Part shown: positions 1 to 57,137 of the stretch, one piece after another
Layout of the letters: every line of letters begins with the position of its first letter
How positions within the stretch are numbered: position 1 is the first letter of the stretch
NCBI GenBank assembly: GCA_046313915.1
Contig: JBKBXX010000005.1
Coordinates: 1 to 57,137 of the forward strand
Length of the DNA stretch: 57,137 bases
Direction: 5' to 3'
Source: Burkholderiales bacterium
GTDB taxonomy: Bacteria; Pseudomonadota; Gammaproteobacteria; Burkholderiales; SG8-41
The notes under the pieces: model-generated
The model's database searches: none
Seen by the model: only the letters and a program-made list of their open reading frames with translations
Told to the model about the DNA's origin: nothing
Made by a program: the position numbers and the translations under genes

Positions 1-2
1 TC

Positions 3-3000
3 ACGCGCGACATTTTGCATACCGAAACCGGCCGCAGGCGCGAACGCGCGCTCGCCCGCAACTATCAGTCCTCGGTCAGCCTGCCGTTGTTCGCCGAGGG
101 GCGCTGCATCGGCGCGATTTCTATCTATGCGCGGGAAGCGGACGCTTTCGATGCCGACGAGATCACCGTGCTCAGCACGCTGGCACAGGACATTTCCTAC
201 GGCATCGACGCGCTGCGCCTGCGCGCTGCACGCGAGCGCGATGAGCTGAATCTGAGGCGCCTGACACGGGCGCGCAGCGTGATGGCGAAAGTCAATCACG
301 CGCTGGTGCACGCCGAGGACGAGTCCGGACTGCTGCAGCAGGCTTGCCATGTCCTGGTCGAGTCCGGAAGTTATTGCCTGGCGTGGGTCGGACTCGCGCA
401 GGACGACGCGCATGCGCCAATCCGGGTGGCGGCCGCAGCGGGAGGCGACCCCGGCGAGGCGCAAACCGGCAAAGCAGGCGTGATTGCAGACGGCGGGCAG
501 CAAAGCATGATGGAACATGTCATCGCCACTGGCAAGGCTTACGTGTCGCAGGATCTGCTGTCCGACGCGAAGTTTGCCTCGGCGCGGGGCCAGCGGCAGC
601 GCGGCTATCGCGCGGCGATCACCCTGCCGCTCACTGCCGACGGGCACTGCATCGGAGGATTGGGCATCTGCGCTTCCGAAGCGCAGGTTTTCGATGCCCA
701 GGAAATCGATCTGCTGGAAGAGCTGGCGAACGACCTCGCCTATGGCATCAGGACACTGCGCAGCCGCGTCGCGCGCGAGCGGGCGGAAGCGAGCGCTCAC
801 GAGAACGAACAGCGCCTGCGCGCCATGTTCGAGCAGGCAGCCGTCGGCATTACACGCGTGGATCTCGACGGCGTGCTGCTGGAAGTGAACCAGAAATTCT
901 GCGACATGCTGGGCTACAGGCGGGAGGAACTGCTCGGCCGGCGCATCAAGGACATCACCCATCCTGACGATTATGGTCAAGGCGCGCAGTACCGCATGCA
1001 GCTGCACCACGGCGAGACGAAATCGGTCACCGGCGAGAAGCGCTTCGTGCGCAAGGACGGCACGATCATGTGGGCAAGGCGGAGCATGTCGGTGGCGCGG
1101 GACGCGGCGGGCAATCCCCAGTATGTCATCAGCGTCGTCGAGGACATCACCCAACACAAGGAAATGGAGGAGCGTTTCCGCGCGACTTTCGAACAGGCGG
1201 CGGTCGGCCTGATGCACAGTTCGCTCGACCGCCGCTTTCTTCTGGTCAACCGCAAATTTTGCGACATGCTCGGTTATACCGCGGACGAGCTGCTGCGGAT
1301 GTCGGCGACCGCGGTCCATCATCCCGAGGATTCCGACAAGGACCGGCTGCTGGAGCAGAAGCTGATCGCGGGCGAAATCGACACTTTCTCTTTCGAAAAA
1401 CGCTATATCCGCAAGGACGGCAGGGTGATCTGGGCCAACCGCACGGTATCGCTGGTGCGCGATGACGCCGGCAGACCCAAGTACTTCATCCGCGTGGTCG
1501 AAGACATCACCGCGCGCAAGGAGGCGGAGCAGCGCTATCGCGCGACATTCGATTCCGCGCCGGTCGGGATCATGCACACCGATGTCAGGAGCCACGCGAT
1601 ACTGCACGCCAACCCCAAGCTGTGCGAGATTCTCGGCTATACGCGGGAAGAGTTGCTGTCCATGACCACGAGCGACATTCCTCATCCCGATTTCGTCGGC
1701 TCGGACCAGCCGCAATACCTGCAGCAGATGCTGGAAGGGCGGATGGCCTCCCATGCCTCGGAGCGCCTCTACCGCAGAAAGGACGGCTCGTTCGTGTGGG
1801 TCAACCGCACGATATCGCTGGTGCGCGATCCCGCCGGCAATCCGCTGTATTTCATACGGATCGTCGAGGACATTTCCGACCGCAAGCGTGCCGTGACGGC
1901 GTTGCGCGAAAGCGAGGAGAAGTTCAGGCAGCTGGCCGACAACATTCCCGAAGTGTTCTGGATCGCGGATATCGGGATGCGAGAACTGCTTTATCTGAGC
2001 CCGCTCTACGAAAAAGTCACCGGCATGCCGGTTGCGAAGGCCATGAAGCATCCGCATCGCTGTCTCGAGATCGTGCACCCGGAGGACCGGGGAAGGGTGC
2101 GGGAAGCGCGCCGGGCGCTGCCGCACGGCATCTACAACATCGAGTACCGGGTGATGTGTCCGGACGGGTCGTTGCGCTGGGTTCACGATCAGGCCTATCC
2201 GGTGCGCGACGGCAATGGCAATATCTATCGCATTGCAGGCATCGCCGCCGACATTACCCAGCGCAAGGCGGCGGAGGAGCGGCTGGTCTATCTGGCGCAC
2301 TATGACGATCTCACCGGCCTGCCCAACCGCGTGCTGTTTCGCGACCGCCTGGAACAGACGCTCGCGCAAGCGCGCCGCAGGAACTGGCTGGTCGGCGTGA
2401 TGATGCTCGATCTCGACCGTTTCAAGGTCACCAACGATTCGCTGGGGCACAGCTTCGGCGATTCGCTGCTGAAACAGGTCGCCGCGCGTCTGCAACAGTG
2501 CGTGCGGGTCGGCGACACCGTGGGGCGCTTCGGTGGAGACGAATTCGGGATCGTGCTCAACGATCTCGGCAATGCCGCGGACGCGCGGCTGGTGGCGCAG
2601 AAAGTGCTGGAAACGTTTTCCGCGCCGTTCCCGATCGAGCGCGACGAAGTGTACATCACCGCGAGCATCGGCATCAGCATGTATCCGATGGACAGCGACG
2701 ATCTCGAGGTTCTGATCAAGAGCGCCGACACTGCCTTGCACCGCGCCAAGGATGCGGGCCGCAACAATTTCCAGTTCTACACGGCCGAGATGAATGCCCG
2801 CATCCTGCACCGCATGAACATGGAAAACAGCCTGCGGCGTGCGCTCGAGCGTCGTGAATTCTTGCTGCATTACCAGCCCAAGGCCAGCCTGACCAGCGGC
2901 ATCACCACCGGCGTGGAAGCGTTGCTGCGCTGGCAGCATCCCGAGTATGGCCTGGTGCTGCCGGGGGAATTCGTTCCGCTGCTGGAGGAAACCGGGATGA

Positions 3001-4022
3001 TCATCGCGGCCGGCGAGTGGGTCTTCGGTGCCGCGTGTGCGCAGATCAAGGCGTGGCAGGAGGCAGGCATCCAGTGCGTGCCGGTGGCGGTCAATCTTTC
3101 CGGCCGTCAGTTGCTGACGCGCGGCTTCAGCAGCCATGTGCGGCGCCTGCTCGACGAATATGGCACCGATCCGCAGCTGCTCGAGATCGAGATCACCGAG
3201 AGTTCACTGATGGCCAATACCGAAGATGTGATCCGCACGCTCGAGTATCTGGAATCGATAGGGGTGCGCATCTCGGTGGATGATTTCGGCACCGGTTATT
3301 CCAGCCTGAGTTACCTCAAGCGCTTCCCGCTCGATGCGCTGAAAATCGACAGTTCCTTCGTGCGCGAGATCACCACCAACGCCGAAGACGCGACCATCGT
3401 CCGCGCGATCATTTCCATGGCGAGCAGCCTCGGCCTGAAAGTGGTGGCCGAAGGCGTCGAGACCGAAGCGCAGATGAATTTTCTTGCCGCCAACGGCTGC
3501 GACGAGATCCAGGGTTACCATCTGTCGCGACCGATGGCGGCCGAACAGTGCGGGGAATGGCTGATGCGGAAACCGCGTCTGTCACAGCCGCTGGCGTTGC
3601 GCGGCAACGCGCCCGCCGTGCTGCTGGTGGACGACGACGAAGACATGCTGATCCTGCTGATGCGCGCCTTGAGCCAGGACGGCTATTTCATCCTGACCGC
3701 GTACAGCGCCGAAGAGGCTTTCGAAGTCCTGAGCCGGCACAAGGTCGATGTCGTCGTCGCCGATCAGCAATTGCCGGGCATGTCGGGAGTCGAATTCCTG
3801 CAGCGGGTCAAATCGCTCCATCCGGCGACGGTGCGCATCATGTGCTCGGCGCTGGCCGATTTCCGGATGGTCAGCGAGGCCGTCAACAAAGGCGAGATTT
3901 TCCGCTTCGTGCCCAAGGACATGGATCCGCGGCAGTTGCGCCAGGATGTGCGCGATGCGCTCTCCGCTAAAGGCGGCTACGCTGCCGGCGGCGCGACGTT
4001 TCCCGGCACCGGTTCCGCCTGA
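3..4022 (+). CDS. GAF-GAF-PAS(x4)-GGDEF-EAL-REC c-di-GMP signalling protein (5' end runs off the window)
   Basis: Frame is open to the window edge. Two GAF-like segments, four PAS/PAC repeats (e.g. HPDD...EKRFVRKDG..W), AHYDDLTGLPNR, FGGDEF, VEALLRW, DDFGTGYSS and a C-terminal receiver (LLVDDD...ADQQLPGMSG). Confidence 0.93.
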   Translation, partial: TRDILHTETGRRRERALARNYQSSVSLPLFAEGRCIGAISIYAREADAFDADEITVLSTLAQDISYGIDALRLRAARERDELNLRRLTRARSVMAKVNHALVHAEDESGLLQQACHVLVESGSYCLAWVGLAQDDAHAPIRVAAAAGGDPGEAQTGKAGVIADGGQQSMMEHVIATGKAYVSQDLLSDAKFASARGQRQRGYRAAITLPLTADGHCIGGLGICASEAQVFDAQEIDLLEELANDLAYGIRTLRSRVARERAEASAHENEQRLRAMFEQAAVGITRVDLDGVLLEVNQKFCDMLGYRREELLGRRIKDITHPDDYGQGAQYRMQLHHGETKSVTGEKRFVRKDGTIMWARRSMSVARDAAGNPQYVISVVEDITQHKEMEERFRATFEQAAVGLMHSSLDRRFLLVNRKFCDMLGYTADELLRMSATAVHHPEDSDKDRLLEQKLIAGEIDTFSFEKRYIRKDGRVIWANRTVSLVRDDAGRPKYFIRVVEDITARKEAEQRYRATFDSAPVGIMHTDVRSHAILHANPKLCEILGYTREELLSMTTSDIPHPDFVGSDQPQYLQQMLEGRMASHASERLYRRKDGSFVWVNRTISLVRDPAGNPLYFIRIVEDISDRKRAVTALRESEEKFRQLADNIPEVFWIADIGMRELLYLSPLYEKVTGMPVAKAMKHPHRCLEIVHPEDRGRVREARRALPHGIYNIEYRVMCPDGSLRWVHDQAYPVRDGNGNIYRIAGIAADITQRKAAEERLVYLAHYDDLTGLPNRVLFRDRLEQTLAQARRRNWLVGVMMLDLDRFKVTNDSLGHSFGDSLLKQVAARLQQCVRVGDTVGRFGGDEFGIVLNDLGNAADARLVAQKVLETFSAPFPIERDEVYITASIGISMYPMDSDDLEVLIKSADTALHRAKDAGRNNFQFYTAEMNARILHRMNMENSLRRALERREFLLHYQPKASLTSGITTGVEALLRWQHPEYGLVLPGEFVPLLEETGMIIAAGEWVFGAACAQIKAWQEAGIQCVPVAVNLSGRQLLTRGFSSHVRRLLDEYGTDPQLLEIEITESSLMANTEDVIRTLEYLESIGVRISVDDFGTGYSSLSYLKRFPLDALKIDSSFVREITTNAEDATIVRAIISMASSLGLKVVAEGVETEAQMNFLAANGCDEIQGYHLSRPMAAEQCGEWLMRKPRLSQPLALRGNAPAVLLVDDDEDMLILLMRALSQDGYFILTAYSAEEAFEVLSRHKVDVVVADQQLPGMSGVEFLQRVKSLHPATVRIMCSALADFRMVSEAVNKGEIFRFVPKDMDPRQLRQDVRDALSAKGGYAAGGATFPGTGSA

Positions 4023-4047
4023 ACGAGCCGGTCGCAGGCGGGCCGAA

Positions 4048-4416
4048 CTAGTCCACCAGCACGGCCGCCACGACCTTTCTACCCTCTGCAATCAGGATGT
4101 TATAGGTGCGGCAGGCCGCCTTGCTGTCCATCACTTCGAGGCCGACGCCGGCCGCCGTGAGCACCCGCGACAGCGCGGGAGCGGGGAAGCGCAGCACGCT
4201 GCCGGTGCCGAGGATCACGATTTCGGGCTTCAACTCGAGCAGGGATGCGAAATCCTGTGCGCCCAGCGTTTCGAAGTTTTCGATTTCCCACGGCGCGACC
4301 CGTTCCGCGGTCACGACGACGTGTTTTTCATGGTGCACGTGATTGACCGCGACGTAGCCGGGGCCATAACCGGTAAAAACGTTGTGCCCGCTTGCGGTGG
4401 CGAGATGGAGCTTCAT
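4048..4416 (-). CDS. Mth938-like (DUF498) protein
   Basis: MKLHL start; PEIVILGTG...[20 protein letters not shown] motif; divergent from alaC. Confidence 0.85.
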
Positions 4417-4577
4417 GGGCTGGCAATAAGCTGCTGATTTGCTTTGAATTAGTTGCTCCGTTAAAATTATACGCTTTTTCACCCGTGTGTCGTTGCCGGC
4501 GGCGTGCTGCAGTCTCCATGGCCGTTCGCGGTACGGGGTGGATCCTGAACGATGATTTGCTGATTGCCACTGGAGCT

Positions 4578-5762
4578 ATGGAAGAGTTTTCCCGCATCAA
4601 ACGGTTGCCGCCGTATGTGTTCAACGTTACCGGCGAACTCAAGCTTGCGGCACGCCGCCGCGGCGAAGACATCATCGACTTCAGCATGGGCAATCCCGAT
4701 CAGCCCACGCCGCGGCATATCGTCGACAAGCTGATCGAGAGCGTGCAGCGTCCGGATACGCACCGTTATTCGGTATCCAAAGGCATTTCCAGGCTGCGGC
4801 GTGCGATCTGCAACTGGTACAAGACACGCTACGATGTCGATCTTGATCCGGATACGGAGGCGATAGTCACGATCGGCTCGAAGGAAGGCATTGCGCATCT
4901 TGCGCTCGCCACGCTCGACACCGGCGACATCGTGCTGGTACCCAACCCGAGCTATCCGATCCACATCTACGGGCCGGTGATCGCCGGAGCGGACATCCGC
5001 CATGTGCCGATGCAGGCTGGCGTGGATTTCTTCGAATCGCTGCAGAAGGCGATCCGCGACACCTACCCCAAGCCCAAGATGCTGATCGTCAATTTTCCGA
5101 GCAATCCCACCACGCAATGCGTCGATCTGGCTTTTTTCGAGCGGCTGATCGAGGTGGCGCGCGAGCACGATATTTACGTGGTGCACGATCTCGCCTATGC
5201 GGACATCGTGTTTGACGGCTATCAGGCGCCTTCGATCATGCAGGTTCCCGGCGCGCGGGACATCGCGGTCGAATTCTTCACCATGTCGAAAAGCTACAAC
5301 ATGGCGGGCTGGCGGGTCGGCTTCATGGTGGGCAATCGCGAGCTGGTGACGGCACTGGCGCGCATGAAAAGCTATCACGATTACGGCACCTTCACCCCGA
5401 TCCAGGTGGCCTCGATCATCGCGCTCGAAGGGCCGCAGGATTGCGTCGATGCCGTGCGCATGGTCTACCAGGGACGGCGCGACGTCATGTGCAGCGGGCT
5501 GGAGGCGATCAACTGGAAAGTCGAAAAACCGAAGGCGACGATGTACGTGTGGGCGCCGATCCCCGAGCCGTACCGCGCCATGGGTTCGCTCGAATTCTCG
5601 AAGAAGCTGCTGGTGGAGGCCAGGGTGGCGGTGGCGCCCGGCACGGGTTTTGGCCATTACGGCGACGATCATGTGCGATTCGCCCTGATCGAAAACGAGG
5701 CACGCACGCGACAGGCACTGCGCGGGATCAAGGAAATGTTCAAGAAGGATGGGCTGCTTTGA
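4578..5762 (+). CDS. alaC: PLP-dependent class I aminotransferase (alanine transaminase AlaC type)
   Basis: [25 protein letters not shown] and [12 protein letters not shown] (PLP Lys); GGAG upstream of ATG 4578. Confidence 0.9.
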
Positions 5763-5918
5763 ACGGGCAGTGCCGAGTTTCGGTGCAGGCCTGACCTGTC
5801 TGCGCAGATTAGGCGTGGCGCGGTGTGTGCGGCACGCGGCCGGAACCAAAACGAGGCGCGCACGCGACAGGCACTGCGCGGGATCAAGGAGATGTACAAG
5901 AAGGATGGGTTTTTATAG
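5692..5918 (+). repeat. Direct duplication of the alaC 3' end (5692-5753 vs 5848-5909)
   Basis: 62-bp copies differ at 3 positions. The second copy reads [22 protein letters not shown]-stop. Confidence 0.9.
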
Positions 5919-5996
5919 GGACCGGAGAAGGCGACGGGCGATATGCCGGGAGCCGCAATTCGTCGCGCGTCCGGCGTTTTTCACATTCAAGGGAAA

Positions 5997-7307
5997 ATGA
6001 AACCAATCAACGTAGGATTGCTGGGCATCGGTACGGTAGGCGGCGGCACTTTCACGGTGTTGCAGCGCAATCAGGAGGAAATCGCGCGCCGTGCCGGCTG
6101 CGCGATCACCGTGAAAATGGTCGCCGACAAGGCGGCGGACAGAGCGCGGGCCCTGGTCGATGACCACGCCATCGTGACCGCCGACGCGTATGAGGTCGTC
6201 AACAACCCCGACATCGATATCGTGGTCGAGTTGATCGGCGGCACCGGCGCGGCCAAGGATCTGATCCTCGCGGCGATCGCCAACGGCAAACACGTGGTGA
6301 CCGCCAACAAGGCGCTGCTCGCCCAGCACGGCAACGCAATATTCGCGGCAGCGCAGAAAAAGGACGTGATGGTGGCGTTCGAAGCCGCGGTCTGTGGCGG
6401 GATTCCGATCATCAAGTCGCTGCGCGAAGGACTGACTGCCAACCGCATCGAATGGATCGTCGGCATCATCAATGGCACCAGCAATTTCATTTTGTCCGAG
6501 ATGCGCGACAAAGGCACCGGTTTCGATGACGCGCTGAAGGAAGCGCAGCGGCTGGGTTATGCCGAAGCCGATCCGACTTTCGATATCGAAGGCATAGACG
6601 CTGCGCACAAGCTCACCATCATGGCGGCGATCGGCTTTGGCATTCCGATGCAGTTTGGCGCGGCTTATACCGAAGGCATTTCCAGGCTGACACGGGAGGA
6701 CATCCGCTACGCCGAAGAATTTGGCTATCGCATCAAGCTGCTGGGCATTGCCAAGCGCAAGGCGCGTGGCATCGAGCTGAGGGTGCATCCGACGCTGATT
6801 GCGGAAAAGCACCTGATCGCCAATGTCGAGGGGGTGATGAATGCCGTGCTGGTCAAGGGCGACGCGGTCGGGCAGACCATGTACTATGGTGCCGGCGCCG
6901 GCGCCGAGCCGACGGCGTCCGCGGTGATCGCCGATCTGGTCGATGTGGCGCGCATGCTGACGTCCGATCCCGAGCACCGCGTGCCCCATCTCGCGTTCCA
7001 GCCCGATCAGCTTTCCAGCTTTCCGATCCTGCCGATGGCGGAGGTCGAAACCGCGTACTATCTGCGCCTGCGCGTTTGCGACAGGCCCGGTGTGCTGGCC
7101 GACATCGCCCGCATTCTGGCCGATCTCGGCATCTCGATCGAAGCCATGATGCAGAAAGAGCCCCGCGCCGGCGAGAGCTCGGTCGATATCATCATGCTTA
7201 CCCATCTGACCGTCGAGAAACAGATCGACGCCGCCCTTGCCAGGATCGAGGCGCTGCCGGTGGTCGTCGGCAAGGTCACACGCATCCGTCTGGAACAACT
7301 CGACTGA
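5997..7307 (+). CDS. hom: Homoserine dehydrogenase with C-terminal ACT domain
   Basis: [48 protein letters not shown]; ACT motif DRPGVLADI. Confidence 0.95.
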
Positions 7308-7318
7308 AGAATTCTTCT

Positions 7319-8443
7319 ATGTCTCATTACACCGGTCTCATCAACAAGTACCGCGACCGCCTGCCGGTCGCGGCCGACACCCCCGTCGTTTCGCTCAACG
7401 AGGGCAATACGCCGCTCATCGAACTCGGGAACCTGCCGCGGCTCGTCGGGAAAGACGTGCGGATCTATGCCAAATTCGAAGGGCTCAATCCGACCGGTTC
7501 GTTCAAGGATCGCGGCATGACCATGGCAGTGACCAAGGCGGTGGAGGCGGGCGCCCGCGCCATCATCTGTGCCTCCACCGGCAACACCTCGGCCGCCGCC
7601 GCGGCTTATGCGGCGCGCGCCGGCATCGCGTGCTTTGTGCTGATTCCGGAGGGCAAGATCGCACTCGGCAAGCTGTCGCAGGCGATGATGCACGGTTCGG
7701 TCGTCATCCAGATCCGTGGCAATTTCGACGACGGCATGCGGCTGGTGCAGGAAGTCGCGAGAACGACTCCCGTCAACATCGTCAATTCGATCAATCCCTT
7801 CCGGTTGCAAGGCCAAAAAACCATCGCTTTCGAAGTCATCGAGGCTCTGGGTGATGCGCCGGATTACCACGTGCTGCCGGTAGGCAATGCCGGCAACATC
7901 TGCGCCCACTGGATCGGCTATTCCGAGGCGGTTGGTGAAAACACCGGCGCCTGTGCCCTGTGTGCCGGGAAATGCGCTTATCACGGAGCGAAACTCGCCA
8001 CGCGCCGACCGGTCATGGTCGGCTACCAGGCGGCGGGAGCCGCGCCCATCGTGCGCGGTGCCCCGGTCGAAAATCCGGAGACCGTCGCAACCGCCATCCG
8101 CATCGGCAATCCGGTGTCGTGGCAACAGGCGCGGGCGGCGCAGAAGGAATCGGGGGGATGGTTCGGCGAGTGCAGCGACGAGGAAATACTGCGCGCCCAG
8201 AAACTGCTGGCGCGAAGCGAAGGCATTTTCTGCGAACCGGCTTCGGCGATTTCGCTGGCCGGGCTGCTGAAAGACCTGGAAGCGGGAAGAATAGGCGAAG
8301 GCAGCACCGTCGTCTGCACGCTCACCGGTCACGGTCTCAAGGATCCGGACATTGCGATCGCGCAAAGCATCCGTCCGTTGACGGTGGAAGCCGAGCTGGA
8401 CGCGATCGAGCGCGTGATCCGACAGCACCTGCCTGAAGGCTGA
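7319..8443 (+). CDS. thrC: Threonine synthase (short type)
   Basis: [38 protein letters not shown]; follows hom. Confidence 0.93.
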
Positions 8444-8535
8444 AAAATCGTGCGCGGCAAGCTGTGAGCGCTGCGCGGTAACGCCATCGCGCACGGCGCC
8501 TGCCCATTTGTTGCCTGCGGCTCACCGCTTGCGCC

Positions 8536-9375
8536 TTAACTTACGCATTCAAACCGCATCGAGAGATCGACGGCCTTGATGTCCTTGGTCAGGCTGCCGA
8601 TGGAAATGCGATCGACGCCGGTTTCGGCGATGGCGCGAACGTTTTCCAGTGTGACGCCGCCCGAAGCCTCGAGCCGGGCCCGGCCGGCGGTGATCCTGAC
8701 CGCTTCGCGCATCTGCTCCGGCTTCATGTTGTCGAGCAGTATCATCTGCGCGCCCTCCGCCAGCGCTTCTTTCAATTGATCCAGGGTCTCGACTTCGATC
8801 TGGATCCACACGCCTTCCGGTGCGATTTTTCTTGCCTGTTTCAGCGCCGCGGTGACACTGCCGGCGGCGGTGACGTGGTTTTCCTTGATCAGGATGCCGT
8901 CGTAGAGACCGAGGCGGTGATTGACGCCGCCACCGGTTCTGACCGCATATTTCTGGGCGAGCCGCAACCCGGGCAGGGTCTTGCGGGTATCGACGATCGC
9001 AGCGCGCGTTCCCGCCACGGCTTCGACATGGCGGCGCGTCGCGGTTGCCACCGCGGACAACGTCTGCAGGAAATTGAGCGCGGAACGCTCGGCGGTGAGC
9101 AGGGCGCGGGTCCGTCCCCGGAGGTCGCAGAGCCGGGTGCCGGCATCGACTCGCGCGCCTTCGGCAATGTGCCAGTCGATCCTGACCGCGGGGTCCAGTC
9201 TGCGGAAACAGGTTTCGAACCACGCCCGGCCGCAGATCACGGCGGGCACGCGGCACACGACCACGGCGTGCGCGCTGCTGTTCTCCGGCGTGAGCAAAGC
9301 GGTCAGATCGCCGCTGCCTATGTCTTCGGTGAGGGCGCTATCGACGTTGCGCTCGATTTCGGCTGCCAGGTCCAT
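8536..9375 (-). CDS. nadC: Nicotinate-nucleotide pyrophosphorylase (carboxylating)
   Basis: DTRKTLPGLR, NHRLGLYDGILIKENH, ILLDNM, EASGG, GVDRISIG. Confidence 0.95.
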   Translation of the reverse strand: MDLAAEIERNVDSALTEDIGSGDLTALLTPENSSAHAVVVCRVPAVICGRAWFETCFRRLDPAVRIDWHIAEGARVDAGTRLCDLRGRTRALLTAERSALNFLQTLSAVATATRRHVEAVAGTRAAIVDTRKTLPGLRLAQKYAVRTGGGVNHRLGLYDGILIKENHVTAAGSVTAALKQARKIAPEGVWIQIEVETLDQLKEALAEGAQMILLDNMKPEQMREAVRITAGRARLEASGGVTLENVRAIAETGVDRISIGSLTKDIKAVDLSMRFECVS

Positions 9376-9479
9376 CGAATTTTTTGCGGTCAAATGATTA
9401 TTTTAACGCCAAAGAGAGCGGGGCAGGCGTCATGGCAAGGCGCACGCCGTCGCGCATGACGCCGCACGGGGTGTTTGTT

Positions 9480-10079
9480 TCAAGGCCGGTTTTCGATCCA
9501 GTAGATCGCCATCACCAGCGCAAACAGTGCGATTTCGGCGAGCGTCACCATAGTGATCACGAAAGCGATGCGCCGCGCCGCGGGCCGCATCGGCAGCCAG
9601 ACGCGGCGCATATACCAGCGCCAGATCGCCGATTTTCCCCAGCGGTTTTCCCGTTCCAGATAAGTTTTCAGCGCCACGCCCCACGCGCGCAGACTCTTGT
9701 CGGCCTGATCGGGGTCCGGCGCCGTGCCGGGCGCGGTGCTGGTGTAGTCATCGGTGATTCCGAGCCGGCTGCCCCCGAGCGCGGCCTCGATTTCGAAACG
9801 CGTGCTGCGTCGGATGCCGTGGTCGTAATAGACCGTGAAATCGAAAACGGAGCGATATTCGACGCGCATTTTCACGTCGTATTCGCGCCGGTTGCTGAGG
9901 TTGCGGAACACGGCGTGGACCGAACCGTTCCCGATACGCGTCCAGGCATGAAACTCGAGGTAAGGATTGATGCGGTACAGCCGTTCCAGGTCGCGGCAGA
10001 AAACGGCCAGCGCCTGCGGCGCGAGCGGGGTGTCGATCACCACCCATGCGGCGTCCGCCGGCGGGCTGGCCGGAATCAT
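9480..10079 (-). CDS. Hypothetical protein with C-terminal TM helix, possibly START/SRPBCC-like
   Basis: ATGA overlap with the USP stop; DLERLYRINPYLEF motif; hydrophobic C-terminus. The fold is an inference. Confidence 0.65.
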   Translation of the reverse strand: MIPASPPADAAWVVIDTPLAPQALAVFCRDLERLYRINPYLEFHAWTRIGNGSVHAVFRNLSNRREYDVKMRVEYRSVFDFTVYYDHGIRRSTRFEIEAALGGSRLGITDDYTSTAPGTAPDPDQADKSLRAWGVALKTYLERENRWGKSAIWRWYMRRVWLPMRPAARRIAFVITMVTLAEIALFALVMAIYWIENRP

Positions 10080-10540
10080 CGCGGGTAGGGCGCGATCAGC
10101 AACGGTACCGTGAGCGCTTGCACCAGCATTTCGAGTTGCATGCGCGAGCGCAGCCCCGAGGTGCCGCGCGGGCGCGGCGAACCGATGATTACCAGGTCGG
10201 TATCGAGTTGCGTCGCATATTCGATCAGACACGGTGCGGGCTTGCCGACGACCACTTTCGTCCGCAGTACGACACCACGCGCTTTGGCTTCCTGCTCGAG
10301 GATTGCCCGATGCTGCTCGATTTCGCGCCCGAGCTGGGCCTCGACGTATTTGCCATAAGTGTCGCGGGTCGAGGCGTTGTTGAGCCAGTCATCACCCATC
10401 ATGCCGCGCCACAGGTCGGGTACCACCGTCAGCTGATGCAGCACGCCGCCGGGGCGGCACAAAACGAGCGCCATTTTTTCCGCAGCCCGCGCGCCCGTGG
10501 TGCCGTGACTGGCGAGCAATATGTTTCCCGTCTCGAACAT
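10076..10540 (-). CDS. Universal stress protein (USP family)
   Basis: N-terminal ILLASHGT; DLVIIGSPRPRG...LLIAP C-terminal pattern. Confidence 0.82.
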   Translation of the reverse strand: MFETGNILLASHGTTGARAAEKMALVLCRPGGVLHQLTVVPDLWRGMMGDDWLNNASTRDTYGKYVEAQLGREIEQHRAILEQEAKARGVVLRTKVVVGKPAPCLIEYATQLDTDLVIIGSPRPRGTSGLRSRMQLEMLVQALTVPLLIAPYPR

Positions 10541-10600
10541 GTCAAAAAAATCCCGATGGCACGCTGCGCGCGCTCACCGGGATTCTATTCCTGAAGGCGG

Positions 10601-10726
10601 TCAGATGAACAGATAGACCAACAGGGCGATCAGCAGCGCCAGCACCAGCGCCGCCAGATCCTCATGGCGGTCGGATTTGAAAATCGTCAACGCCGAACCG
10701 CGGTCAAACTTGTCTTCGTGCATCAT
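10601..10726 (-). CDS. 41-aa single-TM small protein (absent from the ORF track)
   Basis: MMHEDKFDRGSALTIFKSDRHEDLAALVLALLIALLVYLFI. The RBS GAGGAGG overlaps the exporter stop codon; GC-rich third positions. Confidence 0.78.
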   Translation of the reverse strand: MMHEDKFDRGSALTIFKSDRHEDLAALVLALLIALLVYLFI

Positions 10727-10738
10727 GGCAAGTCCTCC

Positions 10739-12325
10739 TCAAACCGTTTCGCCGACCATCAGCATGACCACGATCAGCGAGCCGACCGCCTTGATCACGC
10801 CGACGATGCTGCCGATCACCAGCGGCTGGCCGCCGGCCTGTCTGATCGAGGCCATCGTGATCTGCATTCCCAGACCCACCAGCCCGAAAGTGAAAAACCA
10901 GGCGATCAGATCGCGGAACATCGCGATCTTGGGTGCAGTATGGCGCACCGCGCGGTGGGCCTTGTTCAGCACGGCGTTGCCTTCCTTCGACATGATCTTG
11001 GCGTTGATGATGCCGCGCAAGGTGGCGTCATCCTCCTCGGACATGACCTTCTTGTTGTCGATCAGCCGCTGCAATGCCGCTTTCTGGTCATCGCGCTTGA
11101 CCTTTTCGGCTTCTTTTTTCAGCGTCTCGACTTCGGCATCCTTGAGGTAGTTATTGATTTCCTTGCCGCTGCGGTCTTTCTTGATCAGGGCTTTGTCGCT
11201 GTTGTCGAAATATGCGCCCTGGTAATGCCGCGCCGGGGCGAAAATGCCGGTCGATGACAGCAGGAACATCAGGATGAAACCCAGCACGAACAGCGGAAAC
11301 TTGCTCACGATGACGTGGGCCACGTCGACCTGCTGGGCGCCGACTTCGCGCTTCACGTACCACAGGGCGAGCCACAGCACGATGATCGGCAGAAACAGCA
11401 CGCGGGTGATGTTGAATATCTCGGCGACTTTGAGCGTCTCGATGCCGTCGGGCTGGAAGGCGAGCGCCGCGCCTGCGACCTGGGCGGAGTTGAGGATGCC
11501 GGTGCCGGCCCAGGCGCCGAACTGCACATGGCCCATGCCCAGGATCTTGCCGATGATCGGGAACGCGAACATGCATACCACACCGAACAGCAGCACGGTG
11601 CCTATGGTATAGGCAATCTCTATCGATTTGGCCTGCACGACCGGCGCCGCCGCGACCGAGGCCGACACGCCGCACACCCCGATGCCCGCCGACATGACGC
11701 CGGTCATGGAATTGGGCAGGTTGCGTCTGGCGCCTATCCACAGCACCAGACCAGCCGACCCCAGCACGAATATGCCGATCAGCACGATCGACAGTTTTCC
11801 GAGTTGCGCGAGCTCGGCGAAACTGTAGAGCGTTCCCAGCAGAATGACACCGGTTTTCAGGCCGAGCCGCGACAGCCGCACGCCGTTCTGTGCCCAGCCC
11901 GGGACCTTGAAGACGTTGACGATGACGATGCCGGCAATGATGCCCATCACCACGTAATTGAGGTTGAGTATGCTGGCGAAATTGAAGCCGAGCGCGGGCT
12001 GCGCCTCGCGGCCCCATTTGGCCATCAGCGGATCGAGGCCCCATTTGACAATGAAGGCGATCAGCATGATGAAGGTCAGGCCGGCGACGGTGGAAAGATA
12101 ATAGTCCGTCTGGCCTTCTCTGGGGGTGGCAAACACCTGCCACAACCCGATCAGGATCGCCAGTGCGCCGAAAGCGTATCCCAGGGTTTGCATTTCGCCG
12201 GCGTGACGGCCGGTGTTGAGGAACTTGATGACCGGTTCCATCATGCCGTTTTGCACCAGAAAGGCATAGGCGACCATGATGATGCCCATGACCAGCGTCC
12301 ACGGCGTTTTTTGGGTATAGACCAT
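10739..12325 (-). CDS. YeiH / putative sulfate exporter (PSE) family membrane protein
   Basis: GLKTGVILLG, GIGVCGVSASVAAAP, FGAWAGTGI...QV, GLVGLGM motifs; many TM helices; GGAGG upstream of ATG 12325. Confidence 0.85.
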   Translation of the reverse strand: MVYTQKTPWTLVMGIIMVAYAFLVQNGMMEPVIKFLNTGRHAGEMQTLGYAFGALAILIGLWQVFATPREGQTDYYLSTVAGLTFIMLIAFIVKWGLDPLMAKWGREAQPALGFNFASILNLNYVVMGIIAGIVIVNVFKVPGWAQNGVRLSRLGLKTGVILLGTLYSFAELAQLGKLSIVLIGIFVLGSAGLVLWIGARRNLPNSMTGVMSAGIGVCGVSASVAAAPVVQAKSIEIAYTIGTVLLFGVVCMFAFPIIGKILGMGHVQFGAWAGTGILNSAQVAGAALAFQPDGIETLKVAEIFNITRVLFLPIIVLWLALWYVKREVGAQQVDVAHVIVSKFPLFVLGFILMFLLSSTGIFAPARHYQGAYFDNSDKALIKKDRSGKEINNYLKDAEVETLKKEAEKVKRDDQKAALQRLIDNKKVMSEEDDATLRGIINAKIMSKEGNAVLNKAHRAVRHTAPKIAMFRDLIAWFFTFGLVGLGMQITMASIRQAGGQPLVIGSIVGVIKAVGSLIVVMLMVGETV

Positions 12326-12524
12326 TCCTCCATCCTCCATTTTCGCGCAACATTGTCGGATTGTTGCTGCCAGACCCCCGGCACTGCCGGCCCCGCCCGT
12401 CGTTTTCTGTTCTTTGCTTTTATTTTGTGCGCGTCTTGTGGATCTGCGCGCTACGGGAATCCGCGGTTGTATTCCTGCGAATCGTGAAACGGTTTTTTTA
12501 TGACATCCGCGTGTGAGCCCGGAT

Positions 12525-12553
12525 AGTTTTGTGGGATGGCGGGCCAAAGTCAA
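12525..12553 (-). promoter_or_regulatory. Candidate sigma70 promoter of the exporter operon
   Basis: TTGACT-17 bp-AAAACT on the minus strand, about 200 nt upstream of the start. Confidence 0.4.
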
Positions 12554-12759
12554 GCGTTTTATTGCCCGCAGGCGGCAGGCCAATGGATGTTCGCTTCATA
12601 AATTTATTCAATGCATTTATTCGATTATTTGATCATCGGGACTCCGGCCATGGCGGGCCGTTGTATTCAGGCAGTTGCAGGAAATCCGGAGGGGGCGGCG
12701 GCTGGTCGTGACACGGGAAAACGGTTTCGCGCCCATCCCTGCGGCAAAGGCGGCCACGG

Positions 12760-13431
12760 TCATGCCGGCGTGGCGACGAGCGACGGCAGGTCGGCGAGCT
12801 TGTCCACAACGACATCGGGCAGGGAGCCCAGAACATCGGGCCGATTGCCGCGACGGTTGATCCAGAAAACCGAAAAGCCGAACGATTTCGCGCCTGCCGC
12901 ATCCCAGTAGTTCGCCGACACGAATCCGATATCCGCTTGGGCGACGCCGAGCCGCTCGACCGCGAGCCGGTAGGCGCGCGGATCGGGTTTGTAGACGCGG
13001 ATTTCGTCGACGCTCAATATCGCGTCGAGATGGGGTGCGAGATGCGCGTTTTCCACTGCGGCGTTAAGCATGGACGGAGAACCGTTCGAAAGAATGGCCC
13101 GTTTGCAGTGCGCAAGCTGCTGCAGGGTCTCGATCGCGTCGGGGAATGGCGCGAGGCGGTCGTAGGCGTCCATCAGCCGTAGAACATGGGGAGACTCAAG
13201 TTTCAGATCGAGCGCGCTGCATGCGTGGCGCAGGGCGTCGGCGGTGATCTGGGCGAAATCCTCGTAACGCCCCATCAGGCTCCTGAGCCAGGTATATTCG
13301 AGCTGCTTGGCGCGCCACAACCGTGAAAGCGCTGCACCCTGTCCGGGAAACAGTTTTTCGCACGAGCCGGCAACGGAGTTTACGTCGAGCAGCGTGCCGT
13401 AAGCATCGAAAACCAGTGCGGTGCATTTCAT
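12760..13431 (-). CDS. Haloacid dehalogenase type II (HAD superfamily)
   Basis: FDAYGTL, WRAKQLEYTW, ILSNG, YKPDP, FVSANYWDAAGA. Confidence 0.9.
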   Translation of the reverse strand: MKCTALVFDAYGTLLDVNSVAGSCEKLFPGQGAALSRLWRAKQLEYTWLRSLMGRYEDFAQITADALRHACSALDLKLESPHVLRLMDAYDRLAPFPDAIETLQQLAHCKRAILSNGSPSMLNAAVENAHLAPHLDAILSVDEIRVYKPDPRAYRLAVERLGVAQADIGFVSANYWDAAGAKSFGFSVFWINRRGNRPDVLGSLPDVVVDKLADLPSLVATPA

Positions 13432-13476
13432 GCGATTTCCTTTCCGATGCGGTGGTTGCGGCGTTCGTTACCGGCC

Positions 13477-13920
13477 CTACTCGTAGAGTCCGGCGCGCGC
13501 CTTGCCGCGGAACACGCGGTACGAAAACACGGTATAACCGACGATGAACGGCAGCACGATGAGCGCGCCGGTGAGCACCGCCTCAAGCGACGAGGGATGC
13601 GCGGCCGCGTCCCAGATCGTGAGCCGGTCCATGACGACGTACGGAAACAGGCTGTAGGCGAGCCCGAGAAAGGCGAGCGCCGAGCCGGTTGGTGCCAAAT
13701 CCACACCCATCGCAAAAGTAAGCGCGAAGATTTTGACCCGGCGCTTGGAGGTGACAAGCCAGGTGCTATCGCCGCTGCAGGCATGGCGGGCGCGGAAGTA
13801 GACCAGGAACCGGGCGAGCGCGATGATGATGCCCGGCAACAGGATGTGGAAAGCGATGTCGAGTCCGAACTGGGCGCGGGCGAGCAACAAGGCGCTGCCG
13901 ATTTCGTTGCCGAATTCCAT
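13477..13920 (-). pseudogene. In-frame fusion of a cytochrome bd subunit I N-terminus with a subunit II C-terminus (cydA'-'cydB remnant)
   Basis: Residues 1-73 (LARAQFG..AFHILLP...KIFALTFAMGV) match the CydA start. The remainder (GLAYSLFPY...LTIWDAAA..SL...YTVFSYRVFRGK) matches the CydB end. Confidence 0.78.
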
Positions 13921-14131
13921 GGCTCCTATTTAAAGCCGTCGTCTGGCCCGATGCAACTTTTCGGGGGACACCGTGCGGCGGAAGTGGTTCCCCCGGAACG
14001 GTCGCCGTGGTGCGCCATGGCCCCGGCGACCATGAAGACCACTGGGACCGGCCATTCCGGGTCGCCGGGCGCGGAATTTGCCGGGCCATGGCCGCGCGAG
14101 GGGCGATGCAGACCCGATTTTGCCCCTGATG

Positions 14132-14159
14132 CTTGAAATTGCGGGCCAATCCCCCATTA
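14132..14159 (+). promoter_or_regulatory. RpoH (sigma32) heat-shock promoter of clpB
   Basis: CTTGAA-14 bp-CCCCATTA about 40 nt upstream of clpB. Confidence 0.8.
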
Positions 14160-14196
14160 TGACCGGTATCACCGATCAATAACGACGGGTTTGCCC

Positions 14197-16785
<2,589 letters not shown>

Positions 16786-16803
16786 CGGTGCGGCGCCCGG
16801 TTT

Positions 16804-17925
16804 TTACAGGCGCAGCGGACGCCAGTAGCCGGTGAGCTCCAGATAGCCGCGGCCGGCGAGGCGGCCGTTGTGCAGCGCGCGTACCGCGCCTTCCCAGTAA
16901 ATGGTGCCGCTCGATTTGCGGGCGTCGTTTTCCTGGTCGTCGAAAAGCGGCTCGATCACGAACTCGCGATCGCCCGCTTTCAGCAGCAGCGATACCGGGT
17001 AGGTTGCACCGCTGCGCGCCGATGTCCAGCGGCGGCGGGGGACGAAACGCACTTCTTCGGGCGCGAATACCTGCAGATGGCCATCGGGCTCACGCAGTGC
17101 GCCGCCGGCCCAGAAATGCCCGCCTTGCCGGTCGCGCATGCGAAATGCCATGAGCGCACCGCCGTCTTCGAGATTGATGCCGGTCCAGTCCCAGCCCGCG
17201 GCGCTTTCTTCGAGGTAGTGCGACGACCACTCGTGGTCCATCCACGCGGTTCCTGTTACTTGCTGTCGGGTGCCGCCGCGAACCAGCGTGCCGCTCGTCT
17301 TGAGCTGGGGGATGCTGTAGTAGTAGCTCGCCGACTCCGGGGCCGGTCCTTTGCGGCTGAAGCCGTTTTTTCCCTGCAATAATGGCGGCTGAGTCGCTTC
17401 AAACGCGAGCTCGGCGAGAAATGTCCGTGCCGCTATGCGCGCACGATAGGCCGTGGGTTCGCGCTCCAGCCGCCAGTCGTCGATCCAGACCTTGAGCCGT
17501 TCTCGTTCGGCGCCAGCGAGCGTGAAGCCGGCGCGTGCCACGCGCTGATCGTGTTCGAGCCTGCCCAGCGCCGGGTCGCTGAGCGCCGCGTGCGCGATCA
17601 CGAGTTGCCGTGGCGCAAAGCTGCTCGGGTTGTCGCCGGCGGTTTCGGGGCGGGTGCGGAAAAAAGTGATCTGGAAGCCGAGCGGTTTTCCTGCGGGGGT
17701 GTCGAGCCAGCCGGTCACGTACCACCATTCGGTGCGGAAATCGGGGTGGCTGCCTTCGTCATGCGGGAAGCGCAAGGGGTAGCCCGGCACTACGGGCGCG
17801 AACTGCGTGAGTCGCGAGGCGTGAGCCGTAAGCTGTCCCCAGGCCCGCGGCGCAGCCAGCAGGGCCGTCAGCCATGCCAGCGTGCGCCGTCTGTGGAATA
17901 CGGGTTTTGTCTTTTCACCCTTCAC
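16804..17925 (-). CDS. AttH-like lipocalin/CrtC-fold secreted protein
   Basis: HPDFRTEWWY.TG, YYYS.P, WMDHEWS, GWDW, YWEG, GYLELTGY; RRR plus hydrophobic N-terminus. Confidence 0.82.
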   Translation of the reverse strand: MKGEKTKPVFHRRRTLAWLTALLAAPRAWGQLTAHASRLTQFAPVVPGYPLRFPHDEGSHPDFRTEWWYVTGWLDTPAGKPLGFQITFFRTRPETAGDNPSSFAPRQLVIAHAALSDPALGRLEHDQRVARAGFTLAGAERERLKVWIDDWRLEREPTAYRARIAARTFLAELAFEATQPPLLQGKNGFSRKGPAPESASYYYSIPQLKTSGTLVRGGTRQQVTGTAWMDHEWSSHYLEESAAGWDWTGINLEDGGALMAFRMRDRQGGHFWAGGALREPDGHLQVFAPEEVRFVPRRRWTSARSGATYPVSLLLKAGDREFVIEPLFDDQENDARKSSGTIYWEGAVRALHNGRLAGRGYLELTGYWRPLRL

Positions 17926-17931
17926 CGAGAA

Positions 17932-20445
17932 TCACCAGTCTTCCCGCACGGCGCGCAACACGTCGTGGCCCATCGCGCTGCGGCCGCTTGCCACTGCGGT
18001 CGCGCTGGCGGCGGCGATCAGCATCGCGGCGAGGACGGCGAGCGGCAGCCACGGCAGGTAAAAATCCATGCTCCAGTGAAACGACTGACGGTTGATGACG
18101 TGGATCAGGATCAGGCTCACCAGCGAGCCCAGTGCAAGACCGAAACCCGTGCCGAGAGTGGCTACCGCGACGCCTTCGCAGCCCAGCATCGTGCCGATTT
18201 CGCGGCGGGTCATGCCGACATGGCGCAGCACGCCAAATTCACGTCGTCGCGCGAGCGCCTGGGCGCTGAAACCGGCGCTGATCCCGAAAAGACCGATCAG
18301 CACCGCCACGACTTCGAGTGCGTAGGTTACAGCAAAGGTGCGGTCGAAGGTGGCGAGCGAAGCGCGGCGTATGGCTTGGGTGTCGGCGATTTCGATGCCG
18401 GCGCCCAGACGTGCCCGCAATGCCGCTTGCACCTGCGGCAGGGAAGTGTCCGCGGCGAGCCATACTGCGGCGTCGTTGGCGAGCGGGTCGCCGCTCAGGC
18501 GCACATAGAATTCGCGGTCGATGACGATGGCGCCGGTCTGGCGCGCGTAATCGCGCCAGATTCCGGCCACGGTGAAAAGCACTTGCCGCCCGCCGATCGG
18601 CAACTGCACGTGATCGCCGGCGCGAAGTCCGAGCAGATCGCTCGCGATTTCCGAAACCCAGACCGGCGGCGGCTGATCAGGCCGGGGTGCGAGCACGGGT
18701 CCGGTCAGGGGCAGGACCTGCCCGGCCGTTTCCGCGTCGATGGGGCGCGCCAGCAGGGTGACGGGAGGGCGATCGGACCGCAGCAGCAGGTTCTGGCTGC
18801 GCACAAACCGGATTTCGGTGACGCCGGGCGTGGCGGTGATCCGGGCCTGTTCGTCGGGGGAGAAAAAGCCGGTTTCGCCGCCGTGCGCGGCGCGCAGGTA
18901 AAGATCGGCCGGCAGCATGTGCGTGAGCCAGGCGTCGAGCGAATGGCGGAACGAGCCGATCATGATCAGCATCGCGACCATCAGGCTGAAGCTGGTGACG
19001 ATGGCCCCGATGCTGATCGCGACCTGGCGCGGCGTCGCCTGCAGTTGCGCGATGCCGAGGATGGCCGCGGGCAGTCGCGGCACGGGCAGGCGCGCCATCG
19101 CGAGTGCTGCGAGCCGCGGCAGCACCGCGACGGCCCCCAGCATGATCAAGGCGATGGCAAGATATCCCGGCAGCGGCAGTCCCGCGATGGCCGGCGCCCG
19201 GGACAACGCGAGCCCGATCGCGATCGAAACCCCGCCGTACCAGGTGGCATGTCGCTTTTTATATGATTCTTCCTCATCACCCGATTTGAGCGCCGAGGCC
19301 GGCGCGCGTCTGCCGGCTTCGATTGCGGGGGCTGTGGCGCCAAGCACGCTGAAAGCGATCCCCAGCAGCCAGAAGCCCGCAAGCGCGCCGGGCGCGAGGT
19401 GCAGCGCCGGGGACAGGGCTTCGAAATAGCCGGCGCCGAGATCGCTGCCGAAATGTCTGAGCGCATAAGCGGCGAGGCCATAACCCAGGGCCACGCCCAG
19501 CGTCGAACCCGCCACACCGGTCAGCAGGCCTTCGGCGAGCAGCAGCCTCACCAGCATTCCGCGCGTGACGCCGATCACCCGCAACAGCGCGAACTGCGTG
19601 CGCCGGCGCAATGCCGAGAGCACCTGGGTCGAAAATACCAGGAAAGCCCCGGTGAAAAGCGCCACCAGCGCCAGCATGTCGAGATTGAGACGGTAGGCGC
19701 GGGATGCGCTGGCGCCGCGCTCGGATTCGAGCTCCGGCGTGGTCACGATCACGCCGGCGGGAAGCTGGCGGGCGAGTTCCCGCGCAAATGCTGCGGCGTC
19801 GACGCCGGCGCGCAGGCTCAGGTCGATGCGGTTGAGCCTGCCCAGCCGCGCGAGCCGCCACTGCGCGGAGCCGATGTCCATGACGCCGAGCCGCTGGCGG
19901 TACGCGCCCGGCGGCAGCAGCCCGATCACCTTCAGTTCCACGCTTGCAGTGCCAACGTAAATGCGCAGCGTATCGCCCGTCGTGACGCCCAGCCAGTCGG
20001 CGGCGGCGTGGCTCAGCAGCAAGGCGTCGGGGTGGAAAAGGTCGGCGAAATTTTCTTCCCTCTCCGCGAGCAGCGCCGGCTGCACCTGCGCTGCGCGAAA
20101 TGGATCGAGGCCGACGATTTTGAGGGTGGCGCGGTGTTTTGCTACCGCGACTTCGATTTCCAGTGCCGGGCTTGTCATCGCGACCTGCGGCAGGCGCGCA
20201 AGCTGCGGATAAAGGTCTTCGCTGAAACCGGCGCGTGGTCCGCGGACGACCAGATCGGCTTCACCGGTGAGGCTGCGCACGGCGGAGCCGAACTCGTCGA
20301 GAGCGCTGGCATTGACCAGATGGACTGCCACGCCCAGCGCCGTGCCCAGCGCGATGCCGAGCAGCGCGAGAGCAAAACGCCCGGCGTTGTCGCGCAACGC
20401 GCCTGCCGACACGGCGCTGAAAAGAAAGACGAGGCGGCTCCTCAT
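17932..20445 (-). CDS. FtsX/MacB-like ABC permease (AttF/G-like, duplicated architecture)
   Basis: Two repeats of TM, periplasmic domain and RRxxFxxLRxxG motif; ATGA overlap with the ATPase. Confidence 0.85.
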   Translation of the reverse strand: MRSRLVFLFSAVSAGALRDNAGRFALALLGIALGTALGVAVHLVNASALDEFGSAVRSLTGEADLVVRGPRAGFSEDLYPQLARLPQVAMTSPALEIEVAVAKHRATLKIVGLDPFRAAQVQPALLAEREENFADLFHPDALLLSHAAADWLGVTTGDTLRIYVGTASVELKVIGLLPPGAYRQRLGVMDIGSAQWRLARLGRLNRIDLSLRAGVDAAAFARELARQLPAGVIVTTPELESERGASASRAYRLNLDMLALVALFTGAFLVFSTQVLSALRRRTQFALLRVIGVTRGMLVRLLLAEGLLTGVAGSTLGVALGYGLAAYALRHFGSDLGAGYFEALSPALHLAPGALAGFWLLGIAFSVLGATAPAIEAGRRAPASALKSGDEEESYKKRHATWYGGVSIAIGLALSRAPAIAGLPLPGYLAIALIMLGAVAVLPRLAALAMARLPVPRLPAAILGIAQLQATPRQVAISIGAIVTSFSLMVAMLIMIGSFRHSLDAWLTHMLPADLYLRAAHGGETGFFSPDEQARITATPGVTEIRFVRSQNLLLRSDRPPVTLLARPIDAETAGQVLPLTGPVLAPRPDQPPPVWVSEIASDLLGLRAGDHVQLPIGGRQVLFTVAGIWRDYARQTGAIVIDREFYVRLSGDPLANDAAVWLAADTSLPQVQAALRARLGAGIEIADTQAIRRASLATFDRTFAVTYALEVVAVLIGLFGISAGFSAQALARRREFGVLRHVGMTRREIGTMLGCEGVAVATLGTGFGLALGSLVSLILIHVINRQSFHWSMDFYLPWLPLAVLAAMLIAAASATAVASGRSAMGHDVLRAVREDW

Positions 20446-21116
20446 CGCGGTGCGCGTGGCAGCAGTCCGTCCGCGGTCAGGTCGTAGACGCGATCGGTGG
20501 TGGCGGCCGCGGTTGCCGAGTGGGTGACGAGGATGCCGGCGCCCGCGTTGCGCAGGATCTGTTCGCGCAGCACCCGCAGCACCAGATGCGCGCTGTCGGG
20601 GTCGAGATTGCCGGTCGGCTCGTCGGCCAGTAGCAGTTGCGGATGGTGAATCAGCGCCCGCGCAATCGCCACGCGCTGCATCTCGCCGCCCGACAGTTCG
20701 CGCGGATGGCTCGCGGCGAGCGCGGCGACGCCCACTGCATCGAGGGTCTGCCGCGCCCGCTGTGCGCGCAGTGCCGGATCGGCGCCGCATAAAATAAGCG
20801 GCAGCGCCGCGTTCTGTTCGACCGTGAGGTGGGGCAACAGATGGAAAGCCTGGAAGACGAAACCCATGCGCTCGCGCCGCAACAGTGTGCGCGCGTCGTC
20901 GTCCAGCGCGGTGAGCTCGGTGCCTTCGAGCATGATGCTGCCGCTGTCCGGCACGTCGAGGCCGGCGATCAGATTGAGCAGCGTGGATTTGCCCACTCCC
21001 GATTCGCCCATGATCGCAATATATTCGCCGCGGGCGAGATCGAGATTGATGTCGCGCAATACCGTGCGCCGCCGCGCGCCGGGATAGGATTTGTGCAGAT
21101 TGCGTATCGTCAGCAC
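20442..21116 (-). CDS. ABC ATPase (LolD/AttE-like)
   Basis: GESGVGKS, LSGGEMQRVAIARA, ADEPTGNLD. Confidence 0.9.
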   Translation of the reverse strand: MLTIRNLHKSYPGARRRTVLRDINLDLARGEYIAIMGESGVGKSTLLNLIAGLDVPDSGSIMLEGTELTALDDDARTLLRRERMGFVFQAFHLLPHLTVEQNAALPLILCGADPALRAQRARQTLDAVGVAALAASHPRELSGGEMQRVAIARALIHHPQLLLADEPTGNLDPDSAHLVLRVLREQILRNAGAGILVTHSATAAATTDRVYDLTADGLLPRAPR

Positions 21117-21285
21117 GGCTGGTCCGTCTCCATCTCGGCTCTTCCGGTCGCGCTCAGGCGTTCGATGCGAGGCGGCTTTGCGGGTGCCGGCGCGATGATG
21201 GCACGCGACGAAAGGGGGGGTTCCGGTGTAAAATCTAGTATCTCAGTTTTCGGCCGCATATTACGATCATCGAGGAGGAAATCCC

Positions 21286-22266
21286 ATGAAATTTTCCGTA
21301 TGCAAAAGCCTGTTGCGGGCAGCCGTCGCGGGTTTTGGTCTGGCCGTTTCTTGTGCTGCGCAGGCCCAAGGCTATCCTACCAAGCCGGTACGCGTCATCA
21401 TACCGTTTTCACCGGGCGGCGCCGCTGACGTGCCCGGCCGCATCCTGATGACCAGGCTGTCGGAAGCGTTCGGCCAGCAGTTCCTCGTCGACAACCGGCC
21501 GGGGGCGGGAAGCACCATAGGCGCCGAAATCGTTTCCAAGTCGCCCGCCGACGGCTATACGCTGCTGCTGATTTCCAATACTCACGTCATCAGTGCCGCG
21601 CTCTACAAGACGCTCAAATACGACGCCAGCGACGACTTCACGCCGATCGCGGAGTTTGGCGACGCGCCCAACGTCCTGGTCGTCCATCCTTCGCTCCCGG
21701 TGAAAACGGTGAAGGAACTGATCGCGCTCGCCAAAGCCAAGCCCGGCCAGATCGACTACGCTTCCTCGGGCAACGGCAGTTCCCAGCATCTGTTCATGGC
21801 CCTTTTTGCCAATATGGCCGGAATCAGCATGAATCACGTCCCGTACAAGGGCAGCGGCCAGGCGCGGGCAGATCTGCTCGGCGGGCAGATCATGGTCGGC
21901 ATGCCCGGCATTTCCAGCGTGGTGCAGAACATCAAGGAAGGCCGTTTGCGCGCGCTCGGCGTGACCGGTGCCAAGCGCTCGGCCGAGTTGCCCAATGTGC
22001 CGACGATAGCCGAAGCCGGCGTCAAGGGCTACGAGGCGAGTCTATGGCTCGGGCTGCTGGGACCCAAGGGGCTGCCCAAAGAGGTGGTGGCCAGGCTCAA
22101 CGACGAAATTGCCAGGCTGGCCCGGGACGCGGCTTTCCAGGAACAGTTGCGCAAGACCGGCACCGATGTCGTTTATCGCGGACCTGAGCAATGGGCTGCT
22201 TTCCTCAAGTCGGAACGCGCCAAGTGGGCCAAGGTGGTCAGGGATACCGGGGTGCAGGTCAATTGA
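21286..22266 (+). CDS. Bug/TctC tripartite tricarboxylate transporter substrate-binding protein
   Basis: YPTKPVRVIIPFSPGG, DNRPGAG, HVPYKG, VPTIAEAG; signal peptide. Confidence 0.92.
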   Translation: MKFSVCKSLLRAAVAGFGLAVSCAAQAQGYPTKPVRVIIPFSPGGAADVPGRILMTRLSEAFGQQFLVDNRPGAGSTIGAEIVSKSPADGYTLLLISNTHVISAALYKTLKYDASDDFTPIAEFGDAPNVLVVHPSLPVKTVKELIALAKAKPGQIDYASSGNGSSQHLFMALFANMAGISMNHVPYKGSGQARADLLGGQIMVGMPGISSVVQNIKEGRLRALGVTGAKRSAELPNVPTIAEAGVKGYEASLWLGLLGPKGLPKEVVARLNDEIARLARDAAFQEQLRKTGTDVVYRGPEQWAAFLKSERAKWAKVVRDTGVQVN

Positions 22267-22345
22267 CCGACCGGCTGTCTCGGGCGGAAGCGGAGCGACG
22301 CCGCCAGTGCCCGCATCGCGTTGCGGGTGCGGCGGCCGATCTTAC

Positions 22346-22361
22346 TGGAATGATTGTTCTA
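22346..22361. promoter_or_regulatory. Degenerate TetR operator upstream of the tetR-family gene
   Basis: TGGAATGATTGTTCTA matches the palindrome at 23038 at 13 of 16 positions. Confidence 0.55.
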
Positions 22362-22395
22362 TAACCGTTTTTTTTGTAATCCGCTGCCATCCCAT

Positions 22396-23019
22396 ATGCC
22401 GCGGCCGCGAACCTACGACAGCGCGCAACTGCTCGAAACCGCCATGGAGGCGTTCTGGGCGAAAGGGTACGAGCGCACTTCGATCGACGATCTGGTGCGC
22501 CATACCGGCGTCAACCGTGCGAGCCTCTACTGCGCCTATCCCGACAAGCGGGCGCTGTTTGTGGCGGGAATCCGGCATTACCTCGAAACCGTGACCGAGG
22601 ACAACATCCGCCGCCTGCGCAGCGGACGGCCGGCGGCGCGCGCGGTGCGGCAATTCTTCACTACATTGATCGAAGCGCCTGCGCAACGGGCGCGAAAAGG
22701 CTGTCTGCTGACCAATTCTGCCGTCGAGTTCGGCGTTTCCGACGAGGAAGTGCGGCGGCTGATCCGGGCTGCATTGCGCCGCGTGGAGCAGGCGCTGCGC
22801 GAGCGGCTCGAGGAGGCGCGGGCGGAAGGCGATCTTGCCGGCGATGTCGAACCGCGGGCGCTGGCGCGTCTGCTGGTGACTTTGCTGCAAGGGGTGCGCG
22901 TGATGCTGAAAAGCGGCGTGGAGCGTGCCATCGTGCGTGATGCGCTGCTCACGGCGCTGAAGCCGCTCGGGACATCGCGGCGCATCCGGGAGGATTCCGG
23001 CCACCGGGGAAAAGGATGA
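22396..23019 (+). CDS. TetR/AcrR family regulator (ComR/NemR-like)
   Basis: MPRPRTYD...FWAKGYERTSIDDL..TGVNRASLY; GCLLTNS C-terminal motif. Confidence 0.9.
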   Translation: MPRPRTYDSAQLLETAMEAFWAKGYERTSIDDLVRHTGVNRASLYCAYPDKRALFVAGIRHYLETVTEDNIRRLRSGRPAARAVRQFFTTLIEAPAQRARKGCLLTNSAVEFGVSDEEVRRLIRAALRRVEQALRERLEEARAEGDLAGDVEPRALARLLVTLLQGVRVMLKSGVERAIVRDALLTALKPLGTSRRIREDSGHRGKG

Positions 23020-23037
23020 AAATTTTTTTGATGATCA

Positions 23038-23053
23038 TGGAATGATCATTCCA
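23038..23053. promoter_or_regulatory. Perfect 16-bp palindrome, likely TetR operator
   Basis: TGGAATGA|TCATTCCA, followed by an RBS (GGAGGAG) and ATG 23078. Confidence 0.7.
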
Positions 23054-23077
23054 ATATTTCGCGGAGGAGACTGCCTC

Positions 23078-23125
23078 ATGGGCAAGCCGATGCCCCGTGA
23101 GGCGGTACCCGAATTGAAGATTCCC
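23078..23125 (+). pseudogene. 5' stub of a deleted gene, possibly AhpC/TSA peroxiredoxin-like
   Basis: Strong RBS, then MGKPMPREAVPELKIP, after which the frame loses protein-like character and runs into recQ. Confidence 0.4.
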
Positions 23126-23193
23126 GGCGCGCGGCGAGTCCCCAGAGGAAGCGGCACCGGCGGGCGCGAGCGGTGCGGCGGGTCTGTTTGGGG

Positions 23194-24999
23194 TCAGCCG
23201 CGCAGCAGGTCCAGCAATGCCGGGCCGTAGCGCTCCAGCTTTTTGGCGCCGATGCCGCCGATTGCCGATAATGCATCGAGATCCTGCGGACGGGTTGCCG
23301 CGATCGCCGCCAGCGTGCGATCGTGAAAAATCACGTAAGCCGGCACCGCTTGCGCACGCGCCTGTTCGCTGCGCCACGCTTTGAGTCGCGCGAGCAGGCC
23401 CGCGTCTGCAGCAGGCAGCGCGCCGGCGCTCGGTGTACGGCGTGCTGCGGTCTTGCCCCGGTGCGGCGTGACGCGGCGCATTTCGACGCGTTCTTCGCCT
23501 TTCAGCACCCGACGGCTCGCGTCGGTCAGGCGCAGCGCACCATAGGCCTCGTGAGCGGGGCGCGCGTAGCCCAGCGCCACCAGCTGGCGGAACACGCTGC
23601 GCCACGTCGCCTCGTCGAGATCGCCGCCGACGCCGAACACGCTCAACTTGTCGTGATCCCATTGCGCCACGCGCTCGGTGGCGCGGCCGCGCAGCACATC
23701 GATCAGATGCGCCGCGCCGAAGCGCTGGCCGGTGCGATAAATGCACGACAGCGCCTTGCGCGCTGCGTCGGTCGCTTCCCAGGTCTGCGGTGGTTCAAGG
23801 CAGGTGTCGCAATTGCCGCACGGCGTGCTCGCCTCGCCGAAATACTCGAGCAGGCGCACGCGACGGCATCCGGCGGTCTCGCACAAGCCGAGCAGGGCCT
23901 CCAGCTTGGCGAGCGATACGCGGCGGAATGCCTCGTTGCCTTCGGACTGGTCGATCATGCGCCGCTGCTGCACCACGTCGGCGAGTCCGTAGCTCATCCA
24001 CGCATCGGCGGCGAGCCCGTCGCGGCCGGCGCGACCGGTTTCCTGGTAGTAGCCTTCGATGCTTCTGGGCAGGTCGAGATGGGCGACGAAACGCACGTCC
24101 GGCTTGTCTATGCCCATACCGAAGGCAATGGTGGCGACGATCACGATGCCGTCCTCGCGCTGGAATTGCGCCTGGTGCTCGGCGCGCGCCGCTGCATCCA
24201 TGCCGGCGTGATACGGCAGCGCGCGCACGCCTTGCGTCGCGAGCCACGCCGCAGTTTCGTCCACTTTTTTGCGCGACAGGCAATAGACGATGCCGGCTTC
24301 GTCCGGGTGTTCCTCGCGGATGAAACGCAGCAGTTGCGCCCGCGCCTCCTGCTTGTCGACGATGGTGTAGCGGATGTTGGGCCGATCGAAACTGGAGACG
24401 AACACGCGCGCTTCATCGAGCGCGAGTTGGCGAACGATTTCGACGCGCGTTTGCGGATCGGCGGTGGCGGTGAGCGCGATGCGCGGCACGGCGGGAAAGC
24501 GCTCGTGCAGCACCGAGAGCTGCATGTAATCGGGGCGGAAGTCGTGCCCCCATTGCGAGACACAATGCGCTTCGTCAATGGCGAACAGCGCGATTTCGGC
24601 GTGCGCCAGCAGATCAAGCATGCGCGGCATCAGCAGGCGCTCGGGCGCGACGTAGAGCAGCTCCAGTTCGCTATCGCGCAGCGCGCGCTCCACAGCGTTG
24701 ATCTCGCGGCCATCCAGCGTCGAATTGAGGAAGGCTGCGCGCACGCCGAGCTGTTTGAGCGCGGCCACCTGGTCGTGCATCAGCGCGATCAGCGGCGACA
24801 CCACCAGCGCCGTGCCTGCGCGCAGCAGCGCCGGCAGTTGATAGCACAGCGACTTGCCGCCGCCGGTGGGCATCAGTACCAGCGCGTCGCCGCCCGCGGT
24901 GACGTGAGAGACGATGTCGTGCTGGGCGCCGCGAAATGCCGCGTGGCCGAAGACCGTATTGAGCACACGAAGGGCCTCGAGCCCAGAGCTGCCGTCCAT
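23194..24999 (-). CDS. recQ: ATP-dependent DNA helicase RecQ
   Basis: [42 protein letters not shown] Zn cysteines and HRDC domain. Confidence 0.96.
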
Positions 25000-25058
25000 C
25001 AGATATCTTTTAAAAACAATATATTAATAAAATGAGGCAACTTCCCCGCCTCGGTGAA

Positions 25059-26651
25059 TCAGGCGCGGGCCGCACCCACTTTGAACGATGCCTTGTCCCG
25101 TTCATCCAACTGGGCCACGAGGCCGGTTTCCCACGCGAGATACCGTTGCATTGCTTCGCGGTTGCCGGCGTGGCGGTCATGGACGAAGAACAGATAGTCG
25201 ATACATTCGCCGTCGGGCGGAGTTCCAGGGGAGGTGGCGCTCGCGTAGCCTGCTTTTTGCCACGCGCCAAGGCCGCCGGCAAGCCGTTTCACGTTCGAGA
25301 TACCCGCTTCCAGGAGGTCGATGGCGGCCAGCCGCGCGACATCGGCGATTTCGGATACCAGCACGATCGGTTTCTTTTCGTCACGCGCGTCCGCCGCGAG
25401 TCTGACGCGCGTGCTCCAGCGGCTGCCGGGGATGTGGGCTTTACGGAAGTCCATGCTCTGGCCGAGATCGAATACCGTGCAGCGTCCTGCATCGAATGCT
25501 TGCTTCAGCTCTGCGGCGGAGATCGTCGCGAAATCCGGCAGCGCGGGTCTTGCCGCGCGCGTGCCGTGGAGCCCGGATTTCACGCCGCCTTCGAGCACGT
25601 ACGCCTCGCAACCGAGCTGTCTGAGCCAGCTCGCGACCACCGGCGCGCGTACCTGCTCGCCGCCGTCGATCAGCACGATGCGCGCATGGCGCACGCCGAT
25701 CCATTGATCGGTGGCCTGGATCAACTGGCCGCCGGGCGCGTGGACCGCGCCGGGGATCGAGCCTTTCTTGAATTCCTCCGGCGTGCGCACATCGCACAGA
25801 TAGGTGGTGCGCGTCGTTTCCTCCAGCCATGCCGCGACTTCTTGTGCCGTGACGGTCTCGATGCCGAAGCGCGCCATGAGGTGGCGCGCCGCTTCCTGCT
25901 GCGCCGGCAGCGCGGCGGCGTCGATTTGCTCGGGATACTTGCGCGTCGAGCCGTGCTCGAGCGGCAGGCCGGCGAGGAACCATCCCTGGGTGCCGTTTTC
26001 CAGCGCGTAGACGGGGTTGGGCACGCCGAAGTTGATCAGCGTCTGCGCGCCGATGATGGAGCGCGTGCGTCCCGCGCAGTTGACGATGATCTTGGTTTTG
26101 GGATTTTTCACCATCGCCGGCACGCGCAGCGGCAGTTCGGCATTGGGGCAGCATATGCTGCCGGGAATGGTCATCCTGTGGTGTTCGTCGACGGGGCGGC
26201 CGTCGAAAATGACGAAGTCCTCGCCGGACTGCTTCATGCGCACGAGCTCATGTGCCGAGATGCGCGGCGTGCGGTATTCGTGCTCGACGAGCTCGCCGAA
26301 AGTCTTGCTCGGCACGTTGACGCCGGAGAACAGGGCATAACCCGCCTCCGCCCACGCCCGGTTGCCGCCGTCGACGATCGCCACGTCGTGGTAGCCCATC
26401 GCCAGCAGGCGCCGGGCCGCCCGCCCGGCCACGCCCAGTTCGCCATCGTCGCACAACACGATGCGCGCAGCCTTGTTCGGCACCAGGGTGACGATCCCGA
26501 GTTCGAGACGGCTGTATGGGCAGGGCGTGGCGAACAGCAGATGCGACTCGCCGAACTGTCCGGCTTCGCGCACATCGAGCAGCGCGAATTCCGTGCCGTC
26601 GTGGAGCATGGTCTTGAGTCGTTTCGAGCAAACGTGTTTGAGCGGGGTCAT
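25059..26651 (-). CDS. Multi-rhodanese-domain sulfurtransferase
   Basis: Four repeats of D.R...F...HIPG-like segments; NCAGRTRS active-site loop; GGxxAW motifs. Confidence 0.85.
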   Translation of the reverse strand: MTPLKHVCSKRLKTMLHDGTEFALLDVREAGQFGESHLLFATPCPYSRLELGIVTLVPNKAARIVLCDDGELGVAGRAARRLLAMGYHDVAIVDGGNRAWAEAGYALFSGVNVPSKTFGELVEHEYRTPRISAHELVRMKQSGEDFVIFDGRPVDEHHRMTIPGSICCPNAELPLRVPAMVKNPKTKIIVNCAGRTRSIIGAQTLINFGVPNPVYALENGTQGWFLAGLPLEHGSTRKYPEQIDAAALPAQQEAARHLMARFGIETVTAQEVAAWLEETTRTTYLCDVRTPEEFKKGSIPGAVHAPGGQLIQATDQWIGVRHARIVLIDGGEQVRAPVVASWLRQLGCEAYVLEGGVKSGLHGTRAARPALPDFATISAAELKQAFDAGRCTVFDLGQSMDFRKAHIPGSRWSTRVRLAADARDEKKPIVLVSEIADVARLAAIDLLEAGISNVKRLAGGLGAWQKAGYASATSPGTPPDGECIDYLFFVHDRHAGNREAMQRYLAWETGLVAQLDERDKASFKVGAARA

Positions 26652-26760
26652 TCGCCGGGGGCAGCGAGGGAGGGTGGAAGCACCAATTATACCGACGCCG
26701 GGAGAGGAGGCGGACGGGTTTCAGACGAGATGCGGCGTTTTTGCAGCACGCCGTGCGCTT

Positions 26761-27501
26761 TCAGCGCAGCAGCAACGGCGTGCCGCTGGTGATCAGCACG
26801 CCGGCGACCAGACGTTTGAAAAGCGCGTCGTCGAGGCTGGCATGGATGCGGTTGCCGAGAAAGACGCCGATCAGCATCATTGGCAGCGCCACGGCGCAGG
26901 CGATCACGACGTCACGGTCGAATTCACCCACGGCGATATAGCCGGCGGCACGCAGTAGGCCGAGGGCAAGGAGTATGCCCGCGACGGTAGCCCGGAAAGA
27001 GGCTTTGGCGTGCTGGAGCAAGTCGAGGTAGATGGCGAAAAACATGCCCGCCATGGAGCCGAACAGGGTGCCGACGAAACCGGCGAGCGTGCCGGCGGCC
27101 GGCGCCACGGCGCCTAGGGGCAGGCGCAGCCTGAAGCCGGGGCGAAACGTTGCCCACAGCGCATGCAGGCCGTAGACGAGCACGACTCCTCCCAGCAGTT
27201 TCGTCAGCGTGCGGGCGTCGAGGATTTTGAAAAAATATACGCCCAGGCCCACGCCGATGGCGCACCACGGCATCACCCGCCACAGGTCGCGCCAGACGAT
27301 GTGCTTGTATTCGGTGCGGAGGATCGCCGCCGATGACAGGATGCCGAGCACCGTTACCATGGGCACCACGATCTTGAGCGACATCACGAAGGCGAGCAGC
27401 GGCACGGTGACGCCGCCAAAGCCGGCGCTGCCGCGAATGGCGTAGGAAAGGACGATGACGAAGCAGAAGAACAGCAGCTCGGGCGCCGACAGGGTATCCA
27501 C
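26761..27501 (-). CDS. TauE/SafE family (sulfite exporter-like) membrane protein
   Basis: IRGSAGFGG, internal duplication (GFVGTLFG), about 8 TM helices. Confidence 0.82.
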   Translation of the reverse strand: MDTLSAPELLFFCFVIVLSYAIRGSAGFGGVTVPLLAFVMSLKIVVPMVTVLGILSSAAILRTEYKHIVWRDLWRVMPWCAIGVGLGVYFFKILDARTLTKLLGGVVLVYGLHALWATFRPGFRLRLPLGAVAPAAGTLAGFVGTLFGSMAGMFFAIYLDLLQHAKASFRATVAGILLALGLLRAAGYIAVGEFDRDVVIACAVALPMMLIGVFLGNRIHASLDDALFKRLVAGVLITSGTPLLLR

Positions 27502-27540
27502 GCTATTCGGCCCGGATCGGGCGCGCCCGCCGCGGGCTGC

Positions 27541-28947
27541 TCATTTCTTGTCTTTGCCGGCGACAAGGCCGCCGAGCAGTGCAGCGGTAGGACGATGGAC
27601 GTGGCCGCGGGGCGGGGTCGGTCTTTTCTCTTTTTCCCCGGCAGCCGACGCCGCCGGCTCGTAGGGTTTGGAAAAATCGAAACCCGTGGCGTCCGCCGCG
27701 CTTTGAGGGGCGGGCCGCGCCGGCTTGTGCTCCCTCGGTTCGCGATGGCCGCCGTGCCCGTGCTTTGCCTGGCCATCGCGGAAGCGCGGGCGCTCGCCCG
27801 GCATTTCGCGGTCGAAGCCTTCCGCTGCCAGCCGCGGGATCTGGCGCTTGAGCAGTTTCTCGATGGCAGCGAGAAATTCCATTTCGTCAGGACTTACCAG
27901 CGAGATCGCTTCGCCGGGGCTGCCGGCGCGACCGGTGCGACCGATGCGGTGCACATAGTCTTCCGGCGTGTGCGGCAGCTCGTAATTGATCACGAATGGC
28001 AGCTGGTCGATGTCGAGCCCGCGTGCGGCGATGTCGGTGGCGACCAGGATTTTCATCTTGCCCTGCTTGAACTCCTCGAGCGCCTGCATGCGTTCGGCCT
28101 GGGTGCGGTCGCTGTGGATCGCGGTGGCGGCCAGGCCATCCTGTTCGAGCTGGCGGGCAAGGCGGTTGGCATCGCGTTTCATGCGCACGAACACCAGCAC
28201 CTGTTGCATGTCGCGCGAGTGGATCAGGTGCGTGAGCAGTGCGTGTTTGCGCGAAGCCGGCACTTCGTATACCTGGTGTGATACCAGTTCGGCGGGAGCA
28301 TTGCGGCGCGCGACTTCGATCATCAGGGGATGGTGCATGAACTGATCGGCAAGCCTCTTGATTTCCTCCGAGAACGTCGCCGAGAACAGCAGGTTCTGGC
28401 GTGTTGCCGGCAGCACGGCAAGGATGCGCTTGATGTCGGGCATGAATCCCATGTCGAGCATGCGGTCGGCTTCATCGAGCACCAGGATTTCCACGCGCGA
28501 CAAATTGATGCTTTTCTGCTGCAGGTGATCGAGCAACCGGCCGGGGGTGGCGACCACGATTTCGGCACCGGCGTGCAGCGCCTTGATCTGCGGCTTGATG
28601 TCGATGCCGCCATAGACCACCGCCGTGCGCAGCGGCAGATATTTGCCATAGGTGCGCACCGATTCCTCGACCTGCGCTGCGAGTTCGCGCGTCGGTGTCA
28701 GCACCAGCGCCCGCACCGGATGCCGCGCCGGAGAGGGGCTGGTGCTGGCGTGGGGGGCGAGCAGTTGCAGCAGCGGCAGCGTGTAGCCGGCGGTTTTCCC
28801 CGTGCCGGTCTGGGCGCAGCCCATGATGTCGTGGCGCTCGAGGATCGCCGGGATGGCCTTGACCTGGATCGGAGTGGGTTCCGTGTACCCCTGGTCGGCA
28901 ACGGCGCGGAGCAATTCGGGAATCAGCTTCAGGGAAGTAAATGACAT
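27541..28947 (-). CDS. rhlE: DEAD-box RNA helicase RhlE-like
   Basis: Q motif, AQTGTGKT, PTRELA, DEAD, SAT, HRIGRTGR; TATAAT on the minus strand at 29083-29088. Confidence 0.9.
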   Translation of the reverse strand: MSFTSLKLIPELLRAVADQGYTEPTPIQVKAIPAILERHDIMGCAQTGTGKTAGYTLPLLQLLAPHASTSPSPARHPVRALVLTPTRELAAQVEESVRTYGKYLPLRTAVVYGGIDIKPQIKALHAGAEIVVATPGRLLDHLQQKSINLSRVEILVLDEADRMLDMGFMPDIKRILAVLPATRQNLLFSATFSEEIKRLADQFMHHPLMIEVARRNAPAELVSHQVYEVPASRKHALLTHLIHSRDMQQVLVFVRMKRDANRLARQLEQDGLAATAIHSDRTQAERMQALEEFKQGKMKILVATDIAARGLDIDQLPFVINYELPHTPEDYVHRIGRTGRAGSPGEAISLVSPDEMEFLAAIEKLLKRQIPRLAAEGFDREMPGERPRFRDGQAKHGHGGHREPREHKPARPAPQSAADATGFDFSKPYEPAASAAGEKEKRPTPPRGHVHRPTAALLGGLVAGKDKK

Positions 28948-29257
28948 CTCAACGGTCTCGATGGTGTGCCCCGGAGAGGGCAACGGAGCCGCGACGGCTG
29001 GAACCCGTTACGGGCGGCGGCGACTGCAGGAAGGATGAGCGGGAAGAAAGTATTCGGGCGTCCACAGCATTCACGATTGTTCATTATACCGCGCCAAGCG
29101 GTCGTAGGCGAGCCGGCAGGCGGCTTTGCTGGCAAAAGAGCGCAAAGAAGCCGGAAATCTGCTAGATTATCGGAGTGGAAGTGGCGATATGAGCTTGGGT
29201 CGGCGCATTGCCGGGATCGGGCTCGGAAGGAAAGGACGGAACAAATTGCTGGAAATC

Positions 29258-29872
29258 ATGCGCGATGGCATTGCCGAGGAAACGGCACCGCTCGGCGTGT
29301 TTCCGTTGATTCTCACGCTCGACACTCACGGCGTTCCCCACCGCTGGATCACGTGGCAACATGCGTGCTACTACTACGCCAAAGACCAGGTCGCTTGGCA
29401 CATGGGCGGGCGCGCTTTCACGGTTCATGGCGGGCTGAACCGCGCCACCGGTGAACGCTCGACCATCACTGCGAGCAGCATCATCGCGATCAAGGGCAAG
29501 GCGATGGCGATGAAAGCCTTCAGCCAGGTGCCGCCGCTCAACAACCGCGAGCTGTTCCACCGCGACCGCCAGATCTGTGCCTATTGCGGCGACATGCTGC
29601 CGATTTCCAGGCTCACGCGCGATCATATCGTGCCGTTTTCACGCGGCGGCAAGGACACGTGGATGAATGTCGTTACCGCCTGCCGCGGCTGCAACGAGAA
29701 AAAAAGCGACCGCACCCCGGAGCGTGCCGGGATGGAACTGCTTTATCTGCCGTACGTGCCGAACCGTGCCGAGTATCTGATACTCACCAATCGCCGCATC
29801 CTTGCCGATCAGATGGAGTTCTTGGCGCAGCACGTGCCGGCGCAAAGCCGCCTGCACCAGAAGTCCGCCTGA
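29258..29872 (+). CDS. HNH endonuclease (Zn-binding type); start uncertain (29258 ATG or 29297 GTG)
   Basis: CAYCG...LTRDHIVP.SRGG...NVVTACRGCNEKK. Confidence 0.85.
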   Translation: MRDGIAEETAPLGVFPLILTLDTHGVPHRWITWQHACYYYAKDQVAWHMGGRAFTVHGGLNRATGERSTITASSIIAIKGKAMAMKAFSQVPPLNNRELFHRDRQICAYCGDMLPISRLTRDHIVPFSRGGKDTWMNVVTACRGCNEKKSDRTPERAGMELLYLPYVPNRAEYLILTNRRILADQMEFLAQHVPAQSRLHQKSA

Positions 29873-29977
29873 GCCGTGCGCGCGGCGTCTTTTCCGCTGC
29901 TGCTGCGGCCTGACCCCGTGGAATGTTTTCTCGCCCCGGAAGGCGCTGGGAGCGTTCCCCAGGGCGAGTTTTATCAT

Positions 29978-29990
29978 TAAGATATTGATT
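29978..29990 (-). promoter_or_regulatory. IHF-consensus site (best of seven similar sites)
   Basis: AATCAATATCTTA is an exact WATCAANNNNTTR match inside an AT-rich island. Confidence 0.55.
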
Positions 29991-30006
29991 TTTAATACTT
30001 TATTTT

Positions 30007-30837
30007 ATGGCCGGTTTTGACCTGCACAGCCTTTCTACGCATCCCGACGGCTTGCTGAGGCGGTCGTAACGGGTGGCGCGCGCCGCGCGCCGCGGCGTGA
30101 CGACGCTCGCGCTCACCGATCATGATGAAACCAGGGGTCTTGCCGAAGCGCGGGTTGCCGCCGGCGAGCAGGACATCACGCTGGTCGGCGGCGTGGAGAT
30201 ATCGGTGACATGGCATGGTCATACGCTGCACGTCGTCGGCCTGCACATCGATCCCGAAAACCGCGAGCTCGCCGTGGGTCTCGAGCTCATCCGCAGCGGC
30301 CGCCGGCTGCGCGCCGAGGCCATGGCGGAAAGTCTGCGGCGGGCGGGTATCGCCGGCAGCCTGGAAGGCGCGCGCTCCTACGCCGGAAACCCCGAACTCG
30401 TCGCGCGCACGCATTTCGCGCGGTTTCTGGTCGAGCGCGGCCATGCGCGCGAGGTGGCGGCGGTTTTCAAAAAATATCTCGCTGTCGGCAAACCCGGCCA
30501 TGTTCCCCACCAGTGGGCGGGCCTCGAACAATCGGTGGCGTGGATCAAGGCTGCCGGCGGCGTGCCGGTGCTGGCGCATCCGGGCCGCTACCGGCTGGGC
30601 AATGCCCAGCGTGACGCGCTGCTTGCCGATTTTCGCGATGCCGGCGGAATCGCGATCGAGGTGGTCACGGCAAGCCATGCCGCGCAGCAATTCGCGACCT
30701 GGGCGCGGCAGTGCCGGCGTTTCGGCTTGCTGGCATCGGCGGGTTCCGATTTTCACGGGCCGGGTGAAAGCCGTTGCGATCTCGGCGGTCTGCCCGCATT
30801 GCCCGACGGCTGCACGCCGGTGTGGAGCCGATTCTGA
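30007..30837 (+). pseudogene. PHP-domain phosphoesterase (YciV/TrpH-like) with an in-frame TAA at codon 21
   Basis: MAGFDLHSLSTHPDGLLRRS-stop-RVARAARRGVTTLALTDHD; AHPGRY and GSDFHG are intact downstream. Confidence 0.72.
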
Positions 30838-30946
30838 GCGGCGGACGATGCGCGGCGGATTTGCATCTCACGAATCAAGGGATGAGCCGGAAAGCGCTCG
30901 CTCGTTCGTCTGACCGTCATCTTTCCCACACTGCACATCACTGGCC

Positions 30947-31573
30947 ATGGCGCAGTTTTTTGCCGTTCATCCCGATAATCCGCAGCCGCGCCTGATCAGG
31001 CGGGCCGTGGAAATCATCCGCGGCGGCGGTGTCATCGTCTATCCCACGGATTCCTGTTACGCGCTCGGCTGCCGTCTCGGCGACAAGGCGGCGGTCGAAC
31101 GCATGCGCTTCATCCGTCAGGTCGATGAACATCACTACTTTACGCTGGTATGCCGTGATCTTGCCGAGATCGCGACCTACGCCAAGGTGGACAACCGCCA
31201 GTTCCGTCTGCTCAAGGCGACGACGCCGGGCAGCTACACCTTCATTCTGCAGGCGACGCGCGAAGTGCCCAAACGCCTGCAGCATCCCCGACGTCGGACC
31301 GTCGGCCTGCGCGTTCCCGATCATCGCGTGGCGCGCGCGCTGCTCGATGAGCTCGGCGAGCCGCTGCTGTCTTCGACGCTGATCCTGCCCGGTGACGCGC
31401 AGCCGCTCAACGACGCCCGGGAAATCCGCGAGCGCCTCGGCAAGCTGGTCGACCTGATTCTCGACAGCGGATCCTGCGGCATCGAGCCCACGACCGTGGT
31501 GGACCTGAGCGGTGACACGCCGCTCATCGTGCGCGCGGGCAAAGGCAGCAGCGCGCCATTCGGGATTGAATGA
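30947..31573 (+). CDS. yciO: SUA5/YciO/YrdC family protein
   Basis: IVYPTDSCYALGC, TPGSYTFIL, GLRVP; usual position after a PHP gene. Confidence 0.88.
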   Translation: MAQFFAVHPDNPQPRLIRRAVEIIRGGGVIVYPTDSCYALGCRLGDKAAVERMRFIRQVDEHHYFTLVCRDLAEIATYAKVDNRQFRLLKATTPGSYTFILQATREVPKRLQHPRRRTVGLRVPDHRVARALLDELGEPLLSSTLILPGDAQPLNDAREIRERLGKLVDLILDSGSCGIEPTTVVDLSGDTPLIVRAGKGSSAPFGIE

Positions 31574-31697
31574 TGAGGGGTGCAGACTGATGAAGGATGA
31601 AGCGCCAACCTGCTAAAATGTGCGCTGGCCCGGCAGTTCACGGCTTTTCCGTCACCATCACCCACAACGCCTTCCTACTCCCTATTTTCCCGCGCCG

Positions 31698-32393
31698 ATG
31701 GAACTCAATTTGCTCCAGACCATTGCGGTCTATGCGCTACCCGTCATTTTCGCGATCACGCTGCATGAGGCGGCGCATGGCTACGTTGCCAGGCATTTCG
31801 GTGATTTCACGGCCCATGCCGCGGGGCGCATCAGCCTGAATCCGCTGCGCCACATCGACCCCATCGGCACCGTGGCCCTGCCACTCGCGCTGCTCGCAGT
31901 GAGCAAACTGTTCGGCGGCGGCATTCTGTTCGGCTGGGCGAAACCGGTGCCGGTCAATTTCGCCAATCTGCGTCATCCCAAGCGCGACATGTTGTGGGTT
32001 GCCGCGGCCGGGCCGGCGGCCAATCTGCTGATGGCGATGTTCTGGGGGCTGATGGTGAAAGCCGGCCTCGGCATGCCCGGCAACGGCTTCGCGTTGCCGC
32101 TGACGCTGATGGGAGCGGCGGGCGTGTTCATCAATGCCATCATCATGGTGCTCAATCTGCTGCCGCTGCCACCGCTCGACGGTGGCCGCATCATGGTCAG
32201 TTTGCTGCCGCACCGGCTGGCTTACCGCTTCGCGCGCATCGAGCCCTACGGTTTCATGATCCTGATCGTGTTGCTGTTCAGCGGCGTGCTGGGCCATGTC
32301 CTGTGGCCGCTGATCGGCGTGGTGATGGCGCTGGTCGCGACATTGTCCGGCGTGCCGCTGCCAGCCCTGGTCCGGCTTGCCAGTGTGATTTGA
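31698..32393 (+). CDS. Site-2 protease (M50) family membrane metalloprotease
   Basis: HEAAH, AAAGP..N, NLLPLPPLDGG. Confidence 0.92.
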   Translation: MELNLLQTIAVYALPVIFAITLHEAAHGYVARHFGDFTAHAAGRISLNPLRHIDPIGTVALPLALLAVSKLFGGGILFGWAKPVPVNFANLRHPKRDMLWVAAAGPAANLLMAMFWGLMVKAGLGMPGNGFALPLTLMGAAGVFINAIIMVLNLLPLPPLDGGRIMVSLLPHRLAYRFARIEPYGFMILIVLLFSGVLGHVLWPLIGVVMALVATLSGVPLPALVRLASVI

Positions 32394-32408
32394 AAGGAAC
32401 TGCAATCC

Positions 32409-33611
32409 ATGTATACCAATCGCGTCTTGTCCGGCATGCGTCCCACCGGCAGCCTGCATCTCGGGCATTACCACGGCGTGCTCAAGAACTGGATCAGGCT
32501 GCAGCACGAGTATGAATGCTTTTTTTTCGTCGCCGACTGGCACGCGCTGACCACCCATTACGATGAACCCGACACCATAGAACGCCATGTCTGGGACATG
32601 GTGATCGACTGGCTCGCCGCCGGCGTCGACCCAGCGCGGGCGACGCTGTTCATCCAGTCGCGCGTGCCGGAGCACGCCGAATTGCATCTGCTGCTGTCGA
32701 TGATCACGCCCGTCGCGTGGCTCGAGCGCGTGCCGACTTACAAGGACCAGCAGGAGAAACTTGCCGACAAGGATCTTGCGACCTACGGTTTTCTCGGCTA
32801 TCCGCTGCTGCAAAGCGCCGATATCCTGATCTACCGCGCCAATCTGGTGCCGGTGGGCGAGGATCAGGTGCCGCACATCGAGTTCACGCGCGAGATCGCG
32901 CGCCGTTTCAACCATGTCTTCGGACGCGAGCCGGGGTTCGAGACCAAGGCGGAGGCCGCGGTAAAGAAGCTCGGCGCGCGCCGCGCCAGGCTCTATCGCG
33001 AGCTGCGCACCCGGTATCTGGAGCAGGGAGATACCGAAGCGCTGGCCGCGGCGCGTGCGCTGCTCGAGGAGACCCAGAACCTGACGCTCGGCGACCGCGA
33101 ACGCCTGTTCGGCTACATCGAGGGCGGCGGCAAGGTGATCCTGACCGAGCCGCAATCCCTGCTCACCGAGGCGTCGAAAATGCCCGGCCTCGACGGCCAG
33201 AAAATGTCCAAGTCCTACCACAACACCATCGGCTTGCGGGAAAACGCCGACAGCGTAACGAAGAAAATCAGGACCATGCCCACCGATCCGGCGCGCGTCA
33301 AGCGCAGCGATCCGGGCGACCCCGACAAATGTCCGGTGTGGCAGCTGCACCTCGTGTATTCGGACGATTCGCGCCGGCAATGGGTGCAGCAAGGTTGCCG
33401 CAGCGCCGCCATCGGCTGCCTCGAGTGCAAGCAACCGGTGATAGACGCGGTGCTGGAGGAGCAGAAGCCGATCCGGGAGCGCGCGCAGAAATATCTGGAC
33501 GACCCGACGCTGGTTCGCAGCATCGTCGCCGACGGCTGCGAGAAGGCGCGCAAGCTGGCCCAGGAGACGCTGCGCGATGTAAGACAGGTAATGGGCTTGG
33601 ACTACGGATAA
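32409..33611 (+). CDS. trpS: Tryptophanyl-tRNA synthetase
   Basis: SGMRPTG.LHLGH, YPLLQSADI, VPVGEDQ, KMSKS. Confidence 0.96.
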   Translation: MYTNRVLSGMRPTGSLHLGHYHGVLKNWIRLQHEYECFFFVADWHALTTHYDEPDTIERHVWDMVIDWLAAGVDPARATLFIQSRVPEHAELHLLLSMITPVAWLERVPTYKDQQEKLADKDLATYGFLGYPLLQSADILIYRANLVPVGEDQVPHIEFTREIARRFNHVFGREPGFETKAEAAVKKLGARRARLYRELRTRYLEQGDTEALAAARALLEETQNLTLGDRERLFGYIEGGGKVILTEPQSLLTEASKMPGLDGQKMSKSYHNTIGLRENADSVTKKIRTMPTDPARVKRSDPGDPDKCPVWQLHLVYSDDSRRQWVQQGCRSAAIGCLECKQPVIDAVLEEQKPIRERAQKYLDDPTLVRSIVADGCEKARKLAQETLRDVRQVMGLDYG

Positions 33612-33841
33612 AAATAATTTATAAACAATATGTTATGTAATATTTCTCGTGCGATTCATGAAATGACTGAAACTCTGCTCGCGGTAGGTTCGCCGGCGGA
33701 TTCGCTGTAAAATACGCCGATGCAAAAACGATCGATGCCCGCCGTCGCCCCCTCGCCCTTGGAGTGCGCAATCCCCGCATGCTCCATGTCGTCCGAGGGG
33801 CGGCCACAGGGAAGCGGACGGTTCGAGGCGGGCCGTTGCCG

Positions 33842-34648
33842 ATGACCGAGCCCGCGAGCGCCATACCGGTCGCCAAGGTCTATGGCGAGCCTCTGCTCGA
33901 GGTGCCGCAAGACCTCTATATCCCGCCCGATGCGCTGGAAGTTTTCCTGGAACAGTTCGAAGGTCCGCTCGACCTGCTGCTGTACCTGATCCGCAAGGAA
34001 AACTTCAACGTGCTCGATATTCCGATGGCCAAGCTCACGGTGCAGTATCTCGAATACGTCGAGATGATGCGCTCGAGCCATCTCGAGCTCGCGGCGGAAT
34101 ATCTGCTGATGGCGGCGATGCTGATCGAGATCAAGTCGCGCATGCTGCTGCCGCGGCCGGTGAGCAGCGAGACCGGCGAGGAAGATCCGCGCGCCGAACT
34201 GGTGCGACGCCTGCTCGAATACGAGCAGATGAAGCTCGCAGCGCTGCGGATCAACGAACTGCCCCAGGCCGGACGGGATTTCGCGCTGGTGCAGGTGTTT
34301 TTTGAAAAAACCGCAACGGCGCGGCTGCCGCAAGTCCATGCCGAAGACCTGCGCCAGGCATGGCTGGGATTGCTCGCCCGCGCAACCGTCAATCGCCATC
34401 ACAAGGTGACGCGTGACCAGCTGTCGGTGCGCGAGCACATGAGCAGGATCCTGCGCCGCCTGCAGGACGCGAAATATGTCGAATTCGCCGAACTTTTCGC
34501 GCCCGCCGAAGGCGTCGCCGTGCTGGTGGTGACTTTCCTCGCCGTGCTGGAACTCGCGCGCGAGAGCCTGGTCGAGATCAGCCAGCAGCAGGCTTATACC
34601 CCGATTTATGTGAAATTGCGCGGCGGCCATCTTGCCGCCGTCGAATAG
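33842..34648 (+). CDS. scpA: Segregation and condensation protein A
   Basis: FEGPLDLLLYLI, IEIKSRMLLP, DPRAELVRRL, FLAVLEL. Confidence 0.93.
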   Translation: MTEPASAIPVAKVYGEPLLEVPQDLYIPPDALEVFLEQFEGPLDLLLYLIRKENFNVLDIPMAKLTVQYLEYVEMMRSSHLELAAEYLLMAAMLIEIKSRMLLPRPVSSETGEEDPRAELVRRLLEYEQMKLAALRINELPQAGRDFALVQVFFEKTATARLPQVHAEDLRQAWLGLLARATVNRHHKVTRDQLSVREHMSRILRRLQDAKYVEFAELFAPAEGVAVLVVTFLAVLELARESLVEISQQQAYTPIYVKLRGGHLAAVE

Positions 34649-34660
34649 CCGGAACGGAAA

Positions 34661-35365
34661 ATGGAACAGGAACAGGAAGCATCCGGTCTCGAGCCACAGA
34701 CGCCCGAGCTCGATCTTGCCCAGGTGAAAACGGTGCTGGAAGCGGCTTTGCTGGCGAGCCAGGAACCGTTGAGCCTGGCCGAACTCAAGCGATTGTTCGA
34801 GGAGGAACTGGGCAATGAAACCCTGCGCAAGGTGCTGGAAGAACTGCGCCAGGACTGGCAGGGCAAAGGCGTCGAGCTGGTGAATGTCGCTTCGGGCTGG
34901 CGGTTTCATACGCGCCCCGAATACCAGAAGTTTCTCGAGCGCCTCAATCCGCAGAAGCCGCCGCGCTATTCGCGGGCAGTGCTGGAAACGCTCGCCATCA
35001 TCGCCTACAAGCAGCCGGTGACGCGTGGCGACATCGAAGACATCCGCGGCGTCACGGTATCCGGCAACATTCTCAAGTCACTGGAAGCACGCGGCTGGAT
35101 CGACGTCGTCGGCCATCGCGAAGTGCCGGGCCGGCCCGAGCTGTTTGCCACCACCAAGACTTTTCTCGACGATCTCAATCTGCGTTCCCTGGAAGAACTG
35201 CCGCCGCTGGAAGAATTGGGCACGCTGGTGGAAGCCGGCGCCGCCGAAGAGAGGTTCCCGGAAACCGGTGCCGACGAAGAGCGCGACGAGACAGGGGGGG
35301 CGATGCTGCCGGCAGAAGACGACGCCCCGGCGTTCGAGTCCACGCCGGCACAGCCGGTGCATTAA
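34661..35365 (+). CDS. scpB: Segregation and condensation protein B
   Basis: [35 protein letters not shown]. Confidence 0.94.
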
Positions 35366-35437
35366 GGCCCGCCGCAGCGGGGCGTGTCCGCGCTCGCCAC
35401 GATCATGCTCGCCTGACCAGGCGGGTCACGGCGGGTT

Positions 35438-36022
35438 CTAAAACAAGTGGAGCGACGCCGGCGCAAAAAAGCCGACCGCGCAGAATACCAGGCCCACGAT
35501 GCCCAGCGCACCGGCCGCCCACGCCAGCCACATCATGCCGGTGATGATGCTCGCGGAGGCGAGCACGATGGCGATCTGGAGCGCCGCTGACGCGATCTCA
35601 TAGTGATGGTAGGCGGCGAGCGCGAGATCCCGTTTCTGCTCTGCGGCCTTGGCGCGGGCGGCGAGTTCCTTGCGGCCTTCCCCGGTTTCGGGCTCGCTGT
35701 CGTAGCGCTCGACGGTTTTGCGCCACGAGGCGATGCGCTGTTCGACCGCTTCCTTGGCCTTGGCATCGGTGCCGACGCGCTTCAGTTCCAGTTCCGCCTG
35801 TTCGGCTGCGGTGCGCAGCGTCGTCATGCGGATGGTTTTCGCCTGGAAGAACGACCACAGATTGGAAGCTTCGATGTTGTAGCTCAAACCGGTGGTCTGC
35901 GCGCTTTTGCCGAGCGTTTCCGAGAATGCCAGCACCAGCGCCAGCAGGGAGATCAGAAGGGCGATTTTCCTGTTTTCCGGGCTGCCGTGCCCGCCCTCGT
36001 GGCCGTGAGCCGCACCTGACAT
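35438..36022 (-). CDS. DUF4337-like membrane protein
   Basis: ASNLWSFFQAK.IR and LQIAIVLAS motifs; TM helices at both ends; AGGAG RBS. Confidence 0.72.
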   Translation of the reverse strand: MSGAAHGHEGGHGSPENRKIALLISLLALVLAFSETLGKSAQTTGLSYNIEASNLWSFFQAKTIRMTTLRTAAEQAELELKRVGTDAKAKEAVEQRIASWRKTVERYDSEPETGEGRKELAARAKAAEQKRDLALAAYHHYEIASAALQIAIVLASASIITGMMWLAWAAGALGIVGLVFCAVGFFAPASLHLF

Positions 36023-36361
36023 ACCGATTCTCCTTTCGGACAAAAGCGACGCAGCGATTCTCGCGGTTTTTTACCCGCGAGAAAAGACCCCCTTGGCGGC
36101 ATCCCGCTCCGGGACATTACTGTGGGCGCTCTGGAGAGAAAGCCGGCGATGCCTTTTTCGCCGTTACCGTTTGTTACGCGGCGGAGAACGAGCGTTACCC
36201 AAACCGCACGAAGTCGCTACATTCGTTCGCCTGTCACCGCCGTATTCTTTGACAAGCGGATCGTTGATTGAAACAGCCGGAGCGCGGCGCGATGGATGAA
36301 TGCCGAAGGATCGCGAATCGTTACTGCTCGTCGCCGCCGTTTTCCGGGAAGGAGCAAAGAC

Positions 36362-36742
36362 ATGAAGAAGCCCAGGATGCCGGCAAAGCCGGAAACGAAG
36401 ACCGCGGCAGCAGAGCCTGCGGCCACGCCGGACGAATACCGTTTCGGCCGCTTGCGCATCGTGCTGCCTTCGCGCGCGGTGTACCTCGGAAACGAAGAGG
36501 TCTTTTTCACGACCACTGATTTCGACTTGCTGTGGTTTCTGGCGAGTCACGCGGGCAAGGTGTTGTCGCGCGAGGACATTCTGGCAGGGTTGGGCGGCAT
36601 CGCCGATGAAAATCCGGGACGGCTGATCGACATGCGCATTTCACGCTTGCGCAGGCGTGTGGGAGACGACACCGAAAACCCGCGGCGCATCAAGACCGTG
36701 CGCGGCAAAGGCTATCTTTTCGATCCCAGCGAAGAAGACTGA
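36362..36742 (+). CDS. Stand-alone OmpR/PhoB-type winged-helix DNA-binding domain (RstA-like), with no receiver domain
   Basis: DFDLLWFLASHAGKVLSRE...ID.RISRLRR...PRRIKTVRGKGYLF; GGAG RBS. Confidence 0.75.
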   Translation: MKKPRMPAKPETKTAAAEPAATPDEYRFGRLRIVLPSRAVYLGNEEVFFTTTDFDLLWFLASHAGKVLSREDILAGLGGIADENPGRLIDMRISRLRRRVGDDTENPRRIKTVRGKGYLFDPSEED

Positions 36743-36821
36743 CCGCAGTCACACCGCGGCGCGTTTCCGGCCGCAATTTCGCCGCTCTAGCGCACCCACG
36801 AACGGTGATCGTGCCCGGGAC

Positions 36822-37112
36822 TTACTTCCGGAAATGCGAAGCCGCCTTGTCGAAGGCTTCGCGCATTTTCGCCCACGCGTCGTCGGCGCCACGCACGAGG
36901 TCGAGCCACGCCTCGCCGCTCGCCGCCTGGATTTTGCGCATCTGTTCGAGTGCGCGGTCGCGCTGGCTGCGGAAGGCCTCGAGCTGTTTCTCGTACTCGA
37001 TGCGCATGTCGGCCTGCGCCTCCCGCGTCTTCGCTTCCCACTTCGCGACTTCGGCGTTCCACTGGTCGAGCTGCGCCTTGAGTTTTTCGAGATATTCGTC
37101 GCGCTTGTTCAT
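36822..37112 (-). CDS. Small coiled-coil hypothetical protein (96 aa)
   Basis: MNKRDEYLEKLKAQLDQWNAE...ASGEAW..L..G...AW; ATGA overlap with the nadA stop; GGAGG RBS. Confidence 0.78.
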   Translation of the reverse strand: MNKRDEYLEKLKAQLDQWNAEVAKWEAKTREAQADMRIEYEKQLEAFRSQRDRALEQMRKIQAASGEAWLDLVRGADDAWAKMREAFDKAASHFRK

Positions 37113-38179
37113 CTGGCCTCCTTGGTTGCGGTTGACGGCGCCGCTGCGTTCGGCTTGCGCCGGGCGAGCAGCGCCCGGCCTTGCTGCTCGAGCTCGAACA
37201 TGCGCTCGAGACTGGCGCGCGCGCGTTTCGCCGTTGCGGGCGGGATTTCGACGATTTGCTGCGGCGTGGGCGCCTTGAGCACCTGCAGCACGTCTTCGAG
37301 CTTGATTTCCTTCATGTAAGGGCACAGGATGCAGGTGCCGACGATTTCCTTGTCCGGGAATTCGGCCTTGAGGCGGTCGGAAAGACCGCATTCGGTTACC
37401 AGCATGAAGGTTTTTGCGTCCGACTTGGCCACGTAATTGAGCATGCCCGCGGTGCCGCCGGCATAATCGACCAGCGCGACCACGCCGGGCGTGCATTCGG
37501 GGTGTGCGAGGATTTTTACGCCAGGGAAGCGGCGCCGGATGTCCTCCACGCTCGCGGCATTGAAGCTTTCGTGCACCACGCAAGTGCCTTCCCAGGTGAT
37601 GATTTTCTTGGAAGTCGCATTGCGCAGATTTTGTCCCATCAGCTTGTCGGGAATGAAAATGATTTCTTCATTGGGCATGGCCTCGATGACTTCGAGCGCG
37701 TTGGACGAGGTGCAGCAGGCGTCGCTTTCGGCCTTGACCCCGGCATAGGTATTGACGTAACAGACGATCCCTGCCCGCGGGTATTGCTGGCGCAGGGCGC
37801 GCACCTGCCCGGCAGTGATCGCATCGGCCAGCGAGCAGCCGGCCACCCGCGGCACCAGGACCTCCTTGTCCGGGTTGAGCAGCTTGGCCGTCTCGCCCAT
37901 GAAGTACACCGAGCAGAAAACGATTTTCCGCGCCGGATGCTCGACTGCCTTGCGGCTCAACGCATAGGAGTCACCGATGTAATCGCCGACGCCGTACATG
38001 ATGTCCGGCGTCTGATAGGAATGCGCAAGGATGACCGCGTTCTGCTCATGCTTGAGACGATTGATCTCCAGCGTGGTCGGCGCAATCGCCTCGCAATCCT
38101 CGCGCGCCCAGCCGAGGCGGTGCAGTTTTTCGTAAAGCCTCGCCGTTTCAGCGGCGAATTCGCCGGCAGAGAAATTCAT
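37109..38179 (-). CDS. nadA: Quinolinate synthase A
   Basis: ILAHSYQ, GDS, AGCSLA, YVNT, CCTSSNA, G.CVVH, AHPEC, CPYMK (three Fe-S Cys). Confidence 0.92.
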   Translation of the reverse strand: MNFSAGEFAAETARLYEKLHRLGWAREDCEAIAPTTLEINRLKHEQNAVILAHSYQTPDIMYGVGDYIGDSYALSRKAVEHPARKIVFCSVYFMGETAKLLNPDKEVLVPRVAGCSLADAITAGQVRALRQQYPRAGIVCYVNTYAGVKAESDACCTSSNALEVIEAMPNEEIIFIPDKLMGQNLRNATSKKIITWEGTCVVHESFNAASVEDIRRRFPGVKILAHPECTPGVVALVDYAGGTAGMLNYVAKSDAKTFMLVTECGLSDRLKAEFPDKEIVGTCILCPYMKEIKLEDVLQVLKAPTPQQIVEIPPATAKRARASLERMFELEQQGRALLARRKPNAAAPSTATKEAR

Positions 38180-38288
38180 GGATACGGCCTCCGTTTTCCA
38201 ACAATGGATTAGACAACGGAACTGCGCCGGGATTGCGATATAAAATCTGTTATAAAACAGTATATTGAATCATCGTCCTGTTGCGGGA

Positions 38289-39944
38289 TCAGTAGCGCGG
38301 ATCGAACATCTGGGCCTGTACGTCGTCCAGCACGTCCTGCGGTTTGGGCTTGCCGGCGAGACCCAGCTTATAGGCGGTGTCGGCGATTGCTGCCGCGATG
38401 TTCGCCGAAACCTCGCGTATGCGCGGCAGTGCGGGGTAGAGGCTGCCCTGTTCGAGGTCGGATTCCGTGACCTGGTGTGCGAGCGTGTGCGCGGCCGCCA
38501 TGAACATGTCATCGGCAATGCAGCGCGCGCGGCTCGCGATGGCGCCCAGGCCCACGCCGGGGAAAATATAGGAGTTGTTGCCCTGCCGCGGCACGTAGGT
38601 TTTTCCGTCCAGCGCGACCGGGTCGAACGGGCTGCCGCAGGCGAACAACGCCCGGCCGCGGGTCCAGCGATACGCCTGTTCGGCGGTGCATTCGGCCTGG
38701 GAAGTGGGATTGGACAGCGCAAACACGATCGGCCGCTCGTTGATGCGCGCCATGGCTTCCAGCACTTCGCGGGTGAAGGTGCCGCCGACAGCGGAAACGC
38801 CGATGATGGTCGTGGGCTGGAGTGTGCTGACCGCGGACAGGAAATCGCCGACCGGCGCATGCTCGTGCGCGTACGGGATTTTATGCTCGGCAAGATTTTC
38901 CCGGCCCTTGACCACCAGTCCGCGCGAATCGAACAGCCAGCAGCGGCCGCGCGCCTGCTGTTTGCTGAGGCCCTGGGCCATCATTGCCGACACCAGCAGA
39001 TCGGCGATGCCGGTGGCGGCCTCGCCGGCGCCCATGAAGAGGATTTTCTGGTCGGCGAGCTTGCCGCCGGTGACGCGCAGCGCCGAGAACATGCCCGCGA
39101 GCGCCACCGCTGCGGTGCCCTGGATATCGTCGTTGAAAGTGCAGATGCGGTTACGGTACTTGTGCAGCAGGCGAAAGGCATTGTGGTTGGCGAAATCCTC
39201 GAACTGGACCACCACGCCAGGAAAGACCTGCTGCGTCGCCGTGATGAATTCCTCCATCAGATCGTCGTAGGCGGCGCCGGTGATGCGGCGCTGTCGCAGC
39301 CCGACGTAGTACGGATCGTTGCGCAGTTTTTCGTTGTTGGTGCCGACATCGAGGGTGATGGGCAGGCATAAGCGAGGGTGGATTCCCGCGCACGCCGTGT
39401 AGAGCGAAAGTTTGCCGACCGGAATGCCCATGCCGTTGGCGCCGAGATCGCCCAGACCGAGGATGCGCTCGCCATCGGTGACCACGATGATGCCGGCAGG
39501 GTAGGGCCAGTTGCGCAGGATCTGGGCGATACGGCCGCGGTCGTTGGCGGAAATGAACAATCCGCGTGGACGCTGGAAAATGTGGCCGAAGTTCTGGCAT
39601 GCGAGACCCACCGTCGGCGTGTAGACGAGCGGCTGCATTTCGTCGATGTTGTCGCACAGCACGCGGAAGAACAGCATTTCGTTGCGGTCGTGCAGCGCGT
39701 TGAGCGCCACGAACTTGTCGAGCGGATCGGACAGCTTGCGCAGATTCTGCAGGATGCGCTCGGCCTGCTGTGCCTGGGTGCTCACATACGGTGGCAGGAA
39801 TCCCCGCAGACCCAGCGCATCACGCTCTTCTTCGGTGAAAGCCGTGCCTTTGTTGAGCAGCGGGTCGCGCAGCACGTCGAGGCCGCGCTTGGGGGTAGTC
39901 GGATCGTCGATGGCGGTCTTGCTCGGGGTTGTTCCAGAACTCAT
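38289..39944 (-). CDS. maeA: NAD(P)-dependent malic enzyme (large MaeA/SfcA type)
   Basis: NKGTAF, VYTPTVG, VTDGERILGLGDLG, QFEDF, FNDDIQGT, GAGEA, LSNPT. Confidence 0.92.
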   Translation of the reverse strand: MSSGTTPSKTAIDDPTTPKRGLDVLRDPLLNKGTAFTEEERDALGLRGFLPPYVSTQAQQAERILQNLRKLSDPLDKFVALNALHDRNEMLFFRVLCDNIDEMQPLVYTPTVGLACQNFGHIFQRPRGLFISANDRGRIAQILRNWPYPAGIIVVTDGERILGLGDLGANGMGIPVGKLSLYTACAGIHPRLCLPITLDVGTNNEKLRNDPYYVGLRQRRITGAAYDDLMEEFITATQQVFPGVVVQFEDFANHNAFRLLHKYRNRICTFNDDIQGTAAVALAGMFSALRVTGGKLADQKILFMGAGEAATGIADLLVSAMMAQGLSKQQARGRCWLFDSRGLVVKGRENLAEHKIPYAHEHAPVGDFLSAVSTLQPTTIIGVSAVGGTFTREVLEAMARINERPIVFALSNPTSQAECTAEQAYRWTRGRALFACGSPFDPVALDGKTYVPRQGNNSYIFPGVGLGAIASRARCIADDMFMAAAHTLAHQVTESDLEQGSLYPALPRIREVSANIAAAIADTAYKLGLAGKPKPQDVLDDVQAQMFDPRY

Positions 39945-40369
39945 TGTTTCTCCTGAGGTTTTTGATTCCCTTTGGCTGCGGCCTTGCCTCGGTCCAGCGT
40001 TTCGGCGAAAGCCCTGAAGATATCGGTTTCGGTGATGATGCCGACCACGTTTTTTGCCTTGCCGACTACAGGCAGTCCGCCAGCCCTGTTGCTGGCCATC
40101 AGCATCGCGGCTTCGGCGATCGGCATCTCTGGAGTCGCAGTCATCACTTCCCGGTGCATGACTTCGCCGACTTCGACCGCCGATTGCAGATAATGCGCTG
40201 CTGCCAGCAACAGGTCACGCTCGGCGACCACGCCGACCAGGGTGCCGCGACTGTCGAGTACCGGCAGATGATGCATCGCGTGTTTCTGCATCAATGCGAG
40301 GGCACTCTTGTAATCTGTGTCGTTGCGGATGGTCACCGGTTTTTTGCTCATGCGATCGCGTACCAGCAT
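39941..40369 (-). CDS. Tandem CBS-domain protein (AcuB-like)
   Basis: MLVRDRM...HHLPV...VGVVAERD and GLPVV...VGIITETDIF; ATGA overlap with the malic enzyme start. Confidence 0.88.
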   Translation of the reverse strand: MLVRDRMSKKPVTIRNDTDYKSALALMQKHAMHHLPVLDSRGTLVGVVAERDLLLAAAHYLQSAVEVGEVMHREVMTATPEMPIAEAAMLMASNRAGGLPVVGKAKNVVGIITETDIFRAFAETLDRGKAAAKGNQKPQEKQ

Positions 40370-40560
40370 GATCGGACTCCTTTTCGGACCGTGCGCAGAT
40401 CGTCGCTGCAGTGCACAATGCGGCTGCACCGGGCAACACTATTTCAGGAACAGTTGCAGCCTTCCGTCAGACCGACTCTCGAAAAGAATAGGATCTTGCG
40501 ACAGCGCGAACTTTGACATAGCGCAAGAAATATGTGACCTGTATCCAGGGATGCACGGGG

Positions 40561-41433
40561 TTATCGCTTGAGCATCCGGCTGCCGTAGAGGCCGGTGGGT
40601 TTGACCAGCAAAATCAGCAGCATGATGGCAAATGGCGCCATTTGCGCGAGCGGCGCATAGACCAGCGAACCCAGCGACACCACCTGCCCCACGATGAAAG
40701 CGGAAACGAGGGTGCCTTTGATGCTGCCCAGGCCGCCGATGATGACGACCATGAATACGAAAGCGAGCACTTCGAGCCCCATCTGGGGATCGACCATGAT
40801 CAGCGGCGCGTGCAGGCCACCGGCCAGTCCGGAAAGCGTGCCGGCAATGATGAAAGTGATGGTGAACAGCCGCGATACATTGATGCCGAGACCTTCTACA
40901 TGTTCGACGTCCTCGATTCCGGCGCGGATCGCCTTGCCGATGATGGTGCGGTTGAGGAACAGCCAGATGCCGGCATAGACGAGCAGGGCGATGCCGATGA
41001 CGATCAAGCGGTAGACCGGAACGTCGGTGCCGGCGATGCCGATCTGGGCCAGCGTCGGCACCGGAACCGGCCGCGGCACCACGCCCCAGAAGAACTTGAT
41101 GACGCCGATGCCGCCGATCAGGATGCCGAAAGACGTGATCATGCTGAAAGTGAGCTCGCGTTCGTAGATGCGCCTGAAAATCAGTCGCTCGACGGCGAAA
41201 CTGACGACGCCCGAGACGACCACGCCGCCCGCCACGCCGAGCCAGATGCTGCCGCTCGCCAGGCTCAGAGAGTAGGTAAGGTAGGCGCCGACCGAATAAT
41301 AAAGCAGCTGATCGAGGCTGATGATGCGCATCAGGCCGAAGCACAGCGACAGGCCGATCGCCATCAGGAAAAAAATGCTGCCGATGCTGAGGCCGAAAAT
41401 GACGCCGGAGACGAGCAGTTGCGGATCCATCAT
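40561..41433 (-). CDS. HAAT (branched-chain amino acid type) ABC permease, LivH-like
   Basis: GLSLCFGLMRII, GKAIRA, VIIGGLGSIKG. Confidence 0.88.
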   Translation of the reverse strand: MMDPQLLVSGVIFGLSIGSIFFLMAIGLSLCFGLMRIISLDQLLYYSVGAYLTYSLSLASGSIWLGVAGGVVVSGVVSFAVERLIFRRIYERELTFSMITSFGILIGGIGVIKFFWGVVPRPVPVPTLAQIGIAGTDVPVYRLIVIGIALLVYAGIWLFLNRTIIGKAIRAGIEDVEHVEGLGINVSRLFTITFIIAGTLSGLAGGLHAPLIMVDPQMGLEVLAFVFMVVIIGGLGSIKGTLVSAFIVGQVVSLGSLVYAPLAQMAPFAIMLLILLVKPTGLYGSRMLKR

Positions 41434-42416
41434 CGACGCGTTTTCCCGTTGCCATCGGTCGCGCTGGCGGAGCGCGAGAAAAGCTTTTCCAGGCGGGGCT
41501 GCAGCGTGCCCCAGATGCCTTTTTCGCCGGCGAGCATGATGAACACCAGCAGAAAGCCGATGAAAAGCTCCCAGTTGCCAATCAGCTTGCTGATCACGTC
41601 CTTCATTCCGGTATAGGCAATTGCGCCGATCAGCGGGCCGTAGAGCGTGCCGGTGCCGCCAAGTATGGTGACCACCACCGGATCGGCGGCACGTGCCGGG
41701 CTGGTGATTTCCGGACTCACGAATCCCAAGTAGATCGCGTACATCGCTCCGGCCAGCGCGGTGGTGGTGTTGGCAATGATGAACGCGAGCAGCCGCACGC
41801 TGTAGTTGCTGTAACCCAGGAATTCCAGCTTGTCTTCATTGATCTTGGTTGCGAGACAGCAGGCGCCATAGATCGTGTCGTCGAGGTATTTGTAGAATGC
41901 CCACACCGCCAGCGCGACCAGCAGCGCGAAAATGAAGAACCGGTCGGGTCGCGTGAGGTCGAGCACGGGGGTTGCGGCGATATTGGTGAGGAACCACAAG
42001 CCGTTGTCGCCTTTGGTGATGTCGGCCAGCACTTTCTGCATGAGATAGTAGATGATTACCGCCAGGGCCAGATTGACCAGGGCGAAATAATCGCTGCGCA
42101 GCCGGACGAACAGCGGACCGACGACGGCCGAGACGACGAAACCGGAAAGCACGCCGAGCAGCAGGCCGAGATAGGGATTGGTGCCGAAATAAAACAGATA
42201 GAATGCGGTGCCATAGGCGCCCACCGCCAGATAGGCCGGCTGGCCGAAGGAGATGAAGCCGACTCGCCCCAGCAGGAAGCTGCAGCCGATGGTATAGATC
42301 GAGAAAATGAGCACTTCGATGATGAAAGGCAGCGGCAGAAACAGGCGCGACAGCGCCAGCAGCGAAAATGCCAGCAGGATGCCTCCCCACCATCGCAACA
42401 TGTTGTTCATTGCCAT
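41430..42416 (-). CDS. HAAT ABC permease, LivM-like
   Basis: GFISFGQ.AY, RLRSDYFAL, ILGGTGTLYGPLIGA. Confidence 0.88.
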   Translation of the reverse strand: MAMNNMLRWWGGILLAFSLLALSRLFLPLPFIIEVLIFSIYTIGCSFLLGRVGFISFGQPAYLAVGAYGTAFYLFYFGTNPYLGLLLGVLSGFVVSAVVGPLFVRLRSDYFALVNLALAVIIYYLMQKVLADITKGDNGLWFLTNIAATPVLDLTRPDRFFIFALLVALAVWAFYKYLDDTIYGACCLATKINEDKLEFLGYSNYSVRLLAFIIANTTTALAGAMYAIYLGFVSPEITSPARAADPVVVTILGGTGTLYGPLIGAIAYTGMKDVISKLIGNWELFIGFLLVFIMLAGEKGIWGTLQPRLEKLFSRSASATDGNGKTRR

Positions 42417-42428
42417 GTCTCGCGGTTG

Positions 42429-43145
42429 CTACAAATATTGTTCGCAGGCATCGGGCCTGATCGATTCCCGGTCTGCGAGCTCCGCCACGATGCGCCCTTC
42501 CTTGATGGCGTAGACCTTGCTCGCGATCGCGCAAACCAGCGGCAGGTTCTGCTCGACGATGACGAGCGCCGTATTCCTGCTGAGCTCGTCGAAGACGTTT
42601 TTCAGGTGCGAGACCACACTGGGCGCGAGGCCCTCGGTCGGCTCGTCGATCAGCAGCACCTTCGGACTGCCGAGTATGGCCCTGCCTATCATCAGCATCT
42701 GGCGCTCGCCGCCGCTCAGATAGCCTGCCTTGCGGTCCATGAGCTGCTTCAATTTCGGGAAATAAGCGGTGACCGGCCCCCAGTCGTAGTCCCTGGTGGC
42801 ATAGCTGGCGAGCTCGAGATTTTCCCTGACGGTCAGGTCGGAAAATACCTTTTTGTCCTGTGGCACGTACTTGATGCCCATTTTCGCGATGTCGTAAGGC
42901 ATGCGGCCGATCAGACTGGTTGAGCCGCACGCGATCGATCCCGCCAGCGGCTTCAGGAAGCCGGCGATGCTTTTCAGCAAAGTGGTTTTGCCGGCGCCGT
43001 TGCGTCCGACGCAGGCAACGATCTGCTTCGGTTTCACGCCGAGGCCGATATCGAACAGGACTTTCGACTCGCCGTAGGAAACGGTCAGGCCCGAGACGGT
43101 CAGTAGTTCGCCGCCGGCCGCTGCGCTGCTGCCATCAACCGTCAT
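42429..43145 (-). CDS. HAAT ABC ATPase, LivF-like
   Basis: GRNGAGKTT, LSGGERQML, DEPTEGLAP, VEQN. Confidence 0.9.
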   Translation of the reverse strand: MTVDGSSAAAGGELLTVSGLTVSYGESKVLFDIGLGVKPKQIVACVGRNGAGKTTLLKSIAGFLKPLAGSIACGSTSLIGRMPYDIAKMGIKYVPQDKKVFSDLTVRENLELASYATRDYDWGPVTAYFPKLKQLMDRKAGYLSGGERQMLMIGRAILGSPKVLLIDEPTEGLAPSVVSHLKNVFDELSRNTALVIVEQNLPLVCAIASKVYAIKEGRIVAELADRESIRPDACEQYL

Positions 43146-43917
43146 GCCCGTTGCCTTCCGCGGAAGCATCGATTTGCCAATAGCTGCGACGTACTTCAGG
43201 ATGCCGCAGGCATTCCTCGTATCCGCCATCGGCGATGATGCGGCCCTCGTGCATCACGGTGAGCCTCTGGACAAAATCCTTCACATGGGAAATCTTGTGT
43301 TCCACGATCAGGATGGTCTGCCTGCCGACATGCTTTGCCAGCACTTCCAGGATGCTCCTGATTTCGGATTCGGCGAGTCCCGCCAGCGGCTCGTCGAGCA
43401 ACAGCACTTCCGGCTCGGCCAGTACCGCCATGGCGATTTCCAGGCGTCTTTTTTCACCCAGACTCAGATGCTTGACCTGCCGGTCGCGCACATTCTGCAG
43501 GTCAAAGGTTTCCAGTGTGGCGACGATTTTGTCTTCGCCGCGGTGTTTCCTGCAGGTGTTGAACAGCAGGTGCAGCAGCGATGATTTTCTGTGGGCCCTG
43601 AAAAACGCGAGCACCAGATTATCGACCACGCTCAGATTGTCGAACGTCGAAGTCAGTTGGAAAGTGCGCATCAGGCCGCGGGCGACCCTCTGCTGGGGCG
43701 TGAGGCGGGTGATGTCTTCGCCCTTGTGCAGTATGGTTCCTGCGTCGGGGAGGTGATAACCGGTCAACAGGTTGAAAAAAGTGGTTTTGCCGGCGCCGTT
43801 GGAGCCGATGATCCCGGCGACTTCGTTTTGCCGCAGGCAATAGTGAACCTGATCGACGGCGATCATTGCGCCGAAGCGTTTGGTGACGCCCTCGGCCCTG
43901 ATGATTTCAGTGCTCAA
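43135..43917 (-). CDS. HAAT ABC ATPase, LivG-like
   Basis: GSNGAGKTTFFN, RTFQ, LLLDEPLAGL, VEH. Confidence 0.9.
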   Translation of the reverse strand: MSTEIIRAEGVTKRFGAMIAVDQVHYCLRQNEVAGIIGSNGAGKTTFFNLLTGYHLPDAGTILHKGEDITRLTPQQRVARGLMRTFQLTSTFDNLSVVDNLVLAFFRAHRKSSLLHLLFNTCRKHRGEDKIVATLETFDLQNVRDRQVKHLSLGEKRRLEIAMAVLAEPEVLLLDEPLAGLAESEIRSILEVLAKHVGRQTILIVEHKISHVKDFVQRLTVMHEGRIIADGGYEECLRHPEVRRSYWQIDASAEGNGHDG

Positions 43918-44008
43918 TGCTGTGCTCGCAGGCCGACGTCACCGCATCCCGCCCCGGCGGGGAAAACCTGCTTGCCGGGGCGGGGCCGTGCAAGATGAGG
44001 CACGGATT

Positions 44009-45253
44009 TCAGTAACCGAGAGACTTGAGCGTCGGCATCACCGTTTCGCCGCCGACCGAGCCCATGACCGTGAAAAGATCCCACTCGTTCTTGCGATCCT
44101 TGGGCGCCTTGCCCTTCACCAGGAAGGCGGCGTGCTTGTATTCGGCGGCGTGGTCTTCGCGCCACCGCGCCGGTCCCTTGACCGTATTGAACTGGCCTTT
44201 GTTTGCCATCAGGGCAGCGGAAACCTTTTTCGGATCGAAGGATTTCGCAGCCTCGAACCCCCTGAACATTTCCATGTAGGCGATGTAGGCGATCGTCGCA
44301 TAGGCATCGGGCGGCCGCTTATATTTGGCACGGTAGAGATCGGTGAATTCCTTGGCGCTTTTTGCCACTTCCTTGTCCGGAAAGTCGGCGAGGTCATAGT
44401 AAAAATAGTGCATCGAATAGACGCCTTCGAGCGCTTCGGGCGGCAGGCCTTTGGCGACGACGTTGGTGATGAAGGCGTTGAAAATGGTCATCTCCTTGTT
44501 GAGCCCGGTCTGGTGCACTTGTTTCAGCAGCGCGACCGCGTCGGCGGCGAACTGCGCCGAAATGAAGACGTCGGGCTTGGCGGCCCGGACTTTCTGCAGC
44601 ACGGTGGTGTAATCGCTGGTTCCCAGAGAAACTTCGTCATAGCCGACGATCTCGCCGCCGTACTCCTTGGCCGCGGCGGTGGCGCCATCGCGCATGTCCC
44701 AGCCCCAGCTGTCGGCGCGGGCCAGGAAGAAGATGCGCTTCTTGCCCAGCGTCTTGATCGCCGCCTGACCCGCCATGTAACCCACCGTCCAGGGGCTGTA
44801 GGCGGTGGCGAAAGTGGAATCGGCGAGCTTGCCTTTCTGGAAAGCTTCCTTGGCCATCACGCACACCGGGAAATAGGGCAGCGGCTCCTTGCTCACCATG
44901 GCATTGATCGCATATGCGAGCGGCGCCCAGGTCTGGCCGCCGAGGCCTTTGACCCCTTCCGAGACCATGTAGCGGAAACGCCGCACGCCCACGTCCTGCT
45001 TGGCCTCGTCGTCGGCAACGACGCCTTCCACCATGACTTTGCCGCCGGGCATGTCGAGACCGCCTTTTTTGTTGACGACGTCGATCGCGAGCAGCGCGCC
45101 TTCTTTCTGGGTTTCGGCGACCGCCGCGAAGGTCCCGGTCAGGGGCAGCAGGATCCCCACTTTGATTTTGGCGGGCTCGGCGGCAATCGCCGTGCCGTAA
45201 CCAAAAGCGCTGCAAAGCACAAGAATCAGCAACGAATTCAGAAGCTTTTTCAT
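44009..45253 (-). CDS. HAAT ABC substrate-binding protein (LivK/J fold)
   Basis: Signal peptide; IKVGILLPLTG.FA; DYTTVLQKVRAAKPDV. Confidence 0.9.
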   Translation of the reverse strand: MKKLLNSLLILVLCSAFGYGTAIAAEPAKIKVGILLPLTGTFAAVAETQKEGALLAIDVVNKKGGLDMPGGKVMVEGVVADDEAKQDVGVRRFRYMVSEGVKGLGGQTWAPLAYAINAMVSKEPLPYFPVCVMAKEAFQKGKLADSTFATAYSPWTVGYMAGQAAIKTLGKKRIFFLARADSWGWDMRDGATAAAKEYGGEIVGYDEVSLGTSDYTTVLQKVRAAKPDVFISAQFAADAVALLKQVHQTGLNKEMTIFNAFITNVVAKGLPPEALEGVYSMHYFYYDLADFPDKEVAKSAKEFTDLYRAKYKRPPDAYATIAYIAYMEMFRGFEAAKSFDPKKVSAALMANKGQFNTVKGPARWREDHAAEYKHAAFLVKGKAPKDRKNEWDLFTVMGSVGGETVMPTLKSLGY

Positions 45254-45419
45254 TTTTGCCTCTCGATGGTGATGTGACGGAGACGTGCCGAAACGAGCGG
45301 GCGACTGCGGCCCATGGACTCCCCCTTTTTATGATGGATTTCTTGTGGCGAATAATGCCACGCCTGATTTTATGGCGTCAACAATCCGCTGCCCGTGAGG
45401 GCCGGTTGGGCGCACGTTT

Positions 45420-45433
45420 TTGATGGAGGTCAA
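45420..45433. promoter_or_regulatory. FNR/CRP-family-like box
   Basis: TTGAT-GGAG-GTCAA, one mismatch from TTGAT-N4-ATCAA; about 170 bp upstream of the SBP gene. Confidence 0.45.
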
Positions 45434-45438
45434 GAGAA

Positions 45439-47574
45439 TCAGGCGGTGAGCCGGCGGTAGATTCCGGCGACTTTGAGCGGCAGGCGCGCAACATCGTCCA
45501 CCAGTGTCCAGTTGACCTCGCCGTACATGTGCGGCAGATAATCACGCGCTTCGCGGTCTATGGTGATGCAGAAAGGCTTGATGCCGGCGCGGTGGGCTTC
45601 GGCGAGCGCCTGCCGCGTGTCCTCGATGCCGTATTCGCCACGGTAGTGATCGCTGTAATCGTCGGGCTTGCCGTCGGAGAGCGTGATCAGGAGTTTGGTG
45701 CGCGCCTCGACCTGGTTCAAGAGCATCGTGAGATGACGGATCGCCGCACCCATGCGCGTATAATCCTGGGGCCGGATGCCGGCGATCCTGCTTTTTACCG
45801 TGGCGCCGTAAGGTTCGTCGAAACGTTTGACGCGGAAGATCTCGCAGCGTTTGCGCGTGATGCCCGAAAAACCGTAGATTGCGTAACGGTCGCCCAGCAC
45901 TTCCAGCGCTTCGCACAGCATCGCCAGGGCTTCGCGCTCGGCATCGTTGATCCAGCCCTTGGTCGAGCCGCTCATGTCGATCATGAACATCACCGCGAGA
46001 TCGCGCTCGGCCTTGTGGCGCCTGACAAACAAACGTTCGGCGAGTTCCATGCCGCTTTTCATGTCGGCATAAGCCGCGATCACGGCGTCGAGGTCGATGT
46101 CGTCGCCGTGCGGCTGTTTCCTGAGCAGCCTGTCCTCGCCGCGCAGCAGCTCGAAAGTGCGCTTCAGCTGTGCCACCTGCGGCGAATACCTGGCGAGCGT
46201 GGCATCGACAAAAGCGGCATCGCCGGGATGCACGTCGAGCTCGCGCAGCACGCACCAGTTCTTGCGGTAATGGCGGCGTCTGCAATCCCACTCGTTGTAG
46301 AGGAAGGCGCCTTCTTCGTGATAGACCCCTTTCCAGACATCCGCCGGATCCTGTTCTGCGCGCCGGCTCTGCTGGTAGTCGCCAGCGCCCGCCGGCGTCA
46401 GATAGTCGTCGGGGATCTCTCCCAGATCCTGCAGGATGGAGTGCATGAGCTGGCTGACGTTCGCGGGCGGGGCGAGCGGTTCGCCATCGAGCACGAGCTG
46501 GTGAGCCGGGCCATCGTGCGTCACGGAAGACGCGATGGTTTGGACCGAAAAGCGCTCCGCGCCGGGGCGACGTGCCGGGCTGCTGCCGTCCCTGGCTTCG
46601 AGCAGCTGCGCCAGCGCCGACCGGAACTCGGCTTTCTCTCTCGCAAGGCGCGTCTCGCGTACCGCCGCGGCCTGCTCGGGATGCAAAGCCGGGCTGTAAC
46701 AGTAGTGCGCGGCAACCATGTCGGCGTAGACCCGCGAGAGCAGCGCGATGCTGTCGTTGACGGTCGCGGCGGGATCGGCAAGTGACGTGCTGCGGGGGTC
46801 GGCAGAGGCGTTTTCCCGCAGTTTTTCCATTTCACGTGCCAGCCCCGGCAGTGCGCGCGCAATGCACGCTTCGAGCCGGACGGTTTCGAGCGAGTTGAGC
46901 AACGCCAGTGCGCGCTGGGGATCGGGATATCGCGCACACGCCGCGGCGAGATCGACGTTGAACGTGCCGAATCGTCCCTGGGCCCACAGCAGTGTCGCTA
47001 TCGCCTTGTAAATAAAGAAGTTTTCTTCACGGCTCGGGCCCAGCGCGATGCGCGGCGGCAAAAACAGCGTTTCGGTATCGGTATAGGCGTGGGCCGCGGC
47101 AGCGAGCCGCAGGCGCCGCCCCGAGAGGCCGCAGACGAAAAGTTGCAATACCTGCACGACCTCTTCGAAGGACACGGCCGTGTCGGCCTGGCGCGAGCAC
47201 GCGGCGAATTCGCCGACGTTCTTGAAAACGGCGCTGCCGCGGTAGAGACCTTCGCGGTCGTAAGTGTCCATGGCGGCGATGATCCAGCTTTCGGCGGCGG
47301 CGAGATCGAGGCGTGCCAACGCATCCGGCGCGGCGGCGGCGAACTGATAGGCCATTTCGGCATTGGTGCGGGCGATGATCGCCACCCAGTGCAGAACGAA
47401 ATCCTGCCGCGCACGCTCGAGCCGTGCGAGCGCCGCAGCGAGTCCCGCCGCAGTGCGGCGCGAGGAAAGAACCGGATCGAGCAGCTCGTCGAGCCGTTCT
47501 TCGAGGACGGGCGCGGGCAGGGGGCTCGCGGCGGCCGTCCGCGACGGCTCAGAAGAGCGAGGCGGCGAGCTCAT
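45439..47574 (-). CDS. CbbO/NorD-like VWA-domain protein
   Basis: YNEWD...Y...WC.L.E; MIDAS DMSGST...[10 protein letters not shown]...LSDGKP; overlaps the ATPase stop. Confidence 0.88.
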
Positions 47575-48382
47575 TGATCGCCCGCAGCATTTCGGGATCG
47601 TCGGAGAGCGCTTCGGCGATGGCGCCGCTGCACGCGGTGCCGGGCGCGATGCCGCGCATCATCAGCTTGGCGGCATGCACCAGCAGCCGCGTCGAGGCGC
47701 CTTCGTCGAGGCCGTTGCCTTTGAGATTGCGCGTCATGTGGGCGAGTCTGATCAGCCTGTCGGCGCCGGCTTCGTCGAGACCGCTCTCGGTCATGATGAT
47801 TTTCTTTTCGAGCGCGGCGGCAGGATAGCCGAACTCGATGGCGACGAAGCGCTGGCGGGTGCTTTGCTTCAACTCCTTCAGCACACTCTGATAGCCGGGG
47901 TTGTACGACATCGTCAACACGAACTCGGCAGGCGCCTGCAGCAGTTCGCCGCGTTTTTCCATCGGCAGGATGCGGCGATCGTCGGCGAGCGGGTGAATGA
48001 CGACGGTGGTGTCCTTGCGCGCTTCGACTACTTCGTCGAGGTAGCAGATGCCGCCGCAACGCACCGCGCGCGCGAGCGGCCCGTCGACCCAGACGGTTTC
48101 GTTGTTGGTGATCAGATAGCGGCCGACCAGGTCGGAAGCGGTGAGATCATCGTGGCAGGAAACCGTGATCAGCGGGCGCCTGAGTCGCCACGCCATGTAT
48201 TCCATGAAGCGCGTCTTGCCGCAGCCGGTCGGGCCTTTGAGCAGTACCGGAATCCGGCTCGCGTAAGCGGCTTCGAACAGTGCGATTTCATCGCCGACAG
48301 GCTCGTAGTACGGCTCTTTTTCGATCAGATGCGATTCGGGCTTGAGCACCCGGGCATGGAAAGACGCGACTTTTGACGTCAT
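47549..48382 (-). CDS. CbbQ/NirQ/NorQ (MoxR) AAA+ ATPase
   Basis: [46 protein letters not shown]. Confidence 0.92.
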
Positions 48383-48440
48383 GTCGAAAACCTGGAATCG
48401 GCGTTTATCGGCGGCTGAGAATCTGGTTTTTGAGACAGAC

Positions 48441-49337
48441 CTAGTCGCCGAGCGACTCGTAGAGCTTGTCCTGGGCATCGGCCAGTTCTGCGGCCTTGTC
48501 GGTCGGTGCCAGCGCCTTGCGCTGTTTATAGCGCTCGATGCGCTTGTGCGAAGCATCGGGTTTGAGAGGTATGGTTTTCTCGCCAAACAACGTCTGTTTC
48601 AAAAGCCGAAAGCCGAACTTGAGCAGTTTCACCTCGTCGTGCATCAGCGCCTGCTTGAATGCGGGTTCCAGGTCGAACACTTCGTCGAAGCCGGCACTGG
48701 CCACGAATGCGCGGAAGCCGTCGAGGTCATAACTTGCCAGAAAGAACAGCTCGAAACTGCGTTGCGAAGGCTTGCCGACGGTGGGACCGGCGGAGCGCTT
48801 CTTAAGGATGATCTGTCGCCATTCGCGGTTGATCTCGTCGTACTCGTCTACGCCCTGATCGTGGCGGTACTCGCCGACCGTCTGCACTACCGGTTCCTGG
48901 TGGCCGAGGCAGTGATCTTCCCGGACGACGAAATAGCCGTCCTCTTCGGCAGGGGAATCTTTTTTCCGCATCGACACCAGCCCCAGCGCGTAATAGCGGC
49001 AGGCGGCGGGGCGATCGGTGTAGACGCCGCAGCCTTCGGCGGTGAGATGGATGCACGCAGTCGAACCGTCGCGGGTCCGCAGCTTGAGTCCCGGCATGCC
49101 GTGCCCATCCATGGCGAAATCCATGGTATAGGTATCGATGAATTCACGCGAAGTGATGCCGAAGCGGCGCTTGAGCCGCAGCACGTCGTATGGCGTGAGC
49201 AGGATGTCGCTATTCTCGCAGCACTTGTTGAAACAGGCGATGCCTTTGTGGCAACGGAACTGGAACTTGTCATCGAGGCCGAGCTGAACCGGGATGATGG
49301 GGCTGGCAGGCGCCGATTGGTCTGAAGCATTGCTCAT
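48441..49337 (-). CDS. YkgJ-family (CxxCxxCC-like) cysteine-cluster protein
   Basis: [22 protein letters not shown]...GC.VY.DRP..CR.Y, HCLG. Confidence 0.85.
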
Positions 49338-49384
49338 ATACGGTCACGGAAAATCTGGGCGGCATTACGATCACGCCACCGCTG

Positions 49385-49430
49385 AAAAAAAACACAGAGG
49401 CCCGGATGCATTATACATCCGGGCCTCTGT
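49385..49430 (-). terminator. Rho-independent terminator after aprA
   Basis: 15-bp perfect stem (49394-49408 with 49416-49430), 7-nt loop, then an 8-U run on the minus strand. Confidence 0.88.
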
Positions 49431-49455
49431 AGCGGTTATATTGCCGCTTTGTGCC

Positions 49456-51372
49456 TCAGTCCTTGATCAGCTGCACGTAGGGCTCTTTCCACAGCTTCCA
49501 CTTCCTGGTCTCGCGGTCGTACTGCGAATTGGTGAAGCACTTCCAGTTCTGGTCGTCGACGTAATTGAAGTCGGTGCGATAGTAGTAGCCGGGATAGCGT
49601 GTTTCTTCACGGAACTGGATGTGTTTCATGTGGCACTCGGCGGCGATGATGCGGTGATAGTTTTCCCAGGCGCGCAGCAGTTCGTGCAGATCCTTGGCGC
49701 GCATCTTGAGCGAGTCTTCTTTGATCATCTCGAGTTTTTTCTCGCAGATCTCGAGCATCTTCGCGTTCGTCTGGTACCAGGTTGAAACGCCCGCGCAGTA
49801 TTCGTCCATGATTTTCTGCAGCCGGAACTGCAGCATCTTGGGCGTGATGTAATGCGGGTTGACGTCGATCGCCGTGGTGTAGTCCTTGTGCTGCAGGAAG
49901 GTTTTCACCGGACGGTAGATTTCCTCGACCAGGTCCTGCACGCTGCGGGACAGTTCGGGTTTCCAGTCCTTGTTGTCGAGTGCGAACTTGACCATTGCCT
50001 TGGCGGCGATCCGGCCTTCGACATGCGAGCCCGAAGAAAACTTGTGGCCGGAGGCGCCGACGCCGTCGCCGGCGGTGAACAGGCCTTTGACGGTGGTCAT
50101 GCGATTGTAGCCCCACGACCACTCCTTCGGCGCGCCCGGAATGTCGGTCGGTCCCGAGACCCAGATGCCGGCGCAGCCCGCGTGCGAGCCGAGCAGGTAG
50201 GGCTCGGTCGGCATGATCTCGGAAGGCTGTTTGTCGGGCTCGATGTTCTCGCCAGCCCAGATGCCGCACTGGGCGATGGTCATGTCGAGGAAGTCTTCCC
50301 AGGCTTCGGCTTCGAGATGCTTGACTTCCTTCGGCGTCATTTTTTCCGCCAGCCGTGCCATGGCCCCCGGCGTGTCCATCAGGATCGGGCCGCGGCCTTC
50401 CTTCATCTCGTTCAGCATGATGTGGTTGCGCAGGCAGGTGCCGGGCACGCCTTGGCCATATTTGCCGAAGCGCTTCTCGTCCTTGATGAGGTGGCCGTTG
50501 ATCTTGTTGTAATCTTCGCCGGCGCCGTTCATCACCTGCGCCTTGAACAGCAGGAACCAGGCGCCGACGGGGCCGTAGCCGTCCTTGAAGCGCGCCGGCA
50601 CGAAACGGTTTTCCATCATGGTCATGGTGGCGCCGCACTCGGCGGCCATGGCGTAGGTGGAGCCGGCGTTCCACACCGGGTACCACGCGCGGCCCACGCC
50701 TTCGCCGATCGAACGCGGACGGAATACGTTGACAGCGCCGCCGCACACCAGCAGGCAGCATTTGAATTTGTAGATGTAGAGCTTGTGTTCGCGCACCGAG
50801 AAGCCCGCCGCGCCGGCAACGCGATTGGGGTCGTTCTTGTCGGTGACCATGCGCACGATGAACACGCGTTCCTGGATGTTTTCGACGCCGAGTGCTTTTT
50901 TCGCGGCTTCGGCGACGATCCATTTATAGGATTCGCCGTTGATCATGATCTGCCATTTGCCCGAGCGCACCGGCTTGCCGCCTTCCGAGAGCTTCTTGTC
51001 CTCGTCGCCGGGCTGTTTCCAGATCGGCAGCCCCCACTCCTCGAAGTTGTGCACCGAATCGTCGACGTGCCGGCCGACGTCATAAACCAGGTCTTCGCGG
51101 ATGATGCCCATCAGATCGTTGCGCACATAACGCACGTAGTCGGCGGGGTCGTTTTCCCCCATGTAGGTATTGATCGCCGATAGTCCCTGCGCCACGGCGC
51201 CCGAGCGATCCATCGCCGCCTTGTCGACCAGCTTGATCTTCAGCCCCTTGCCCTCGGCCCAGCGCATGACCTCGAATGCCGCGCCGCAGGCGGCCATGCC
51301 GCCGCCGATGATCAGGATATCGACCTCTTCCTCGATGATCTCCGGGTTTCCGAATCCGAATTGTTCTGCCAT
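49456..51372 (-). CDS. aprA: Adenylylsulfate (APS) reductase alpha subunit
   Basis: IIGGGMAACG, RSGAVAQGLSAINTY, WQIMINGESYK, ARFKDGYGPVGAW, GHKFSSGSH. Confidence 0.97.
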   Translation of the reverse strand: MAEQFGFGNPEIIEEEVDILIIGGGMAACGAAFEVMRWAEGKGLKIKLVDKAAMDRSGAVAQGLSAINTYMGENDPADYVRYVRNDLMGIIREDLVYDVGRHVDDSVHNFEEWGLPIWKQPGDEDKKLSEGGKPVRSGKWQIMINGESYKWIVAEAAKKALGVENIQERVFIVRMVTDKNDPNRVAGAAGFSVREHKLYIYKFKCCLLVCGGAVNVFRPRSIGEGVGRAWYPVWNAGSTYAMAAECGATMTMMENRFVPARFKDGYGPVGAWFLLFKAQVMNGAGEDYNKINGHLIKDEKRFGKYGQGVPGTCLRNHIMLNEMKEGRGPILMDTPGAMARLAEKMTPKEVKHLEAEAWEDFLDMTIAQCGIWAGENIEPDKQPSEIMPTEPYLLGSHAGCAGIWVSGPTDIPGAPKEWSWGYNRMTTVKGLFTAGDGVGASGHKFSSGSHVEGRIAAKAMVKFALDNKDWKPELSRSVQDLVEEIYRPVKTFLQHKDYTTAIDVNPHYITPKMLQFRLQKIMDEYCAGVSTWYQTNAKMLEICEKKLEMIKEDSLKMRAKDLHELLRAWENYHRIIAAECHMKHIQFREETRYPGYYYRTDFNYVDDQNWKCFTNSQYDRETRKWKLWKEPYVQLIKD

Positions 51373-51444
51373 TGCCTGATTCCTCTATCTGGGCCTTGTC
51401 ACCGGCTTCGCGCGGCAACCTCGGCCCGGGTTGACGAAAGTGTT

Positions 51445-51909
51445 TCAGCGATTGATGAACTGCGACATGTCGCACTTGTGCGTGCCGTGCGTGAAAAGCG
51501 TCGCATGCTCGCCGATTTCCTTGAGGTCGGCGGCGGGCTTGTTGCCGTAGGGATTGATCGAGCCCTCGGCGGTGGTGCGGATCGGGAATTTGAAGCGTTT
51601 CATCTGGCCGTTGCGGAATTTGATGGTCCACATGATCGAGTCGGAGCCGCGCAGCGGCTGCACCGACGCGCCCATCGGCACCACGTCGGCGTAGTGGCGG
51701 ACTTCGATCGCGTTCTGCGGGCAGATCTTGACGCAGGAATAGCATTCCCAGCACTGCTCGGGTTCCTGGTTGAAGGCTTTCATCGGGTGCCCGGTATGGG
51801 ACCCGTCCTTGTCGAGCAGCATCAGGTCGTGCGGACAGATGTACATGCAGGCGGTCTTGTCCTGTCCCTTGCAGCCGTCACATTTTTCGGTGCGCACAAA
51901 AGTGGGCAT
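51445..51909 (-). CDS. aprB: APS reductase beta subunit (2x[4Fe-4S])
   Basis: CDGCKGQDKTACMYICP, CWECYSCVKICP, KRFKFPIRTT. Confidence 0.97.
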   Translation of the reverse strand: MPTFVRTEKCDGCKGQDKTACMYICPHDLMLLDKDGSHTGHPMKAFNQEPEQCWECYSCVKICPQNAIEVRHYADVVPMGASVQPLRGSDSIMWTIKFRNGQMKRFKFPIRTTAEGSINPYGNKPAADLKEIGEHATLFTHGTHKCDMSQFINR

Positions 51910-52007
51910 GAAGTCTCTCCTTTAATTGAATGTTCAGTGTCTGGTGTTGGGTTGTATATGAACGCTGTTGCCGGCAATCACAAACTCGACGTTTTTCGAT
52001 ACCTTGT

Positions 52008-53225
52008 TCAGCGCGCCGAATGCCCGGTCAGCTTGACCTCGACCCTGTCCGCGTCCTTGATCGAGGCGTAGTAATCGCGCAGGATGGCGAGCACTTCCGG
52101 CCGGCTGAATTCGGCGGGGACCGCTTCGCCTTCCGACAGCCATTTCCTGAGCTTGGTGCCGGAGACGAGCAGTCGGTCTTTTTCGTCGTGGGGGCAGGTG
52201 CGGGCGGAGGCCATGCCGCCGCACTGGTAGCACCAGAACGTCCAGTCGATCTTGAGCGGCCGGGTTTCCAGGGCGTCGGCAGGAATTTCGTCGAAGATAT
52301 GATGCGCATCGAACGGGCCGTAATAGCTGCCGACGCCGGCGTGGTCGCGTCCCACGATCTGATGCGAACAGCCGTAATTCTGACGGAACAGCGCATGCAG
52401 CAGCGCTTCGCGTGGACCGGCGTAGCGCATGTCGAGCGGATAACCCGACTGCACCACGGTTTTTTTCACGAAGTACTTGTCGATCAGCACGCCGATGGCC
52501 CTGGTGCGCACTTCGGCGGGAATGTCGCCGGGCTTGAGGTTGCCGAGCAACGAGTGCACCAGCACGCCGTCGCAGACCTCGATCGCCACCTTGGCCAGGT
52601 ATTCGTGCGAACGGTGCATCGGGTTGCGCGTCTGGAATGCCGCTACCGTCGACCAGCCGTTTGCCTCGAAAGCGGCGCGGGTCTGCGCCGGCGTCATGAA
52701 CAGCGCGCCGTAGCGCTCGGGGAAGCCGCCCCGGGAAAGCACCTTGATCTCGCCCGCGAGATTCACGTCGCCCTGGGCCATCACCATTTTCACGCCGGGA
52801 TGATCGAGGTCGGTGGTCTTGAACACGGTGGCGCATTCGTGCGCCTTGTTGATTTTGTATTTCTCGGTCACTTTCATGGTGGCGAGAATCCCGCCATCGT
52901 CGGGATCGACGAGCGCAATCTCCTTGCCGGTGTGGAAAGTGGCCGCGGTTGCCTCATCGGTGGACAAGGTGATGGGGATGGGCCAGAACAGGCCGCTCGC
53001 CGTGCGCATGCCGTCGCAGACACCTTGCCAGTCGGCGTGAGTCATGAAGCCGTCGAGCGGTGTGAAGCCGCCGATGCCCAGCATGATGATGTCGCCCTTT
53101 TCGCGCGAGCTGACCGTGATTCGGGGCAGGGAGGCGGCGTGTTTTTTTTCTTCGCTCAGCGCCGCGCCTTCGAGCAGCAGCGGCTTGAGCTTTCCTCCTC
53201 CGTGGGGATTGACCAGTTTCGGCAC
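52008..53225 (-). CDS. sat: Dissimilatory-type sulfate adenylyltransferase (ATP sulfurylase)
   Basis: [33 protein letters not shown]...CPH Zn site, SGTKLR; GTG start with GGAG RBS. Confidence 0.96.
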
Positions 53226-53340
53226 AAAAGTGCTCCGGAACGAGCGATTATGGATTTTTTGAAGGCTCCGAGATTAGCATGGATGCCCGTGCCGGCCTCA
53301 TCCATTTATTTTATTAGCCGATAAGATTTTTTGGCGGCCC

Positions 53341-53768
53341 GATTGCATTGCGCATCGCGTTTTCCAGCGCACTGTGCAATAGCCGGGCATTTCCGGAAAC
53401 GACAGCGGTTGTGTTCATGTCCGCGTGCAAGTTGCAGCGGCGCGGCTGCGCTTGCGGGGCGGCGTCGGAGGCGACGGTCTGCAGCAGTTCGTCGCTGGTG
53501 AGCGACTCGACAGCGACGGCGATTGTTCGATCAACTCATCCCGACGCTCGGTTTCGCGTTCGATACGGTCGAGCTGGGGGGGGCGGCGTGGGAGGCACTG
53601 CGCTGGCACGCCAGAGCCGGCGCATACCGAGCCCGTTTTCGGCGCGCCTCAGGACGCCACGGATGCGGGCCACCAGCACGGGGGATTGCACGGCTTGGCG
53701 AGATAATCGTCCGCACCCAATTCCACGCCCACGATGCTGGCCGTGTTTTCGCCGCGCACGGTGAGCAT
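53341..53768 (-). pseudogene. Collapsed CpxR/CpxA-like two-component system remnant
   Basis: Receiver fragment MLTVRGE..IVGVELGADDYLAKPCNP, a frameshift, then VLVARIRGVLRR. Kinase fragments follow: MRRLW, QLDRIERETERRDELIEQ, DELLQTVASDA...GNARLLHSALENAMRNAI. Confidence 0.78.
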
Positions 53769-53831
53769 CTTGGGCCGGACATTTTTATGTTGCCACCGCC
53801 GCGGCGGGCAGGCACACTGCTGCCGCCTGTC

Positions 53832-53846
53832 TTTACAATCGTTTAC
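53832..53846 (-). promoter_or_regulatory. CpxR-type box GTAAA-N5-GTAAA
   Basis: GTAAACGATTGTAAA on the minus strand, between the cpx remnant and the divergent efflux operon. Confidence 0.6.
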
Positions 53847-54038
53847 GCGGCAAGTCCTCGGTAACGCCGGCAGGATGAGGGTGGCATGGAGTGCCCGTCG
53901 TTGCGGCAGGCAGGAGCTGCCGGCCGCGGCCGAGTGGCAAATGCGGCTGCAGCGCATTTCCGCGACGTCGGCGGCGGTTCAAGCGGGTATTGTTTTATAA
54001 CGCTTTGTTTTAATTGAAATAATTATTCTGAAAGCGAA

Positions 54039-55484
54039 ATGAAACATCGAAGCGGCATCATCAGGGCAGTTTGGGGATGCCTGGCCATGGCGATGGTTTC
54101 GGCCGCGGAATCCGACGACGCGGTTTTTCTCGATCCTCGTGGCGTTGTCGCGAAAACCACCGCCCAGCCGCACCAGTACTGGCGACCGCAAACTCCGCTC
54201 ACCGTGACGGCCCCGCGCCGTGCCGAGCAGCTGGACACCCAGGCCCCGCTCACGCTGTCCCAACTCACCGAGTTTGCATTGCGCAACAATCCCAAGACGC
54301 GTCAGGCCTGGCTTGCCGCGCGTGCGGCCGCCGCTGGCGTGGCGATCGAGCAGGCCGATCTGTTGCCGCAAATCACGGCCAATGTGGGCGTGACGCGCAC
54401 CTTGCCGGTTTCCGCGACGACGGGATCGGTTGCGCCGTGGATCACGCGCTACGGCCCTTCGATCAGCCTGAGTTATGTGCTGTTCGATTTTGGTGTCCAG
54501 GCGAACCAGGTCGAGGCCGCCGAGTACCGCCTGCTGGCGGCGAATCTTGCCCAGAACCGCATTTTGCAGGACGTCGTGTTCCAGGTGGAACAGGCGTATT
54601 ACCGCCTGATCGGTCTCGACGCGCTGGTGCAGGCCAACGAACTCACGCTCGGCAACATCAGGACGGCTTACGAGGCGGCGCAGAAACGGCGGGAGTCGGG
54701 GCTTGCCACGATTGCCGACGTCTACCGCGTCGAGACGCAGGTGGCGCAGGCCCAGCTCAATCTCGTCCGCAGCCGCGGCGATCTCGAAAAAGCGCGCGGT
54801 CAGCTGGCGGCGGCGGTCGGTTTGCCGGTCAATGGCGTCCTCAAAGTGCAAGCGTTCTCCGCCTTGCCGCGGATCCGCGAAATCACGGCCTCGCTTACCG
54901 ACCTGCTCGATCGCGCCAAAGCGGCGCGGCCCGACCTGGTGGCGGCGGAAGCGCAGGCCCGGGCCGTCCGCGCGACGGCGGAGGCGGTGTCCAAAGCCGG
55001 CTTGCCGTCGCTCGAAATCGCGGGCACCGCGGGGCGCACGGCATTCCAGGACAACCGCCCGATCGTCAACAACTATGCGCTGGGACTGAATCTGCGCATC
55101 CCGCTATTCAGCGGTCTTCGCGATACTTACACGGTGCGCCAGGCCGAAGCGCAGGCCGCGCAGGCCGAGGCGGCACGCGATGCGTTGTATCAGCAGACCG
55201 AACTCGACGTATGGCAGTCTTATTATGATCTGCAGAGCGCGGCGGGCGGCATCGGCAGCACCGAGGCGCAGGTGAAATCGGCGGAACAGACGGCACAGGC
55301 GGCGCTGGCGCGCTACCGCGCCGGTTTCGGCAGCATCCTGGACTTGATCACGGCACAGCAGGACGAGTCCAATGCGCGGGTGCAGCGCATCCAGTCGTAT
55401 CTGGACTGGTTTGTCGCACTCGCGCGGCTCAATTTCTCGCTGGGAGCGGACAACATTCTTGCAGTGGCGGACGACAGAAAATGA
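54039..55484 (+). CDS. TolC-family outer-membrane efflux protein
   Basis: ALRNNP, LFDFG, V.QAYY, LRIPLFSG and RYRAG; two OEP repeats. Confidence 0.9.
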   Translation: MKHRSGIIRAVWGCLAMAMVSAAESDDAVFLDPRGVVAKTTAQPHQYWRPQTPLTVTAPRRAEQLDTQAPLTLSQLTEFALRNNPKTRQAWLAARAAAAGVAIEQADLLPQITANVGVTRTLPVSATTGSVAPWITRYGPSISLSYVLFDFGVQANQVEAAEYRLLAANLAQNRILQDVVFQVEQAYYRLIGLDALVQANELTLGNIRTAYEAAQKRRESGLATIADVYRVETQVAQAQLNLVRSRGDLEKARGQLAAAVGLPVNGVLKVQAFSALPRIREITASLTDLLDRAKAARPDLVAAEAQARAVRATAEAVSKAGLPSLEIAGTAGRTAFQDNRPIVNNYALGLNLRIPLFSGLRDTYTVRQAEAQAAQAEAARDALYQQTELDVWQSYYDLQSAAGGIGSTEAQVKSAEQTAQAALARYRAGFGSILDLITAQQDESNARVQRIQSYLDWFVALARLNFSLGADNILAVADDRK

Positions 55485-56710
55485 AACGTTTGACGATGGC
55501 GGTGGTGTTCATGGTGGTCGGGGCCGTGGTTGCGGCAGGCTACTGGTACTGGCAGCGGCCGGGAAGCGGTGGCGAGACGGTTGGCGGCAAGCCGGCTGAA
55601 ACCGCGGGCAAAGGCAAGGGCAAGGGAGGCGGCGGGGGCGGCGCGCTGGTCGTCAAGGCCGTGCAGGCGGTTGCCAAGCCGATGCCGGTCCTGATCGAGG
55701 CCGTGGGCACGGTGGAATCGGAACACAGCGTCCAGGTCAAAGCCCAGGTTTCGGGCATATTGCAGTCGGTGCTGTTCAAGGAAGGCGACAAGGTCAAGGC
55801 CGGCCAGCTGCTGTTCCAGATCGATCCGCGCACTTTCGAAGCTTCGTACAAACAGGCGCTCGCCCAGCTCGCGCGCGACCAGGCTCAGCTCGAGAACTCC
55901 CGTGTCCAGCAGGAACGGCTCGAACCGCTGCTGAAACGCGAATTCATCACCCGCCAGGAATACGATGTCGCCGTGACTTCCGTCAAATCCCTGGAAGCGA
56001 CGGTTGCCGCCGACCGCGCCCAGGTTGAGCAGGCCCGCCTGCAGCTCGAATTCTCGCGCATCCATGCGCCGATCACCGGACGCACCGGTGCCCTCGCGAT
56101 CAAGCCCGGCAATCTGGTGACCGCGGGCGGCGGCGGGGCGGCGCTGGTCACCATCAACAGCACCGATCCGATCTTGGTTTCTTTCAGCATTCCCGAGCGC
56201 CAGCTCGACCAGATCCGCAACCAGCAGAACGAAAAGGAAATGCGGATCCTGATCTTCGTGGACAGCAACGGACCTCCCGTGGCGGAAGGCAAACTGGTGT
56301 TCATAGACAACACCGTCACGCCCCAGACGGGCACGGTGCTGTTGAAAACGCGCGTGGACAATGGCAAGGAATTGCTGTGGCCGGGACAGTTCGTAAACGT
56401 CCGCATCGTGCTGAGAATCGAGCCCGAGGCGGTGGTCGTGCCTGAAGCTGCGGTGCAACCCGGACAGGACGGCAGTTTCGTCTATCTGATAGACGAAAAC
56501 AACAAGGTGCAGGTGCGGCCGGTCAGGATATCGCGGCAGATACGCAATGAAGTGGTCATCGCCGAGGGCGTCAAGGCCGGCGATCGCGTGATCACTGAAA
56601 TCCCTCAGGCCCTGCAGCCGGGCGCGACCGTGCGTTTGGCGGGCGCCGAAGGCGGTGGTGAAAAAGACGGGAAAGGCAAAGGAGAGAAGAAGGGCAAGAA
56701 TAAATCGTAA
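55481..56710 (+). CDS. RND membrane-fusion protein (MdtA-like)
   Basis: VSGILQSVLFKEG..VKAGQLLFQIDP, IHAPITGRTG, FIDN.V...TGT, LWPGQFV. Confidence 0.92.
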   Translation: MKRLTMAVVFMVVGAVVAAGYWYWQRPGSGGETVGGKPAETAGKGKGKGGGGGGALVVKAVQAVAKPMPVLIEAVGTVESEHSVQVKAQVSGILQSVLFKEGDKVKAGQLLFQIDPRTFEASYKQALAQLARDQAQLENSRVQQERLEPLLKREFITRQEYDVAVTSVKSLEATVAADRAQVEQARLQLEFSRIHAPITGRTGALAIKPGNLVTAGGGGAALVTINSTDPILVSFSIPERQLDQIRNQQNEKEMRILIFVDSNGPPVAEGKLVFIDNTVTPQTGTVLLKTRVDNGKELLWPGQFVNVRIVLRIEPEAVVVPEAAVQPGQDGSFVYLIDENNKVQVRPVRISRQIRNEVVIAEGVKAGDRVITEIPQALQPGATVRLAGAEGGGEKDGKGKGEKKGKNKS

Positions 56711-56733
56711 GTAAAATCATAGGGTTATATATA

Positions 56734-57137
56734 ATGAATTTGTCCAGGATTTTCATCGAAAGGCCGGTTGCAACGAGCGTGCTGGTCGCCGCCATCGTGT
56801 TTTTTGGCGTGTTCGCTTTCCGCACGCTGCCGGTCAACGAGCTGCCCAATGTCGATTTCCCGACGATCCAGGTGACCGCCGAGCTGCGAGGCGCCAATCC
56901 CGAGGTCATGGCCTCCACGGTGGCCACGCCGCTCGAGCGCCAGTTCAGCCAGATTTCGGGCGTCGAAACCATGAACTCGTCCAGCACCACCGGCCGCACC
57001 AGGATCACCCTGCAGTTCAGCCTGGAGCGCGATATCGATTCGGCCGCCCAGGACGTGCAGACCGCCATCTCGCAGGCGATGCGCCGGCTGCCGGCCGATG
57101 TCGATCCGCCCACGCTGCGCAAGGTCAATCCCGCCGA
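56734..57137 (+). CDS. RND permease (MdtB/C-like), 3' end runs off the window
   Basis: MNLSRIFIERPVAT...LPNVDFPTIQV...GANPEVMASTVATPLERQF (translated by hand). Confidence 0.92.
   Translation, partial: MNLSRIFIERPVATSVLVAAIVFFGVFAFRTLPVNELPNVDFPTIQVTAELRGANPEVMASTVATPLERQFSQISGVETMNSSSTTGRTRITLQFSLERDIDSAAQDVQTAISQAMRRLPADVDPPTLRKVNPA

Follow-up and report, generated by a model that had tools for sequence, protein, structure and literature searches.

Why should a MoxR-type ATPase and its VWA partner be encoded directly beside the genes for APS reductase, and which enzyme do they serve? The question is raised by six genes in the window, i.e. the whole 57,137-nucleotide stretch of Burkholderiales DNA analyzed here. 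An earlier note had proposed that the last three of these genes encode a three-component chaperone for APS reductase.

Organization of the locus

The gene row sat-aprB-aprA-ykgJ-Q-VWA lies entirely on the minus strand. The sat gene (52008..53225, minus strand) encodes a sulfate adenylyltransferase of 405 aa with Pfam ATP-sulfurylase and PUA_2 domains (NCBIfam NF003166, 523 bits versus a cut-off of 387). It is followed by aprB (51445..51909, minus strand) for the 154-aa beta subunit of APS reductase (TIGR02060, 197.6 bits versus 135.65; PF12139 APS-reductase_C) and by aprA (49456..51372, minus strand) for the 638-aa alpha subunit (TIGR02061, 947.7 bits versus 641.75; FAD_binding_2 and Succ_DH_flav_C). 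AprA is a flavoprotein of the fumarate-reductase family belonging to the Qmo-type (lineage-II-like) group, and is 70–86% identical to AprA of 72 other genomes of our sample. Next come a gene for a 298-aa YkgJ-like protein of the CxxCxxCC family (48441..49337, minus strand), a gene for a 277-aa MoxR AAA+ ATPase of the CbbQ/NorQ family with AAA_5 and CbbQ_C domains (47549..48382, minus strand), here called Q, and a gene for a 711-aa CbbO/NorD-type protein with a C-terminal VWA domain (45439..47574, minus strand; PF00092, 29.9 bits versus 23.8). For Q, the ATG at 48382 was taken as start in preference to a longer TTG open reading frame. As the earlier note had described, the intergenic gaps are below about 120 bp (98, 72, 118 and 58 bp from sat to Q), the ATPase gene overlaps that of the VWA protein (by 26 nt), and the window contains neither RuBisCO nor norCB. 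The RuBisCO genes of this genome are on other contigs (C54 and C172), and NorB or NorC homologs were not found anywhere in the 93.6%-complete genome. The qmoAB-hdrCB genes are also located away from the window (contigs C89/C167).

A feature absent from that note is a hairpin resembling an intrinsic terminator, followed by eight T residues, located after aprA (49385..49431, minus strand; hairpin 49431-49393, with an 18-bp stem comprising 10 GC pairs and a 3-nt loop). It starts 25 nt beyond the stop codon of aprA, and 18 of 25 loci have an equivalent hairpin with a T-run separating aprA from the ykgJ-like gene. Because of this hairpin, sat-aprBA and ykgJ-Q-VWA are probably separate or attenuated transcription units, which argues against simple co-transcription of the window genes. 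The YkgJ-like protein is probably also less abundant than AprBA, since its gene would lie behind an attenuating terminator.

Q and the VWA protein form a separate branch of the CbbQO/NorQD family

Q can be aligned over its full length with solved CbbQ chains (5c3c and 6l1q, 339 and 336 bits) and, with nearly equal scores, with solved NorQ chains (333 and 311 bits). Its Walker A (GPTGCGKT) and Walker B (ICYLDE) motifs, already noted as intact, match those of solved CbbQ and NorQ residue for residue. The VWA protein is composed of an N-terminal, mostly helical domain (about aa 15–330, 46585..47532, minus strand, predicted mostly with pLDDT 75–93), which is the clade-specific part of the protein, and of a region with the end of the linker and the VWA/MIDAS domain (aa 421–711, 45442..46314, minus strand). 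The MIDAS residues (D533-x-S535-x-S537, T606 and D634), likewise noted earlier as intact, are invariant in 20 orthologs. Sequence and HMM searches of the PDB match NorD chains 9qhd_G and 9qh6_G to residues 421–711 only, and single-sequence and HMM searches gave no PDB match for the N-terminal 420 aa or so. Alignment with NorD and CbbO profiles by hhalign covers most of the length of the protein with a probability of 100%, beginning at about aa 87–97 for CbbO and aa 129–139 for NorD. Matches to the VWA protein in whole genomes fall in two sets, those to the full length and those to the C-terminal 290 aa alone.

Phylogenetic trees were made by quick searches (LG+G4, with SH-aLRT support only). 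Among the 93 rows of the ATPase tree, the Apr/Qmo-linked clade (n = 59, SH-aLRT 99) is apart from both the CbbQ (n = 7, 95) and NorQ (n = 24, 97) groups of the same family. The VWA tree (120 rows) likewise separates 84 Apr/Qmo-linked sequences (SH-aLRT 95) from 8 CbbO-type (99) and 24 NorD-type (99) sequences. Three long-branched rows (L092, L123 and L127) fall outside the main NorQ/NorD clades. Both trees thus place the pair outside true RuBisCO-activase and NorQD clades, as the earlier proposal supposed. Judged by these sequence comparisons, the CbbQO/NorQD family of MoxR-type remodellers has a third branch, separate from the other two, which is formed by Q and the VWA protein. A NorD- or CbbO-type paralog is encoded in addition to the Q-VWA pair in at least 20 of the 68 genomes that carry it.

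The closeness to NorQD raises the question of whether the pair could insert FeB into a nitric oxide reductase whose genes lie elsewhere. NorQD is described as a chaperone that provides cytochrome c-dependent NO reductase with its FeB (PMC13036017 and PMC9976466). Compared with the solved structures (9qh4-9qhg), the VWA region is similar to NorD in sequence (E 2e-56; 33–37% identity over the C-terminal 290 aa) and in fold (VWA domains of NorD rank first in Foldseek, E 6e-12). The two proteins share the MIDAS residues and an architecture in which a linker joins the N-terminal and VWA domains, and some public records label orthologs as 'nitric oxide reductase NorD' or 'activation protein'. However, the N-terminal 420 aa or so are related to NorD at the level of profile-profile comparison only, the clade is distinct from the pairs located in norCB clusters, and several genomes (e.g. 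G044, G059, G164 and G200) contain this pair in addition to a norCB-linked NorQD. Together with the missing NorB and NorC homologs, this makes a NorQD function the least probable of the explanations considered.

With CbbQO, the pair shares the ATPase of about 270 aa with AAA_5 and CbbQ_C domains and conserved Walker motifs, a partner gene immediately after the ATPase gene, and a large partner with N-terminal helical domain, linker and C-terminal VWA/MIDAS domain that can be aligned over about 590 profile columns. In contrast, the VWA protein is shorter than CbbO (711 versus about 780–840 aa) and only 26% identical to it in the profile alignment. The two ATPase clades are neighbors in the tree, Q grouping with CbbQ and not with the main NorQ clade. 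An additional RuBisCO activase of autotrophic sulfur oxidizers, encoded away from the cbb genes, may therefore be envisaged, and indeed RuBisCO is present in 54 of the 68 pair-bearing genomes and at two loci in this one. Yet no RuBisCO match was obtained in the other 14, including the near-complete G052, G064, G317 and G150, nor in any of five Burkholderiales genomes with the pair beside RND-efflux genes. None of the 80 loci described below has the pair next to cbbLS, cbbM or carboxysome genes. Moreover, the genome studied here already encodes another CbbQ/O-type pair, as well as CbbX next to its form I RuBisCO. When RuBisCO-positive genomes are divided by AprA, Q-VWA is found in 49 of the 92 that have it versus only 5 of the 77 that do not. 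The Q-VWA pair follows AprA, not RuBisCO, and a role as RuBisCO activase is very unlikely.

Linkage to apr and qmo genes

The genomic context was compared for 80 orthologous Q-VWA loci, each from a different species, with flanks of about 10 kb. The aprBA genes are present in 20 of the fetched flanks and qmoAB-hdrCB in 21, hence one or the other in 41 and both in none. For loci with at least 6 kb of upstream sequence, the proportion is 34 of 50. Three arrangements were observed: the same-strand sat-aprBA-ykgJ-Q-VWA row, divergent AprM-type aprBA, and divergent qmoAB-hdrCB. The same pair thus adjoins two Apr lineages, whose AprA proteins are 48% identical. In the 28 genomes with Q-VWA and AprA on one contig, the distance is 25 kb or less in 14, whereas by our own estimate chance alone would give fewer than 1 of 28 for a genome size of about 3 Mb. 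The recurrent linkage to apr that the earlier proposal implied is therefore found in many species and in three arrangements, and is accompanied by co-occurrence at the whole-genome level.

That 21 of 80 loci have the pair divergent from qmoA-qmoB-hdrC-hdrB and not from aprBA, with aprBA often 8–25 kb off in these genomes, could mean that Apr is a mere neighbor in a pathway island. The pair would then serve another sulfur-oxidation enzyme, either QmoAB-HdrCB, with its HdrA-like flavoproteins and HdrB-type clusters, or Sat. The Qmo and Hdr subunits hold several cofactors that could need insertion. However, in five genomes the pair is directly beside AprM-type aprBA and no QmoB ortholog was found, with only two partial matches of 34–38%, which indicates that Apr rather than Qmo is the common denominator. 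The pair of the window is itself beside aprBA, with qmoAB-hdrCB on other contigs. For Sat, three of the five RND-type Burkholderiales genomes keep the pair with neither Sat nor AprA. A Qmo or Sat client is in our opinion improbable.

Co-occurrence was determined in a class-level sample of 401 genomes. AprA is present in 56 of the 68 genomes with the pair versus 108 of 400 overall, an enrichment that is overstated because related genomes are not independent. The 68 genomes represent 51 family codes, 43 of which hold a genome with both the pair and AprA. No AprA match was found in 12 of the 68, six of them at least 96% complete (G072, G129, G210, G254, G302 and G366). Only two of the five RND-type Burkholderiales genomes have AprA and Sat, so the pair persists in the absence of the pathway. 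Conversely, a clear pair member was missing in 23 of 73 genomes with Qmo-type AprA (19 if four intermediates are counted), which means that Apr does not depend on the pair everywhere. Among class-level genomes with AprM-type AprA alone, the pair was found in only 2 of 35. The link to Apr is strong yet not obligate.

These exceptions suggest another explanation, namely a remodeller with a different or broader client, located near apr or qmo through a shared ancestral neighborhood or co-transfer of a sulfur island. It would account for the 12 genomes without AprA, and for the three RND-type genomes that lack AprA, Sat and RuBisCO and keep an ortholog whose VWA protein is 60–65% identical to that of the window. 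A divergent subclade is also found without AprA, amid unrelated genes. In Burkholderiales, the pair holds a fixed position near scpAB, DUF2237 and RND genes irrespective of what is upstream, so some of the apr adjacency could reflect a single inherited arrangement or an integration hot spot, without repeated selection. Against this, the three arrangements involve two Apr lineages as well as Qmo across Beta- and Gammaproteobacterial lineages, and both the contrast between RuBisCO-positive genomes with and without AprA and the proximity within 25 kb favor a specific connection. Such a different or broader client seems unlikely.

The YkgJ-like protein

The YkgJ-like protein has an N-terminal CxxCxxCC-family domain (PF03692, UPF0153; 33.2 bits versus a cut-off of 23) followed by a helical C-terminal half. 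Eight cysteines are invariant in its orthologs (C29, C35, C39, C40, C95, C103, C113 and C143). No solved fold relative was found for the predicted model (pLDDT 71.5). E. coli YkgJ has about 110 aa; the 298-aa protein described here is far longer, has this helical C-terminal half and, unlike general YkgJ/CxxCxxCC proteins, belongs to a subfamily tied to aprBA. In the literature, we found no function for any member of the YkgJ family, and no link to sulfur metabolism among the mentions seen. Of 73 genomes with Qmo-type AprA, 71 have the gene, which is directly 3' of aprA in 59 of them with a gap of 118–530 bp. The gene occurs in 21 genomes without the Q-VWA pair. In the five genomes whose Q-VWA pair adjoins AprM-type aprBA, it was not found. 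Rather than a three-component chaperone, the window thus appears to hold two modules, each linked to Apr in its own right, that lie next to each other, with the YkgJ-like gene as third member of the Qmo-type aprBA operon.

Proposed function

On balance, the genomic evidence favors a Q-VWA branch dedicated to dissimilatory Sat-Apr sulfite oxidation, with AprBA as the likeliest client and the YkgJ-like protein as a separate accessory of Qmo-type AprBA, not obligatory for the Q-VWA machine. By analogy with CbbQO and NorQD, Q would form a hexamer on which the VWA protein may dock through its VWA 'finger' and N-terminal domain. The client would be twisted or pulled upon ATP hydrolysis while bound to the MIDAS site and to the N-terminal domain peculiar to the clade. 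This client would most likely be AprBA, either by itself or together with QmoAB-HdrCB or AprM, its partner in electron transfer, and the outcome would probably be insertion or repair of FAD or [4Fe-4S] cofactors, or release of a dead-end enzyme state. In E. coli, the MoxR ATPase RavA has a VWA partner, ViaA, that binds the fumarate reductase flavoprotein FrdA (PMC10585395). AprA belongs to the same flavoprotein superfamily. By analogy only, this system shows how a VWA adaptor might act on a respiratory flavoenzyme of this type, and so serves as a functional precedent. RavA belongs to another MoxR subfamily, not of the CbbQ_C type, and was not among the PDB matches of Q at E ≤ 1e-5.

Of the candidate Apr-linked maturation system proposed earlier, the separate clade and the recurrent linkage stand, and YkgJ as a constant third component does not. 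We found no description of an Apr-linked Q-VWA system in the literature. That the pair forms its own branch beside the activases of RuBisCO and nitric oxide reductase, and adjoins APS reductase, suggests an undescribed helper system for APS reductase.

A row of six genes around aprBA

Six genes stand one behind the other on the minus strand of the window: sat (52008-53225; NF003166 over cut-off), aprB (51445-51909; TIGR02060) and aprA (49456-51372; TIGR02061), both apr matches being over cut-off at equivalog level, then a gene for a 298-aa protein of the CxxCxxCC/YkgJ family (48441-49337; PF03692), a gene for a 277-aa AAA_5 and CbbQ_C ATPase, here named Q (47549-48382; PF07728 and PF08406), and the gene of a 711-aa protein whose C-terminal part is a VWA domain (45439-47574). 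The gaps from sat down to the Q gene measure 98, 72, 118 and 58 bp, and the VWA gene starts inside the Q gene with an overlap of 26 nt. This compact row on one strand had been described in an earlier note, and ORF coordinates, Pfam and NCBIfam show that the description was correct. Absent from that note is an intrinsic-terminator-like feature directly 3' of aprA (49385-49431, minus strand), made of a hairpin with an 18-bp stem (49431-49393) and eight T. Of 25 loci inspected, 18 have a GC-rich hairpin with a T-run ahead of the ykgJ-like gene, 45-110 nt after the aprA stop codon (292 nt in one locus); from locus to locus its sequence varies and its position is constant. The element resembles a conserved terminator or attenuator of aprBA or an mRNA-stabilising 3' end. 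The hairpin and T-run thus set aprBA off from the downstream genes. The sequencing runs listed as containing this stretch are all of DNA, none of RNA.

A branch separate from CbbQO and NorQD

Q scores 116.6 bits with PF07728 (AAA_5) and 100.4 bits with PF08406 (CbbQ_C), and its 277 residues, of which 16-277 align with solved chains, sit in the family range of about 260-280 aa. End-to-end alignments gave 339 and 336 bits with solved CbbQ and 333 and 311 bits with solved NorQ, so that Q is almost equidistant from both. The Walker A (GPTGCGKT) and Walker B (ICYLDE) motifs are intact and align with the motifs of 5c3c, 6l1q and NorQ 9qh4, the deposited chain of the latter having ICYLDQ at the Walker B position. 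NCBIfam matches for Q are all far below cut-off, and NCBIfam has no family for the YkgJ-like or the VWA protein.

The MIDAS of the VWA protein is complete, with D533, S535, S537, T606 and D634 invariant in 20 orthologues, and aligns to the VWA region of NorD. Sequence and HMM searches matched only residues 421-711 to solved NorD. Profile-profile comparison with hhalign gave a probability of 100%, with columns 139-721 aligned to the NorD profile and 97-721 to the CbbO profile, the first 90-130 residues or so falling outside these alignments. With homology over most of its length, the protein thus has the same layout as CbbO and NorD: a helical N-terminal domain, a linker and a VWA domain. In the structural model the helical N-terminal domain is confident (about aa 15-330) and the C-terminal half is of low confidence despite its clear NorD sequence match; in fold, the model is closest to NorD VWA domains. 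In L044 (9080-12121), L080 (9089-12124) and about a dozen other Gammaproteobacterial loci, the VWA orthologues reach about 1010 aa by an extra N-terminal part of about 300 aa, for which a class I SAM methyltransferase domain was matched only below threshold (best 23.3 bits versus a cut-off of 27). A second unexplained tie of the clade to methyltransferase folds is seen in two loci of a divergent subclade from AprA-less genomes (L130:11172-13211 and L131:11263-13209), where a gene for a large protein follows Q-VWA; the L130 product, the one scanned, has a methyltransferase domain fused to an ATP-grasp domain (D-Ala-D-Ala-ligase C).

For phylogeny, 80 orthologous loci, each from a different species and with full-length VWA identity of 52-79%, were compared with 40 loci around proteins matching the C-terminal 290 aa only. 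Loci were labelled by their neighbours: cytochrome c and COX1-family genes (norCB), RuBisCO large and small subunit genes, carboxysome genes judged by size in the absence of annotation, and a fourth context of unknown meaning. The Q gene adjoins the VWA gene in 58 of the 80 orthologous loci. The trees, both quick LG+G4 searches with SH-aLRT support, comprised 93 rows for Q, two short rows being left out, and 120 rows for the C-terminal 300 aa of the VWA protein. In the Q tree the Apr/Qmo-linked clade (59 rows, support 99) stands apart from the CbbQ group (7 rows, 95) and the main NorQ group (24 rows, 97), and the VWA tree agrees, with 84 Apr/Qmo-linked rows (95), 8 CbbO-type rows (99) and 24 NorD-type rows (99). 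Three loci (L092, L123 and L127) have long branches that fall outside the main Nor clades. The VWA tree places two lone VWA proteins of 653-667 aa (L121:2992-4953 and L122:7876-9879), which have no Q gene next to them, as sister group to the Apr-type clade (support 98). Whole-genome searches likewise split the VWA matches cleanly into full-length and C-terminal-only ones, and at least 20 genomes have both kinds. The expectation that Q and the VWA protein would fall outside the RuBisCO-linked CbbQO and norCB-linked NorQD clades is therefore borne out by both trees, and the pair constitutes a third, probably client-specific branch of these machines.

Linkage to apr and qmo

Within the fetched flanks of the 80 loci, aprBA was found in 20 and qmoAB-hdrCB in 21, either of them in 41 and both in none; where at least 6 kb of upstream sequence was available, one or the other was present in 34 of 50 loci. 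Linkage to the Apr pathway, whose lack would have spoken against the earlier note's proposal, thus recurs across species. Four contexts can be distinguished. Context A, the sat-aprB-aprA-ykgJ-like-Q-VWA row on one strand, is that of the window and is found whole or in part in L010, L016, L083 and L085. In context B, from Burkholderiales, the other Apr lineage (AprA 48% identical) is transcribed divergently from Q-VWA, its AprA being preceded by a protein of about 280 aa in aprM position; in L024 (3896-4738 and 4843-5376) and other type B loci this protein has no Pfam match. In context C, from Gammaproteobacteria (records named e.g. Acidiferrobacter, Sulfuricaulis and Thiohalobacter), qmoA-qmoB-hdrC-hdrB is divergent from Q-VWA. 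No QmoB orthologue was found in five type B genomes, so that what contexts A, B and C have in common is Apr. In 16 loci the gene immediately upstream of Q encodes a Metallophos_2 phosphoesterase.

In context D, RND-efflux genes precede Q-VWA and apr is absent. The same flanking genes occur upstream of sat in the window (54039-56710, plus strand), where a 481-aa and a 409-aa gene, both without Pfam annotation, resemble by size and order an RND outer-membrane factor and a membrane-fusion protein; they stand directly beside Q-VWA in the apr-less loci L019, L033, L046, L050 and L070. Since RND-type genes flank Q-VWA where apr is absent, sat-aprBA-ykgJ behaves as an insertion/deletion cassette at a fixed chromosomal place.

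Co-occurrence with Apr, RuBisCO and nitric oxide reductase

The class-level sample comprised 401 genomes, AprA being scored in 400. We classed 68 genomes as having the pair clade, from 64 full-length or contig-cut matches and four intermediates, two of which were confirmed beside qmoAB-hdrCB. AprA is present in 108 of the 400 scored genomes and in 56 of the 68 with the pair. These 68 genomes span 51 family codes, 43 of which include a genome with both the pair and AprA; no probability is given for the co-occurrence because kinship between genomes makes the counts non-independent. In 28 genomes the VWA gene and aprA are on one contig, and in 14 of these they lie at most 25 kb apart.

The window's own assembly (197 contigs, 93.6% complete) encodes RuBisCO, with a form I locus on contig C54 (with cbbR, CbbX and FBPase) and a second locus at the end of contig C172, whose unannotated neighbouring genes resemble by size a carboxysome operon. 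RuBisCO is found in 169 of the 401 genomes. The pair occurs in 49 of 92 RuBisCO-positive genomes with AprA versus 5 of 77 without AprA, and in 7 of 16 genomes with AprA and no RuBisCO: the pair follows Apr, not autotrophy. RuBisCO was not found in any of five Burkholderiales genomes with the pair, 14 of the 68 pair genomes have no RuBisCO match, and neither the window nor any of the 80 loci includes a RuBisCO gene. The absence from the five Burkholderiales genomes and the stratified counts make RuBisCO activation unlikely, and in its separate clade and its lack of cbb or cso neighbours the pair differs from CbbQO in the strict sense.

A NorQD function for cNOR is also unlikely because the clade is separate, because the window's own genome gave no NorB or NorC match (E <= 1e-5, >50 bits; 93.6% complete) and because other genomes contain both a norCB-linked NorQD and the pair. 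The pair therefore differs from NorQD in the strict sense, both in clade and in its relation to cNOR. The window's assembly has only two CbbQ_C-type ATPases, Q itself and another, on contig C33, whose VWA partner is 833 aa long (L005:4523-7024 and 7149-7997, minus strand). This second pair has no RuBisCO beside it either and forms with its like a subclade adjoining RuBisCO-linked CbbQO; the same context, a small Pfam-less protein, Q, a VWA protein of about 840 aa and a histone-deacetylase-family protein, is present in three genomes (L005, L113 and L120). On C33 a FAD_binding_2/Succ_DH_flav_C flavoprotein gene lies 1.3 kb upstream.

The qmoA, qmoB, hdrC and hdrB genes of this genome are on the small contigs C89 and C167, so that the Apr of the window is of the Qmo-dependent kind. 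A contig break interrupts qmoA (C89:2-733 and C167:211-4678), qmoB-hdrC-hdrB come next on C167, and a LysR-type regulator gene is located just upstream of qmoA.

The link of the pair to Apr is not obligate. No AprA match was found in 12 of the 68 pair genomes, and six of these 12 are at least 96% complete, and the gene contexts of the AprA-less, more divergent subclade are uninformative. Among five type D genomes, AprA and Sat were each detected in just two. Conversely, 23 of 73 genomes with Qmo-type AprA have no clear member of the pair clade. With the other Apr lineage alone the pair occurs in only 2 of 35 sample genomes; type B loci are examples of this combination.

The YkgJ-like protein

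PF03692 matches the YkgJ-like protein with 33.2 bits versus a cut-off of 23. Eight cysteines are invariant in alignments of 22 and of 25 sequences, and from this pattern and the Pfam description the protein is predicted to bind Zn or an Fe-S cluster. Homologues are present in 75 of the 401 genomes. Among the 73 genomes with Qmo-type AprA, i.e. at least 70% identical to that of the window, 71 have the YkgJ-like protein. Its gene follows aprA directly and on the same strand in 59 of the 73 (gap of 118-530 bp, median 227), lies on another contig of a fragmented assembly in 10, and is more than 100 kb from aprA in two; three genomes have the protein without an AprA of at least 70% identity. The earlier note had taken YkgJ, Q and the VWA protein as one module. 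They are neighbours in the window, but the YkgJ-like protein was not found in any of five type B genomes, and in 21 genomes it occurs where the Q-VWA clade does not. From these distributions its gene is best read as belonging to the Qmo-type aprBA operon, in third place and independent of Q-VWA, and would be expressed behind an attenuating terminator. The aprBA-linked proteins constitute a previously unrecognised YkgJ subfamily.

The structural model of the protein is of middling confidence (pLDDT 71.5). Foldseek gave no match in the PDB at E <= 0.001, and the best hit of a wide VIA-align search (Z 4.3) covers the helical part only and gives no fold assignment. A complex prediction for AprA (7-638), AprB (1-131) and the YkgJ-like protein (16-252), made with 25-row alignments and without controls, scored 0.00 versus a mark of 0.32 and speaks neither for nor against binding. 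Two candidates were rejected. An apparent 978-aa YkgJ-like fusion in genome G240 dissolved into overlapping open frames of a GC-rich locus. DVU0851, which closes the qmo operon of Desulfovibrio and was considered as a counterpart of the YkgJ-like gene, is published as having no homologues outside Desulfovibrio. In the Protein Atlas a 309-aa YkgJ-family cluster with very similar language-model features is commonest in Thermodesulfobacteriota, and sulfate reducers may carry a counterpart of the Apr-linked protein.

A possible activase for Apr

Could the pair act on Apr? The separate clade, the recurrent Apr/Qmo linkage and the co-occurrence speak for an Apr-linked role of Q and the VWA protein; YkgJ is no constant partner and the link is not obligate, so the earlier note's proposal of a three-component chaperone of AprAB is supported only in part. 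Comparative genomics is the whole evidence base for the role of the pair, and on this basis we lean slightly towards a remodeller dedicated to the Apr pathway. According to PMC10585395, FrdA is bound by ViaA, the VWA protein that partners RavA, a MoxR ATPase. FrdA is a flavoprotein of the same family as AprA. RavA-ViaA thus offers a functional precedent for a VWA adaptor acting on such a flavoprotein. By analogy with NorQD, as described in PMC13036017, Q would form a hexamer to which the VWA adaptor would bind with the finger of its VWA domain and with its N-terminal domain. The MIDAS site, together with the clade-specific N-terminal domain, would grip the client, and twisting powered by ATP would open the client so that a cofactor could be inserted or an inhibited state released.

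A more specific proposal, which we regard as tentative and rather doubtful, is that Q hexamer and VWA adaptor are an Apr activase seizing AprBA for FAD or Fe-S loading or for removal of a dead-end state, e.g. a stalled FAD-sulfite or nucleotide complex, and that, separately, the YkgJ-like protein is an overlooked third component of Qmo-type Apr. The latter could serve as cluster or metal donor, or as electron relay from AprB to QmoAB-HdrCB.

Significance

In sulfur oxidisers of the environment and in symbionts, much of the flux from sulfite to sulfate runs through Sat-AprBA, and aprA is a standard marker gene. To our knowledge, the CbbQ/NorQ branch of MoxR ATPases has two established clients only, RuBisCO and cNOR. 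No description of an assembly or repair factor for Apr was found in the literature searched. Outside supplementary gene-neighbourhood tables, the search returned no paper joining Apr or Qmo with NorQ, NorD, CbbQ, CbbO, MoxR, AAA+, von Willebrand or YkgJ, and text searches of PMC9976466, PMC13036017, PMC4660213 and PMC5099947 revealed neither Apr-linked pairs nor a conserved gene 3' of aprA. Metagenomic relatives of the branch number in the thousands. Orthologues of the VWA protein are publicly named NorD, 'nitric oxide reductase activation protein' or 'hypothetical', and those of the YkgJ-like protein 'YkgJ family cysteine cluster protein'; names of the NorD type can wrongly steer metabolic reconstructions towards denitrification. 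The near-constant aprBA-ykgJ-like operon provides a first physiological context for a member of the uncharacterised YkgJ/UPF0153 family and, as a speculation, may account for the trouble of making active sulfur-oxidiser Apr in other hosts. If the activase proposal is true, the textbook Sat-AprBA-Qmo pathway lacks two dedicated parts. A third branch with links to a flavo-iron-sulfur enzyme would extend the range over which the CbbQ/NorQ machine is known to act.
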